Positions 1-64,000 of a stretch of 64,000 nucleotides of DNA are shown piece after piece. Source of the DNA: Eutreptiella sp. 'Long Island Sound 2002'. Its lineage: Eukaryota; Protista; Euglenida. The DNA lies in the NCBI GenBank assembly GCA_964036045.1, contig OZ038379.1:27156001-27220000 (forward strand), read 5' to 3'. The notes beneath the pieces are model-generated. The model ran no database searches. It saw nothing but the letters and a program-made list of their open reading frames with translations, and had not been told where the DNA came from. The position numbers were made by a program, and so were the translations under genes. Position 1 is the stretch's first letter; every line of letters starts with the position of its first letter.

Positions 1-379
1 ATTTCTCCAACCCCCCCCCCCTCCTTCGGCGGGCGTCCATGGCACACACACCCCCCCCGCAGAGCAATTTTCGGGTCGCCCTGGCATCCCTGTGGAGGAG
101 GGGGGGGGGAGGGCGCTGCATGCCCATCGCAGCGCGCGGGGGGGGGGGGGTATCCCCATTGTACCGGTGCACCCAGCGCAGAAAACGGGGCGAGGAAGGA
201 GTGGGCCTGACAAGACTAGCTTGACCCACTTACAGCATGTTGGGGGGGGCGTGCCATGTGGTGGTGGGGCTAGGCACGGGGGCTCCATGCCCAGGCTGCC
301 TATGAGGTATCGGACCAACCGGCGCTCAACAGGTCCTTTTGGCAGCAGGCCCTGGAATATGCCGCGCGGCATGGGGCAG

Positions 380-3300
380 CAACACAGCTGATTGGGGGGG
401 GGTTTAATTTCCCCCTCGACGATCTGCTGCAGGCACCGACCACACTGCAGGGGCTCCTGCTCACGCGGCGTCTGGTGGATCCCGACTCAGAGGTGGCGGC
501 CCACGCGGGACAGCTGTGCTCGACCCCCTGTGCTCGTACGTCGGGGTGAGGGGAGCGCCCCCCACCCGCATCGATGGGCTGCTGGTGGACACCCGCTTGG
601 CAGCCCTGTTGCGCGGGTCCGAGGTGCCGCCAGTGTGTGGAATAGCGCACCACCGCCCGTTGCGGTTCGATCTGCACGCCGAGGGGGCAGTGCAGAGCGT
701 CGTCAAGCTCATGCGCCTGCCCCGGGTGGTCATCGAACCCATGCAGGATGAAGAGCGGATCCCCGTGGTGCAGGGCCTGCTAGACCCCCTGGGCCCACGA
801 TGGTGCGCGGAGCTGGCGGCCGGCCTATGGTGGACGTGGACCTGGGTGGCGGAGGAGACGCTGCGGACCCTCTCAACCCCAAGGTTCAAGCCCGGCGCGC
901 AGCTTCCGGTGGCCCCCTTGCACCGCAAGAGGGGCAGGGGCACGGAGCGACTGCTAAAGCGGGTGCGGCTATGCCTCCGCCAGCGCTGCACAACGGGCGA
1001 CCCGGTGGCCTAACTGGAGGCGCGTCTCCAGGCAGTGCAGAGCGCCCACACCCGCGGCTTGGGGCGGCGCCGCGGCTACTCATGGAGGCCTGGGATGCAC
1101 TGCAGCGGCGGCTGCAGCGCGTGCATGCGCTCAGCGATGAGTACACGCACCTCCGGGTGTCGGGGCCGCCGGACCGGCTACCCCGGCAGAGCTCCGGGGA
1201 CTACGCACAACCGTGCAGGGCCGCATTTGCAAAGAGCAGAGGCGCGGGGACAAAAACCGCCTCCAGGCGTGGAGGGATTGGCTCGATGAGGCCTGGTCCT
1301 CCAAGCAGGGTGCAGTCTATAGGTGGCTCAATTAAGGGCTGTACTTTCGCCCCCCGGTCACCTTCCTCGTCCAGCCCGATGGCACGCCGACGGTGAACCT
1401 GCGGGAAATGGATTCCCTGCTGCAAGACGTCTGGCGGCCCATGAACCGCAAATATGCGGAGGTTGTGGAGCCGGACCCGGCAGAATTTCTCCGTCGGTAT
1501 GGGCACCACGTTAGGTGTGTGCCCATTGGTCTCGGGACCCTCTCTCCGGGCCCGCCGTAGCGGATGCACCCCTCGGCTCAGGGCATGGACGGTTGGAGGC
1601 TTGAGGATCTGCGCGCTCTGCCGGACCAACTCCTCGGCTGGCTAGCAGAACTCCTGCACGAGGTGGAACGCCAGGGGCAGTGGCCCTTGCGCCTCGAAGG
1701 GTTACACGGCCCTCATTCCCAAGGAGGGCCCACTAGGGCCGCTAAACACGCAGCCACTGACGGTGCTGTCCATGGTCTACCACCTCTGGGTGGGGATCAG
1801 GCTAGAGGAGGCCGTCCGCTGCCAGGGGCGCACCCGTGTGCCTTCGGCTTCCGTCCGGCGCGCAGCGCCCTGGATGGCGCCACATTGACCCATGTACTCT
1901 TGGAGCTGTGCCGCCTGAAGGGGTGGGTGGTAGCGGGGATGAGTATCGATTACGTAAGTGTTTTGATCTCATCCCCCAATCCATCGTCCTAGTCCTGGCG
2001 TTGGAGCTAGGCATGGACCCAGGGGTCGCCAAGGCCCTGGGGTCCCTGTACAAGCAGCTCCGCCGGGCTTTCAAGGTGGCCGGGTGCTTGGGGACCTTGT
2101 GGCGGGCCACCAACGGAATCTTGCAGAGCTGTCCCCCCTCCGTGATCCTGTTGAATGTCCTCACCGCGATGTGGAAGTGGGAGGTGGAAGCCCTGCGGGA
2201 GCAAATCTGCGTGGCCACGGTATCCTTGCCGCCAGTCTTGGTGACGGTAGAGGCCGACAGTTTGTCGGACAGGGGAGTCAGGGAGGCGACTCTACGGAGG
2301 AGTCCGAGTCGCGGCTGCAGCTGCAGGTGCAGGGCCCGGGGTTGGTGGCCCTCGGGGCGTCGGGCTATGCTGACGACACCCAGGCGGTGGCGCCGGGGGC
2401 GGCGCCCCCCCAACGGACAGCCCCCACGACGGAGGCGTGGCTCACCCTGACGGGGCAGGAGTCCGCGTGGACAAGTCCTGCTCCTAGTTGCAGGGGGAGG
2501 GGGGGGCATAAGCGGTATTGCAGTGCGGCCTCCCCATACTGGTGGCGGAATGTTTCCGCCAATTGGGGGTGGACGTGGCCGCGGGAGGCGCCCGCGGCAC
2601 AGGTATGGTGCTGGTGCGGCGCCTGGACGCCGGCCGTAGTGTGCTACGGCGGCTCCCGCACCTTCCTGCATTTCAACGGAGGGTGCGCGCAATCAGCACC
2701 CTAGTAACGCCACTGGCACTCCACGGGGTAGCCGTCGCCCCGGTGACAGACCGGGACCTGTTGGGCCTGGAGACCATGGTCCTATGGGCAGTGTGGGGGG
2801 CGACGAGGCTCGGCCGCGGCAAGGAGGTGGTCTTTGTGGTCCTAGGACCACACCGGGCCACCGCATCTCCCCAATGATGCACACCGCTACGAGCGGGTAC
2901 TCTGGATGGCCCGGATTGCACGCACGCCGGGGCCGGTACAGGTCCTCATGCAAGCCATCTAGGAGAGCGACCACCGGCCCCAACGATTGGGCCCTTCGGG
3001 CGCTCCCTGCACGTGGTCCGCGTGCGGGGATGGCAGCTGCCCGAGGGCTGGTGCTCCTGGGCGGTGCCGGGCCAAACAGAGCCGCTGCACCTATGCGGCA
3101 GGTCCACCACAGGGTGCGGGACAGCCTGCGCTGTCATGCCATGCGCAGATTGGAGGCCCGCCGCCCGGCAACCTATGGTCGGCTAGGAGACGGGGTCGAC
3201 GGAGAGGCCTGCCGCGCAGCACTCCGCGTGGCATCCACGGAGCTAGAGGCCCCCCTCCTGCGGGGCTTGCTGGCCGGGGCGCTGTGGACGGCGGCCCACG

Positions 3301-4130
3301 TGCGCGGGCACAACATGCGGGCCACCTCGAGCTGCCCTGGCTGCAGCTCGCAGCACGAGGATGAGGCGCATGTCCCTTGGGACTGCCCGTTGTGGGAGGT
3401 AGCCAGAGAGGGGTGGCACGCTTGCAAGCAGCGGAGCGGCTGCAGCTGGGCCCCGACGCGGTGGCCGGCGTGCCTGCGACGAGCGGGCTCGCTGCCCTTG
3501 GTACTGTCAGCGGGGGCAAACCGCCAACAAGTGGACGCGTTCCTTAGACTGTACAGGCTGTATGGGATGTACCTCGCGGTGCTGGCCGCCAGGTATGCCC
3601 ATACCCCCTCAGGGGTGCCGGGGCAGGGCGAGGCCCTCTTCCCGCGGCGCCCGGCGCCTGGCGGCAAGGAGGGTTATCTATAGCAGGCGCTGTGCGGCCC
3701 CCTGCCGCCACCGCCGGCGGTGCCGGCAATGCGATTGCACCCGGGAGTACCGCTAGGATGGCCGTGGGAGCCGGTGTTTGCCCACAACCTGGTCCGCTGG
3801 GCAGCGGCCCAGTGCTGGTAGGACGGCCAAGGCCCAGGGGACCTCCACATGGGTAGAGCTGGCCCTGGACTGGGAGTTGTTCCTAGGCCGGGCCCTGCCG
3901 GCGTCATCCCACCATCAGTTGCGGGGAATGCGCCTCCCCCTCGGGGAAAGGGCGCAAGTGCTGCGGCAAGCGTTGCGGCTATTGCAGCGCCACATGGCGG
4001 CAGGACGGCTCCTGCAGGGGGACCCAAGCGACCGCCGGGCACTCATCCTGCTGGGGGGCTGCCTGTGTACGGGGCTGCGGGCGCGGCCCTTTTTCGCCGC
4101 CCGGGTGGACATGGTGCTGCAGTTGTAGGG
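380..4130 (+). mobile_element. Degenerate non-LTR retrotransposon (APE endonuclease + reverse transcriptase + C-terminal zf-RVT-like CCHC), frameshifted/pseudogenised
   Basis: APE-like motifs GGFNFPL (~397-417), PTRIDGLLVD (~562-591) and HHRPLRF (~650-668). RT motifs SAQGMDGW (~1575), GYTALIPKEG..PLTVLSMVY (~1700-1780), KCFDLIP (~1955), NGILQSCPPS (~2111), GYADD (2363-2377) and FRQLGV. Zinc knuckle CPGCSSQHEDEAHVPWDC (~3333-3386). The motifs are collinear but lie in different frames. Element ends are approximate. Confidence 0.88.
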
Positions 4131-5189
4131 CCTTGCGCTGCACCTGCAAGAGATGTGGCTGGACCGACTGTGCGCGCTAGCACGCATACGGCCGGGGGGA
4201 GCTAAGCGCTTCCTAATGGCTTACTTTCCCCGCCCCCCGGAAGGCGGGCCCGCTTGGCTGCCCGATGCCCGCCGGCCGCGGCAAGCGCGCGCTTAGGGAG
4301 TGGCCCGGGCGGAGGAGCAACGGCCGCGGCGGCAAGGGGAGGGAAAGGGCTCAGTGGGAGCACGGTGTGAGCAGCACAGCTCGCCATTGTCCGCCGCTGC
4401 ATGCAGCTGGGTTGCGAAATCAGCCGCTGCTATCGCGCGGGACACGTGGGGCACCGGGCGCCGGGCCACGCCCCCCCCCCCCCCCGCAGCGGCTGGCGCC
4501 AGAGGCCAGGTAGGCAGGGGCGAACGCGCTATCCGCGTGGCTTGGGCAGGCCCGACCAGCGTCTGCAGCGCTTACTCAGGGCCACCGAGATGCGGCGAAA
4601 AACATCGGGGAGCGACGCCGGGGCCTCGGCCGCCGGCGGTGGGGGTTGCTCCGCGGGGGAAAGAGAGGGGGGGGGGCGGGGGAGCCCCGCGGCGCAGGAA
4701 GTGCCCTGGGCGGGTCGGCATTAGGGTGGGCGCTCGCTGGCGCCGGCCCGGAGTTGTCTCTGGTGGTTGGCGGGGGGGAGAACGGATCAGCATCCCCCCC
4801 TTCCCGGTTGTGCAGGTCCCACACTCACAGCCCTCCCCTCGTCAGCCGGGAGGTTTTGGTTTGGGGCGCTTCGGGGATCTGAGGTCATGGGGGGGTGTGC
4901 ACCGGCGAGCCGCAGGCCGGCAGCAGCGGCTGATGCCATAGCCCAAGCTTTTGCACCTGGGGCACGTGGGTGCCCCATGCTCCAGGCAAAGCGCGCCCTA
5001 AGTGCCGCTGCTTGCCCCTGGCGGGCGGCTGCGCTGCGGAGCCGTGAGCGGAACGCTCTTGGACGGCGCCCAGGGGGGCCCTCTGGCGTATGGCAGGAGT
5101 GGCGGCCGTATACGGGCTGGCGCCCGCAGGCGCCGTGCCCACGTGTCCCGGCATTGAGTCGCCAGGCGCATAAGCTGCAGCATCCTCTC

Positions 5190-5570
5190 GTGGCTGAAAA
5201 ACACATAAAGAGGGTCTAAAACATGGTTTACGTAGGATATTTGATCATTATGAATGGTCAGAAAATCAAAAAAATCGGTTTTGAAAATTTCCACTTTTGA
5301 GCCGCCGAGAGTGGAAAATTGCATAAGCAGGTTGTGCCCTTGCCCCCGTCCAAACACCCAAATAGGGTGAAAAGCACATGACTAGGGTCTAAAACATGCT
5401 TTACATAGGACATTTGATTGTTGTGGATGGTGAGAATGTAAAAAAAATCAGTTTCGGAAATTTCCATTTTTGAGCTGCCGAGGCTAGAAAACTACATGAA
5501 CAGGTTGTGCCCTAGCCTCTGTGGTGCCCCCTCCAAAAAACATCCAAATATGGTGAAAAACACACCAAGA
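5190..5570. repeat. About 2.2 diverged tandem copies of a ~172-185 bp AT-richer unit
   Basis: agggtctaaaacatg at ~5212 and ~5383; ttttgagc(c/t)gccgag and caggttgtgccct each occur twice; a third partial start at ~5552. Confidence 0.8.
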
Positions 5571-7753
5571 AGGTATTGCGCTTTTATAGTCCGCGGGCCT
5601 ATGTATAGAGGTCGAGGGGCGGGGGGGAAGGGCCGATCTTGGGTTCTGTGCGCTCCCCCGTGGGTGCGCCCCGCCTATGGTGAACAGCGGCACGGAGGGA
5701 CGAGCCGGTTAAGACTATGTCTCTTCCGAACTCGCCCTCCCATGTCGCCGCCCAGGCAAGACTGGGCCCCCGGTGGGCGAGTCACCCAACGCCGCCGAGG
5801 ACGCTACTGCGGAGGGGGGTGGCATACGCTCATGCAGCTACGTCGCGCGTGCGGGCGCGCCTGCACTACTGTGGCACCCCGCAGGGCGCGCCCGCAGTCC
5901 TTGCGGGGGGGAGGTGCACGTGCGGCGTGATGTGCCTTGTGCCCCTTGTGCCTGTGCAATCTGTCGCTGTGCATTGTGCACCGTGCTCGGTGCTGCACGC
6001 ACACCTACACCTGCCTGCCCTACGTGCCTGGGCTAGCGTGCCTCACGCGCTGTGTGCTGTGCCAGTGGTGCACCCTCAACCTATGCAGCCTGGTGCTATG
6101 CACTGTGGGTTGTGCTCCGTGCTGCCTGTGCCCGCGTCGCTGTGTGCCCTACTTGCCCTGGGCACCCTGCCTCCCGTACGGGGGGGCGGGAGGGGGGGGG
6201 GGGGGCAGAGTTAGCATGGGGGCGGGATGAAGGTTGCCCGTCCCCTTGCGCCATCAGTGCAGCAGAAATGCTGCCAAATATCTCCTGCAGCCCCAAGGCT
6301 GCCCCCCAAGGGGGGGGGGGGGTCGCCTGTCGCCGCCAAGCGCGGCGGGCTCGCTCTGCGTGCTCGTCGTGGCGCGGGCACTACGTCGCGTTCTGGTGAG
6401 GGCGGGCGCTGCGGCTCCGATCTGCGGGCCGCTGTGTTGGCCTGCGCCGCGCCGTGCCACGGCGACGATCCCCACCCCGGTGTCGCAGGTGGCCGCAGCC
6501 GAAGGCCGCCAGGTCCATAGCGGACATGCTCCGCGCACCCCCCCCCCCCCCCCGCCCGCTCCCCAGCTGGCGACGCGAGGGAGGGCTCCGCTGACCCTGT
6601 GGCAAACGCGCCTTCCGCGCCTTCACCACCTCAGTCCACACTGCCGCAGCGACGGCAGCACGGCAGGGTAAGCACGGAAGAGACCTAGTCCCCTCTGGGT
6701 CGTCCCTCCTAGCTGCCGTGCAGACTCAAGCGGGGGGCTTGTAGGGGAGGCCATGGGCACCTGAACTCGACTCGGCCCACCTCCCCGCCCCTCGGCCTCT
6801 GTACATATTCCAGTGGACGCTAAAAGACGAATGCCCTCTTTATGTGTTTTTCATCCTATTTGGGTGTTGATGGGGGGGTTCTGAATGACTTCGTGACTAG
6901 CTAACTGATTGACGGACTGTGCTCCCTCTCTCTTCGAGGTGTCTTGCCGATAGGCAATAGAATTTTGGAACGGGCCCACTTGGCCCAACAAAAGTGTGCC
7001 ATTTTCTAGGTGTTATTGGTGGTGCCCCTGGTATGCAAATTCCCCTTGTGCCCACATGGTTTGCCACAAGAACCCCTTTGCAGGCTAGTTGGAGCTGCTA
7101 CGATTTGTCTGTAGGAGCCAACAAGCATCCAGTAGGCTCCAAGAAATAATTGCACCAGCGAAATTTTCACAGGAAATAACAACCACTATTCACCATTTAT
7201 GCTTGTTGTGCATGTGTGTTGGGCATTTTGAACCAAAAATTAGTGGTATTTAACAACAGAAGCCAACTTTTCTCTGCACAGAATTTTGCGGTTCCAAATT
7301 TGGCACATACCAATCCCCCGCCCGCTCAGTAGAAACAAGTGGCCAACAACCTCGCGCAACCATTAGCCTCCAAGAAAAATTTTGGATATGGTGCATGAGA
7401 AAGGGGCAGCCCCCTACTATGGGTAGGTGGTTTGAACCAGTGAGTGTGGTGCTTTTTTTCCCCCAACTAGGGGACACTAGGCATTTGAGGTATGATCCGT
7501 CAAATGTGTGTGGAATGTGGAATGGCAGCGTGTGGGGTCATTTTGGTGGGCCCAGCCTCGAGAGCCTACTAAGGGGAGGGGGGAGAACAGGTTGGAGGGC
7601 CCTCCCCCCCGGAGTTCGAGAGCAAAATGCCCCCCCGGAGTCCGAAAACAGGGCATTTTGCTCTGAATGAAACGCCCGTCCTCAAGAGATATTGCAACTT
7701 GAAGATGGTGGTGTTATGGCGGTGTGGTGGGTTCTTGTTGCACAGCGCTGCCA

Positions 7754-7785
7754 CTCTCCAATCTGATTTTACGACTTCCTCCCAG
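7754..7785 (+). promoter_or_regulatory. Candidate 3' splice / spliced-leader trans-splice acceptor upstream of the ALB3 start codon
   Basis: Pyrimidine-rich tract ctctccaatctgattttacgacttcctcccAG ends at 7785, 31 nt before the ATG at 7817. SL trans-splicing is general in euglenozoans; that this site is used is inference. Confidence 0.55.
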
Positions 7786-7816
7786 GGACGATTTTGTTGT
7801 TGTGAACGACCGAAGC

Positions 7817-10030
7817 ATGAAGTTGCATCACGATCCAACGCTTGCTGGAGCAGAAGGATATGATACTTTTGGAGGTGCGCCAAGGCAAACCAATAGCTCT
7901 CGCAGCCTTTGGGCATCCCTGCTCTTCTTCTTCGTTGCTGTAATTGCTGTTCTGAGCTGGAACCAACATACTGTCCACTCCGCGATGAGCAGTGCCTATA
8001 CCCAACTTGGGATGACCCGGGGGCTGCCTGCCATCCCACGTTATGGGCAATCCCTGACAATCCCGAAACCTGCAATTGCCCGTGCCCCAGTCCATGCCAT
8101 CCAACGGGACCGCGAAACAACGACTGTCGTGAGCAAACGTGAGGCGCCTTGGTGGGGTAACGCATTCTTCAAGCCCAAGGCCAACCCAAGGTGGTCACCC
8201 ATGAAGCCCACCAAGAATGCTCGAGTGAAGTCTCTCATGGCTTGGGCATCCGGGCTGGCGCTGGTACTGACGGCAATGTCACCCGAAGTCACCCAAGCAG
8301 CAACTGACATGGTTGACAGTCAATACTTGACTGCGGTGGCATCCTCTATGCAGGGCACTGTCCACGACATCAGCGGCCTGCTGCAGAACCTGCCACAAAC
8401 CCAGAATTCCCCAGAAGTTGGAGCTTTGGTGGAGTCTGTGACTCAAGTGTACAAGACCACGATTCACAACCTCGGTGCGCTTGCAGACGGCGGGATCGGA
8501 GACATCCCCAAGGAAGGCTGGTTTGACAAGTTCGTGCACCTCATTGAGAATAGCATCTTGGGGTTGAATGGAGTCCTTAGCAATGCCAACGTTCCGGGAT
8601 CTCTCGGAGTCTCCATCACCCTGTTCACGATGGCAGTGAAGGCTATCCTTTTGCCCGTCAATTTTGCGCAGCTGAAGTCCAGCACCCAGATGCAGGCGAT
8701 CCAGCCCAAGGTCAAGGAAATCCAAGAGCGCTTCGCCGAAGACAAGAACACCATGAACATCATGCTTGCCGAGCTGTATGCCAAGAATGAGGTCAACCCA
8801 CTGCTGGCCATCGTCCCAGCATTTGCCCAGATTCCCATCTTCATTGGTTTGTACCGAGCTTTGAGGGAGCTGGGGCAGCAGAATCTGTTGGACGAGCCCT
8901 TCCTGTGGATCCCGAGTTTGGAAGGTCCAACATTTGATCTGCAGACTGGACACACTCTCGAGTGGCTGACGCAGCACCAGCTGTCCAACTCAGACACCCT
9001 GGCCTATCTATCCATTCCTGCTCTCCTCATCGTCACCCAGACCCTGAGCACGCAGCTGAGCAAGCAGCCCGATGGCCCGGAGACTCCAACATGGATCTAC
9101 TTTTTGCCACTGTTGACCGCGTCGTTTGCTCTCAATGTTCCGTCGGGCCTCGCAGTCTACTGGATTGTGAACACCGTCGTCACTGCAGGCACAAACATTG
9201 GTGTCCGAAAATACTTGGAGAACGACCCTTCGATCAAGGCGGCTGCTGAAACGGACATCGACTCTCTGTCTGTGGACAGTGCAAAACGTGAAGCTGACAT
9301 GGCCCCATCTTATCAAGAGGCATTGCTCAGAGCTGTGGACAAAGATGCGGAGCTGTCAGCCGCTTTTGCTGAGATGCGTCAGAGCCCGAAGTCTGTCATG
9401 AAGTACTATGGTGACCGAGAGTTTACCGGGAGGTTGGCGGATTTGGTGGCCAAAGAGCAAGAAATCATGCTTGAGGAGCAGCAGAAAAGGAAAGCGGAAC
9501 TGGACTCAGCCCCCAAAATAGTGGCAAAGAAGAAGGAGGATATCTGCGTTGCAGTGAGGGCTGGCAATATGACGGGAGTGAAGGATTATTTGGCAGCTGG
9601 TGTCGACCCGAACTTCAAAGATGAGAAGGGCATTTCCGCCTTGCACTACGCTGTGGGAAAAGGTCGGATGGACATGGCCAAGCTGCTTGTGAAAGAGGGT
9701 GCTGACGTCAACATCCGAGATTTTGCAGATAACTCCCTGTTGCACTACGCCGCGGGCTACGGCCGGGAGAACATGATCAAGTTCCTGCACGAACAAGGGG
9801 TGGATTTCAATGCCCTGAACGCGAACAAGGAGAGTCCTCTAGATCTGGCGACCAACGAGGACAACTCTTTCTCTGACGAAAAATGCGCCAAGCTGCTCCG
9901 GAAGTATGGGGCGGAGGAGGGCCTCGCGGTGGGCCCCTTGGCCCCTGAAGTACTCGACGAGAAAGAGGCAAGGGCTGCCGGTCGCGCAGACGGTGAAGTA
10001 CAGGATGCAGAATTCACTGAGGTCAAGTAA
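7817..10030 (+). CDS. ALB3: Plastid thylakoid membrane protein insertase ALB3 (YidC/Oxa1/Alb3 family) with euglenid bipartite targeting presequence and C-terminal STI1-like + ankyrin-repeat extension (737 aa, intronless)
   Basis: The ORF track starts at GTG 7724; the first ATG is at 7817. The N-terminus has hydrophobic LWASLLFFFVAVIAVLSW, then a S/T/R/K-rich transit-like region, then a second hydrophobic segment LMAWASGLALVLTAMSP. The YidC/ALB3 core GWFDKF...AVKAILLP...MQAIQPKVKEIQERF...VNPL...IPIFIGLYRAL...FLWIPSLEGPT...GLAVYWIVN spans ~8516-9220. Ankyrin motifs SALHYAVGKG, SLLHYAAGYG and SPLDLA span ~9538-9910. Confidence 0.95.
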   Translation: MKLHHDPTLAGAEGYDTFGGAPRQTNSSRSLWASLLFFFVAVIAVLSWNQHTVHSAMSSAYTQLGMTRGLPAIPRYGQSLTIPKPAIARAPVHAIQRDRETTTVVSKREAPWWGNAFFKPKANPRWSPMKPTKNARVKSLMAWASGLALVLTAMSPEVTQAATDMVDSQYLTAVASSMQGTVHDISGLLQNLPQTQNSPEVGALVESVTQVYKTTIHNLGALADGGIGDIPKEGWFDKFVHLIENSILGLNGVLSNANVPGSLGVSITLFTMAVKAILLPVNFAQLKSSTQMQAIQPKVKEIQERFAEDKNTMNIMLAELYAKNEVNPLLAIVPAFAQIPIFIGLYRALRELGQQNLLDEPFLWIPSLEGPTFDLQTGHTLEWLTQHQLSNSDTLAYLSIPALLIVTQTLSTQLSKQPDGPETPTWIYFLPLLTASFALNVPSGLAVYWIVNTVVTAGTNIGVRKYLENDPSIKAAAETDIDSLSVDSAKREADMAPSYQEALLRAVDKDAELSAAFAEMRQSPKSVMKYYGDREFTGRLADLVAKEQEIMLEEQQKRKAELDSAPKIVAKKKEDICVAVRAGNMTGVKDYLAAGVDPNFKDEKGISALHYAVGKGRMDMAKLLVKEGADVNIRDFADNSLLHYAAGYGRENMIKFLHEQGVDFNALNANKESPLDLATNEDNSFSDEKCAKLLRKYGAEEGLAVGPLAPEVLDEKEARAAGRADGEVQDAEFTEVK

Positions 10031-13000
10031 ATGTGGGCGCACTTTCTGGGAATACAAGGGTTAGATGGACTTGTGTAGTCACAGCTGTGCATGTGTGTGC
10101 GGTCCCGTTGCTCACAGCCCTTGGGGACTATCCATGCTATCCGTGCTGATGGCTTGGATTTGTCCCAAGGAGCATTGCAGAATTTTCCCCTCTAGGTTTC
10201 CTGAGCACACACATTGCACTTTCCATGTTGTGCCCTACAGATGCATTGTACAATGCCCCTATTGGCTACTCAGAAGGTGACAGCTGATCACCTGTTTTGT
10301 GGTGTGCCTGTGGCGTGCGAGTCGCAGTTCACATGTAATGGTGGCAATGGTGGCAGGCACTGCTGTGTCCTGGTGGAGGGTAGTTGAAGGCTAAGACTGG
10401 GTGGCGGGGACCTTGGGTGCCTGTTGGGTGGTGCTGGGGGGACTGCTGCTAGACATGTCCATGTGAGGTTTTCTACTGCTATTTACGGCCCGTGTGAAGC
10501 TGTTTTACATGCTATTGGGTGCACGGGCACAGTTTGGTGCATGTCACCCTGCATGTGCGCACTCACACACTCAAACAGGAATTCGTAACATCTTGATAGC
10601 TGCATCCAAAGAGAGATGATTGTGGGCGACGATTATGGGAGAGCCCACGTTACCACATGACACACAACTCCCAGAAAGGCAAAGCATACAAAACAGAATC
10701 GGATCAGCTGTGCTCCCTGTCTGCCCCATGGGCACGTGGGTCTGTGGAGGAGAACACGTCATATATATTTGGCAAAAGAAGTGCCAATGGCACACCGCTT
10801 TTCATTTTGAGGGAGTAGGACATGGCTTCTGTGATTCTCTTCTGCATAGCTCAAAGTTGCAGCAGGATTGTGGAAAAGAATCATCTCTTTTCCATGAATA
10901 TGCCCAAGGGCACCTGCATGGGTGGCAGCCTACTGCACAACAAGCTTTCTATGTGCAGGCCTAAAAAGAACAGGGCTCGTTTTTATTGTTTTCAAGCCCC
11001 TTTTCACCCCGAAGTGCCAGCCGCATCCGATTATGGTGTTTACTTGGTACAGCACCAGAGGGCTGGGGTGAACTGTGGAGTGTGCTCAAATGTGGTGGAT
11101 CACTGGTATCAGTTTTTTTTCAATCTTCCGTATGCTATGTTGCCAATGTTTCGTTACCGAGGGGTGCATTGCTGCTGAGATGGGAGCCACGTTTGAACAT
11201 TGGCAGTTTTCTGGGCCACCCTCACCCTTCTGGGTACCCATTATCTGGACAATATCTGCACCAGTGGGACAACCTTTGCACCGCCGGCGCTGCCTGTGTA
11301 CCACCGCTTACACCAGGTGCACAAACATTGCATGCAGCGGCAGGCTACTCAAATTTCTGAACTAAAATAGAAATTCAAAAAAAGATAGCTTCTCACTTGT
11401 ACTAAGTATCTCCTGTCCTCAAGACCTTGAATCATCACAAGTCCATGTGGTTGTATGCAGCCTAGATGGTGTGTTGGGAGAGGTCATGCTGCTTGGTGGT
11501 GCATGTGATGCCCAGGGGGTGCAGGCAGTCTGGATTGCAAGGGGACTGCTCCGGTGTGGAGGCAAGGAGGACATGGTGCCCAAGCAGCTGGTGCTCCACA
11601 CTGTTGTGCACTGCTGTCCAGATGGTGGACAGGTGCCTGTGCTGCTGAGGTGGCACAGAAGCTGCCAGTTCATGCCAGGAATGTCTGTGGAACGCCCGGA
11701 TCAAGCCAGGGCTGGTTTGAATAATTTGCATGGAGCTGGGATAGGCGCTCTGCTGCTCCGTTGTGGGCAGCTCCGGTGGACGGGTGGCCCTCTGCCCACG
11801 TGAGCTCCCCGCTTGGGACTGGGAGCATCTGTGCGGCCACCACTACGAGCAGCGCAGCTTGCATGCACCGTGCAGTCCACGTTGATGTTGATCACTGCTG
11901 CTGAAGCTTGGGGAGGCACAGCCCCTTGTGATGCCACAGTGGTGAGATGCGCCTGCAGAGCCCCAGTGCTGGTAGTGGCCAGGGTGACCATCACTGGCTG
12001 TATGGCTGCCGCTACCACAGCCACCAGGTGGAAGGGTTGAGGCTATTATGAGAGGCTCTAGTTGCTGATGAAGGAGGTTGATGGGGTCACTTTAGAGGAG
12101 CGCAAAGCATGCACATACTCCAGAACTGGCTGAGGGAAATGATTGCGAAGCGGCACAAGAGAATGAGCGAAGGACTCGCGCACCACAACAGGTAGGTACT
12201 TCGCAGCGAAGCAGCACACACTGTGGGTTCACAAGCACGCATTATGGCAGATGCAACACTGCACAGCACCTAGCACAGCAGACAAACACAGAATGGCAGA
12301 AGAGAGAAGGCAATGGGTAGCCTGCAGAACTGACACGTAACGGAGCATATGTGGTGCTATCAATGGGTAACAATGACACAGGACTAAGGAGGGAGTCTCT
12401 GTGGCGGTCAACCAGGCTAGCGCTCCAAGGGGTGTGGCACCGTAGAAAGGAGGAGTGCCACTTGCACAGATGATCTCCTTTAGCCTTTGTGTCCGAGGAA
12501 GGTGGCAGTGACCCCCTGCACCTCCTCATGCTGACGCAGAGCCTTGGCCACCACAGTTTGCATCCCCAGCAGTGGGCAAGGAGATGGACGATGAGGAAAA
12601 GCTGCCCCTCCAACGTGGTGACTTGGGGGAATCCAGCTCCGGTGCACATTTGCTTTCGGACCTATAGCACGTTCTCCTAGAAGGGTGGAAGCCCTCGAAA
12701 ACCCCATGAAGGGGTGCAGGGTGGCATGGAGCCACCTCCAATTATTACCATTTACTGTTGGCGAACTATGGATAGGGAGGCTAGACATTGAGTGTGGTAG
12801 GTGCCTCTTCTAGTGATGCAACTTGCTTATCTGATGGCATGGAGGGGCAAGCCGAAAGTTGCAGCATAGCAAAAGGAAACAACAAAGAGAGAACTGATTT
12901 TGAGAGGAGACACCAACGATGTCCGTGCATGGAAAGATGGTTTTAGGGAAGTGGGGAGGGCATGATACAGGGTGTATTTCCCCTGCACGGGGTACCTTGC

Positions 13001-13860
13001 TGCTTAGTGAGTTGTTATCCCCCCACCCTTTGCGAGAGCATGCCCCAATGGTGTTGTTTCCGCAATTTTTTGGAACCATGTCCTTCTTCAAGGCAACGGT
13101 GGGTGTTGTTTCCATCAAATTTTGGGACATTGGTGTTGCTCTTGCAATAAGGGGCGGGGGGGGGTTGGTCGACAAACTAGCAGTGGCTGAAGTTTCGGTG
13201 ATCAGAGCTTTGGGCCAAACAATTAGACAAATCCACGACATAAAGCCATATTGAAACTCCCAATAGTGTACGAACATTTGGGAAAGCAAACCAACATACA
13301 ACCAACGTCTTGATCGTTGAGGTGTTGGTACCCAATCCTCTTTTGCAAAAAATGGGCTGTGAGACATGCAATTATTGTTTGTCTTTATGCACTATATGGA
13401 CAGCACACCACACAAGGTCATTTTGGTGCTCTCAATGGTGATTGTTTCCGGTTGGCATGTTTGTATCCAAAGGCCAAGTTTGTCATAGGAATCTTGGCTG
13501 CAGGAGTCCAAATAACTGGCCCTGGCTACACTACTTTGAAAGCACCTTTCCATAGGGCCATCTTGTACCCCCACCCTAGGATTGTGTGTAGCGACCAAGG
13601 GCCATCAGACATCAGACTTTTATGGACCGCCACTACTCAAACTATAAACCCACCTCCCCCACCCCCCCTTGTGATGTAGTACACCCCCACCCCCCCTTGT
13701 GATGTAGTACACCCCCCCCCCGCCCATGGAAGATGCCCCCCCCAACCAGGGCCGTCCTTAAGGGACGAGTTTTTTTTTGTTTTGTTAAGGACAGCCCCTA
13801 GAGGCCTTTTTGCCCCGGCCGAACCCGGGCCATGTCTACCCCCCCGGCCCTCTTTTGGGC

Positions 13861-14951
13861 ACCACTTCTGATTTTGCCCCCCGCTCTGAAGCGGTGGGGA
13901 TCCCCGATACAGCAGGGGTGAGGTAGCCATTTCGCCCACTTGTGGGCCACTTCTGATTTTGCCCCCCGCTCTGAAGCGGTGGGGATCCCCGATACGGCAG
14001 GGGTGAGGTAGCCATTTTGCCCATTTGTGGGCCACTTCTGATTTTGCCCCCCGCTCTGAAGCGGTGGGGATCCCCGATACGGCAGGGGTGAGGTAGCCAT
14101 TTTGCCCACTTGTGGGCCACTTCTGATTTTGCCCCCCGCTCTCAAGCGGTGGGGATCCCCGATACGGCAGGGGTGAGGTAGCCATTTTGCCCACTTGTGG
14201 GCCACTTCTGATTTTGCCCCCCGCTCTGAAGCGGTGGGGATCCCCGATACGGCAGGGGTGAGGTAGCCATTTTGCCCACTTGTGGGCCACTTCTGATTTT
14301 GCCCTCCGCTCTGAAGCGGTGGGGATCCCCGATACGGCAGGGGTGAGGTAGCCATTTTGCCCACTTGTGGGCCACTTCTGATTTTGCCCCCCGCTCTGAA
14401 GCGGTGGGGATCCCCGATACGGCAGGGGTGAGGTAGCCATTTCGCCCACTTGTGGGCCACTTCTGATTTTGCCCCCCGCTCTGAAGCGGTGGGGATCCCC
14501 GATACGGCAGGGGTGAGGTAGCCATTTTGCCCACTTGTGGGCCACTTCTGATTTTGCCCCCCGCTCTCAAGCGGTGGGGATCCCCGATACGGCAGGGGTG
14601 AGGTAGCCATTTTGCCCACTTGTGGGCCACTTCTGATTTTGCCCCCCGCTCTGAAGCGGTGGGGATCCCCGATACGGCAGGGGTGAGGTAGCCATTTTGC
14701 CCACTTGTGGGCCACTTCTGATTTTGCCCCCCGCTCTGAAGCGGTGGGGATCCCCGATACGGCAGGGGTGAGGTAGCCATTTTGCCCACTTGTGGGCCAC
14801 TTCTGATTTTGCCCCCCGCTCTGAAGCGGTGGGGATCCCCGATACGGCAGAGGTAGCCATTTTGCCCACTTGTGGGCCACTTCTGATTTTGCCCCCCGCT
14901 CTGAAGCGGTGGGGATCCCGGATACGGCAGGCTTGAGGTAGCCATTTCGCC
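13861..14951. repeat. Tandem array of an 85-bp unit, 13 copies
   Basis: Unit gccacttctgattttgccccccgctctgaagcggtggggatccccgatacggcaggggtgaggtagccattttgcccacttgtgg starts at 13861, 13946, 14031 ... 14796 and 14876 (one copy has a 5-bp deletion). It contains the palindrome ggggatcccc and the hairpin gcccac-tt-gtgggc. Confidence 0.97.
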
Positions 14952-15772
14952 GAACTGAGTGGGATGGTAGTGCTAACCTGGAGGATTGCGTTGAGGCAAG
15001 CTCGTGTTCGTGTGAGAGAGTTTTTAGCTACGTGACGGCTACGGACTTTGGCCAAACCACGGAACGCATGTGTGAGACGCTGTGGGTAAGGTGCAATGGG
15101 GAGGCACCAGAGGATTGGGGGCCCTTTGAGGTTTTTGAGGACCTTCGCAAGACCCCTTTCCGCCCGCGCAAACGGAAGCAAGGGCATGCGGTTGAGGTGG
15201 AAGATGGTGGTTTGCTTGGGTTTGTGGCTTTCAAGGATTTGGCAGTTTCTTTGGAAGAGGATGGTCAGGCAGAGGTTCCGTTGGCCATTCGAGATTTGTG
15301 GGTTGTCCCCAAGAGGGCGAAACGTGACGCTGACATTGGCGATGTGTATGGGGTTGAGTTGGAGGGTGAGGACGAAGACAGTGAGGACGAGGATTTGGAG
15401 CAGGCAGGTGCAGTTGCTAGTAGCTCTTCTTCTGACCTTCGTAACCCCTTAGCTGTCACCTCCACCTCTTCTAACCCTGCCGCGCAGTTGGTGTTTCGGT
15501 ATGATGTGGATGAGGCGGTGTTGAAGGCAATGGAGAGGGGGAGATTGCATGAGTGGACTAAGGTTGAGTTTAAGGCCATTTCTAGGAAGCATGGTTTGAG
15601 TGTGAGCGGGGGGAAGGGTGAGCTTATGGAGCGTGTCAGGGTGCACTTCCAGAGGTTGTACCAGCAGCACGGAGTTTGTTTTCAGCTGTGCCACCGGCGA
15701 TGGAACATTCGGGTGGTCGAACGCTGCATCACTGTATTTGATCAGAACAAGTATTGCTCTTGTTCATGTTGA
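14951..15772 (+). CDS. ORF with acidic region and C-terminal SAP-like domain, 5' end abutting the 85-bp array (probably a transposon-derived, truncated ORF)
   Basis: LHEWTKVEFKAISRKHGLSVSGGKGELMERVRVH (~15545-15648) fits the SAP consensus (L..L...L...GL..SG.K..L..R). The frame is open from the array boundary at 14951 (RTEWDGSANLEDC...) through the tracked ORF 15032-15772. Confidence 0.55.
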   Translation, partial: RTEWDGSANLEDCVEASSCSCERVFSYVTATDFGQTTERMCETLWVRCNGEAPEDWGPFEVFEDLRKTPFRPRKRKQGHAVEVEDGGLLGFVAFKDLAVSLEEDGQAEVPLAIRDLWVVPKRAKRDADIGDVYGVELEGEDEDSEDEDLEQAGAVASSSSSDLRNPLAVTSTSSNPAAQLVFRYDVDEAVLKAMERGRLHEWTKVEFKAISRKHGLSVSGGKGELMERVRVHFQRLYQQHGVCFQLCHRRWNIRVVERCITVFDQNKYCSCSC

Positions 15773-16288
15773 ATTGTGCAGGGTGTGAGGTAGGGTTCTG
15801 ATTCTATCATGCAACACATGTGGGGCTAGGATCATATGGTTGTGTGCTCAGACCAATTTGGGGCTAGGGACTCATGGTTGAACAATTGGGAACACCGGGG
15901 TGAAGACATGTACTGTCCGCGGGCTCTTTTGAAATTTCATGGTTCTGGAACCTTTTTTTTTTTGCGTTAAGGACAGCCCTGCCCCCAACAATGGTTCGCC
16001 CCCCCCTTGGCGCTTCCCTAGTTCTTCCACCCCCCCCCCCCCCCCGCACTCATGAGTGCTTTCCTGCACCAGGAAGTATGGAAAATGATTCGGAGAAGAC
16101 CCCCCGCTTGGTGTTGTGTGTTTGTTTGCAGGAAGTATGGAAACTGCCCCCACTCACTACACTCTTCGAGGTGTAGATTTTCGTTTTGTGGCCTCAACCC
16201 TAGTGTTGTAGGGCCATTGGACACCATTGCACGGTAAACCAACAGATTTGGCGCATGTATAGGCATATGTGCCCCCCCCCCCCCCCAC

Positions 16289-16292
<4 letters not shown>

Positions 16293-16331
<39 letters not shown>
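16293..16331. repeat. (CA)n microsatellite preceded by a poly-C run
   Basis: Direct inspection. Confidence 0.97.
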
Positions 16332-16333
<2 letters not shown>

Positions 16334-16609
16334 TGACATAGGCATAGGCACTGTAGGGGTGCCCTTGCTTCAAGCCTTGGTTGGGGGGGGGTGCCTTTCC
16401 TTTCTTTACACATTTTTCACCGGGGGGGGGGGCTTGAGAGAACTGCCTAAGGGGGGGTTCCGTCAGGGGTGCGGGAGGGTGTTCTTTTCTTTGTCTCACA
16501 GGTGTTGCTTTTCATGCAATAAAAATCACAGCAAAGAAAATGATCATTTCATCTTGCAGGTGTGCCATGCTATTTTGTGCAGTGTTGTGGTGTGTCTCCA
16601 TAGGTCCCC

Positions 16610-17129
16610 GTGGGCCCCCCTTCAATTTTATAGCCCCCCCCCCGATCAATTTCATAGCCCCCCCCCCCCATCAATTTCATAGACCCCCATGGATTTCATA
16701 GGCCCCCCTATCAATTTCATAGCCCACCCCAATCAATTTCTTAGCCCCCCCCCCCCATCAATTTCATAGCCCCCTCCCCTGTATCAATTTCATAGGCACC
16801 CAATATCAATTTCATAGACCCCCCTTATTAATTTTATAGCCCCCCCACCAATTTCTTAGCCCCCCCCCATCAATTTCATAGGACCCCCCCTGTGAATTTC
16901 AGAGCCCCCCGCCCTATCAATTTCATAGCCACCCACCCATCTTTTATATAGCCCGCCCGCCCCCATCAGTTTCATGCCCCCCCCCCCGATCAATCTCATT
17001 GGTCCCCCCCTATCAATTTCATAGCCCCCGCCCTATCAATTTCATAGCCCCCCCCCCATTCAATTTTATAGGCCCCCCCCTATCAATTTCATCGGCCCGC
17101 CCCTGTCAATTTCATACCCCCCGCCATCA
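16610..17129. repeat. Minisatellite of ~24-33 bp units: (a)tcaatttcatag + variable poly-C
   Basis: About 18-20 recurrences of tcaatt(t)(c/t)atag(c)ccccc with a variable C-run length. Confidence 0.92.
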
Positions 17130-17385
17130 ATACCCCTCGCGATGAATGTTTGAGGGGTGCACACCCCCCCAATATTCATCGCGTGCCCCTATACCCCCTG
17201 TCAAGTGGTCTATACCCCTCGCGATGAATGTTGGAGGGGTGTACGCCCTTCTAATATTCATCGCGTGCCCCTATACCCCCTGTCGAGTGGTCTATACCCC
17301 TCGCCATGAATGTTGGAGGGGTGCACGGCCCCCCAATTTTCATCGCGTGCCCCTTTACCCCCTGTCGACGGGTCTATACCTTACT
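17130..17385. repeat. Three tandem copies of an 82-bp hairpin-containing unit
   Basis: atacccctcgc(g/c)atgaatg at ~17130, ~17212 and ~17294. Internal inverted repeat cgcgatgaat...ggaggggtgtac...attcatcgcg. Confidence 0.9.
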
Positions 17386-17391
17386 TCACCG

Positions 17392-19107
17392 CATGGGCTG
17401 GACACTAGTCTAGAGTTTATGCAATGAATCCTTGTAGTGTGTAGACACTTCAAGGATCCATCGCATGGGCTGTACACTAGTCTACAGTGGATGCGATGAA
17501 TCCTTGATGGGTGTAGATCCTCCAAGGATTCATCGCGTGGGCTGTGCACTAGTCTACGGGGGCTACAATGAATCATTGATGGGTGTAGACCCTCCAAGGA
17601 TTCATCGCATGGGTTGTACCCTAGTCTAGGGTGGATGCAATGAATCCTTGTAGTGTGTAGACACTTCAAGGATTCATCGCATGGGCTGTACACCAATCTA
17701 CAGTGGATGCAATGAATCCTTGATGGGTGTAGATCCTCCAAGGATTCATCGCATGGGTTGTGCACTAGTCTACAGGGGCTACAATGAATCATTGATGGGT
17801 GTAGACCCTTCGAGGATTCATCGCATGGGTTGTACCCTAGTCTAGGGTGGATGCAATGAATCCTTGTAGTGTGTAGACACTTCAAGGATTCATCGCATGG
17901 GCTGTACACCAATCTACAGTGGATGCAATGAATCCTTGATGGGTGTAGACCGTCCAAGGATTCATCGCATGGGCTGTGCACTAGTCTACAGGAGACGCGA
18001 TGAATCTTTGATGGGTGTAGACCCTTCGAGGATTGATCGCATGGGAGGTACAGTGATGTAGAATGAATGTGATGAATATTTCACGGGTGTAGATCCCCCA
18101 AGGATTCATCGCATAGGCTGTACACTAGTCTACGGTGCATGCGATGAATCCTTGGAGGGTGTAGACCCTTCAATGATTCATCGCATGGGTTCTACACTAG
18201 TCTAGTGTGGATGTGATGAATTCTTCCGGGGTGTAGACACTTCAAGGATTCATCTCATGGGCTGTACACTAGTCTAGGGTGGATGCGATGAATCCTTGAT
18301 CGGTGTAGACCCTTCAAGGTTTCATCGCATGAGTTGTACACTAGTCTACAGTGGATGTGATGCATTCTTGGAGGGTGTAGAAGGTTCAAGGATTCATCGC
18401 ATGGGCTGTACACCAGTCTACAGGGGATGCGATGAATCCTTGATGGGTATAGACCCTCCAAGGATTCATCGCATGGGCTGTACACCAATCTAGAGTGGAT
18501 GCGATGAATCTTTGGAGGGTGTAGACCCTCTAAGGATTCATTGCATGCGCTGTACACTAGTCTAGAGTGGATGCGATGAATCCTTGGAGGGTGTCGACCC
18601 TTGAAGCATGCATGGCATGGGCCGTACACCAATCTAAAGTGGATGCGATGAATCCTTGGAGGGTGTAGACACTCCAAGGATTTACCGCATGGGTTGTACA
18701 TTAGTCCAAAGTTGATGCGATGAATCTTTGTAGGCTGTAGACCCCTCCAGGATTCACTGCATGGGCTGTACACTAGTCAGGGGTGGATGCGATGAATCTT
18801 TGGAGGGTGTAGACCCTTCAAGGATTCACCGCATGGGCTGTACACCAATCTAAGGTGGATGCGATGAATCCTTGTAGGGTGTAGACCCTTCACAGATTCA
18901 TCGCATGGGGTCTACACTAGTCTAGAGTGGATGCGATGAATCCTTGGAGGGTGTAGACGCTTCAAGGATTCATCGCATGGGCTGTACACTAGTCTAGGGT
19001 GGATGTGATGAACCCTTAATTGTTGGGTGTAGACCCTGCAAGGATTCATTGCATGGGCTGTACAATAGTCTAGGGTGGATGCCATGAATCCTTGGAGGGT
19101 GTAGACC
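17392..19107. repeat. Tandem array of a 72-bp unit (~24 copies), each with a 20-bp-stem hairpin
   Basis: Consensus catgggctgtacactagtctagagtggatgcgatgaatccttggagggtgtagaccctccaaggattcatcg. The arms gcgatgaatccttggagggt / accctccaaggattcatcgc flank a GTAG loop. The 24-aa periodicity in the tracked ORFs agrees. Confidence 0.97.
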
Positions 19108-19447
19108 CGGGGGGGCAGCCGGGCTAGGTCCTTGTATGCGACCCCCCCCCCCCCGTTTGCGAATCTACAGTTCGCACCGAACTGGTTTGCGCTGCAGTGC
19201 AGCAAGGCAAAACATTGAACTGAGTGTGGTGATGAACATGCGCTTGTGACACGGGGGCGTATGCGAGCCCAGTATCCGTTGCCTCATGGCCCCCTTGGGT
19301 TTTGAAAGATAGTGGTGCCGGGTCGGCCCTCAACAAGTGTCCCTAGACTACACTCAAAATACTCAAAATTTTGTAGAGAAGGCATATTTGTGTTAAAACA
19401 ACAAGAAAAATTTTTGACCAGAAGGAGGGCTACAAGAGGACTGCAAG

Positions 19448-19538
19448 CCCTAACAGCAACCCTAGCCCGAACCCTAACCCTAGCCCTAACCCTAACCCTA
19501 ACCCTAGGGCTAACTCTAACCCTAACCTTAACCCTAAT
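19448..19538. repeat. Interstitial telomere-like (CCCTAA)n degenerate tract
   Basis: aaccctagcccgaaccctaaccctagccctaaccctaaccctaaccctagggctaactctaaccctaaccttaaccctaa. Confidence 0.85.
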
Positions 19539-19659
19539 CAAGACGGAATATTGGGACCGAGCTGGTGGGGGAGGGAACATCAGCTATGGCTGGTGAGGGA
19601 CATCAAGAATGATTCACACATCGATGGCTCTTGACAAAGTGGAATCAGCTTGCAAGTGA

Positions 19660-20060
19660 ACCCCATCACCACGAGGCCCACTTTCAAGGCTTTTTGGACT
19701 TCTGCGGGGCCAAAATGCCCCAAAATGGGCTCAAAATGGGCTCATTTCACCCGTTTGTGCACCCCAAATGGTCTAGGATGAATTTTGGAAAAATGCGCTT
19801 TTGACCCATTTTTGACGCATTTTTGGTCCCAAAACAACCCATTTTCAGGGCATTTTGGGATTTTCGGAGGACCAAAATGGGCCACCACAAGCTCAAAACG
19901 GTCCAAAAACACTTGTTTTAGCGTCGCACATGGTCTAGGATCATTTTTGAGAAAAGTCATCTTTTTGCCCCTACTGGACCCTGTTGACCCATTTGGGCAC
20001 CCACCTGTTTGGGCTTGAGCTTGCAGCTTGCTGCAGCCTAGTGGGCCTGGGTACGGGGGT
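19660..20060. repeat. Probable dispersed repeat with internal sub-repeats (caaaatggg, tggtctaggat, tttgaccc)
   Basis: tggtctaggat(g/c)a occurs twice (~19768 and ~19931), with repeated ccaaaatg motifs. That it is dispersed cannot be shown from this window alone. Confidence 0.5.
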
Positions 20061-21016
20061 CTAGGCGTCAATTTGGGCAATTCTGAGGGGTGGAAATGCT
20101 GGCGATCCACTCCAAGGTCATGTGTTTGTGTGACGTGTGGGTGCACACCCTTAGGCACATGTCGATATCTGAGCATTCGTTTTGGGGTGGCTTGGTGGCA
20201 CATTGGGTTACGGCTTTGTTGTCGATGTACTGACGGTCTCCATGGCCGTGCCGATGGCGGCCCCTACCATCTGGGCCTGACACGGCTGCTGCGGCCCTAT
20301 GACGCGCGCTATGATGCGCAACGGGCCTTTGGTGACGGCGGCTCGTGTGCCCTGATATGTGTAACCCACGACTTCGGCCGCTTGGAGGCTACCATCAGAG
20401 AAAAGGTGTGTACCCTCAGGTTGTTGCCTGTTGGAGTAGCAAGGAATGCCCGCAATCGTCGTGGGCTCATACCCCGGCGGTATTGTCGCCGCGGAGGGGT
20501 CTTCGCGGTACCGGCACGGATCGATGTAGTGTCAAGTGTGTGACAAGTTGTCCACTTCCTCCTTGCGTGCCCAGAGCTTGATACCATCGTTAGAGCTTTC
20601 GGAGTCAATCAGGTTCGGCCCTCCACAGGGTCGTTGTGGCAGATCGACATGGAGTGCCGTGCGTGCGCCCAGTTGGGTGAGTATGGACAGATAACCATGG
20701 ATGGGCACTGCCTTCGCTAGCATAGCTCTACCACATGGCACCCTACGCCTCCCTCGTCCCGCGACCTGCCATACCACCCATCCAAGAGGACGCGCGTCCC
20801 CAGGCTGCCGCCGCCTGACATGGGGTCATCGGCCAGCTCCACACAGGTGACGACCCCTACGGCGCGCGCGACGAGGGCCCCCCGACCACGTCCCTCGACA
20901 TCTCGTCATCCCCACCAAAGCGCCGCAGAATTGACCTCAACCATACGTGCCTCGCCTCCCTGGTGTCCAACATGGATCCTACCGCCACGGACTGCACAGC
21001 CAACCTGGGAGTACCT

Positions 21017-21200
21017 AGGAACTCCTGGACTGTGTTTGATGACTTCGAGCCGGCTTTCAAGATTGTCGAATACGTGGCCATGCCTGACGCCACGGCCGCC
21101 CTCCGGTCATAGGAACTCCTGGATTGTGTTCGATGACTACGAGCCGGCTTTCAAGATTGTCGAATACTTGGCCGTGCCTGACGCCACGGCCGCCTTCCTG
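21017..21200. repeat. 94-bp direct tandem duplication within degenerate coding-like sequence
   Basis: aggaactcctgga(c/t)tgtgtt(t/c)gatgact(t/a)cgagccggctttcaagattgtcgaatac... begins at 21017 and 21111. Confidence 0.9.
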
Positions 21201-22622
21201 TCAGAAGTCTTCTCAATGCTGGAGCTGGTCGTCGTCGCCTGATACCCTGTATACCACACATGTGCACAAGACAGCTTTCTTCTGGGACGCATCCAGACAG
21301 GCACGACAGACCATATACTTCGCTAAGAAGCGGACATGGGAGCAGTGGGACCCCACCTTGTGGGAAGTCCCGCTGAGCCACTACCAAAACGACAAAAAGC
21401 ACACTGGGATCCAAACGAGTGGTAAATCCCGCTAACATGACAACACCAACACCTACGGGAATTCATGGGGGCCCAGCCAGGAGCTGCAGCCCGTATGTTC
21501 ACCCTGGCACTGCCAAAATCTGTACTTATCGCTCTGAACTTCGCCCGCAGCGGCGCTTGGCACATTTGGAACTGGCCTCTTTGATAAAAAAAAATACCAC
21601 ACATGTGCACCCCGCTACGACGGGGTGGCATTCCCAGGCCAGAATGGATCGTTGTCCACCCACTAAGGGCCAAGGTAGCAGGGTGACACAACGTGGGTCT
21701 GCTCAACCGGCCTCTCATGGGAAGCATGCCAGACAACCCTCGTGTGTACCTCGTACTCTCTACTGGATGCAGGTGTGCGGTCTATCCATCTCACTGCCAA
21801 CCGCATACCCTTACACCTTCCACCAATCATCACCAAACTGCCTTTTTAGGTTCGCCTCATGGCGTGGCGGTCACCTCCCCCACTAGAGAGCCCTCTTGTA
21901 TATGCGTATGAGCTTCGGGTCTGCGCCCTGTGCCCTGCTTTGCAGGGATCCACTGTATCATATGCTGTAGTGAGGCCCGCTTGCCAAGAACTATCTTGAG
22001 TACTCTTCGAACTCCCAGAGTCAGCCAAAAAAAAAGAGGTCTCACTCATTATCGCAATCAAATAGACAAATCTCTCCACCAATCAAGAGCGGCCATGCAC
22101 CACCCTCCTGACCTGGTAACAGTCAAATGAAGCCACATACTCCACGCCTTGTTGTGCCATTCCATCAATTCCTTTAAGTTCTAGCCTTGAGACCTTTGGG
22201 GTGGTGGTGCGGTGAACCATGAGGTTGTCCAACACTGTGGGGGTGTATTGTGGCCTGTATAGGCAAGAATATTGCCAATTGTAGCAAAACCCCCCAATTT
22301 CTTCCTATTGTGTGTGTGCTGTGCCAGGACGCCCCCCAAGCCCAAAGCCATCTAGGTACATATGTAGTTGATTCCCACCAGGAACATCATGGGCAAAGTG
22401 TAATTTGTGATGAAAATTCTGTTTGGTGTATTGATTTTGTTGTGATATGCTTCTTAGAGGGACACGCCGGTGGACATTCTACTACTTGTATTTTGTATAA
22501 GCAATGCCTTGTCTAAGCCCGACCCTCTTGGGAGACCCTAATTTTTTGGAACTAAGGCAGTCGACAAGGGGTGGGGGGATACCTGCCATGCTCAGTCAGG
22601 GTCATGGTGTGCTGCTGCTCTT

Positions 22623-23045
22623 TTGCATCTGTTCGTAGATGTACAATTTAGATCCCAGTTTTGTTGTTTGATGATTGAAAACAGTGATGGGCTTTGTCTC
22701 TGTGAAGATGTCATGGAGCGCATCTTCAGTTTCCTCAATGTTATTGAGACCATGGAAAGTCAAGTTGTGTGTCGTTCGTGGTATTCTTTGCTATCTTTTA
22801 TCACAAGCACAGGTTTCTGCCTTCGTCAGACTGTGTTGAAAATTCCATGCCAGTGCTTGCAATCGTCAGGCTGCGTTGCTATTGTCAAAGTCCCCCCTAT
22901 TTTCGGAATCTCCATGCAGATACTACCAGCAATTCCATGTGTCACACTTCAAAAATCATTTTTTTGTTTTTGTTTTCCATATGTGGTGCCTCTCCCTTTG
23001 TCCAAGCAACTTGCGGCATTTGTACTTGAAAGCATTGTGATGTGA
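22623..23045 (+). pseudogene. F-box-motif-containing ORF (probably a degenerate F-box/LRR gene or an isolated exon)
   Basis: LCEDVMERIFSFLNVIETMESQVVCRSWYSLL (22698-22793) fits the F-box consensus LP.E....IFS.L.......VCK.W..L. Downstream CPSNLRHLYLKAL is LRR-like but in another frame, with stops. Confidence 0.5.
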
Positions 23046-24846
23046 TTCTGGAGGGTGACGCCCATTGTGGATCCATGGCCAAGCAGTGGGGTGGTCCTTC
23101 TTGTGAGGTGAGTTTTAACTGTAGTGCTGCTGGTCGTGGTTGCCAAGGAACATACGGGAGCTCAGAGAGGATGCATGGTCAGCTGCCACAACTGTAAACA
23201 AGATGTGGGGCAGTTCCACCGTGCATGCACCGTGCATGCACCGTGTGGCTATTCCTGCAGAATTGCTGTCAAGAGCTTTTCCCCACCACCTCCTCTACCT
23301 CTGACCTCATTGGACCACAACAAGGGGAATGTTGTTTAAACAGTGTGCGCAGAGGAAAATTTCACATGTTGGCAACTATCGAACCCGAGTGTTGGGTCTT
23401 TTCCAGAAGGTGCTGGGGATTGAGTGCTAAGTGCCTTTGGTTCTATCTTTGGCATCCATGTCAGAAGAATTTGTGTGAAAGGGGGTTATAGAAAGGGGGT
23501 GAAGTGTACTCGCGTGACACTTCTTTACACTCCCGTGACACTTCCCCCTATAGGAAGGGAGCTTCATGGTGGATGGGTTTGGTTGGTTGGCACAATATAC
23601 ACTATACACGGTGTACACATAGCTGTTTTACTATGTTACTCCTCACTTCTTCTCACCAGTCCTTCGTCCTTTGCAGGTGGATATTGGATTATGATCACCG
23701 GGAATCATTTCATGGTTAGGTGCATTCATGACTCTCTGTTTGCAACAATGGAGAATGGCGCAACATCGGTGACAAGCACAGCTTAACAAAACAGTAACAT
23801 AAGTCCAATGCATGCTGCAACAAGTGACACACTGGACAATACTGTAATGTGACCACAACGACCACCTGAATCAACAGGCGACGCTGTACCTACAAGACAC
23901 TACAGACATATGAATCCGCACGGAAGTACATGTGGAGACCCCCCTCCCCAACGACTAATACTCCGCACAACCAAGATTGGGAAGTCTCCCTCAATGACCT
24001 GGGTTTCTCAGTTGACACCTACCACCAAACAACGACAAATGAGGGCACACAAGGGCGTCCAGTGTTGAGCTGACGCCCAGTTGCATACCCGGGATTGAGA
24101 TCGACCTGATGTCTCTTCTGAAAGCATTTGCACCAATGATTCATTACACTTGGCACAGCAGGAGGACCGAGGCCAGAACTATGAGTGCATTGTTTCAGAA
24201 ATAAGAAACAATATCCTTTTTTTCTTTTCTGCTCTCTTGGCCCATTGTGCGACCCATTTCCCCTCATGGTGCACGCCAGTGATTTCTGTGAGGATCATCA
24301 CCTGGTACCCCCCCCCCCCCCGTCCTGCCTAGGAACCGCCTTGCACAAGAACCGCCCCCTGGTTCCGCGGTCGAATTCTCGCACAACTTTTTTTACTAGG
24401 GTATTTCATGGTTCTGGTGGATGTAGGACAGCTATTCAGGTGTGCAGGACAACATTTCATGTGTGTTGCTACGGGTCCCCCCATTAGGGGATCCTATCAG
24501 TCACTCAGAGGCGCACATACCCCTTAAACCCCTCCCCCCTGCTCTCGACCCCTTCCCCAAAGCAACCAGCCCCTGACAAGGAAACAAAGTCAGTTGAACA
24601 CAGGGGGCCACTGACAGCACCTCTTTGCAAATTTTATTTTTTCATTTTCGGCGAACCATCCTTTCTTAGTGAAACAGGTGCTGTCTGATGGCTGGGTGCA
24701 TGGCAGGCAGGTTTCACCTTCTTGTCCGACTTGGGGGGGACGAGAGGACGCCCAGGCACTCAAGGGGTCCACCTCTTCCATTCCTTGTTATGTACCATAG
24801 ACGTTCCCATGTACACTGCCGGTGAGTCTGTCTTCTCTTGTTCCAG

Positions 24847-25200
24847 CCATTGTGTTGGGTCCTGGTGCCCAGGCTGAGACAGTGCAGATTGAGTACAAAG
24901 GCAACAAGCGTCTGGTGAAGCACCCAGCTGCTTTAATTGCCAACCTCTCGCGTCCCATTCCCACAATCCCTGATTCTCCGGACTGGGACAGTGTCTTGGG
25001 CTTGGCACATGTCTTCAACAACAAGCTGTTTTTCACAAGGGACATCATGGATGATGATGCAGTCCCCAAGCATTTGAACGTCCCAGAACCCAAGCCTAAG
25101 CCTAAGCCAAAGCTAGCTCCAAAGCCCACCGCAGCACCGAAGCCTGGCCCCAAGGGGCAGCACAGACAGGAATTCAGGATGGTGTATCACAGGAAGAAGG
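24847..25200 (+). CDS. Candidate upstream exon of the HECTD1-like-domain gene (Pro/Lys-rich)
   Basis: Good acceptor tctgtcttctcttgttccAG (24846). The frame AIVLGPGAQAETVQIEYKG...PKPKPKPK...HRKKG is open. A phase-1 donor G|GTTTCA at 25200/25201 is compatible with the phase-1 acceptor at 25564. There is no homology support. Confidence 0.35.
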
Positions 25201-25564
25201 GTTTCACGTTTGAGCCAGTTGAACAGTAGATCATCCCATGCACGTTGGAAGGCACACTACAGCCCAGTCAGCTGAGATTCACTCCTTTGGTGTTCATTTG
25301 TCAACGTGGTTAACTGTGGGAAAGGAGAGGGCGCGCATGTCCCAGCGAAACGCGCCGGAAAAATTTTTTTCCGCAGGACGGGGCTGCCCACGGTCATGCG
25401 CAAGAACCAACCCCTGGTTCCGCGGTCAAATTTTGGGGGAAAAGCGTACGCAAGAACCGCCCCCTGGTTCCGCAGTCGAACATTGCCGGTTCCTGGGCAC
25501 GGGGGGGGGGGTCATGCAGCAGAACACCTATCAAGGTGGTGTCAAAGTCCTACCCTCTTTCCAG

Positions 25565-25670
25565 GTATAAAATGCAAGCAGTATGAACATGATTGGGATA
25601 CAAACGGGATCTTCTACAACTTGGGCACCAAATTTGGCCAGCTTCCATGGGACATTGAGAGGCTGGGCAG
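25565..25670 (+). CDS. Internal exon 1 of a HECTD1-type galactose-binding-like (SUN/F5-8C-like) domain
   Basis: Acceptor ctctttccAG; donor AG|GTGTGC. Peptide IKCKQYEHDWDTNGIFYNLGTKFGQLPWDIERLGR resembles HECTD1 HDFDENGIIYWIGT..W. It ends in phase 2, matching the exon at 29858. Confidence 0.8.
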
Positions 25671-26279
25671 GTGTGCTACGTGATGTGTCCCTGCCCCCTG
25701 CCCCCAAGTGGTGCTCCTGGTGCCATGCGGAACTCCCCTTGGAACGTATATGCCTGCTGCTGCGTGCTTGTTCAGTTGGCAGGATTGAGGTTTTCAGCTG
25801 CCGATGAGCATGTGGCAGAGCCATGCAGGCAGATGATGGGGTGTGCACAAATGGTTGGTCGTTGTTACGGTGAGGTCACACCCATGCCAGCTCGCACGGG
25901 GGGCGCCCAGGTGCAGCCCCCCCCCCCCCCCCCCCTCCCAGGGACCAAAATGTTTAAATGGTCCCAACCATAGTACAGGGCAATATGGAGAAGTTGGTGG
26001 GCGCCACAGGTGCCGGAAAATTTTGGTGCCCCATTTGAAGGGGTTGGTAAAACCCGTCACCCCATTTGTTTGTACTCAAAATGCTCACTTTTTTCTTGCC
26101 ATTTCCTGTGGACCCCCAAGAAGGCAGGATTTGTGCAGCCAATTCTCATTTTGAGGCCACATTGATCTTTCCCATATGGGGACAGATGGGCACAAATGCT
26201 GTCTGTTGAATAAACATGTTAAATAGTTTAGCCCTTGTGGTGATGCTCAAGAAGGTAGGGGTTATATTGCTACTAGAGG

Positions 26280-26760
26280 CGGTAGGGGTACCCCTTTGCT
26301 TCCCTTACATCAAACCATCCATGCTTTGAGCGCTAGATTCGCAAGACGAGGGGGAGCACCTGACGCGGCGTGCGCGCGGCGCGGAGATTTAGCGGTCTTG
26401 GCCTGACCAAACAGCTGTAGCTTCTGCCCCGGGGGCCTCTTGTCTAGGGGTTTTGAGCCTAGTCCGTGATACTTTGGAGTTGAACTACTGCACTGAATTG
26501 TTCCATCAAACCGTCTATGCTTTGAGCACCAGATCGTGCAAGAAGGGGCACTATACAAATATTCTTTGTTGCTCTTTGAAGATCTTGCCCTCGAAGCTCA
26601 GCCCCGGCACGAGGTAGCGGTCTGTGTGGGGCGAACGAGCCAATGGCCCAAAATACTGTCGGACCCGGCGCTCGTTTCCGTGGTGTACATCGCTTTGAAG
26701 ATCCCGTGGGTACAACGGCAATCGTACCGAACTGTGGACTATGTCCTTGAAGGTACGGTA
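26280..26760 (-). pseudogene. Degenerate coding-like repeat, with a diverged second copy at ~37690-37810
   Basis: Minus frame RYLVPGLSFEGKIFKEQQRIFV*CPFLHDLVLKA*. The DNA cagatc..gcaag..atatt.tttgttgctc.ttgaagatc..gccct.g..gctcagccc recurs near 37730-37800. Family not identified. Confidence 0.35.
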
Positions 26761-26811
26761 TGTATTGTTGTGTTGTTCTATGCCATCCCTTTGCGATGGG
26801 GGATTGTGACA

Positions 26812-26875
<64 letters not shown>
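26812..26875. repeat. (TTG)n microsatellite, ~21 units
   Basis: Direct inspection. Confidence 0.98.
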
Positions 26876-26876
<1 letters not shown>

Positions 26877-28396
26877 GCTTGGACTGTAAAAGCGACCAAC
26901 AATCCACACGTAAAAGAGGTCTCTCCGCAGTCAACCCCCCCCCCCCCTCTCCCCCCGGTAGAGGGTGTGGGTAGCTACAACCACCGTGACGTTGGTGAGG
27001 AGGCAGAGTGGACACCTCCGTTGTTGTATGCTAAGCCTTAGAGGGGGGTGGTGTTTGCCCCCCCCCCCCCTTTCAAGCGGCCAAAATGTTTAAGGGGTGT
27101 CGGGGTCAAGGACTGCACCTGGGCGCCCCCCATGCCAGCTCGCTTGCCTCATCCTCAACCTCATTTTGGATGCAGCTTGGTGCACAGGTTGACAACAAGC
27201 ACTGCAGGAATGTTGCTTACGCTCGGCCTTATACCCAAGCGACTGGCTTTCATGGGTGGAAAGTGAGTTAAATTCTATTGACGGAATCCATGCGACAAGA
27301 AGTTGTGTGGTAGGAATGTTTGGAGGTTGTACCTCGGCTGCTCAGTCCTCAATTCGTTGGTCCCCACCAGTTCAAAGTCAAAGGACCAAAGCTGCACATT
27401 CTCTTCTTGTCTCTTATGCCTGTGCCATGCTAGAATTGGGAGCACAAGAGGTGGTTGAAGCTTTTGGAGGGTTTCCTCCCTGGTGGGTTTTTGGCCACAT
27501 ATGCACGAAGTGTGCACACGACATTCCCTGCGAGGATCACAGGGTAGGTAGAACAAGCCCACCTCTTTGAAGGTTTTGGAAGGTATACCGCGAGAGTAAC
27601 AACGTGCCGGGCATCTTTTTTCGCCACTTCTGATTTCTACCCCTGTTTTGGGGGTAGATTTTACCCCTCTCTTGGCATGTGCCAGATTGCACTGGTTACA
27701 TATGGATGAGTGGGTGGGTGGGTGGGTGGGATGGTGCGCCTCATGGACTTGCCCCTTTTCAGTCGGGGATATGGACTGGCCCCTTTCCGGTCGGGATCCT
27801 CACACCTCTTTTGCTAGTTGTTATGGAGGTGAGCATTGGGGACATTGTGTTCTACATCAGTTGGGAAAGTCGGGACAGTTAATATAAAAGTAGCGCGCTG
27901 GGCACACGCCGGGCAAATACTCCCCCACCGTTCCATTGGTGGCCAAGAACACTGGTAAATAACCCGAATCTCCGAGTTTTACCCTGCAGACTGTGTGTTG
28001 TGTGCACACTGTTGCATTGATGCACAACGAGGATTTAGCCACCAACCACATTGCCAACCAATGAATACAATTTTTGGACAAAAGCGGCTGCTTCAGGAAG
28101 TGTTGCGCAAAGGCAAATGAAGCCTGCGCCGAGACATTCAGGTGGGCGTCATGGGTTCAGGCATGGGTCCATGGTAAAACTTAGTAAAAAAATTTTTACT
28201 AAGCTTCAAAACTTAGTAAAAAATATTTATTTACTAAGTTTCCTCTGGGGGTGGGTTTTTTACTAAGTAATTTACTTGGTAAAATTTTTTTTCTTTCTAC
28301 TAAGTAAATTACTTACCCCAAAAAATAAGTTTCCCACTTCTGAGTGCCACTGGGCCCACTTGTGGGCCATTTCTGATATTGTCCCCCCACTCTAAA

Positions 28397-28680
28397 AATC
28401 ACGCTTTGTTGTGCGGCCCCTTGAGTTGGGGTTAGGGACTCGCAATCCACGCTTTGTTGCGTGGCCCCTTGAGTTGGGGTTAGGAACTCTCAATCCACGC
28501 TTTGTTGCGTGGCCCCTTGAGTTGGGGTTAGGAACTCTCAATCCACGCTTTGTTGCGTGGCCCCTTGAGTTGGGGTTAGGGACTCGCAATCCACGCTTTG
28601 TAGCGTGGCCCCTTGAGTTGGGGTTAGGGACTCGCAATCCACGCTTTGTAGCGTGGCCCCTTGAGTTGGGGTTAGGGACT
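28397..28680. repeat. Six tandem copies of a 48-bp unit containing GGGGTTAGGG/A
   Basis: aatccacgctttgttgcgtggccccttgagttggggttagggactcgc starts at 28397, 28444, 28492, 28540, 28588 and 28636. Confidence 0.96.
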
Positions 28681-28703
28681 ATGTCACAAATTGTGCTCAG
28701 ATT

Positions 28704-29300
28704 GTGGTGTATTACTGGTGGGTCGCCCAAACCGCTCTCAGTGCGGATTGGGACGCAATGGGTGTGGCGTGGGTTGTCCGCGACTCTTTGTGGAATGCCT
28801 CATGTGCCAGTGCACAACGCCGAAAACAGTTGGTTGGATCGTGGGCAGAGCGCACTTTGGAAGCGTCGCCCATAGATATGTCTTTCGCACCACCCCTGAT
28901 TGTGGCTCAGGTGTATACTTTGAGCAATTCGCATTGGGTGCTCCGCTTGTTGTTGATTGCCCCAACTTGCGAATACCTTTGCCTTAAGTTTGACCCAATG
29001 TGTGACCGGCCACACATTGTTGGGGCAAACCAGGAGGAGTTGGCTGTTGTGGATTTGATTGCCGAGTGAGAAGGCGTTGAACCATAGCAGCGGAAGAAGT
29101 GGTCAAAGATTTTGGATGCTTTCGGTGCCCTTGCATTTGCAATTGCACCCCTGTATTCCACCTTCATACAGCAGATTGATGGTGTCAGTTGCCATCCGGC
29201 ATGTCTCTTGACATTGCATTGTGCCTTGTCTCGGCGCGTTGTCAAGGGCATATTGCAAGTGCCACAAGATCATTTTGCACCGAGCTGTAAGGGGAGTTGA
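28704..29300 (+). pseudogene. Ulp1/C48 (SUMO-protease-like) peptidase domain, two in-frame stops
   Basis: One frame has SNSHWVLRLLLI (His 28932), LKFDPM (Asp 28992) and FIQQIDGVSC (Cys 29190). This is the H-D-Q-C order and approximate spacing of C48 peptidases. Stops at ~29067 and ~29082. Confidence 0.6.
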
Positions 29301-29857
29301 AAACGGCTCTGTTTGGGATGTGCACCCCACAGTGCGAGGCAAACCGCGCCATGCAGATACCAAGGCTGACTTGATTTTCAAGTGTGTCTTTTGTAACTAC
29401 TTGTAAGTAGTTGGCACAGATGTTGGTCATGGCCCTGTCAGGACTCTTTTCTTGAGCCTGATTTTGTTTCTAGTGCCCGACCCCAATTATATTTTGTTAT
29501 GTTGGCCGAGTGCCAACTAATTGGTGTGCATGATGGTTTGGCCTGGTGGGGTGCCACTAACACAAGTGGCCGAGAATCGACTCGGGGGCCTTGTGCCCTT
29601 AAACAAAAGTACTACCTACCATCGAAGTGTTGACTACCTTGTTTGTTGTACCGGGGGGGGGGGGGGACTTAGTTGACCGAGGTAAAACTTAGTGAATATA
29701 AATTTACAAAAAAATTTTCAAAAAAATTTTAACTAAGTTTTACCTCGTTTCTACCAAGTTTTACCAACTTTTACTAAGTGTTACCTCGTCCGGTACTAAG
29801 TTTTACCAAATACCCTCCAGGCACTCCCCCTGAGGCCCATGCTGCATGTCTCTGCAG

Positions 29858-29962
29858 GTACGTATCAGTCTGTGACCATAAGGGGAAAAAGTCGCGAGTC
29901 AGATCCACATTGACGGCATTCAACAACGATAATATTGCACTGCTCCACCGACAAAGCCAAAG
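29858..29962 (+). CDS. Internal exon 2 of the HECTD1-type domain (105 bp, phase 2-2)
   Basis: Acceptor catgtctctgcAG; donor AG|GTTCTG. Peptide YVSVCDHKGKKSRVRSTLTAFNNDNIALLHRQSQR is in frame with both neighbouring exons. Confidence 0.72.
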
Positions 29963-30262
29963 GTTCTGCCCTCCCGGAAGTGTTTGCACAAGCGATGGGG
30001 GCCATGCGTTCCGTCATTGATGGTAGGGTCATGGCCCGGTGCACCCACTCTCGTAGATACTCTGCTGTCTGCATTATTCCTTAGGCCCCCCGACATTTGT
30101 GCACCCATTCCTCTGGAAGCAAGCGTCGAGGGATCATCTGCCCAAGAGGGACCGGGCCCCAATCCGTCACAATCCCTGCACTTCAGTCTGGGGGAGGTGC
30201 TTGAAGCTTGGCCCCCTTCCCAGATTTTCTATTTGGCCTCTGCGCGCACCTGCCCATTTCAG

Positions 30263-30538
30263 GTGCTTCTTAGGGGACGGATGGGCTCGCATCGCCGGAA
30301 AAGCCTATTTTGAAATCGACCTGGGGCAGCATTTCCGCGTCATTCCCAACTACTACACGCTGCGGCACGGCTCCAGTCAGGGAAGGGCCCCGCGAAATTG
30401 GGATTTATTAGCGAGTCAGGACAAGAGGTCATGGCGCATGCTGCGACAGCATCGCAATGACGAGTCCTTGCATCCAACGGCAGGGTCCACCGCAAGTTGG
30501 CCCCTGGAAGTGTCTGACGATGATGCTTCAGGCTTCAG
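30263..30538 (+). CDS. Internal exon 3 of the HECTD1-type galactose-binding-like domain (276 bp, phase 2-2)
   Basis: Acceptor cccatttcAG; donor AG|GTGCTC. Peptide AYFEIDLGQHFRVIPNYYTLRHGSSQGRAPRNWDLLASQDKRSWRMLRQHRNDESLHPTAGSTASWPL matches recalled HECTD1 AWFAIDLG.WVIPSAYTLRH...ALRNW.FQVSKDG.NW....H.DD.SL..PGSTATWPL. Confidence 0.88.
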
Positions 30539-30989
30539 GTGCTCGCATTGTTGTCCCGTTTACCAGGGCACTCTTTTAATTTACCCCTTGTCCAAGCTAC
30601 AATTTGTGCATGTATGTTGTATGTGCAGTTGTGCACAGCCATACCTTTGTGCAGTCTCTGGTCTGCCCGGGGTCAGTGGCGCCAGTACACATGGACCCGT
30701 TCTGGTGGTGGGCGGGAAGAATGGGGTTGGTGCTGGAGCTGAGCGCGGTACCCTATCAGCAATTGGCCCCGATCCCCCTGCCTAACCCATCCTTTCTACA
30801 AGCACGTCTGAAGGCGTATTCCGTCATCCGCAAATGGGGGGGCGGGGACATGCCCGCAGCCCCCCCCCCCCCCCTCCATGCACCCCTTTGTTACCAATCT
30901 GGCATTCGTCTGTGTTTCAAAATTAACTTTGCCTAATGTACTTCTTGCCGGTGCTGCACCAACACGAGGTGCTCCTTTGCTGGTATGAC

Positions 30990-32190
30990 CTTATCAGTGG
31001 CAAGGACATCCGCAGGGAATTATATCACAAGATTGCGCCAACATTACCGACTGTGTACACGCAATTGGTGCGGCACGTGATCAAAATGTTTCGGCCCAAT
31101 TTTGAGGTGCCACACTCGCCACTGTTGGAATAATGGGGACAACAATGGACACGACAAAGCATGCTGCTGTTTGTGCAGCACCGCACGCGCCCGCAGTGCG
31201 ACAGCCACCGGGGGTGTGGCGAGCGTACAATAATATGTATTTACCCAAATGGGATTTGGATTTTATCAAATGAGGTTTGTGGAGGAAATTACCAGTGGGG
31301 GTGTGAATGGAGCGCATCGAGGGGAACATGTGCCCTTTGGACGGGAGGGTAGAAAACCACGAGCATGTGCTGCGACATTATCATTTTTCCTCGGTACTGT
31401 TTGACATTGTGAGAAAAGCTTTTGGGCTGGTGGGAACAGACTCCAAGCTGATTGCGCCCAGCAGGCTGTTGTGGGCGTTGGCAGCCGACACTCGATGATT
31501 TTATGGCGCAGTGGTTGGGAGTACTGGAGGCCTAGCGGCCAGAACGCAACTTGTCATGCAACCGTGGCGACCTACAACACATCACTGAACAGCTGTATGG
31601 GTGATATTCTAATAAGCTCGTGTTCTGGAGGGCGCCTAAGCCTCCCACAGCAGCGTACAGACCGCTGGTGTTGGACTGAAAGGCGTTAAAGAAGGCTAAG
31701 TGGGGGGGGTATAAGAAAAAGCTGCTGTAGGAGCTGACTCACCTCTCGGGGTGGCGTTGTACAGTGGCCTATATGGAAGGATCAACAAAGCGGGTGCGGG
31801 GCTAGATGCAAGCTGGGCACGGGGTGTGGTATGGGGATGCGCCAGACACAAACTTTCACAGCTCGGTGCCTCTGCATGAGTGCCAGAGCATCAGTCAGGG
31901 GGGAACTACTGGGGGTTGTGCATGCATTGTTGCAGAGACGAGGGGAGCGGTTGGTCATGGTGATGGATTCAGAGTATGTATACAAAGGGTGGTGGAGTGG
32001 TAAGCAAAGTGGATGCGCCACAGGCGGAGGTGCTCCACAGGGGAGGTGGGGCATTGTGACCTCTGGGAGTAGATCCTCTGGCTGCGGGAGGCGGGGGGTA
32101 TGGGACAGTTCAGTGGGGTAACGGTTCGTGTTCTCTTGACCTCCAGTAGTTTCGTGACAACCTGATGGTTGCCGCTAGAGGCCCCTGCTC
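30990..32190 (+). mobile_element. Degenerate 3' part of a non-LTR retrotransposon: zf-RVT-like motif + RNase H
   Basis: LWRKLPVG..CPLDGRVENHEHVL (~31280-31375). RNase HI-like AYMEGS..AGHGVWYG..QSISQGELLGVVHAL..LVMVMDSEYVYKG..DLW (~31770-32070). Multiple stops and frameshifts. Confidence 0.75.
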
Positions 32191-34070
32191 CTCATCAGCC
32201 ATGCAAACTGCGTGCGAGGTGATGGAAGAAGTATGGAGCCTGTGTGTGGTGTGTGAGTGCCATGCCAAAGACCCCACCCTTCTGTGCATCAGTTCATGCA
32301 TGTATGCCAGCGTCGCAGCCATGGTGGTGACCATGCGCGTTGGCACCCCCAATATCCTGTCCTTTGCATACCTAAATGCGCTAAGGCCTCAATGGCAGCT
32401 GAAATTGGGCTTCCCCTGGAAGAGTTTTTTGGCTACAACACCACGGCGGGTCACCAACATGTTCATTCGCTTTGTGCAACATCCTCCCCTTCATTTCCAC
32501 GTGGGTGGGGTTTTTGTTGTCGATTTTGGCTTGGATCCAACTGGCCCTTCTTTCTTCGTGTCCATGTAGGGTCGTGTGCCCGGCGATGATATGCGTTGTG
32601 CATCGTGTGCTCTGTAGAATGCCCTAAGACACAGCGCTCACGGTCTAGTGGGTGTCGTTCATTGAGCAGTGCTTACTCCAGGAGCACGTGTTTTCATTAA
32701 GCAATGTTTTCATTAAGCAACCTGTGGATGTGGCTGCGCCGACATGGCATTTGGAGTGCTGGCCGCTACGCCTCATGGCACCCATGTATCTTGGTGCGTG
32801 TAATGAGTATTGTGCTGATCAGGGTGCAAATGGTGCCGCTCTGCACAGCCGCACAGCTTGTGCCTTCACACATCATGTACCTTCAACACCAGGGGCCAGT
32901 GTTGGCAGACAAGGGAGTCCACCAGGGGAGGGGGGACAAGTGAGGAGAAAGGAACAAGATCCCGTGAACCTGGCATTCTATAGGGGCGTGTTAAGCTTCA
33001 CGTCGGATGAGGCCTGCAATGTGGACTTCTCAAGGTACATATGCTGTCTTAGCGAAAGGCACCTATGGCAATGTTGCAGAAGAGCTTTGTGTTCTAGATT
33101 TGTTGCTCTGCAGCCTTGTGCCTGGTACAGGTTGGCATTCAACATTTACACCCCACAATGGGGGGGTATGTGCAGCCGCGTTGGGTGCCGTCGCATTCAG
33201 ATTTTCATGGAAACGAGGAAGCCAATTTTCCAGTAGAATTGGGCTAACATGCACCCCAACAACCTATTGCCACTGTCCAAGTGACGGCGGGTGATAGAGT
33301 GGGGTCCGTTGGGCTTGGAGCCCATGGAGGCCGGGGATGTCGGAGCCCGACACTCAAACGTCATCAAAGGGTTTGTTCAAGGGTTTGTTGTGGGACCGCG
33401 CAGTGATGGTTTTTTCACGGATGTTAGCAATAGCGTGAGGGACAGGGCGCGGGGTCAGCGTCACTGCAAGTGGCGGATACACACTATAGTACGGATGTCA
33501 ATAACAAACGACGGCGGAAGGGCGGGAGCGTAATCAAGAATGCTTCTAACGTGGCCCCAAGGAACGACTGTGACCTGAAACCTACTCTTGGCTTGCGCCT
33601 CACGGTGCCTTGCTGGACTCAGGAACACTTCGTGATGGCGCCTGACGGCACCTTATTGAACAATGTAGACAATGTGTGTCGGCTTTGCCGCGTGATACTT
33701 GAAGTACTAGTGGAATTGTAGAGTGAATATGGAGGGTGACAACCATTGTCAATCTATGGGGGCGCCTTAAGCGCAGTGCGCTTGCAGTGCACGCACAGTG
33801 CAACTATTTGGGTGTTTGGCCATAGTAGAAACCCATACTTTGTGGTACTTTTGGCATCATTGTTTTTTGATAGTAGGTTTTGATGCATTGGGGATGTGGC
33901 ATTTTTGGATGTTCACCCTATTTCACCCATTTCTACTTTTTTGCACACATATTTTCCCATTTCCACCACATCTACTCTTTTTCTCGGTTGATTGATATGG
34001 TGATACACTTTCAGGGTGCCTGCTACGGGACATCATACTTCCCTCCTCATTTCTTAGGCCCACTTTCTCC

Positions 34071-34445
34071 ATGGATCTCAGTATTGGGGATAGGGTGTTC
34101 TACACCCGCTCCAATGGCCTGCAACCTCCTGCCACGGTGGTTGGGACGGCTGAAGACGGACTCCTCCACTTGGAATACTACCAAGATGGGTTGAGAGTGG
34201 TGAATCGGCGATGCAAGATGGAGTCCACCTCCTTTGCCATCCCAAGTTCAGACTCGCCACCTGACTGTGCTCCATCTCCGCCGCCCAACACACAGTCAAG
34301 TTCCCCCCAAAGGCCCTTGGTCCTTCACCCCTGCCACAAGAACCGGGAAGGTCCCCCTCAAGGTCCCCTCCAGTCCAGTTTGGATGGCCTAATTCTAAGG
34401 GTGTTTCCAAGGGGTGTGCCTAGGGGCTCTTCGGGGGGAACATAG
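34071..34445 (+). CDS. Short ORF with SH3/Tudor-like N-terminal pattern and a Pro/Ser-rich tail (probably repeat-derived)
   Basis: LSIGDRVFYTRSNGLQPPATVVGTAEDGLLHLEYYQDG resembles a small beta-barrel (GD.V.......ATV.......Y.DG). Pattern recognition only. Confidence 0.3.
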   Translation: MDLSIGDRVFYTRSNGLQPPATVVGTAEDGLLHLEYYQDGLRVVNRRCKMESTSFAIPSSDSPPDCAPSPPPNTQSSSPQRPLVLHPCHKNREGPPQGPLQSSLDGLILRVFPRGVPRGSSGGT

Positions 34446-35321
34446 TCTAAAAGTAGCGTGCAATGTGCGCGCAGTGCGCCCGCACTGCAAGGATTCCCCG
34501 TATGGCCAAGCTACAACTTGTCCTGCATTGATTTGGGACCTAATTTTAATTCGGCCCCGAGCGTTAAAAAATGAAGAAAGAATATTGATAGGCGTGGGTT
34601 TTCGGTCATTTGCTGCGACTCGTTGCTTCTGCGGCGATTTGATTGAAATTCTTCCACCCATTGGTTGGGCTTGTTATGAACCATGCAGCCATCCTCGTGT
34701 CCAGCATTTGACTGCAACATGACATGCTTCATTTTCAGCCGATAGACAAGTATTCTGCACTCCATGAACGGGGGGTCCAATTGTTTCAAATGAAATATGA
34801 TAGGTGCGCGGGTGCTCCCTCAAAATTGCTGTAATTATGCAGCTTTGCATTGATGCCATGTTACACAGTCTTTTTGTGGCTTTGGGATAAGGGACGCCAT
34901 GCATGCGACATAGCAATTGTGTTGTTGGTGTTTTTATGTGCCATGCGCAAGTTACCTCGACAAGAGTGTGTGTGGGGGGGGGGGGTAGATGAATGTCTGA
35001 ATGCACTAAAGCCATGGCACTGCCTCCATGCCTTCACAGGGCATGCCAAAGGGCAAGACATTTTGCAAGTGTGGATTTTCTTGTTTCTTTTGGCTTTGCT
35101 TGGGAAAATACTTAGCCTTCCAGTTGGAAGGCGGTTGGGACCTAGAATCCAACCCCCCCCCCCCCTCTTCAACAGACGAGTCTAGTGGGTCAACTCACCC
35201 CCGCAAAGGCCTGACATATAGTACCGGTGTGGTTTCAATTGGTCAAGCACTCCACCAGACCAGATGGTGCGAGCACTGGGTTTGTAAGGATTAAGTTGCA
35301 GGGGGGGGGGGGGGGCTCTGG

Positions 35322-36589
35322 GTGGGTGGGTCTAGCCGAATGTTGCTACCCTTGCCGTTCCACTCCTGCCTTCTCTCTTTCTGTCATATATTTCTGCCGC
35401 TGTATGCCGTTGATCTTCCCATCAGCCACTCTTTGTGGCGTGCCTTGGGTGTGACACACACATTTTTGGTGCACCTCATCGCCGAGTTCAGTGAGCAAGG
35501 GTGCACAAACACCCTCTACTTCCATGGCTTTAGCCACGTGTGGTTCGGAGACCGGCTCCCCATCCAATTCGGCGATGAGGCTGGGGAGGCGGATCTCCGC
35601 ATGGCCAAAAGGTTTGCCCCCGTGACCAGCACAGAGCCAACAGCATCCAAGTTGAGGACGGTTGGAGGCATGAGCTGTACACGAAGTTTTGCAAGGCCAA
35701 GACCAAGGGGCGGGGTGTTGCATTTTGGCGCTCTGTATGGCGGCCTTTAGTACTTGAGCAATGTGTAGTTGGAGGTTATGCCGTGTGGCAGAAAATTTTT
35801 CTTCGGCTGGTGAACACCTTGGTGCAGGTACTTGATAGCACTTTGCTCATGCATTCTGCGACATAGTCAGTGAGACTGGGGTACACTGGTGCTGCACAAG
35901 ATGCAACCGATGTGTACTACATTTGTGGGCAGTGTGGATCCATGCGTAGCGGACCACGCGAATGGGTGCGGTTCGACCTGTCAGTTGTGTCAGCGTGGCC
36001 CACCCTTGGCCCACAGAGGCGGAAGGGTGCTAAGGCCAGGAAGGAGGTCGACCGACCGCGGGGGCCTCTTTTTGTGCCACCGTCGGTTGAGATAGTTGCC
36101 GACCCCAACCCTATAGACTCCGATGCTTCCTTCCAAGCGGAGGTGGCTGATGCGCCTTCCCGTGTCCAGCCTCCGCGGGCAGCCAAGCTCAGGCGCGTGG
36201 CAATTGTTGAGGCATCGGACTCTGGGCAGGCGTCCAACAGCACAGGTAGCAGCAGCAGCAGTGGCAATAGTAGTAGCAGCGACAGTGATAGTGGTGGTGC
36301 CAGTGACGGCAGTGAGGCATCGAGGGACAGCAGTGCTTGCACGAGTAGTGCTGTCGAGGTAAGTAGTGTTGACAGCACCAGCAGTACTGAAGTTGAGGCA
36401 GCCCGTGCTCCTCCAACTCCCAAGAAAAAGTTTCGCCGATCGGCAGTGCGTGGCACTCAACCGGCCGTCTCTGCAGCCATTGATGTGCATGCAGACCCCA
36501 GTTCTGCCCCACCACCCCACTTGTTGAGTGAGGGTGATTTCTTTCCCACGGACACAGAGGTGGCACTGCAAGTAAAGAAGGAATCGTGA
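35322..36589 (+). pseudogene. Degenerate coding region with a RAG1/Transib-like YFH..HV..E..E motif followed by CxxC and a Ser-rich tract
   Basis: TNTLYFHGFSHVWFGDRLPIQFGDEAGEADLRMAKRF (35505-35615); YYICGQCGS (~35914-35940); poly-Ser tract ~36230-36380. Frame changes lie between the segments. Confidence 0.3.
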
Positions 36590-37235
36590 ACTAACCATGG
36601 CCGTGCCATTGACCCTAATCACAACCCGGATTGACCGTGACCGTGACCCTGACTGAACAGCGACATTCACGATGGAGGGCTAACCTGCTAACCAAGCTAA
36701 CCGGGGGGATGGGGGGGGGGGGACCCGGTGCTCCGTGAGTCTGTCCCACGATCGGGGACATGTGATTGGCCACGCGTGCCCTTGGTAGCCGGGGCAGCTT
36801 CCCTTTGGGGAGTGGCAAAGCACTGTACATATTACTCAGGAGGGTCCATTATACCGGAAATTTTCGGTTTTTTGGGTTTTTGTGAAATTGTGCATCGAAA
36901 AAGTGTTTCCTAGAAGAAAGTAGCCGGCGCCCTAACGGGAGCCCGGAAATAGCCTGCTTTTTGCGTCCCAAAGCAGCCCCCAATGTCGGGTCTGATATGT
37001 GGGCCGGCTTTGGACCCCAGACCGAAAAGCTGGCAGTCCGTGTCGGTCCCCGAATCCGTGGACGAAACGCAACCCTGGAAAAAAATTGGGGGCGGGGAGC
37101 GTTGCGCTTATCCGGAGGATGATGACATTCTATGCTAGGCGTCTATGCTACATGTGGAGGTAGGTGGGGGGTAGGGGGAGTGGGTGTGGGTGGCAGGTGG
37201 GGGGGTAGGGGGGGTGGGGGATGTTGGGGATATGG

Positions 37236-37325
37236 TCTCCCACACTTTGGTGTGGCCCCTTGAGTTGGAGATATGGACTCCCACACTTCAGTGTGGCCCC
37301 TTGAGTTGGGGATATGGACTCCACG
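37236..37325. repeat. Two copies of a ~42-bp unit with core gtggccccttgagttgg
   Basis: cccacact(ttgg/tcag)tgtggccccttgagttgg(a/g)gatatggact twice. Confidence 0.85.
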
Positions 37326-37902
37326 GGGGGCCGTTGCCGGCTAGGACCGGACTCAAGGGGAGGGCGGGGACCGCCCCCCCTCTACGGGCCCCAAATTGGT
37401 CGTATGGAACAATGGGTTTTGTGGGTGCCAAAGGCGCCGGAGATTTTGCTTAGGCATACGTGTTTGTGGTCCTTTGAGTTTGGCTGGTTGGGTGCTACGC
37501 TGCACGGGCACCCTTGAACCATGTTGGGCCCGTGGCTCCAACATATCGTCACAAAACCACAAAATGATGTGTTTTTTTCATGCTAAATCCATTCGTCTTG
37601 GTTTTGGGTACTAACTCAATGATATGCCGAGGATATTCAAGATTCATTGCCGATTCGGGCACTTGAGAATCTGTTGAACTCAGCTTGACAAAACTTGTTG
37701 CAGCGTGCAAAAGTCCTTTGCGTGCCAGATCAGGCAAGCCAAGTGCGAAACAGATATTGTTTGTTGCTCATTGAAGATCCCGCCCTTGCGCTCAGCCCTG
37801 GCTTGGTGTGGCGGTGCTCCAAAGGCAAACGCCGGTGGTTACATAGTGCGTTCACACTGTCCTTATGCTCCTCGATTGTTGGGGCTAAGGACACCCACAC
37901 CC

Positions 37903-38072
37903 ACACCCACAATTTGGTGTGGCCCCTTGAGTTGGGGTGATGAACTCCCACACACTTTGTGTGGCCCCTTGAGTTGGAGTGATGGACTCCCAGACTTCAG
38001 TGTGGCCCCTGAAGTTGGGGATGGGGTGATGGACTCCCACACTTCGGTATGGCCCCTCAAGTTGGGGTGATG
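37903..38072. repeat. About four copies of a 42-48-bp unit with core tggcccct(t)(g/c)aagttgg/gagttgg
   Basis: gtgtggccccttgagttggggtgatg(a/g)actccca recurs at ~37917, ~37960, ~38001 and ~38048. Confidence 0.85.
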
Positions 38073-41000
38073 GCCTCCCACACGCCTGCTCCAAGGTGCA
38101 GCAATGCTCACCTGAACTGCATTCTGTCCCTGCTGCCCTGTCTCTGTGCCATGGTGTGTGTGGACGTCGCTTGTGCAAGTAGTGCGAGGGTTTGTTTCAG
38201 ATACGTTTTGGTCCCTGCGCTGTTTGCACAAAGGGAGGGGGGGGCTCCTGCGGGCTCAAAATGCTCTTTTGCGCGTGTTCAGAATTGGGGTTTTGTCGTA
38301 TTGTAGTCGCACGCATTGGGGACTGGGAGGGCACCTTGTCAGCAATTGGCAGGGGGCGATGTGTAAACGCTGCACGGGAAAGCGGTCTGGGGCCGGCACG
38401 TGGGGCACCATGCGTTTTTCATGCCTGACTTGTGTTGGACCAGGTATGCCTTTTGCAGAATGGGTGCAGCTGGTCAGAGACGTAGCTTTTGCATGTACAT
38501 GAGGTATTGCATTTCCTGGAGACCAGCCATTGTTCTGAGCCATGAAGGTGCATCTTTTGTCAATTGCCATTAAGCTGCTGTCAATTAGCCTCTGGCGCTG
38601 AGCCATGGTGTGCGTCAGGGCAATGTGGCATTCGCCTGTGTGGATGCTCGTCTTTCCGCGTCGCGTCGTGTGCGCATCCGGTTTTTTTCACATCCTCAGG
38701 TTCTTTCGGATTATGTGCCAAGGCACATCTGCCGAGAATTGCTGGTATTTTCACATCAATGGTTGTGAGGTTTGCCTCTCTTTCATCACCATTTGTCTCT
38801 CTGTCACGCATCTTGCGTAGCCTCGTTTGTCAAGCCGTAGTGGGGTATCTTTCAGGAGTACTTGCCTCTCTTGGAGCCAATTGATCAGGTCGAAAAATTA
38901 CCCCCCTCCCCCCATACGCACCAGACCATTTGTTTGTCTGTTTGCTGGCTTGCTGTGTGCCCTGTACTGTGTCGTGCGTTGTGTACCGACATCGGCTGTG
39001 TTGTCCCCTGGTACATGCTCGCGGGTTTTTTTCGCAGCCGTTCCTTGTCCGGCGCATTTTGCAGATGTACGGCAGCCTGGTGGTGTCTGGTGTAGGCGAT
39101 AGCCTCTCCGTGGTGCCGTCGCAGCCAATCCTTCGCGAGACTTCGAAGGCGGACAAGATTTTGGACACAATGGACAGCGAACCAGAAAACACGAACGAGG
39201 AAAGCTCGTGTTCACTCAGTTTGTTTGGAGTCTGGTAGGACCATCCCGCGGATGATGCATCGGCGTTGATTGATGACGAGCAGCTCAGCATTAGGCAGCT
39301 GACGATGTACTAGCTGTTTCTGCCAGCACTGTTTCGAAGGACAGCTGTTTGGAACTGTTGCATCTGGAGTAGTAGTTAACGATGAACCGTCCGCAGTTGC
39401 GTGCAACTGACGGCAGTTGGTGCTGAAGAGCCTGTGGTCTGTATTGCAGGGGCATGTGACAATCACCTGACGTGTCGTTGGCAGACAACTGCGGCCAGTT
39501 ACTCACTGCTAGGGATTCACTATGGTCAGCTGCTGGTAACATCGTACACGTGAGCGGCACGCAGGCGGTAGTCTCAGGCGAAAAATACGAATTTCTCTCT
39601 CTTTCTCATATTCATTTCCCCACAGCACGTACCCACGACGTTTCTTGTAAGCCTCTGCGTAAGGTGCAGACCACGTCTCTCATTTTGCCTTTTCGTTCGG
39701 GCAAAGGTCACGGCACTGTTCAAAAGAGCGTGGCTTTATCTGATCGATTAAGACATACACGACTCCAGTGCACTCTGTTGCGCGCTGTGACCGGACCTGT
39801 ATCGGGCTTCATGGGTCATATTGTTCCCCAAGGGATGGGGTGGATCAAACCACTACGAGTGCCAAAAAATGAAATAACGCAAGCAGTAGCATTCCCGCAT
39901 GCCCTGTATGTCCCACACATGGCAGAGCGTCGGTGATGTGCCGTGATGTTGTGCCATCGTACAATCAGCTACTTGTCGTGCTGGATCCCCTCCTGCTCGC
40001 TGCCCTGTAGGCAAATGTGTTCCTGCCCAACTAGTACACCTTGTTTCCCGGTGCTGTACCAGCCACTGCTCTCTCGCCTCTCCTCTCCGACCTCTTAACC
40101 CCCTGAACCCCAAACAAGCTCTCAGAACGCCGTCTATGCCAGAAGCCTCTCATTCCAGCACCTCCACACCAGCAGCAACCTCCACATGCCGTATCCATCC
40201 AAAAGTGCCGCCCGGATATAATGGTAGGTTGGAATTCACAGTATGACCCTGCAACCAATGCCTGCAACACATTAACAATCTGCTCTTGAATACCCGAAAA
40301 TAGGAGCCAAACGTCTGGTGTTATGCATTGTTCTTCTTGTGAAGGTGGAGCGCTTCCGTGCCACGGCTGGGGACAGGGCTAACTAAGCAAGGATCTCAGA
40401 CAGCTTGCCGCGTGTTCCCCGTTGGTGATACGCCGCATGATAAACCGAAATATCTGTATGGTGCACCACCATCCTTCCCCTCCTTGTCAAGATCTGGCCC
40501 TAAAATTCGAACGCTCGTTCCACCTTGTGTAACTGTGAAGAACTCTGTTGAATTCTTAAATTTCAGACTAAGTTCTAAATTTCAGAGATGTTTTTCTTGA
40601 TTTTGTTTCAGTGTGGCAGCTTGTACAACAATCCCATTCCGGAACTGTCTGCAATTTCTTGGTTACAGGTGTTCTGTGCAGTGCACTGGTATTGCATTGC
40701 ACTGAGAAGGGGATGATTGATCTGCCACAGGCACGTGTGTCCACAATCCCATGCACACCAGTAGCACACAGTCAGAGACAGCCAGTCACAAGTTGAGAGT
40801 CTTCAATTGATGTGCAGCCATTTTCAGGAGAAGTGGGGGTGGATACGCAGAAAATACGCAGAAAATATGCGTAAACTGCAGGACAGCGATTAGTGAACAG
40901 AACAACATACATTTAGTCAGTTCTAAGAATACTGCACATTGAGGGCCAAATCCACTCCCCCCCATCATCATCTTTTTGGTTGCATCAACAGTGGTCCACA

Positions 41001-42449
41001 CATGAGGGGGAACATGTTCCCATGTCCATGGCAACAGACCTGCCTCCAAATGCGAAATGGTGTAAAGTGCAACAAAATGTGCACCAATTGATACCACACT
41101 GCAACACCAGATGTAGGCACCAAAAATCCTGCGGCATTGAATTCAGAGTGTTGGCATGAAACTGTGCGCCTCCTCGTTTCAAACTCCCCAAACCCCCCCC
41201 CCCCCGTGTGCCTCCATAGCGCCCCCCGTGCGCCTTGGTAGCGCAACCCCCCCCCCCAGGAGGGGCACATGGGTAAACAGAGTGGCATTCGGTGTGTAAT
41301 GTGCGCCAACCATCCCCACACTATGGCTCGCTACGCTAGACGGGGGGGGCTAGCCCCCGCAACCCCCCTTCAGATAACAAGACGTCTGGAGTGGCTATGG
41401 ACCGCCTTGTGTTTGCACTGCAATTTCCATGGTCGGCGGGTAAACGGGAACAGCACACAGGTAAACGGGGTGGCATTCGGTGTGCAATGACCCCCCCCCC
41501 CCCCCCCTCCGCGCTTCCCCAGGCACCTGCCAGGCGCACCCCCCACCAAAGGGAGTATGGACGTGGACCGAGGCCCACGTCGGAAACCCCTCCCTGCGAG
41601 CTCAGGGCATGGGAGGGTACAAACACAGGCCAGCTGTGAGGTGTGCCCCACCGCACGACGCCGTGGGCATCGGGACACACAACCACCGACCCACAGGATA
41701 CGCCGGGGCAGCGCCTACCCGGGGGCCCCACAGCACGTCAAGAAGAACGCATACTGAGCACAAGCCGGTCACACAGGCCAACACATACCGGAAGAGGAGA
41801 GACACATGGCCCAACACCCCCTCCCCTTCCCTGCCCTGAGCGGTGGATATGCTGGCGACGACCGGCGTAGGGAAGGGACGCGAGACACGAGCGCTGCGCA
41901 CACAGCAACTGACACCATGCGTCATGCCTGCACAAGTGACCGCTTTGTGGGCACGAGAGTCACATGTCACACGCGCTTACAGCCACACACTACAGGTCTC
42001 TCCAACCTTCTCCACATACATACTTGCTATGACGTGTCCATACCAGGTACCTCCTCCCTCCTTTTCTTCGCGTCAGAGGTGCACTTCGACCATTGGGGGC
42101 TCCACGCCCGCCATGCGGCGACCCTCCCTCCTAGGGGCCCGAGTGACCTGTGAAAGGGAGCGTCCTTGTCACAGTGTTTGTCACCCCGATGCAGCCGGCC
42201 TGACTTCATCCTCCCAGAGTCCTTATCAGCTTTGGCATCATGCCCGCGCCTTCAGAGCTGCCAGGCGCGTCCCATCCTCCCTCCGATAAGCGCAAACGGT
42301 CCGCGAGCGGATAGGCTACCCGCAAAGCTGGGGACGCTCGGCGTCGAGCGGAGTACGTCAAGAGCAAACAGGCCCTGGAGAGCCCCAGCTATACGCTGGA
42401 AGTGCTTTATGACCTTCTTGCGAGGCATAACGGCGCGAGAATGCTTGAT

Positions 42450-42795
42450 GGCAAAATGAAATTTTGAACGCTGAGTAATTTGCCATTGGTGTGACTGAAG
42501 GTCTCCTCTAGGTCAACCGGTGAAATGCAAGAGGGCTCCACGTGCAAAGAAAAGCACATGTGAAATCAATACATGTTTCGGGCACAGCTGCCCCTCATCA
42601 ATTCTGAACGTGCGAACAATAAGCAAAATGTCACCAATGGACTGAGAAATCAATAAGCACACAAAGGTGACAAAAAATAGAAACAAGAAGCGATGGTGAC
42701 TAGCGCCGTGGAGCGCGCTGTGGGCGCGCGTCCGTCCTCGTGTGTGACTCCTGATCCAAAATATATCGAAACAAATACAGCCTGAAATTTTCGAA
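42450..42795 (-). repeat. Repeat A, left copy (inverted relative to 46561-47130)
   Basis: Reverse complement is near-identical to 46561-46895 joined to 47119-47130 (ttcgaaaatttcaggctgtatttg ... ccaatggcaaattac(a/t)cagcgttcaaaatttcattttgcc). Confidence 0.95.
42567..42605 (-). ncRNA. Minimal type-I hammerhead-ribozyme-like motif (left copy)
   Basis: The minus strand reads agaa-TTGATGA-GGGGCA-GCTG-TGCCC-GAAA-CATGT-A-ttga, the same core as the right copy. Confidence 0.4.
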
Positions 42796-42839
42796 TTTTT
42801 TTTCCCGAAAATTTTCGAAAATTTTCGAAAATTTCAGGC

Positions 42840-43296
42840 GGTTAGGAAGGCACAACAGACGCAGCACAAGACCCCACCGGAGGCGTTCCCCCCCTTACGA
42901 CCGGGGCCGCTGATGGCAGTCTGGCCACCGCGCAAGGCGGGGATGTAGAGAGGGAGGTTCAGCCCTCAGTGGCGTCACATGTATGCACTCACCGGCGCGC
43001 AGCAAAGGTGTGCCACCCGGCCCGTTACGCAGCAGGACACTGAACACATGCAGAGATGAGGAGGGTTAGAGGCCGGCGAAAGTGTGTGCCATCATTGCGG
43101 GGCAAAGTGTGTGTGTCCAGAACCGGCTGACGACGCTTGCGCTGTCGTTGTTGGGAAAGGCGAGCACCAACTTCCCGAATGAGCAGGGTTTTCCTCGCAA
43201 GACGAACCGTTGCTGTGTGGTGGCGAAGATGGTGAAGGTGACACTGAAGAAAGGGTCCGGGGCCCTTGTGCCGTCGAGTTGCAGTCTCCACAGATC
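42840..43296 (-). repeat. Repeat B, left copy (inverted relative to 47131-47588)
   Basis: Reverse complement is near-identical to 47131-47588 (gatctgtggagactgcaactcg ... gtgccttcctaacc). It overlaps minus-strand ORF 43066-43479. Confidence 0.95.
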
Positions 43297-43517
43297 AGAC
43301 GACCAGTGGTGTCCTGTCGGCTTATCCCGGTCTATCCGCATGACCACCGCCGCCGGCAACTTCAGGCGCAGACGCCTTACCAGCCACCCTCTGAACCTTT
43401 CAAACGCCGTCGCCGCATGCTTCTCCTGTACGGGGGACGCCAAGTGCACTTGCAACTGGAGATGAGAACAACAAACCACGCTGTGGACGCCCTAAACATC
43501 AATGGGACCTACGGGAT

Positions 43518-46516
43518 GTGCCACATAGAATTCGGCCGGTGGTGGTGACTTTTTTGCTCGCCTACAAAGCTCTTCACAACAAGAAATTTGGATTGCACAA
43601 ACTTGAGTACTTCAAAGAACACGGATTTGTTGCCAAGAAGGATGTTTTTTACCATGGGTCAACGGTTATCCGCCAATTTTTGGAAGAAGATTCACAACAG
43701 AAAATTCACAATGCGAAATACTCGGTGAAAATTGACTTGCTCAAAAATGCGCTACGTGAACGGCAAACACATTGTGATGCGAAGTTCAAAGATACTCAAG
43801 AAGCACTCAATGCATACTTCACCAAAGCACAAACCATGCATGGACGTTGCGCACAAAGTGGTGTTTTGGCACCCTTTGACTTTGCGGCACAACGAGGACA
43901 AGTTGTTTAATGCATCACTCGTGCTACAAGTGACGTGACCGCCTCTCACGCACTCCGTTGCAAAAAATGGAACGAGCTTCAATTGAAAAAGAAGTGCGAA
44001 ACCGAAATCCGCATCAATAAACAAACTATCTTTCGTGAGGCATTGGATGAGGACGCGGAACGAGAAAAGGATCTATCCGATCAATTATCCGACATCCGGC
44101 TTTTGTTGCAGCATTTAAAACTACCCCGTGCATCTAATTCCAAGACCAAGAGACGAAAAGGTTTTTCATCTTCTCACTCTACGCGCCGTAGCTCTTCTAC
44201 TAGCCGCTCTTCTTGGAGTTCCTCTTCACACCGCTCGCGCAAAACGGGATCTTCTAGTTCTTCACGCTCGGCGAGCACTCCGAGATCGGCATGCGGCTCT
44301 CATGCTTCAAAAGTGGGGTTTCAAGTACCTCCAAAAGCCTCCGGGCGCGGTCGGAAGAGAAGCAATTCGGGGACGAACACAACGCGTGCCCGCCGCCCAA
44401 GAAGTCATTGAGTTGCCTTCGCCGAAAGAAGGCATATGATGGACGCCGCTGTTTCTTAAAGACGCATGCTTCCCATAATCTTGAGACACCACACGTTTTC
44501 CCTCCATTCATGCCTAAACCATTCGTGCCAACCACGTTACACGGTGATACGACGGCGTCAAACATTCCGCCGTACCTTTCCTTTGTTCTATCCTACGGTG
44601 GGAAACTCACGCCCTTTACGCCCGCATCGAAAACATTGAAAGTATGGAGACTCCATACACAAACCGAAACACACCGGTTGGGAAAAGTGCTATTGTGGTC
44701 ATTGTTTCATACCAAACACCCCAAAGAGAATTTTTTCGACACCTTCCCTCACAAGGCGTTGCTCAAAGCTTCCGGTGTGGCGCCACCTAAGGTTGTGCTT
44801 GACAAATTGGGTGCCGATGGTTTGTTTGTGACAAGTAAGGTGTGTGAGTTTCAAGATTTATGCCGGTTCGCCCTCTCCGATATCGATACGAATGATGTGC
44901 CGGTGCACGGGGTATGTTGGACGCCATATAAATTAGAAAAATATTTCGCCGAACATTGTGTGGTGGCTTGCGACAAAGATGGTGGTCACATCACAATGTC
45001 ACTTGATGCATATTGCTTGGAACAAAAGGCACACATGGTGGGCTTACACACTTGTGGTCGGCCGGTTTATGAAAAGTTGAGTCTCCCCTCTCTTCTTTCT
45101 CAAAAACATTGGCTTGCTCAGGGGAACAAATGGATGCATGTCGCTAGGGACCTAATTCTAAGTACGGCACCCGAGACACTCCAAAAGCCTCTCATGACTT
45201 TTATGGACTTGTTTTCGGTGGGTAAGCTCCCGGTTTTCTATTTATTGGCTAAAAGCCACAAGGGAACCACACTCATTGACGATAGGTGGCCAAGTAGACC
45301 GGTGGTCGGCCTTTGGCGTTGGTCCACCACATTCCGCTCCGTGCTATTTTCCACATTAGGGGCCATGCTCCTTAAGATGGACCGCGCCATTGACTCACTC
45401 AAGTCCCCTCTCATTGACTGACTCGATTTTGTACACCGGCTCCCATCATGGTCCACACGGATGGACGTTGAAGAGTTGAGATTTACGTCCATTGATTTCT
45501 CGGCACTTTACACTAATTTCATGTGGACCGACGTAGCCAGCGCCTCGATTTTTGGCGATCGTACCTTTTGAGCCGTTTGAACCTTGATCTTTTGTCTCCT
45601 AATGAGGTCTTATTCGCGACATGGCTTTTGTCACCTATAAGTCATTCGGACTTCACACCTTTGGTTGATTATTGGCCCTACCTCTCCATCCCCCATTCTG
45701 CTGATTTGAGCATTGGGTTCGTTCTTTTTAATTTCGCGTGGAACCACAACGTGTTCCACGCGCCTACGGAAGGCATTTTTAGACAAGTATACGGATTTTC
45801 GATGGGGACCAATTGCGCGGCCCCGTGGGCCAACTTGATCTTACGCTACTATGAAAAGACAAGATGCTTTGATGCAGCGTATTGCCCGAGGCTTTGGTTG
45901 TCTCGCTTTATTGACGAAGTTTGTTTGGTGCACCCATCTTCATTCTCCGCCCACGTGATTGCCTATTTGAAAACAGTGTACCCAGCTCACCTCCGTTTCA
46001 CTATAGATGTAGGCGGAACACAGGGAGGCTTCAATTTTCTTGATGTTCGTGATTCATGTGCGCCGGGGCTAGATTTTCGGTGAATGCGTCCGATATTTAG
46101 GGCTGAATTCACATGCGGCATTCTCTTCTCTTTGCCTTCGCCACCTCCGACTTGCTTTGGTCCGCTTAGGCTACCCCTCTTCTTGGTTCTCCCCCTTTCC
46201 GGTCACGTGGTTTTCTCGACATTCGTACATGCACCGGAAGATGCGACCACCGAGGGAAGTGGTGCACGTTTTTCGGGTATGTTACAATGGGGCCGTACGG
46301 ATGAATTGGGGAAACCCGGTTAAATGTCTATTGTATAGTCTACGCCGCCTCATGCCATCGCTCCGCTTGTTTTGCATCATGCAACCGTCTATGAATTTAC
46401 GCAGGCGCTTTCATGGCGCCAAGATTCGTTCCCTTCTCGCTCTTGAGCGCCGAATATTGCATCATGTGGACACACTTGAGATGCCTACACAAGACCTGCT
46501 CCTCAATTTGCACTGA
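43518..46516 (+). mobile_element. Penelope-like element (PLE) reverse transcriptase ORF, disrupted by a few stops/frameshifts, no GIY-YIG seen
   Basis: PLE RT motifs VVACDKDGG (~44959), FYLLAKSHK..RPVV (~45236-45310), SIDFSALYTN (~45488), GFSMGTNCAAPWANL (~45792), LSRFIDE (~45898-45918), FNFLDV (~46030) and LGYPSSW (~46163). An N-terminal basic/coiled-coil region at 43518-44411 has one in-frame TAA (43908). Confidence 0.88.
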
Positions 46517-46560
46517 TGCTTTTTGACCTCCTGATGGGTGTGGATGGTGGGACCAAAATC

Positions 46561-46895
46561 TTCGAAAATTTCAGGCTGTATTTGTTTCGATATATTTTGG
46601 ATCAGGAGTCACACACGAGGACGGACGCGCGCCCACAGCGCGCTCCACGGCGCTAGTCACCATCGCTTCTTGTTTCTATTTTTTGTCACCTTTGTGTGCT
46701 TGATTGATTTCTCAGTCCATTGGTGACATTTTGCTTATTGTTCGCACGTTCAAAATTGATGAGGGGCAGCTGTGCCCGAAACATGTATTGATTTCACATC
46801 TGCTTTTCTTTGCACGTGGAGCCCTCTTGAATTTCACCGGTTGACCTAGAGGAGACCTTCAGTCACACCAATGGCAAATTACACAGCGTTCAAAA
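46561..46895 (+). repeat. Repeat A, right copy (PLE 3' end / pseudo-LTR candidate)
   Basis: Lies directly 3' of the PLE ORF; inverted match to 42462-42795. Confidence 0.93.
46752..46791 (+). ncRNA. Minimal type-I hammerhead-ribozyme-like motif (right copy)
   Basis: TTGATGA (46756-46762; C3->U variant of CUGAUGA), stem II GGG(G)CA-GCTG-TGCCC (46763-46777), GAAA (46778-46781), palindromic ACATGT stem III and a putative GUA cleavage triplet (46785-46787). Stem I is weak/bulged. Confidence 0.45.
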
Positions 46896-47100
46896 GGGCT
46901 AGCAAGGGTGCAGGGGAACGAGTAGGGGGACGAACAGGGATCAGAACGCAGACAGAGCAGGCCACCAAAGTGCCAGCAATGATGCACCTCTGGCTGTACA
47001 TACTGAATTCCATGCACCTTCGGAACATTGCAGTGGCTACGATCCCAGCTTTGCGGGGCTGAGGGGAGTAGTGAAAAACCTCGAGTGAGACCAACGGCAT
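46896..47100. mobile_element. 205-bp insertion flanked by an 18-bp target-site duplication
   Basis: attacacagcgttcaaaa at 46878-46895 and 47101-47118. The left copy of repeat A (42450-42482, minus) shows the uninterrupted state. Confidence 0.85.
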
Positions 47101-47130
47101 ATTACACAGCGTTCAAAATTTCATTTTGCC

Positions 47131-47588
47131 GATCTGTGGAGACTGCAACTCGACGGCACAAGGGATTCGGACCCTTTCTTCAGTGTCACCTTCACCATCT
47201 TCGCCACCACACAGCAACGGTTCGTCTTGCGAGGAAAACCCTGCTCATTCGGGAAGTTGGTGCTCGGCTTTTCCCAACAACGACAGCGCAAGCGTCGTCA
47301 GCCGGTTCTGGACACACACACTTTGCCCCGCAATGATGGCAGACACTTTCGCCGGCCTCTAACCCTCCTCATCTCTGCATGTGTTCAGTGTCCTGCTGCG
47401 TAACGGGCCGGGTGGCACACCTTTGCTGCGCGCCGGTGAGTGCATACATGTGACGCCACTGAGGGCTGAACCTCCCTCTCTACATCCCCGCCTTGCGCGG
47501 TGGCCAGACTGCCATCATCGGCCCCGGTCGTAAGGGGGGGAACGCCTCCGGTGGGGTCTTGTGCTGCGTCTGTTGTGCCTTCCTAACC
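47131..47588 (+). repeat. Repeat B, right copy
   Basis: Inverted match to 42840-43296. Confidence 0.95.
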
Positions 47589-47699
47589 ACCTACCCTGTT
47601 GCATATGTTCTCAGTCTGCCATGCCTCCTTTGCCTGCATCTCTCACTGACCTCCGTGGCCGGTTCTTACGCCTGCTAGAGCGCTGAGCCACGCCTGCAG

Positions 47700-50600
47700 T
47701 CCCTGCTGTGTGCCTACACGACCGATGTCCCACTGCCTGCATTGCACGAGGCAATCGGGGCACTTGGTGACACCGCGGGAACCGCACCCGGCCACCTCTG
47801 TGACACTTGGCGCTGGCTCACACTGGAAGGGGAGCTCTCTGCTGTGAGTGACCTGCAAGTCAGGCTGATTACCAATGGTGTTCTGTTGACGGTCACTGCC
47901 GATGTTAAGACTTCCACCGGGGTATAGATCATTACCCACTGCCTGGCGGCCATGGCTCAATCGCTCACGCTCTTGGCATTCGCACAAACCGCAGACGCTA
48001 CCTCCCGGGAATTGCTCCTGAGATGGAACCCCTACTTCCGGCGGATTCACGGCAACTCGTTCTGGTCTAGGCTGCGGCAGTACCTCGGGCTCACGGAGGC
48101 ACATCAGTCGCCTGAGTTCTGGGGCACACAATATTCGAAGTTGGTGGCGGACCCCATTTTCCAGGGATTGCCGCCACAGCTACGATCACCATGGACACAG
48201 TGGCACAAGAAAGATGGACCGGGACAATGGGCGGTTATCCTCGACATGCTTGCTAGGCTTTCAACACCCCGCATGTGGCACCCGACGTCCCGCACCAGAT
48301 CTACCCTTACGTTCTCTGGTGGCAGCCGACCTGGTCACCACCTCGCAGCAGAAGTTCCCGGTGGGCTCTCCCGCTAACGTCAAAGTCTGCAAAGTCCCCG
48401 CTCAGCAAGCGCCGCGTGTGCTCGAAGCATCCACGCTGCTCCTCCGCGATGATGCAATGGCAGGCCAAGTGATGGATCTTGCGTCACCCCCATGGGCACC
48501 GGCTTCGGGTCTGGCCTTGCACCTGGCTTCAAGGTTGAGAGACCCTATGTTAGTGTGTTCCCCGCAGGAGTTCCTACGCGCCCCCCGTTTGCCGGAGCTG
48601 TCTTTGGCGGTGTGGACTACAGCCAGGGAAGCCGCTACCCCCGCAGAACTCGGCGGGTTCCTGGTGGATGATGCCCTTTCCCCTCCTTCAGCCATTCCAC
48701 GGCCCGCACAACGAAAGAGGTTGTGGACAAGTTGGTGAACGGGGACTCTGTGCCCATCGACGTGCTGTCGGAGTTGGAGGCGGCGGTTCGGCCGGGGCCT
48801 GCTATACAAGACGATGGGCAACTTCGAAAGCTGACCGAACAACATCGCCAAACGTGCGACACCCTGCAAGGGACGGAGGATGCTCTGCGTTCGGGGCGCC
48901 AAGACCTGGTCCATCAAAGGAAGATGCACGATGCTGCCACGGAGCGCCCGCAGTCCCACATTGACGACCTTCAAGTCCAAGTCACCAAGTTGGTGCAGAC
49001 CCTGGATCGCAACCGCACTGCCACGGAAGGAGCGGGTACGGTGGACACGCGCATCCAGACGGCTGCGAAGACCCGGTTTTCTCCCGTCGCAAATTTCCTC
49101 CCCCAAGCACGCAAGTTCCCGATGCCTTGCAGTCAGCTTTGGAGAAGCTCCGCCCTGCCAACTACCCACGGATTGACAAGCATCATGCGGCATGGTATCC
49201 GTCCCTGCCAATTCTTTTGACGGCTTGGGTAGCAAGGGGATCCCTAACCTTTCAAGACGTACAGTTTTTCTTTGCGCAGTTCGATTCCACGCTTGACATG
49301 CCTCCACCGGCTGCGACATCGGCGGCGAGGTCCCTCCGGGAATCTCCCATTGTGGATCCCACGGGCACTGACGAACCGGTGCCCTGAGCCTCGCCGATGC
49401 CCACAAGTGAGTGTGTGTCACTGGACGTCACGGTTCCGGTTAATCGCCAAGCAAGTTGCACTCCTGACGGTGTGCCCCCGGTGTTGAACGGGTTTCTCAC
49501 CTGGCTCAATACGGTGGACAACAAGAAAGTAGGGGGCCTTGTTTGTGCCTTTCATTTGGCCATGCAGCTGGCGGGGTGCGATGTGCCCAATTTTGTACAT
49601 GATTCACTACTGCGACAGCGGGAGCGCCTTCGGGCCTCCTTGCCGTTGAGACCCGCCGTCACCCAAGCGGTCGCAGACTTCATCAAGGCCCACCCGCAGG
49701 ATGACCCCTCGGTCGGCAGCCTGCCAGCACCCGGCAGTGTAGGCACAGAAATCCAATTAGTACACGGGCAGTTGAGGTTCTGGGGGGTGGGCTCATTCTA
49801 ATCCGGCGCAGTTTCCTGTGGGCTGCAATGTCCAATGGACTGCTGTCTCAGACCTCCCTTCCCGACCCATGTGTGCGAGAGTGCTGGCCGGCTTTCTGCG
49901 CTCCCATTTTCACGATAACTTTTGCACCGTGCTGGATGAGTATGTCCGGGCGGAAGTTTCCTTTGCTAACCTGGGGGTTCACAAAGAGGCTCAAGCGTTG
50001 GTGGAGCAAGGAGGTACAGTCACAAGGGGGGGTTGCAGAGTTCATTGGCAGAAGTCCTACAGACGGCCCTGGACCCGCTTCACCAGGGGGAACCGAGGTT
50101 CTGCGCATCGGTCCGCCCCGGGCGCGGCCGCCGCGCCCGCGCCCCGTGCAAGTGGGGCGGCTGCGGCGCCTCCCGCCCCCGCCCCTCAACCCACGAGTGG
50201 CTCTAATGACGGAGACCGACGCCGGCACCAACGGTCTCGCTCAGGGACAAGAGAACGTTCCCGCTCCCCTTCCAGGGAGCGCCGGCCCTGCCGGCATGGC
50301 GGGCCGCGCCGGTCCAGGTCCCGGTCCCCACCGTCGCTGTGGCCACGGCACGTGGATTCTTACTATGGAGATCAGTACCTGTGCAACCCCCTGACTTCCC
50401 CCACAGGGCCGCCCTTTCAATACGGGGCAGCCTACGGGTACCTGCCGGCACACAGTGGTGTGGCCACGCCCCCGCGTATCAGTTACTCCCCCCCGCGTTG
50501 GGACATAGCTTGCTCCCTTCACTGGGAAACGGGCAAACCACGTAGCCAAGTCCGGCCGGCACCCCACAATCGTGACCTCGGACACGGTTGACCAATTTTT

Positions 50601-53600
50601 GCGTCCCCAAGAACCGCCAGGTTCCCTCAGACCTGTAGCGGCGTGTGTGCTACAATTACCCCCTAAGGCGCGCAGCTAGCAGTGGGGGTACGTGCTCGAC
50701 CGACACTAGCTGGTAGGACACGTGGTGCTCCCCCTCACTTTGGCCTCACTGGTGCCAGCACCGGGGGCTCTGACCAATGTCACTCTTGTTGGCACGCGCT
50801 TTGATTACACTGGTTTACGTGCGCAATGGAGCTCACATTGTGTGGTGTATCTGCTGTTCAGTCAAGCGGTGGCACGTCGACAAGACCGTTTTGCGCCAGA
50901 GCGGGCCTTCCCGTTGGAATGTGCTACCTCCTCTTTGAAATTTTTTCCAGAGCCAAACCCGCCATGCGCCAGTTACCACGGGGTCTCTCACCCTTCTGTT
51001 GACGGTACTCAACCCGATTACCCTTAGACGCTTTTTGCAAAAATTAGGTGGCCCACTGCACGGGTCTCTACGCCAGTTGCAGGTGGCCTTGTCTTCCTTG
51101 CAGAGATTGGAAAGCCATTCTCACCGGGAGTCTCCGGTCCTTGCGGCCATGCCGGTTGGGTTTGACTTGCTCACACTAAATGTGGAACACACCGTCAAGA
51201 CCAAAGTGGTAGCTTTACGGCAGTTACTTCAGTGGACTGAATACCCGGTGGTGGTTCTTTTGCAAGAAACAAGGGTACCGCCCCCTCAGTTTGTTTTTCA
51301 CTGTTTGTATTGGCACACTTTTACAAAAGTCACCTCCTCTTCTGCCGCCGGCCATCCTGGTGCGTCGTGATTCCCACTTTCACGTCGGCGATTTCATGCA
51401 CCACCCACAAGGCGGAGCCCTCATATTAGAACCTGTCTACAAGGGCGTGCCGATGTAGGTCGTCAATGTGTATATGTCTGCCAAAGGCATGGCCAAGGAG
51501 TATCGCCCGTTACTGCACTGGCTACGTGCTAATGTCGCTCCACACTCACAGTTGGTCCTCATGGGGGGGAATTTCCAGTGCAACCCGGGGTGGTCGGCTG
51601 ATTATGTGTCTGTCAACACCGAGATCACCCCGGTGTTGTTTGAGTTTGTCAGTAATATGGCTCTGCATCCGTTCACCCATGGCATGTCTGGTCCCACATG
51701 GGTCAGTGCGGAGGGTTTCGTGGGTGCTTTGGACTTTTTCCTTAACCGTCGTGTCTCTCCGGACATCGGCACTGTCCGTCTAGAGAGTGAATCTGTCTTC
51801 CGTTAGACCACTATCCGGTGCGACTTAGCTTGTGCACTCTCCCGGCACTGGTGCTGCCAGGGAATCCCGCCTTTAGGGCGTTGTTCCGCCTGGGCACGGT
51901 AGTTTGCAAATGGCAACAGGAGACTTTCATGGATAGTTGCGCTGGCCTTCGTTCCCTCCCTCCGGCAGCCACGTCGGAGTCGTATCAGCATTTTGTCAAT
52001 GTCCTCACCACGGCTGCAAAGTCGGTTTTCGGACCACCGAACACCCCAGACACCGTCCCTGGCCTGGTGCTTGCAGCAGCACGGGTCCTACATGCGTTGC
52101 TCAAAGCGCACCGCCGCTGGTGGCTGACCGCACCCCTAGTCCGGAAAGTGGTTGCCGCCCGAAAAGCGGTCCGGCAAGCGTGGGAAGTGGTGGGACCGGA
52201 ACAGTCCCTGGAAGTTGTCCCCTTGGCCAGGCCTAGGGGGGTCAAAGGCCCCACCAAGTCGGACTACCATCGGCTCTTGCGAAAGCCCTACACGGCGTGC
52301 ATTGAGCCCGCCTATGTCAGTGGCTAGCCGGTCCCCCGGAAGTTCAAGCTGCGGTGGGTCTCGATCAGTTCCGCGCCCGTCACTTACGCTGCATTCTCCG
52401 CTGTACTCAAGAGGAAATTTGCGCTGTGGTACCATGGAGGGTAGCTGTCATGCCCTCTCTGGTGGTTACCATCGACTCTGTCAAAACTGTGTTGCGTAAG
52501 GCGCGGAAGTCCACATCTTTCCGCGATCCGATCGAATACTGCATGATTGAGTGGTTGCGTGACATGGAGTTACAGTGGGTGGTTGAGTTTTTGCAGAATC
52601 TGTCCACTGGAGTCCCGCTACGGGCTCTAGTTCATGGTGGCTTTTACGCTCTCCTTGCCAAAGTGCCGCGGGCCCATTGTCAATGCGCGCCCTCTTCTGA
52701 ATTTTACCACCATGTGGAAGCTGGTCGGGGCGCACATAGCCCACCAGTACGTGCCCCTCCTGGCTCGGGCAGGGGTGCTGCCATGCACCCAGTTCGCGTT
52801 GCATGCTTCTTCTAGTGTTGTGGATTTGCTTCGCGTGCTGCATAACTACATGTGGTTCCGTTTCTTTCGCCGGCAGCGTGTGTGTTTGGTAGTGGACGAT
52901 GTACGGCACGCATACTGGTCCGTTGTACACGACACTCTGCGATGGTTATTGAGACTTGCCGGTTTCCCAAATGAGGTTGTCGAGTTGCTTCTCCTTGCCA
53001 CCGCACACATCGGTGGTTCCAGTGGCGTCACGGAGGCGCTTGCCCGCTTGCTGGCGGGTGTAGCGCAAGGTTGCCTAGCGTCTGGCATGGTTTTTTGCGT
53101 AGTGGCGGAAGTGATCCCCTTTGTTGCGCTTCTCCGGGTGCCTCCATGTTGGGGCCTTGGTGGGCCGTTCAACCGGTTCGGATACATGGATGACACCACA
53201 TGGTGCATTGATTCGGACTCCGACCTTTCCCTGTTTGCGGAGAACCTGCAGCGCGCAGGACTCAAGACAAATCTTTTCTCTTCCGGCCCCAAGCAGCGTT
53301 TGGTAGTCGCCTATCGTGAAGGCTTTCAGGTTACTCTTCACCCGTTGCCCGTGCACATGGGTGGGTCGTGCATGCCAGTGCATCAGGGAGCTGGGTACGT
53401 GCGTATTGTTGGCCGGCATTTGTTCCCCCCACGTCTAACACCAGGTAGACAAAGTTAAGCTTTTTAGCGCCAGTTGTCGTGCCGCGAGGGACCTTGCCAT
53501 GGTTAGGCTTCCTTCAAACTACGCGGGCCAGATGTACAACGCCGTCGCCGGCTGCCAGCAGCGCTGGCAAGCACGGTTACGTCCTTCGACGTACAACTCC

Positions 53601-54700
53601 ATGCGAGTGGCGGACCAGGCTGCGGCGTCAGTGCTGCATGCGGTTACGGGATGGCATACCCTCTCATCGGCCCAATTTTTCAAACCCATGGCCTCCGGAT
53701 AGGTGGGGATCGAGCCGGCTGCAATGCCGTCATCATTCAATTTTTGCATATTTACCAGAAGCAGTTGCGCCACGCGAATGTCATGGTAAGGCGCACCACC
53801 TAGCACGGTCTGTATGAAGCCGTGCAACGCTTCCACCTGGACATGCCCTGTGTTCGCCGTGGCCTTTCCATGTGTTGCACAGTCCACAACACAGACCACG
53901 ACAGCTTTGTACACTACATGCACTTGCTCGGCTTTTGCAACAGCCTGCCTCTGGTCCGCCCTAAAATGGGGGTGAACCATGTCATGTGTCGGGCGGGACA
54001 CCCCTGGCAAGCCGCTGCCATCCATGAACGGATGGACATTCAGCCGGTTGGCCACTGGCGCCGTGGCAATGGGGCTTGGAAGACCTCCCCCCATGGCACG
54101 GAGTGTCGGTGCCTTTGCAACCGGTGCTGCTTCCTACGGTGTGTGCCTCACAATTGTGCTTTTATCACGTATGGTTCATGGTCCCCTCCCATTGCTGCGG
54201 AGGGGCTTTCGCGGTTGTTTGTTTGGACATCCTCACGTGGGTGGTCTACCCGGTTTCTGTCCCCTGTCACCTACACCACTCTTACGCAGTGGAAGTGTAT
54301 ATTTCCTGGGTGCTCTGCCGCGTCGGCACACTCTACTTGCCTCGGGAACAGCGGCTTGCGCAACAGCTCGTAGCCTTCCAGAAGGGTGAAGCTTCACAGA
54401 CTCCCTGTCCTACATACAGGCGCTCGGCAGCCGCCGTTCTGACGCGCTGGGCGAAGGGCTGATTGACCTCTTGCTATCCAACTGCATCAGGCTAGCCAGT
54501 CAGCTTCCCCCAGCCCAACATCTTTGCTCTCATCAGCAGGGCACTTTTCTAGACTCATTTTTAGATGATGTGGATGAGGCGGCCAAAGCGCAGGCATTGC
54601 GCTAGCCTCGCCCTGTCCCAACAAAGTATATCGCGGGCCTGCCAGTGGCACAGCCCGCCTTTGGGGTGCAGTGGCACGATGCTAGCACGGTACATTACCG
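47700..54700 (+). mobile_element. Degenerate full-length-type non-LTR retrotransposon: ORF1-like (coiled coil, RS-rich) region + APE endonuclease + RT + Cys-rich C-terminus
   Basis: Coiled-coil ORF 48723-49220 and RSRS-rich ORF 49818-50591. APE motifs LLTLNV (~51167), VVLLQET (~51250-51270), MGGNFQ (~51560), GALDFFL (~51722) and DHYPV (~51805). RT motifs RPLLNFTTMWK (~52688), VDDVRHAY (~52893), GVAQGC (53057) and GYMDD (53180-53194). Many frameshifts; ends approximate. Confidence 0.88.
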
Positions 54701-55039
54701 CCAACTGCGCGAGCTCTACGCGCAACAACAAGATGTGGTGTGACTACAATGTACATGTACAATGGTGCAATGGATGCCTCCCCTATGAGAAAGCATGGGT
54801 ACATGAATTCCATGTGCGGGCATTGCTGTGGATGGGTACGAGCAGATTTTTCCTTCGCTGCTGACAACCGCTTGCCATGGGGTGGAGAGGCAGTATATTA
54901 TCCCTCATCGAGGAAGCAGGAACAGTGGCGAGGCCTCAAAAACCAGAGACGTCAAGAGCGTGCTTGGATGGTTGGCTAACCCCTAGATGGGTGAAGCAAA
55001 GCAGCATAACTTCGCATCGCAGCACTCAACACACACCTC

Positions 55040-56565
55040 TTCCAAAGGTCTCACCCATTGACTGTCCTCTGCTGCTTCGGCGTTCTCGCTGAGACTTTCC
55101 TTCTCACGGCCGTGTGCTTCCGACTCCACATCCTTAGGATCCACATCCTTAGGATCATGTGCTCTTCTCTGTGCTTGGGCCTTTTCATCTGCCTGTCAGC
55201 AGATGTTCGGATGAAGTAAATGCAGGAAACTGACTTTAACGACAGTGGTGCCATCATTCTATCATTGCATCATGGTGGTTCCATCAATGCACAAGAATGA
55301 TCCAAACAGACAAACGAACCTGCTTCTCGGCATTGGTTGTTTCGGCTTCCTCAGCCGCTCTCTTCTGCTTGTCGAGCTCTTCTGCTCTCCTCTGTGCTCG
55401 GACCTGTTCCTCTGTCTGCAAGCAAATTTTGGGCTGAAGCACATGCACGAAAACCACTTTCACCACGCCAGAAGACAGTGGGGCCATCATTCCATCATCG
55501 CTGGTTCAATCGGTGCACAAGAGCGTATCCCGACACTCAGTGCACACCTGTTCCAACGGTCCCACCCACTGACCAGTTCTCGCGTCCATTAGGGCGGAAC
55601 CGCTGAGACTTTCCTTGTCCGGGCCGTGTGCTTCCGACTCCACATCCTTAGGATCCACATCCTTAGGATCATCTGCTCTTCTCTGTGCTTGGACCTTTTC
55701 ATCTGCCTGTAAGCAGATGTTCGGATGAAGTAAATGCAGGAAACTGAATTTAACAACAGTGGTGCCATCATTCTATCATTGCATCATGGTTGTTCCATCA
55801 ATGCACAAGAATGATCCAAACAGACAAACGAACCTGCTTCTCGGCGTTGGCTGTTTTGGCTTCCTCAGCCGGTCTCTTCTGCTCTTTTCTTTGTGCTAGG
55901 GCTGTTTCATCCGTCTGCAAATAGATGTCGGGATGAAGAACATGCTAGAAAATGATTTTCACGACACCAATGCAATGGTGCCTCGCTGCACAATCATTGT
56001 AGGTTCCATTGATGCACAAGAATTTTTCATACGCAAAAAGGATTTTGCCTCCTGGTGCTGAGTGCTTCCTCGGCCGCTCTGTTTTGCTCGTCAAGCTCAT
56101 TCGCTTTCCTCTGTGCTTGGGCTTGTTCCTCTGCCTACAAGCACATGTTGGGATGAGGCACATGCAAGAAAATGACTTTATCAAGGCCTGGTGCCACCAT
56201 TCTAGCATTGCTGGTTCCATCGATGCACAACAAGTTGTCAAATAGACAAAAGAACCTGCTTCCCAGCGTTGGCTGTTTCGGCTTCCTCAGCCGCTCTCGT
56301 CTGCTCTTTCCTCTGTGCTTGGGCCTTTTCCTCTGCCTCTAAGCAAATGTTGGGATGAATCACATGCAGGAAAATGAATTTAACGACAGTGGTGCCATCA
56401 TTCTATCATTGCATCATGGTGGTTCCATCAATGCACAAGAATGTTTCAAACAGACAAACGAACCTACATCCTGGCATTGGCTGTTTCGGCTTCCTCAGCC
56501 GCTCTCTTCTGCTCCTCGCGCTCATCAACTTTCCTTTGTGGTTGGGCGTTTTCCTCCGTCCCGTT
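55040..56565. repeat. Diverged tandem repeat region (~210-bp subunits, with a ~518-bp duplication)
   Basis: gcaggaaa..ga.tttaacgacagtggtgccatcattctatcattgcatcatggt..ttccatcaatgcacaagaatg..caaacagacaaacgaacct recurs at ~55222, ~55736 and ~56368, with weaker copies at ~55445, ~55947 and ~56165. catccttaggatccacatccttaggatc occurs at ~55131 and ~55641. Confidence 0.88.
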
Positions 56566-59500
56566 CCCCCATCCGTGAAATATTTGGGGGCTGTAGACCC
56601 CCCAAATATTTGACGAAACCCCATCCGTGAAATATTTTGGGGGTGTACAGCCCCCAAATATTTGACGGAACCCCATCCGTCAAATATTTGGGGGGTGTAC
56701 AGCCCCCAAATATTTGATGGAACCCCATCCGTCAAATATTTTGGGGGTCTACACCCCCAAAATATTTCACGGATGTGGTTCCGTGAAATATTTGGGGGCT
56801 GTAGACCCCCCAAATATTTGACGGAGCCCCATCCGTCAAATATTTTGGGGGTGTACAGCCCCCAAATATTTGACGGAACCCCATCCGTGAAATATTTTGG
56901 GGGTCTACACCCCCAAAATATTTCACGGATGTGGTTCCGTGAAATATTTGGGGGCTGTAGACCCCCCAAATATTTGACGGAACCCCATCCGTCAAATATT
57001 TTGGGGGTGTACAGCCCACAAATATTTGACGGAACCCCATCCGTAAAATATTTGGGGGGTTTACACCCCCAAAATATTTCACGGATGTGGTTCCGTGAAA
57101 TATTTGGGGGCTGTAGACCCCCCAAATATTTGATGGAACCCCATCCGTCGAACATTTTGGGGGTGTACAGCCCCTAAATATTTGACGGATCCCCATCCGT
57201 CAAATATTTGGGGGGTGTACCGCCCCCAAATATACGACGGAACCCCATCCGTGAAATATTTTGGGGGTCTACATTCCCAAAATATTTCACGGATGTGGTT
57301 CCGTGAAATATTTGGGGGCTGTAGACCCCCCAAATATTTGACGGAACCCCATCCGTCAAATATTTGGGGGGTGTACAGCCCCCAAATATTCGATGGAACC
57401 CTTTCCGTGAAATATTTTGGGGGTCTACACCCCCAAAATATTTCACGGATGTGGTCCCCGAAATATTTTGGGGCCTCAGACCCCCCAAATATTTGACGGA
57501 ACCCCATCCGTCAAATATTTGGGGGTGTACAGCCCCCAAATATTTCACGGATCCCCATCCGTCAAATATTTGGGGGGTGTACAGCCCCCAAATATTTGAC
57601 GGAACCCCATCCGTGAAACATTTTGGGGGTCTACACCCCCAAAATAGTTCACGGATGTGGTTCCGTGAAATATTTGGGGGCTGTAGACCCCCCAAATATT
57701 TGACGGAACCCCATCCGTCAAACATTTTGGGGGTGTACAGCCCCCAAATATTTGACGGAACCCCATCCGTGAAATATTTTGGGGGTCTACACCCCCAAAA
57801 TATTTCACAGATGTGGTTCCGTGAAATATTTGGGGGCTCTAGACCCCCAAAATATTTGACGGAACCCCATCCGTCAAATATTTTCGGGGTCTACACCCCC
57901 AAAATATTTCACGGATGTGGTTCCGTGAAATATTTGGGGGATGTAGACCCCCCAAATATTTGATGGAACCCCATCCGTGAAATATTTTGGGGGTGTACAG
58001 CCCCCAACTATTTGACGGAACCCCATCCGTGAAATATTTTGGGGGTCTACACCCCCAAAATATTTGACGGATGGGGTTCCGTCAAATATTTGGGGGCTGT
58101 ACACCCCCAAAACATTTCACGGATGTGGTCCCCGAAATATTTTGGGGCCTCAGACCCCCCAAATATTTGACGGATCCCCATCCGTCAAATATTTGGGGGG
58201 TGTACAGCCCCCAAATATTTGACGGAACCCCATCCGTGAAATATTTTGGGGGTCTACACCCCCAAAATATTTCACAGATGTGGTTCCGTGAAATATTTGG
58301 GGGCTCTAGACCCCCAAAATATTTGACGGAACCCCATCCGTCAAATATTTTCGGGGTCTACACCCCCAAAATATTTCACGGATGTGGTTCCGTGAAATAT
58401 TTGGGGGATGTAGACCCCCCAAATATTTGACGGAACCCCATCCGTGAAATATTTTGGGGGTGTACAGCCCCCAAATATTTGATGGAACCCCATCCGTGAA
58501 ATATTTTGGGGGTTAACACCCCCAAAATATTTCACGGATGTGGTCCCCGAAATATTTTGGGGCCTCAGACCCCCCAAATATTTGACGGAACCCCATCCGT
58601 GAAATATTTTGGGGGTGTACAGCCCCCAAATATTTGACGGAACCCCATCCGTGAAATATTTTGGGGGTCTACACCCCCAAAATATTTCACGGATGTGGTT
58701 CCGTGAAATATTTGGGGGCTGTAGACCCCCCAAATATTTGACGGAACCCCATCCGTAAAAAATTTGGGGGTGTACAGCCCCCAAATGTTTGACGGATCCC
58801 CATCCGTCAAATATTTGGGGGGTGTACAGCCCCCAAATATTTGACGGAACCCCATCCGTGAAATATTTTGGGGGTCTACATTCGCAAAATATTTCACGGA
58901 TGTGGTTCCGTGAAATATTTGGGGGCTGTAGACCCCCCAATATTTGACGGAACCCCATCCGTCAAATATTTTGGGGGTCTACAGCCCCCAAAGATTTGAC
59001 GGAACCCCATCCGTGAAATATTTTGGGGGTGTACACCCCCAAAATATTTCACGGATGTGGTTCCGTAAAATATTTGGGGGATGTAGACCCCCCAAATATT
59101 TGATGGAACCCCATCCGTGAAATATTTTGGGGGTGTACAGCCCCCAAATATTTGACGGAACCGCATCCGTCAAATATTTTGGGGTTGTAGACCCCCCAAA
59201 TATTTGACGGAACCCCGTCCTTCAAATATTTTGGGGGGTGTACAGCCCCCAAATATTTGACGGAACCCCATCCGTGAAATATTTTGGGGGTCTACACCCC
59301 CAAAATATTTCACCGATGGGGTTCCGGGAAAAAGTTGGGGGCTGTAGACCCCCCAAATATTTGACGGAACCCCATCCGTCAAATATTTTGGGGGTCTACA
59401 GCCCCCAAATATTTGACGGAACCACATCCGTCAAATATTTTTGGGGCTGTAGACCCCCCAAATATTTGACGGACCCCCATCCGTCAAATATTTTGGGGTT

Positions 59501-62500
59501 GTAGACCCCCCAAATATTTGACGGAACCCCATCCGTGAAATATTTTGGGGGTCTTCACCCCCAAAATATTTCACGGATGTGGTTCCGTGAAATGTTTGGG
59601 GGCTGTAGACCCCCCCAAATATTTGACGGAACCCCATCCTTGAAATTTTTTGGGGGTCTACAGCCCCGAAATATTTGACGGAACCTCCTCCGTGAAATGT
59701 TTTGGGGGTCTACACCCCCAATACATTTCACGGAATCAGGTTCCGTGAAATATTTGGGGGCTGTAGACCCCCCAAATATTTGACGGAACCCCATCCGTGA
59801 AATATTTTGGGGGTGTAGACCCCCCAAATATTTGACGGAACCCCATCCGTGAAATATTTTTGGGGGTGTACAGCCCCCAAATATTTGACGGAACCACATC
59901 CGTCAAATATTTTGGGGCTGTAGACCCCCTAAATATTTGACGGAACCCCATCCGTCAAATATTTTGGGGGTGTAGACCCCCCAACTAATTGACGGAACCC
60001 CATTCGTCAAATATTTTGGGGGGTGTACAGCCCCCAAATATTTGACGGAACCCCATCCGTGAAATATTTTGGGGATCTACACCCCCAAAATATTTGACCG
60101 ATGTGGTTCCGTCAAATATTTGGGGGCTGTAGACCCCCCAAATATTTGACGGAACCCCATCCGTCAAATATTTTGGGGGTGTACAGCCCCCAAATATTTG
60201 ACGGATCCCCATCCGTCAAATATTTGGGGGGTATACAGCCCCCAAATATTTGAAGGATGTGGTTCCGTCAAATATTTTGGGGGTGTACAGCCCCCAAATA
60301 TTTGACGGAACCCCATCCGTGAAATATTTTGGGGGTCTACACCCCCAAAATATTTCACGGATGTGGTTCCGTGAAATATTTGGGGGATGTAGACCCCCCA
60401 AATATTGGATGGAACCCCATCCGTGAAATATTTTGGGGATGCACAGCCCCCAAATATTTGACGGAACCCCATCCGTGAAATATTTTGGGGGTCTACACCC
60501 CCAAAATATTTCACGGATGTGGTTCCCCGAAATATTTTGGGGCCTCAGACCCCCCAAATATTTGACGGAACCCCATCCGTCAAATATTTGGGGGGTGTAC
60601 AGCCCCCAAATATTTGACGGAACCCCATCCGTGAAATATTTTGGGGGTCTACACCCCCAAAATATTTCACGGATGTGGTTCCGTGAAATATTTGGGGGCA
60701 GTAGACCCCCCAAATGTTTGACGGAACCCCATCCGTAAAAAATTTGGGGGTGTACAGCCCCCAAATATTTGACGGATCCCCATCCGTCAAATATTTGGGG
60801 GGTGTACAGCCCCCAAATATTTGACGGAACCCCATCCGTGAAATATTTTGGGGGTCCACATTCGCAAAATATTTCACGGATGTGGTTCCGTGAAATATTT
60901 GGGGGCTGTAGACCCCCCAATATTTGACGGAACCCCATCCGTCAAATATTTTGGGGGTGTACAGCCCCCAAAGATTTGACGGAACCCCATCCGTGAAATA
61001 TTTTGGGGGTGTACACCCCCAAAATATTTCACGGATGGGGTTCCATGAAATATTTGGGGGATGTAGACCCCCCAAATATTTGATGGAACCCCATCCGTGA
61101 AATATTTTGGGGGTGTACAGCCCCCAAATATTTGACGGAACCGCATCCTTCAAATATTTTGGGGTTGTAGACCCCCCAAATATTTAACGGAACCCCATCC
61201 GTCAAATATTTTGGGGGGTGTACAGCCCCCAAATATTTGACGGAACCCCATCCGTGAAATATTTTGGGGGTCTACACCCCCAAAATATTTCACGGATGTG
61301 GTTCCGTGAAATGTTTGGGGGCTGTAGACCCCCCAAATATTTGACGGAACCCCATCCGTGAAATTTTTTGGGGGTCTACAGCCCCGAAATATTTGACGGA
61401 ACCTCCTCCGTGAAATGTTTTGGGGGTCTACACCCCCAATACATTTCACGGATGTGGTTCCGTGAAATATTTGGGGGCTGTAGACCCCCCAAATAATTGA
61501 CGGAACCCCATCCGTCAAATATTTTGGGGGGTGTACAGCCCCCAAATATTTGACGGAACCCCATCCGTGAAATATTTTGGGGATCTACACCCCCAAAATA
61601 TTTGACCGATGTGGTTCCGTGAAATATTTGGGGGCTGTAGACCCCCCAATATTTGACGGAACCCCATCCGTCAAATATTTTGGGGGTGTAGACCCCCCAA
61701 AGATTTGACGGAACCCCATCCGTGAAATATTTTGGGGGTGTACACCCCCAAAATATTTCACGGATGGGGTTCCATGAAATATTTGGGGGATGTAGACCCC
61801 CCAAATATTTGATGGAACCCCATCCGTGAAATATTTTGGGGGTCTACAGCCCCCAAATATTTGACGGAACCACATCCGTCAAATATTTTTGGGACTGTAG
61901 ACCCCCCAAATATTTGACGGAACCCCATCCGTCAAATATTTTCGGGTTGTAGACCCCCCAAATATTTGACGGAACCCCATCCGTGAAATATTTTGGGGGT
62001 CTTCACCCCCAAAATGTTTCACGGATGTGGTTCCGTGAAATGTTTGGGGGCTGTAGACCCCCCAAATATTTGACGGAACCCCATCCGTGAAATTTTTTGG
62101 GGGTCTACAGCCCCGAAATATTTGACGGAACCTCCTCCGTGAAATGTTTTGGGGGTCTACACCCCCAATACATTTCACGGATGTGGTTCCGTGAAATATT
62201 TGGGGGCTGTAGACCCCCCAAATAATTGACGGAACCCCATCCGTCAAATATTTTGGGGGGTGTACAGCCCCCAAATATTTGACGGAACCCCATCCGTGAA
62301 ATATTTTGGGGATCTACACCCCCAAAATATTTGACCGATGTGGTTCCGTGAAATATTTGGGGGCTGTAGACCCCCCAAATATTTGACGGAACCCCATCCG
62401 TCAAATATTTTGGGGGTGTACAGCCCCCAAATATTTGACGGATCCCCATCCGTCAAATATTTGGGGGGTATACAGCCCCCAAATATTTGAAGGATGTGGT

Positions 62501-64000
62501 TCCGTCAAATATTTTGGGGCTGTAGACCCCCCAAATATTTGACGGAACCCCATCCGTCAAATATTTTGGGGGTGTAGACCCCCCAAATATTTGACGGAAC
62601 CCCATCCGTCAAATTTTTACGGGGGTGTACAGCCCCCAAATATTTGACGGAACCCCATCCGTGAAACATTTTGGGGGTCTACACCCCCAAAATATTTCAC
62701 GGATGTGGTTCCGTGAAATATTTGGGGGCTGTAGACCCCCCAAATGTTTGACGGATCCCCATCCGTCAAATATTTTGGGGGTGTACAGCCCCCAAATATT
62801 TGACGGAACCCCATCCGTGAAATATTTTGGGGGTCTACACCCCCAAAATATTTCACGGATGTGGTTCCGTGAAATATTTGGGGGCTGTAGACCCCCCAAA
62901 TATTTGACGGATCCCCATCCGTCAAGCATTTTGGGGGTGTACAGCCCCCAAATATTTGACGGATCCCCATCCGTCAAATATTTGGGGGGTGTACAGCCCC
63001 CAAATATTTGACGGAACCCCATCCGTGAAATATTTTGGGGGTCTACACCCCCAAAATACTTCACGGATGTGGTTCCGTGAAATATTTGGGGGATGTAGAC
63101 CCCCCAAATATTTGATGGAACCCCATCCGTGAAATATTTTGGGGGTGTACAGCCCCCAAATATTTGACGGAACCGCATCCGTCAAATATTTTGGGGTTGT
63201 AGACCCCCCAAATATTTGACGGAACCCCATCCGTCAAATATTTTGGGGGGTGTACAGCCCCCAAATATTTGACGGAACCCCATCCGTGAAATATTTTGGG
63301 GGTCTACAGCCCCCAAAAATTTGACGGAACCACATCCGTCAAATATTTTTGGGGTTGTAGACCCCCCAAATATTTGACGGAACCCCATCCGTGAAATATT
63401 TTGGGGGTCTTCACCCCCAAAATATTTCACGGATGTGGTTCCGTGAAATGTTTGGGGGCTGTAGACCCCCCAAATATTTGACGGAACCCCATCCGTGAAA
63501 TGTTTTGGGGGTCTACACCCCCAATACATTTCACGGATGTGGTTCCGTGAAATATTTGGGGGCTGTAGACCCCCCAAATATTTGACGGAACCCCATCCGT
63601 GAAATATTTTGGGGGTCTTCACCCCCAAAATATTTCACGGATGTGGTTCCGTGAAATGTTTGGGGGCTGTAGACCCCCCAAATATTTGACGGAACCCCAT
63701 CCGTGAAATGTTTTGGGGGTCTACACCCCCAATACATTTCACGGATGGGGTTCCGTCAAATATTTGGGGGGTCTACAGCCCCCAAACATTTCACGGATCC
63801 CCATCCGTCAAATATTTGGGGGGTGTACAGCCCCCAAATATTTGACGGAACCCCATCCGTGAAATATTTTGGGGGTCTACACCCCCAAAATACTTCACGG
63901 ATGTGGTTCCGTGAAATATTTGGGGGATGTAGACCCCCCAAATATTTGATGGAACCCCATCCGTGAAATATTTTGGGGGTGTACAGCCCCCAAATATTTG
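56566..64000. repeat. Large hairpin satellite, ~52-bp monomers (~140 copies, running off the window end), mixed-orientation linkers
   Basis: Monomer ccccatccgt(g/c)aaatattt(t)ggggg-tgtacag/ctgtagac/tctacac-ccccc(a)aaatattt(g/c)acggaa. Arms tccgtcaaatatttggggg / cccccaaatatttgacgga. Linkers ggaaccccatcc, ggaaccacatcc, ggatgtggttcc and ggatggggttcc occur, i.e. both orientations. Confidence 0.98.

Follow-up and report, generated by a model that had tools for sequence, protein, structure and literature searches.

The C-terminus of YidC/Alb3-type insertases lies on the stromal side, and the plant proteins AKR2A and AKR2B are cytosolic targeting factors for chloroplast outer-membrane proteins. The tail of plant ALB3 is described as disordered and basic, with binding sites for cpSRP43 and ribosomes (PMC4660199, PMC8733628); plant cpSRP43 is described as holding LHC proteins and docking on this tail. 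In plants, AKR2 keeps transmembrane segments shielded and, through its ankyrin domain, recognises the head groups of MGDG and PG (PMC8836251). Euglenophytes have been reported to be devoid of cpSRP54, cpSRP43 and cpFtsY, a loss to which an earlier note on this DNA had also referred, and the effect of this loss on euglenophyte Alb3 was left for future work (PMC6242988). The same study lists Eutreptiella with two Alb3 forms and describes translational fusions of plastid proteins (L15-L10, TyrRS-MetRS, FtsH-Ycf45 and others), the processing of which its authors left undecided (PMC6242988).

We analysed a window of 64,000 nucleotides from Eutreptiella sp. 'Long Island Sound 2002' (contig OZ038379.1), in which an intronless ORF on the forward strand, coding for 737 amino acids plus stop, joins an Alb3-type insertase to an ankyrin tail (Table 1). 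The insertase core is common to this protein, plant ALB3/ALB4, Chlamydomonas Alb3.1/Alb3.2 and chlorarachniophyte Alb3, and the topology is expected to be that of the family, the C-terminus lying in the stroma. The euglenid has two paralogues with differing tails, a feature shared with the organisms that have ALB3/ALB4 or Alb3.1/Alb3.2. However, in contrast to the disordered, basic tail of plant ALB3, the tail of the fusion protein appears to be a folded module of AKR2-like type and carries a net charge of -13. Its segment order, in which four ankyrin repeats with the LHYAAGYGR motif come after a DP/STI1-type segment, is common to AKR2A/AKR2B and their protist relatives, and homology is established to the free AKR2-like proteins of euglenid and dinoflagellate type. 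Unlike the cytosolic AKR2A/AKR2B, the module is covalently joined to a presequence-bearing insertase and is predicted to reside inside the plastid. The likeness to cpSRP43 is one of functional analogy only, namely, a module of four ankyrin repeats that meets the stromal side of Alb3: cpSRP43 is a chromodomain-ankyrin protein, whereas the Pfam scan of the fusion protein (E up to 1) yielded no chromodomain family. With no chromodomain, and no cpSRP43 chain among the 60 best PDB matches listed, the tail is not a relative of cpSRP43; its ancestry is AKR2-like.

Gene, transcript and targeting signal

RNA contigs from three runs start at position 7785 and are colinear with the genome, jointless, to beyond position 10700; their lengths of 3.29-3.38 kb imply a transcript end near 11100. 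In runs X1 and X4, the loose 5' letters ahead of this start are GTCTATTTTTTTTC and TTTTTTTC, and GTCTATTTTTTTTC is the 3' portion of the spliced leader of euglenids. The first AUG past the trans-splice site opens the ORF; the GTG at 7724 lies upstream of the mRNA start (7785/7786) and was discarded as a start codon for that reason. Over the tail, a 737-aa transcript product from the MMETSP collection (P0001) is 100% identical to the window protein; on side-by-side reading, the two differ at one residue further upstream (T in P0001, N in the window). A single spliced-leader mRNA thus encodes both the insertase and the tail, and it runs without a joint into and through the ankyrin region. The earlier note had read a continuous frame from the YidC part into the ankyrin repeats, which the single ORF and the jointless contigs bear out, and had pointed to DKDAELSAAF and LHYAAGYGR, which begin at nucleotides 9338 and 9740; termination or splicing ahead of the ankyrin region, which it had named as a possible objection, does not occur in the RNA contigs. 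An Rfam search of positions 6500-12000 gave no match.

Table 1. Features of the Alb3-ankyrin gene, with positions in the window and residues of the encoded protein
Feature	Position	Strand	Residues	Evidence
AG acceptor of spliced-leader trans-splicing, preceded by a pyrimidine-rich stretch	7784..7785	+		RNA contig starts
5' UTR, about 31 nt, AUG-free	7786..7816	+		RNA contigs and sequence
Complete intronless CDS	7817..10030	+	1-737	ORF reading, RNA contigs, P0001 (737 aa)
First hydrophobic stretch of presequence, signal-peptide-like	7904..7966	+	30-50	Kyte-Doolittle scan
Second hydrophobic stretch	8225..8281	+	137-155	Hydrophobicity scan; fits a stop-transfer anchor
Mature N-terminal region	8306..8605	+	164-263	P0005 match starts at residue 164; 47% mean identity among four fusions
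YidC/Oxa1/Alb3 core	8606..9205	+	264-463	PF02096, TIGR03592; 75% mean identity among fusions
Linker	9206..9301	+	464-495	47% mean identity; low-confidence start of structure model
STI1/DP-like helical segment, APSYQEALL...VMKYYGDREF	9302..9451	+	496-545	hhalign, profile match, models
Long-helix continuation and spacer	9452..9544	+	546-576	Alignment with free AKR2-like proteins; model helix 45-75
Four ankyrin repeats, AKR2-type LHYAAGYGR	9545..9916	+	577-700	Pfam Ank_2, Ank, Ank_4; modelled helix pairs; AKR2-like alignment
C-terminal motif EGLxxGP(L/V)APE(V/Y)LD	9917..9964	+	701-716	74% mean identity among fusions
Acidic, poorly conserved C-terminal end	9965..10027	+	717-737	Alignment; pLDDT about 50-60
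3' UTR	10031..10700	+		Covered by the same RNA contigs as the CDS

The protein starts with a presequence that contains two hydrophobic stretches. The P0005 mRNA (L002) encodes a stretch comparable to the first of these, and the second lies where a stop-transfer anchor would be expected in a euglenophyte presequence of class I (layout as in PMC6242988). The insertase core is recognised by both Pfam 60KD_IMP (PF02096, E 4.7e-42, 144.2 bits against a cut-off of 35) and NCBIfam yidC_oxa1_cterm (TIGR03592, E 1.6e-42, 145.7 bits against a cut-off of 84.3). In the search of a representative protein library, the closest non-euglenid relative was a chlorarachniophyte Alb3-type protein, and the identity to Lotharella Alb3 is 44%.

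A class I presequence would leave the protein body on the cytosolic side of vesicles derived from the ER/Golgi. There, the AKR2-like end could act during biogenesis only, shielding Alb3's own membrane helices in transit or guiding the vesicle to the plastid surface. The presence of both hydrophobic stretches of class I is compatible with such a role, as is the apparent use of class-I-like presequences by both groups of Alb3-ankyrin proteins that we identified (see below); furthermore, free AKR2 is a cytosolic plastid-targeting factor (PMC8836251). Nevertheless, many other polytopic plastid proteins of euglenids, the second Alb3 paralogue included, bear no such tail, and we regard this purely speculative scenario as very improbable.

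The tail and its AKR2-like relatives

Homologues of the tail include free, presequence-less euglenid proteins of about 257 aa, with 36-40% identity across 82% of the tail. The free set consists of P0044, which starts right after the translated spliced leader, one MMETSP0809 protein and two E. gracilis transcripts; the free AKR2-like gene of MMETSP0809 is present in the same genome assembly as the fusion gene. The free euglenid proteins, in turn, are 36-43% identical to proteins that carry PF17830 (STI1-HOP_DP, gathering score 29.1 bits) together with ankyrin repeats. These AKR2-like relatives score 31.8-34.9 bits against PF17830, above the cut-off, and the only named one among them is Symbiodinium AKR2B, a name assigned automatically. 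Taken together, these comparisons support the identification of the tail as an AKR2-like module, with a DP/STI1-type segment directly before four ankyrin repeats; the earlier note had proposed the fusion of such a module to ALB3, and homology to the free proteins throughout the length of the module sustains that proposal. Compared with the free proteins, the tail is devoid of their first ~75 residues, contains about 18 extra helix residues within residues 546-576 (alignment A1) and ends in a conserved C-terminal motif that is missing from them in the alignment. The homologue search with the tail found no unfused module bearing a presequence.

The short helical DP segment of the tail has in common with the STI1/DP domains of Hop/Sti1, Hip, SGTA/Sgt2, ubiquilins and Tic40 the pattern D-P-x-L-x-x-x-F...M-K-Y, but in the window protein it falls under the Pfam threshold, and its fold matches are not significant. 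Specifically, no STI1 match was found for the window protein in Pfam at E up to 1, nor for the excised segment at E up to 10; a direct PF17830 match in the fusion P0003 (E 0.0026, 18.1 bits) remained under the 29.1-bit cut-off. By contrast, hhalign aligned the tail segment with the DP segment of AKR2-like proteins at 96.5% probability (E 8.7e-10), and the top match of the segment profile in the PDB was the C-terminal STI1-type domain of Tic40 (2LNM, E 0.03). The segment is modelled as three short helices and the start of a long helix, with pLDDT of about 90-96. For the DP-only model, the first-ranked Foldseek match was Sti1 DP2, which is not significant (E 1.9, TM 0.46), and VIA-align (wide) gave only generic helical arrangements (Z 6.3 or less). 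Because the window segment has no Pfam STI1 match, the STI1/DP assignment relies on transitive and profile-profile evidence; the STI1-like label of the earlier note thus holds at the level of profile-profile comparison and AKR2-like homology but not at that of a direct Pfam match. The tail segment matches about 40 of the 55 PF17830 profile positions (about 13-55), so its client groove may be incomplete.

In the ankyrin part, Pfam Ank families cover residues 577-700 (best E 3.6e-22, others weaker), and the structure model contains four helix pairs. The 60 best PDB matches listed for the tail or its profile are generic ankyrin proteins and DARPins, with no AKR2 or cpSRP43 chains among them, and a search of the ESM Atlas with residues 400-737 returned only generic ankyrin clusters.

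Conservation of the fusion and candidate roles of the tail

The Alb3-AKR2-like fusion is kept in four euglenid-type sequence clusters, with mean identities among the four fusions of 75% in the core, 65% in the DP segment, 56% in the ankyrin repeats and 45-47% in the linkers; 26 of the 50 DP-segment residues are invariant. The second Alb3 paralogue, as seen in E. gracilis (EG_transcript_6586), is ankyrin-less and has an ordinary basic tail, and the tail of Lotharella Alb3 is basic as well. In dinoflagellate-like transcripts, we detected a separate family of Alb3-ankyrin proteins with no detectable DP segment. A candidate DP remnant in this family (VDPEKVLAKAF, compared with VDKDAELSAAF) was discarded, given an hhalign probability below 1%.

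Given that euglenophytes are reported to be without cpSRP54, cpSRP43 and cpFtsY, it is plausible that the tail serves as a built-in client receptor. We tentatively propose, along the lines of the earlier note, that the protein is an Alb3 insertase with a tethered AKR2-like receptor that replaces the cpSRP54/cpSRP43/cpFtsY relay, a reading to which we give somewhat less than an even chance. Under this model, the fusion gene would be nuclear and, as an expressed gene, supply one of the two Alb3 insertases of the plastid; the class-I-type presequence would carry the protein into the plastid, where it would span the thylakoid membrane and expose its C-terminus to the stroma; and the stromal tail, probably copied from the cytosolic AKR2-like protein of the same cell, would remain joined to the insertase. 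The module would receive imported hydrophobic clients, chiefly light-harvesting proteins, at the insertase; until these are inserted, their transmembrane parts would be covered by the DP segment, the ankyrin face or both. With clients received at the insertase itself, the ankyrin-tailed form would act post-translationally, independent of the cpSRP relay, and the basic-tailed paralogue might serve ribosome-coupled insertion. The gene is a concrete, testable candidate answer to the question of how euglenophyte Alb3 copes with the loss of cpSRP54, cpSRP43 and cpFtsY (PMC6242988). If the tail captures clients, this would be a new way to couple substrate delivery to a YidC-type insertase, and a cytosolic factor of the host would have been transferred into a secondary plastid.

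The ankyrin repeats need not bind clients here, however, because the ankyrin domain of plant AKR2 binds lipids. The tail might instead be a docking or regulatory device, in which the ankyrin domain binds thylakoid lipids or a partner and so positions, clusters or regulates the insertase, for instance where thylakoids are formed. Both lipids recognised by the plant domain, MGDG and PG, are thylakoid lipids (PMC8836251). The conservation of the ankyrin repeats and of the extra C-terminal motif fits this possibility, and the dinoflagellate-like family, which keeps the ankyrin repeats with no detectable DP segment, suggests that the repeats are the indispensable part. Yet, in the euglenid fusions, it is the DP segment that is conserved above the ankyrin repeats and hence is not a passive spacer, and we consider a purely docking or regulatory tail to be quite unlikely.

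The remaining question is whether the two halves stay together. The AKR2-like part could simply ride on the Alb3 presequence into the plastid and be cut off there, an alternative that the earlier note had raised, to work as a soluble stromal chaperone of imported membrane proteins or in some other role; even so, it would be a new stromal AKR2-type factor. In-frame fusions of plastid proteins are documented in euglenophytes, and more are expected by the authors who described them (PMC6242988). In these C-terminal fusions, as in the one described here, a plastid protein that bears a presequence is followed in frame by a second protein, and the arrangement is conserved across euglenophytes. Moreover, the linker between the two halves is both the least conserved and the least confidently modelled part between them. 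The parallel is incomplete, though: in fusions of the L15-L10 type, the downstream part is a plastid protein that lost its own presequence, whereas here it appears to be a copy of a cytosolic protein, and Alb3, unlike the partners in those fusions, has an obvious possible functional link to the part attached to it. Inspection by eye revealed neither a linker repeat nor a polyprotein-type spacer. Cleavage would also be unnecessary for correct placement of the module because YidC-type proteins have their C-terminus on the stromal side from the outset. Finally, the pairing with Alb3 is kept in all four clusters, and an ankyrin-tailed Alb3 is found in a second algal group as well; this recurrence of Alb3 as the partner points to a functional link rather than to a chance carrier. 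On balance, release of the tail appears unlikely, albeit worthy of serious consideration, and the tethered receptor remains the reading that we prefer.

A second Alb3-ankyrin family and the trees of the tail

The DP-less family in dinoflagellate-like transcripts suggests that the joining of Alb3 to ankyrin repeats is a recurring theme; a literature search yielded no published description of either fusion. In a broader version of the tethered-receptor reading, an AKR2-type ankyrin module would have been joined to Alb3 in euglenophytes and, separately, in the dinoflagellate-like group, both with three-membrane plastids served by the ER/Golgi, to form a self-contained receptor and insertase in one that handles imported light-harvesting proteins independently of SRP, with a cytosolic targeting chaperone recruited to replace a lost bacterial pathway. 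In this general form, we consider the scenario rather unlikely. A full-length search of a representative library of 1.84 billion proteins gave, besides giant ankyrin proteins that dominated the results, no more than the fusions, an ankyrin-less paralogue and two Alb3s of the ordinary kind, so the search says little on the frequency of YidC-ankyrin fusions.

In phylogenetic trees of the DP-plus-ankyrin region, the tails of the four fusion clusters group together in a single clade (support 100/100). The euglenid tails group with the free euglenid proteins in the best tree, with support of only 56/65. The AU test does not reject a clade of euglenid tails and dinoflagellate-like Alb3-ankyrin tails (p 0.33), nor one that unites the latter with the free AKR2-like proteins of dinoflagellate type (p 0.15).

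The Alb3 fusion gene and its transcript

The window carries a transcribed, conserved gene that joins an Alb3 core to an AKR2-like module in a single ORF. We aligned contigs from three RNA-type runs (X1, X3, and X4) to window 7300-10700. Each run contributes one contig of 3.29-3.38 kb over the gene, starting at 7785 (X1 and X4) or 7793 (X3), with extra 5' letters ahead of the gene, GTCTATTTTTTTTC or TTTTTTTC, which we read as the 3' terminus of the euglenid spliced leader; two related mRNA contigs, L002 and L007, carry the same leader. All three contigs are colinear with the genome beyond 10700, with zero joints. Thus, the contig starts and this colinearity define the trans-splice acceptor, a 5' UTR of ~31 nt that contains no AUG, and an intronless gene. 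Termination or splicing of the transcript ahead of the ankyrin repeats, named in the earlier note as an outcome that would refute its reading, does not occur. A start at the upstream GTG at 7724 was discarded because the mRNA begins downstream of it.

The tail of the encoded protein is 100% identical to that of P0001, a 737-aa MMETSP transcript product, and side-by-side reading reveals a single differing residue, upstream of the tail. The gene is also contained in the ENA assembly ERZ25074135, and the stretch is present in 16 public runs, four of which are estuary metatranscriptomes with 94-96% of the sampled words.

Immediately 5' of the acceptor lies a high-copy repeat (7414-7641) that includes the inverted repeat GCAAAATGCCC...GGGCATTTTGC, yields zero Rfam matches, and reaches DNA-run contig depths of 464x and 176x, compared with 10.7x across the gene. 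Further upstream, the GC content is 0.65-0.69 in window 1-6000, against 0.47-0.60 elsewhere in the window, and near 6200-6700 there are only short overlapping ORFs on both strands, whose products have a high content of G, A, R, and P.

Pfam assigns residues 264-463 to the YidC/Oxa1/Alb3 core (60KD_IMP; E 4.7e-42), in agreement with the NCBIfam match to yidC_oxa1_cterm (E 1.6e-42), and residues 577-700 to ankyrin families. Together with the RNA contigs, these matches bear out the original reading of the ORF as an Alb3 core continued in frame by ankyrin repeats; the peptides quoted for it, DKDAELSAAF and LHYAAGYGR, are encoded from nt 9338 and nt 9740, respectively. Ahead of the mature part, only residues 30-50 and 137-155 are strongly hydrophobic, a layout that is also encoded by L002 and, judging from the sequence, matches the two-stretch class I euglenophyte presequence (PMC6242988). 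For residues 490-737, AlphaFold (43-sequence alignment, mean pLDDT 87.6) predicts three short helices and one long helix in model residues 10-75; four pairs of ankyrin helices come next, then a conserved motif that may be a docking peptide, and finally a disordered acidic end.

Features of the Alb3 fusion gene and its protein, and members of the second Alb3-ankyrin family
Feature	Position	Strand	Remark
Trans-splice acceptor AG	window 7784-7785	+	from RNA contig starts
Single ORF	window 7817-10030	+	737 aa from first ATG
N-domain	residues 164-263		moderately conserved
Linker	residues 464-495		
EGLxxGP(L/V)APE(V/Y)LD (candidate docking peptide)	window 9917-9964	+	present in 4/4 fusions, absent from free AKR2-like proteins
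Second-family proteins P0050, P0254-P0258	contigs L009-L013, L018-L025		

Relationship of the tail to AKR2

With just the tail as query, the search recovers a family of ~257-aa proteins with 36-40% identity over 82% of the tail length, and the homology covers its helical segment as well as its ankyrin repeats. These free proteins lack a presequence, as is apparent from P0040 of Eutreptiella (MMETSP0809), the E. gracilis transcripts P0068 and P0074, and P0044, which opens with the translated spliced leader HFLSVYFFS and has its start codon ten residues further on. Their next relatives (36-43% identity over 97% of the length), one of them named AKR2B of Symbiodinium, contain Pfam STI1-HOP_DP (PF17830) and ankyrin repeats. 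On rescanning, three of these relatives score 31.8-34.9 bits against PF17830 (cut-off 29.1), and the match coincides exactly with the segment aligned to DKDAELSAAFAEMRQSPKSVMKYYGDREF of the tail. Profile-profile comparison of this segment from the four fusions with the DP segment gives 96.5% probability (E 8.7e-10), one of the fusions, P0003, matches PF17830 directly (E 0.0026), and the best PDB match for the segment profile is the C-terminal STI1-type domain of Tic40 (2LNM, E 0.03).

Pfam STI1 has no match in the window's own protein, so that, of the STI1-like and ankyrin tail initially proposed, the ankyrin part stands on Pfam matches and the STI1-like part on relatives and profiles. The segment matches only about positions 13-55 of the PF17830 profile. 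A confident model of just this segment (pLDDT 89.8) gave no significant match in fold searches, with Sti1 DP2 at rank 1 in Foldseek (E 1.9, TM 0.46) and generic helical matches in VIA-align. On sequence evidence, homology of the tail to AKR2-like modules is well supported, and we read its helical segment as a truncated, diverged STI1/DP-type domain that may lack an intact client groove.

In contrast to cpSRP43, which has a chromodomain, the window protein contains none according to Pfam, and no cpSRP43 chain is among the 60 best PDB matches listed for the tail. By these comparisons, the tail is not a relative of cpSRP43, and therefore any replacement of that protein would be by analogy.

A free AKR2-like gene is located on another contig of the same assembly (L026:2001-2687), and its spliced product is identical to P0040. 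Taken with the MMETSP transcript and the estuary metatranscriptomes that match the fusion gene, this makes the marine euglenid Eutreptiella gymnastica, or a species closely related to it, the most probable source, rather than Euglena. Unlike the intronless fusion gene, the free gene is interrupted, and P0077 reads through two or more of its introns. No spliced-leader remnant is present upstream of the fusion gene, so retroposition is unsupported.

Conservation of the fusion and a second family

The full architecture is common to four sequence clusters (P0001, P0002, P0003, and P0005), and the P0005 mRNA bears the euglenid leader. Phylogenetically, the four tails group as a single clade on a long stem (support 100/100), and the free euglenid proteins exclude them (84/85), which argues that the fusion arose once and early; AU tests favour no one source of the module. 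Mean pairwise identity among the four fusions is 75% in the insertase core, 74% in the C-terminal motif, 65% in the DP-like segment (26/50 residues invariant), 56% in the ankyrin repeats, and 45-47% in the linkers. The helical segment is thus strongly constrained.

The weak match P0050 in the tail search led to marine metatranscriptome contigs encoding 708-809-aa proteins that also combine a 60KD_IMP core with ankyrin repeats. Compared with the euglenid fusion, these have one fewer ankyrin repeat, an additional C-terminal extension of ~170 residues, and no detectable DP segment; their core is ~26% identical to the euglenid core across the joint alignment. Their presequences contain a hydrophobic stretch followed by RRR, and several of the contigs start ...CCCTTTGGACTCAAG, which we take to resemble the dinoflagellate spliced leader. 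The family is probably non-euglenid, with a dinoflagellate-like source as the putative taxon, and the tree is compatible with common as well as separate origins of the two fusions. The earlier note would have been weakened by such fusions in lineages that retain cpSRP43; the second family is no such case because cpSRP43 is restricted to plants and green algae (PMC6242988). If anything, it strengthens the case that Alb3 and an ankyrin tail are functionally linked.

Putative role of the tail

In line with the earlier note, cpSRP54, cpSRP43, and cpFtsY are reported to be absent from every euglenophyte examined (Záhonová et al. 2018, PMC6242988). Euglenophytes have two Alb3 forms, Alb3A and Alb3B, both missing in the colourless E. 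longa, and the consequence of cpSRP loss for Alb3 was left to be elucidated (PMC6242988), a stated open question on which the fusion bears directly and in a readily testable way. That paper and its available supplements make no mention of ankyrin. [quoted passage not shown] A literature search for Alb3 and ankyrin in Euglena or dinoflagellates, incomplete in coverage, returned nothing relevant. Hence, we found no published description of an Alb3-AKR2-like fusion; given that coverage, novelty is not proven.

In the established topology of YidC/Alb3 proteins, the C-terminal tail lies on the stromal side, so the tail would face the stroma. We class the window protein, putatively, as an insertase of the YidC/Alb3 type that has recruited an AKR2-like module on its stromal side. 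Our tentative preference is that the tail remains joined to the insertase and would there receive imported hydrophobic clients, chiefly LHC proteins, rendering their insertion step SRP-independent, and that a basic-tailed paralogue would handle ribosome-coupled substrates. The first interpretation of the fusion, as a client-holding module tethered to the insertase in place of the SRP pathway, is partly supported.

Several C-terminal translational fusions are known, their processing unknown (PMC6242988), and cleavage following co-import, which would release a soluble stromal AKR2-type factor, is an unlikely yet serious alternative; within the size range searched, no unfused module with a presequence was found. 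According to a review (PMC8836251), plant AKR2 keeps the transmembrane domain of its outer-envelope clients shielded, and MGDG and PG are the lipids that its ankyrin domain recognises. Docking of a lipid or partner by the ankyrin repeats would be slightly less probable still, and a tail that acts only while Alb3 itself is in transit seems very improbable.

A candidate for the second half of the preferred division of labour is P0179 (E. gracilis EG_transcript_6586), a second Alb3 paralogue of 35% identity to the window protein, with a basic C-terminal tail and no ankyrin repeats. The Alb3 of the chlorarachniophyte Lotharella, 44% identical in the core, likewise ends in a basic tail, whereas the tail of the window protein has a net charge of -13. 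The alignment of P0179 to the window protein begins at residue 12 and covers the presequence (YDTFDAP vs YDTFGGAP), and since it extends through this region, the two apparently share an ancestral presequence.
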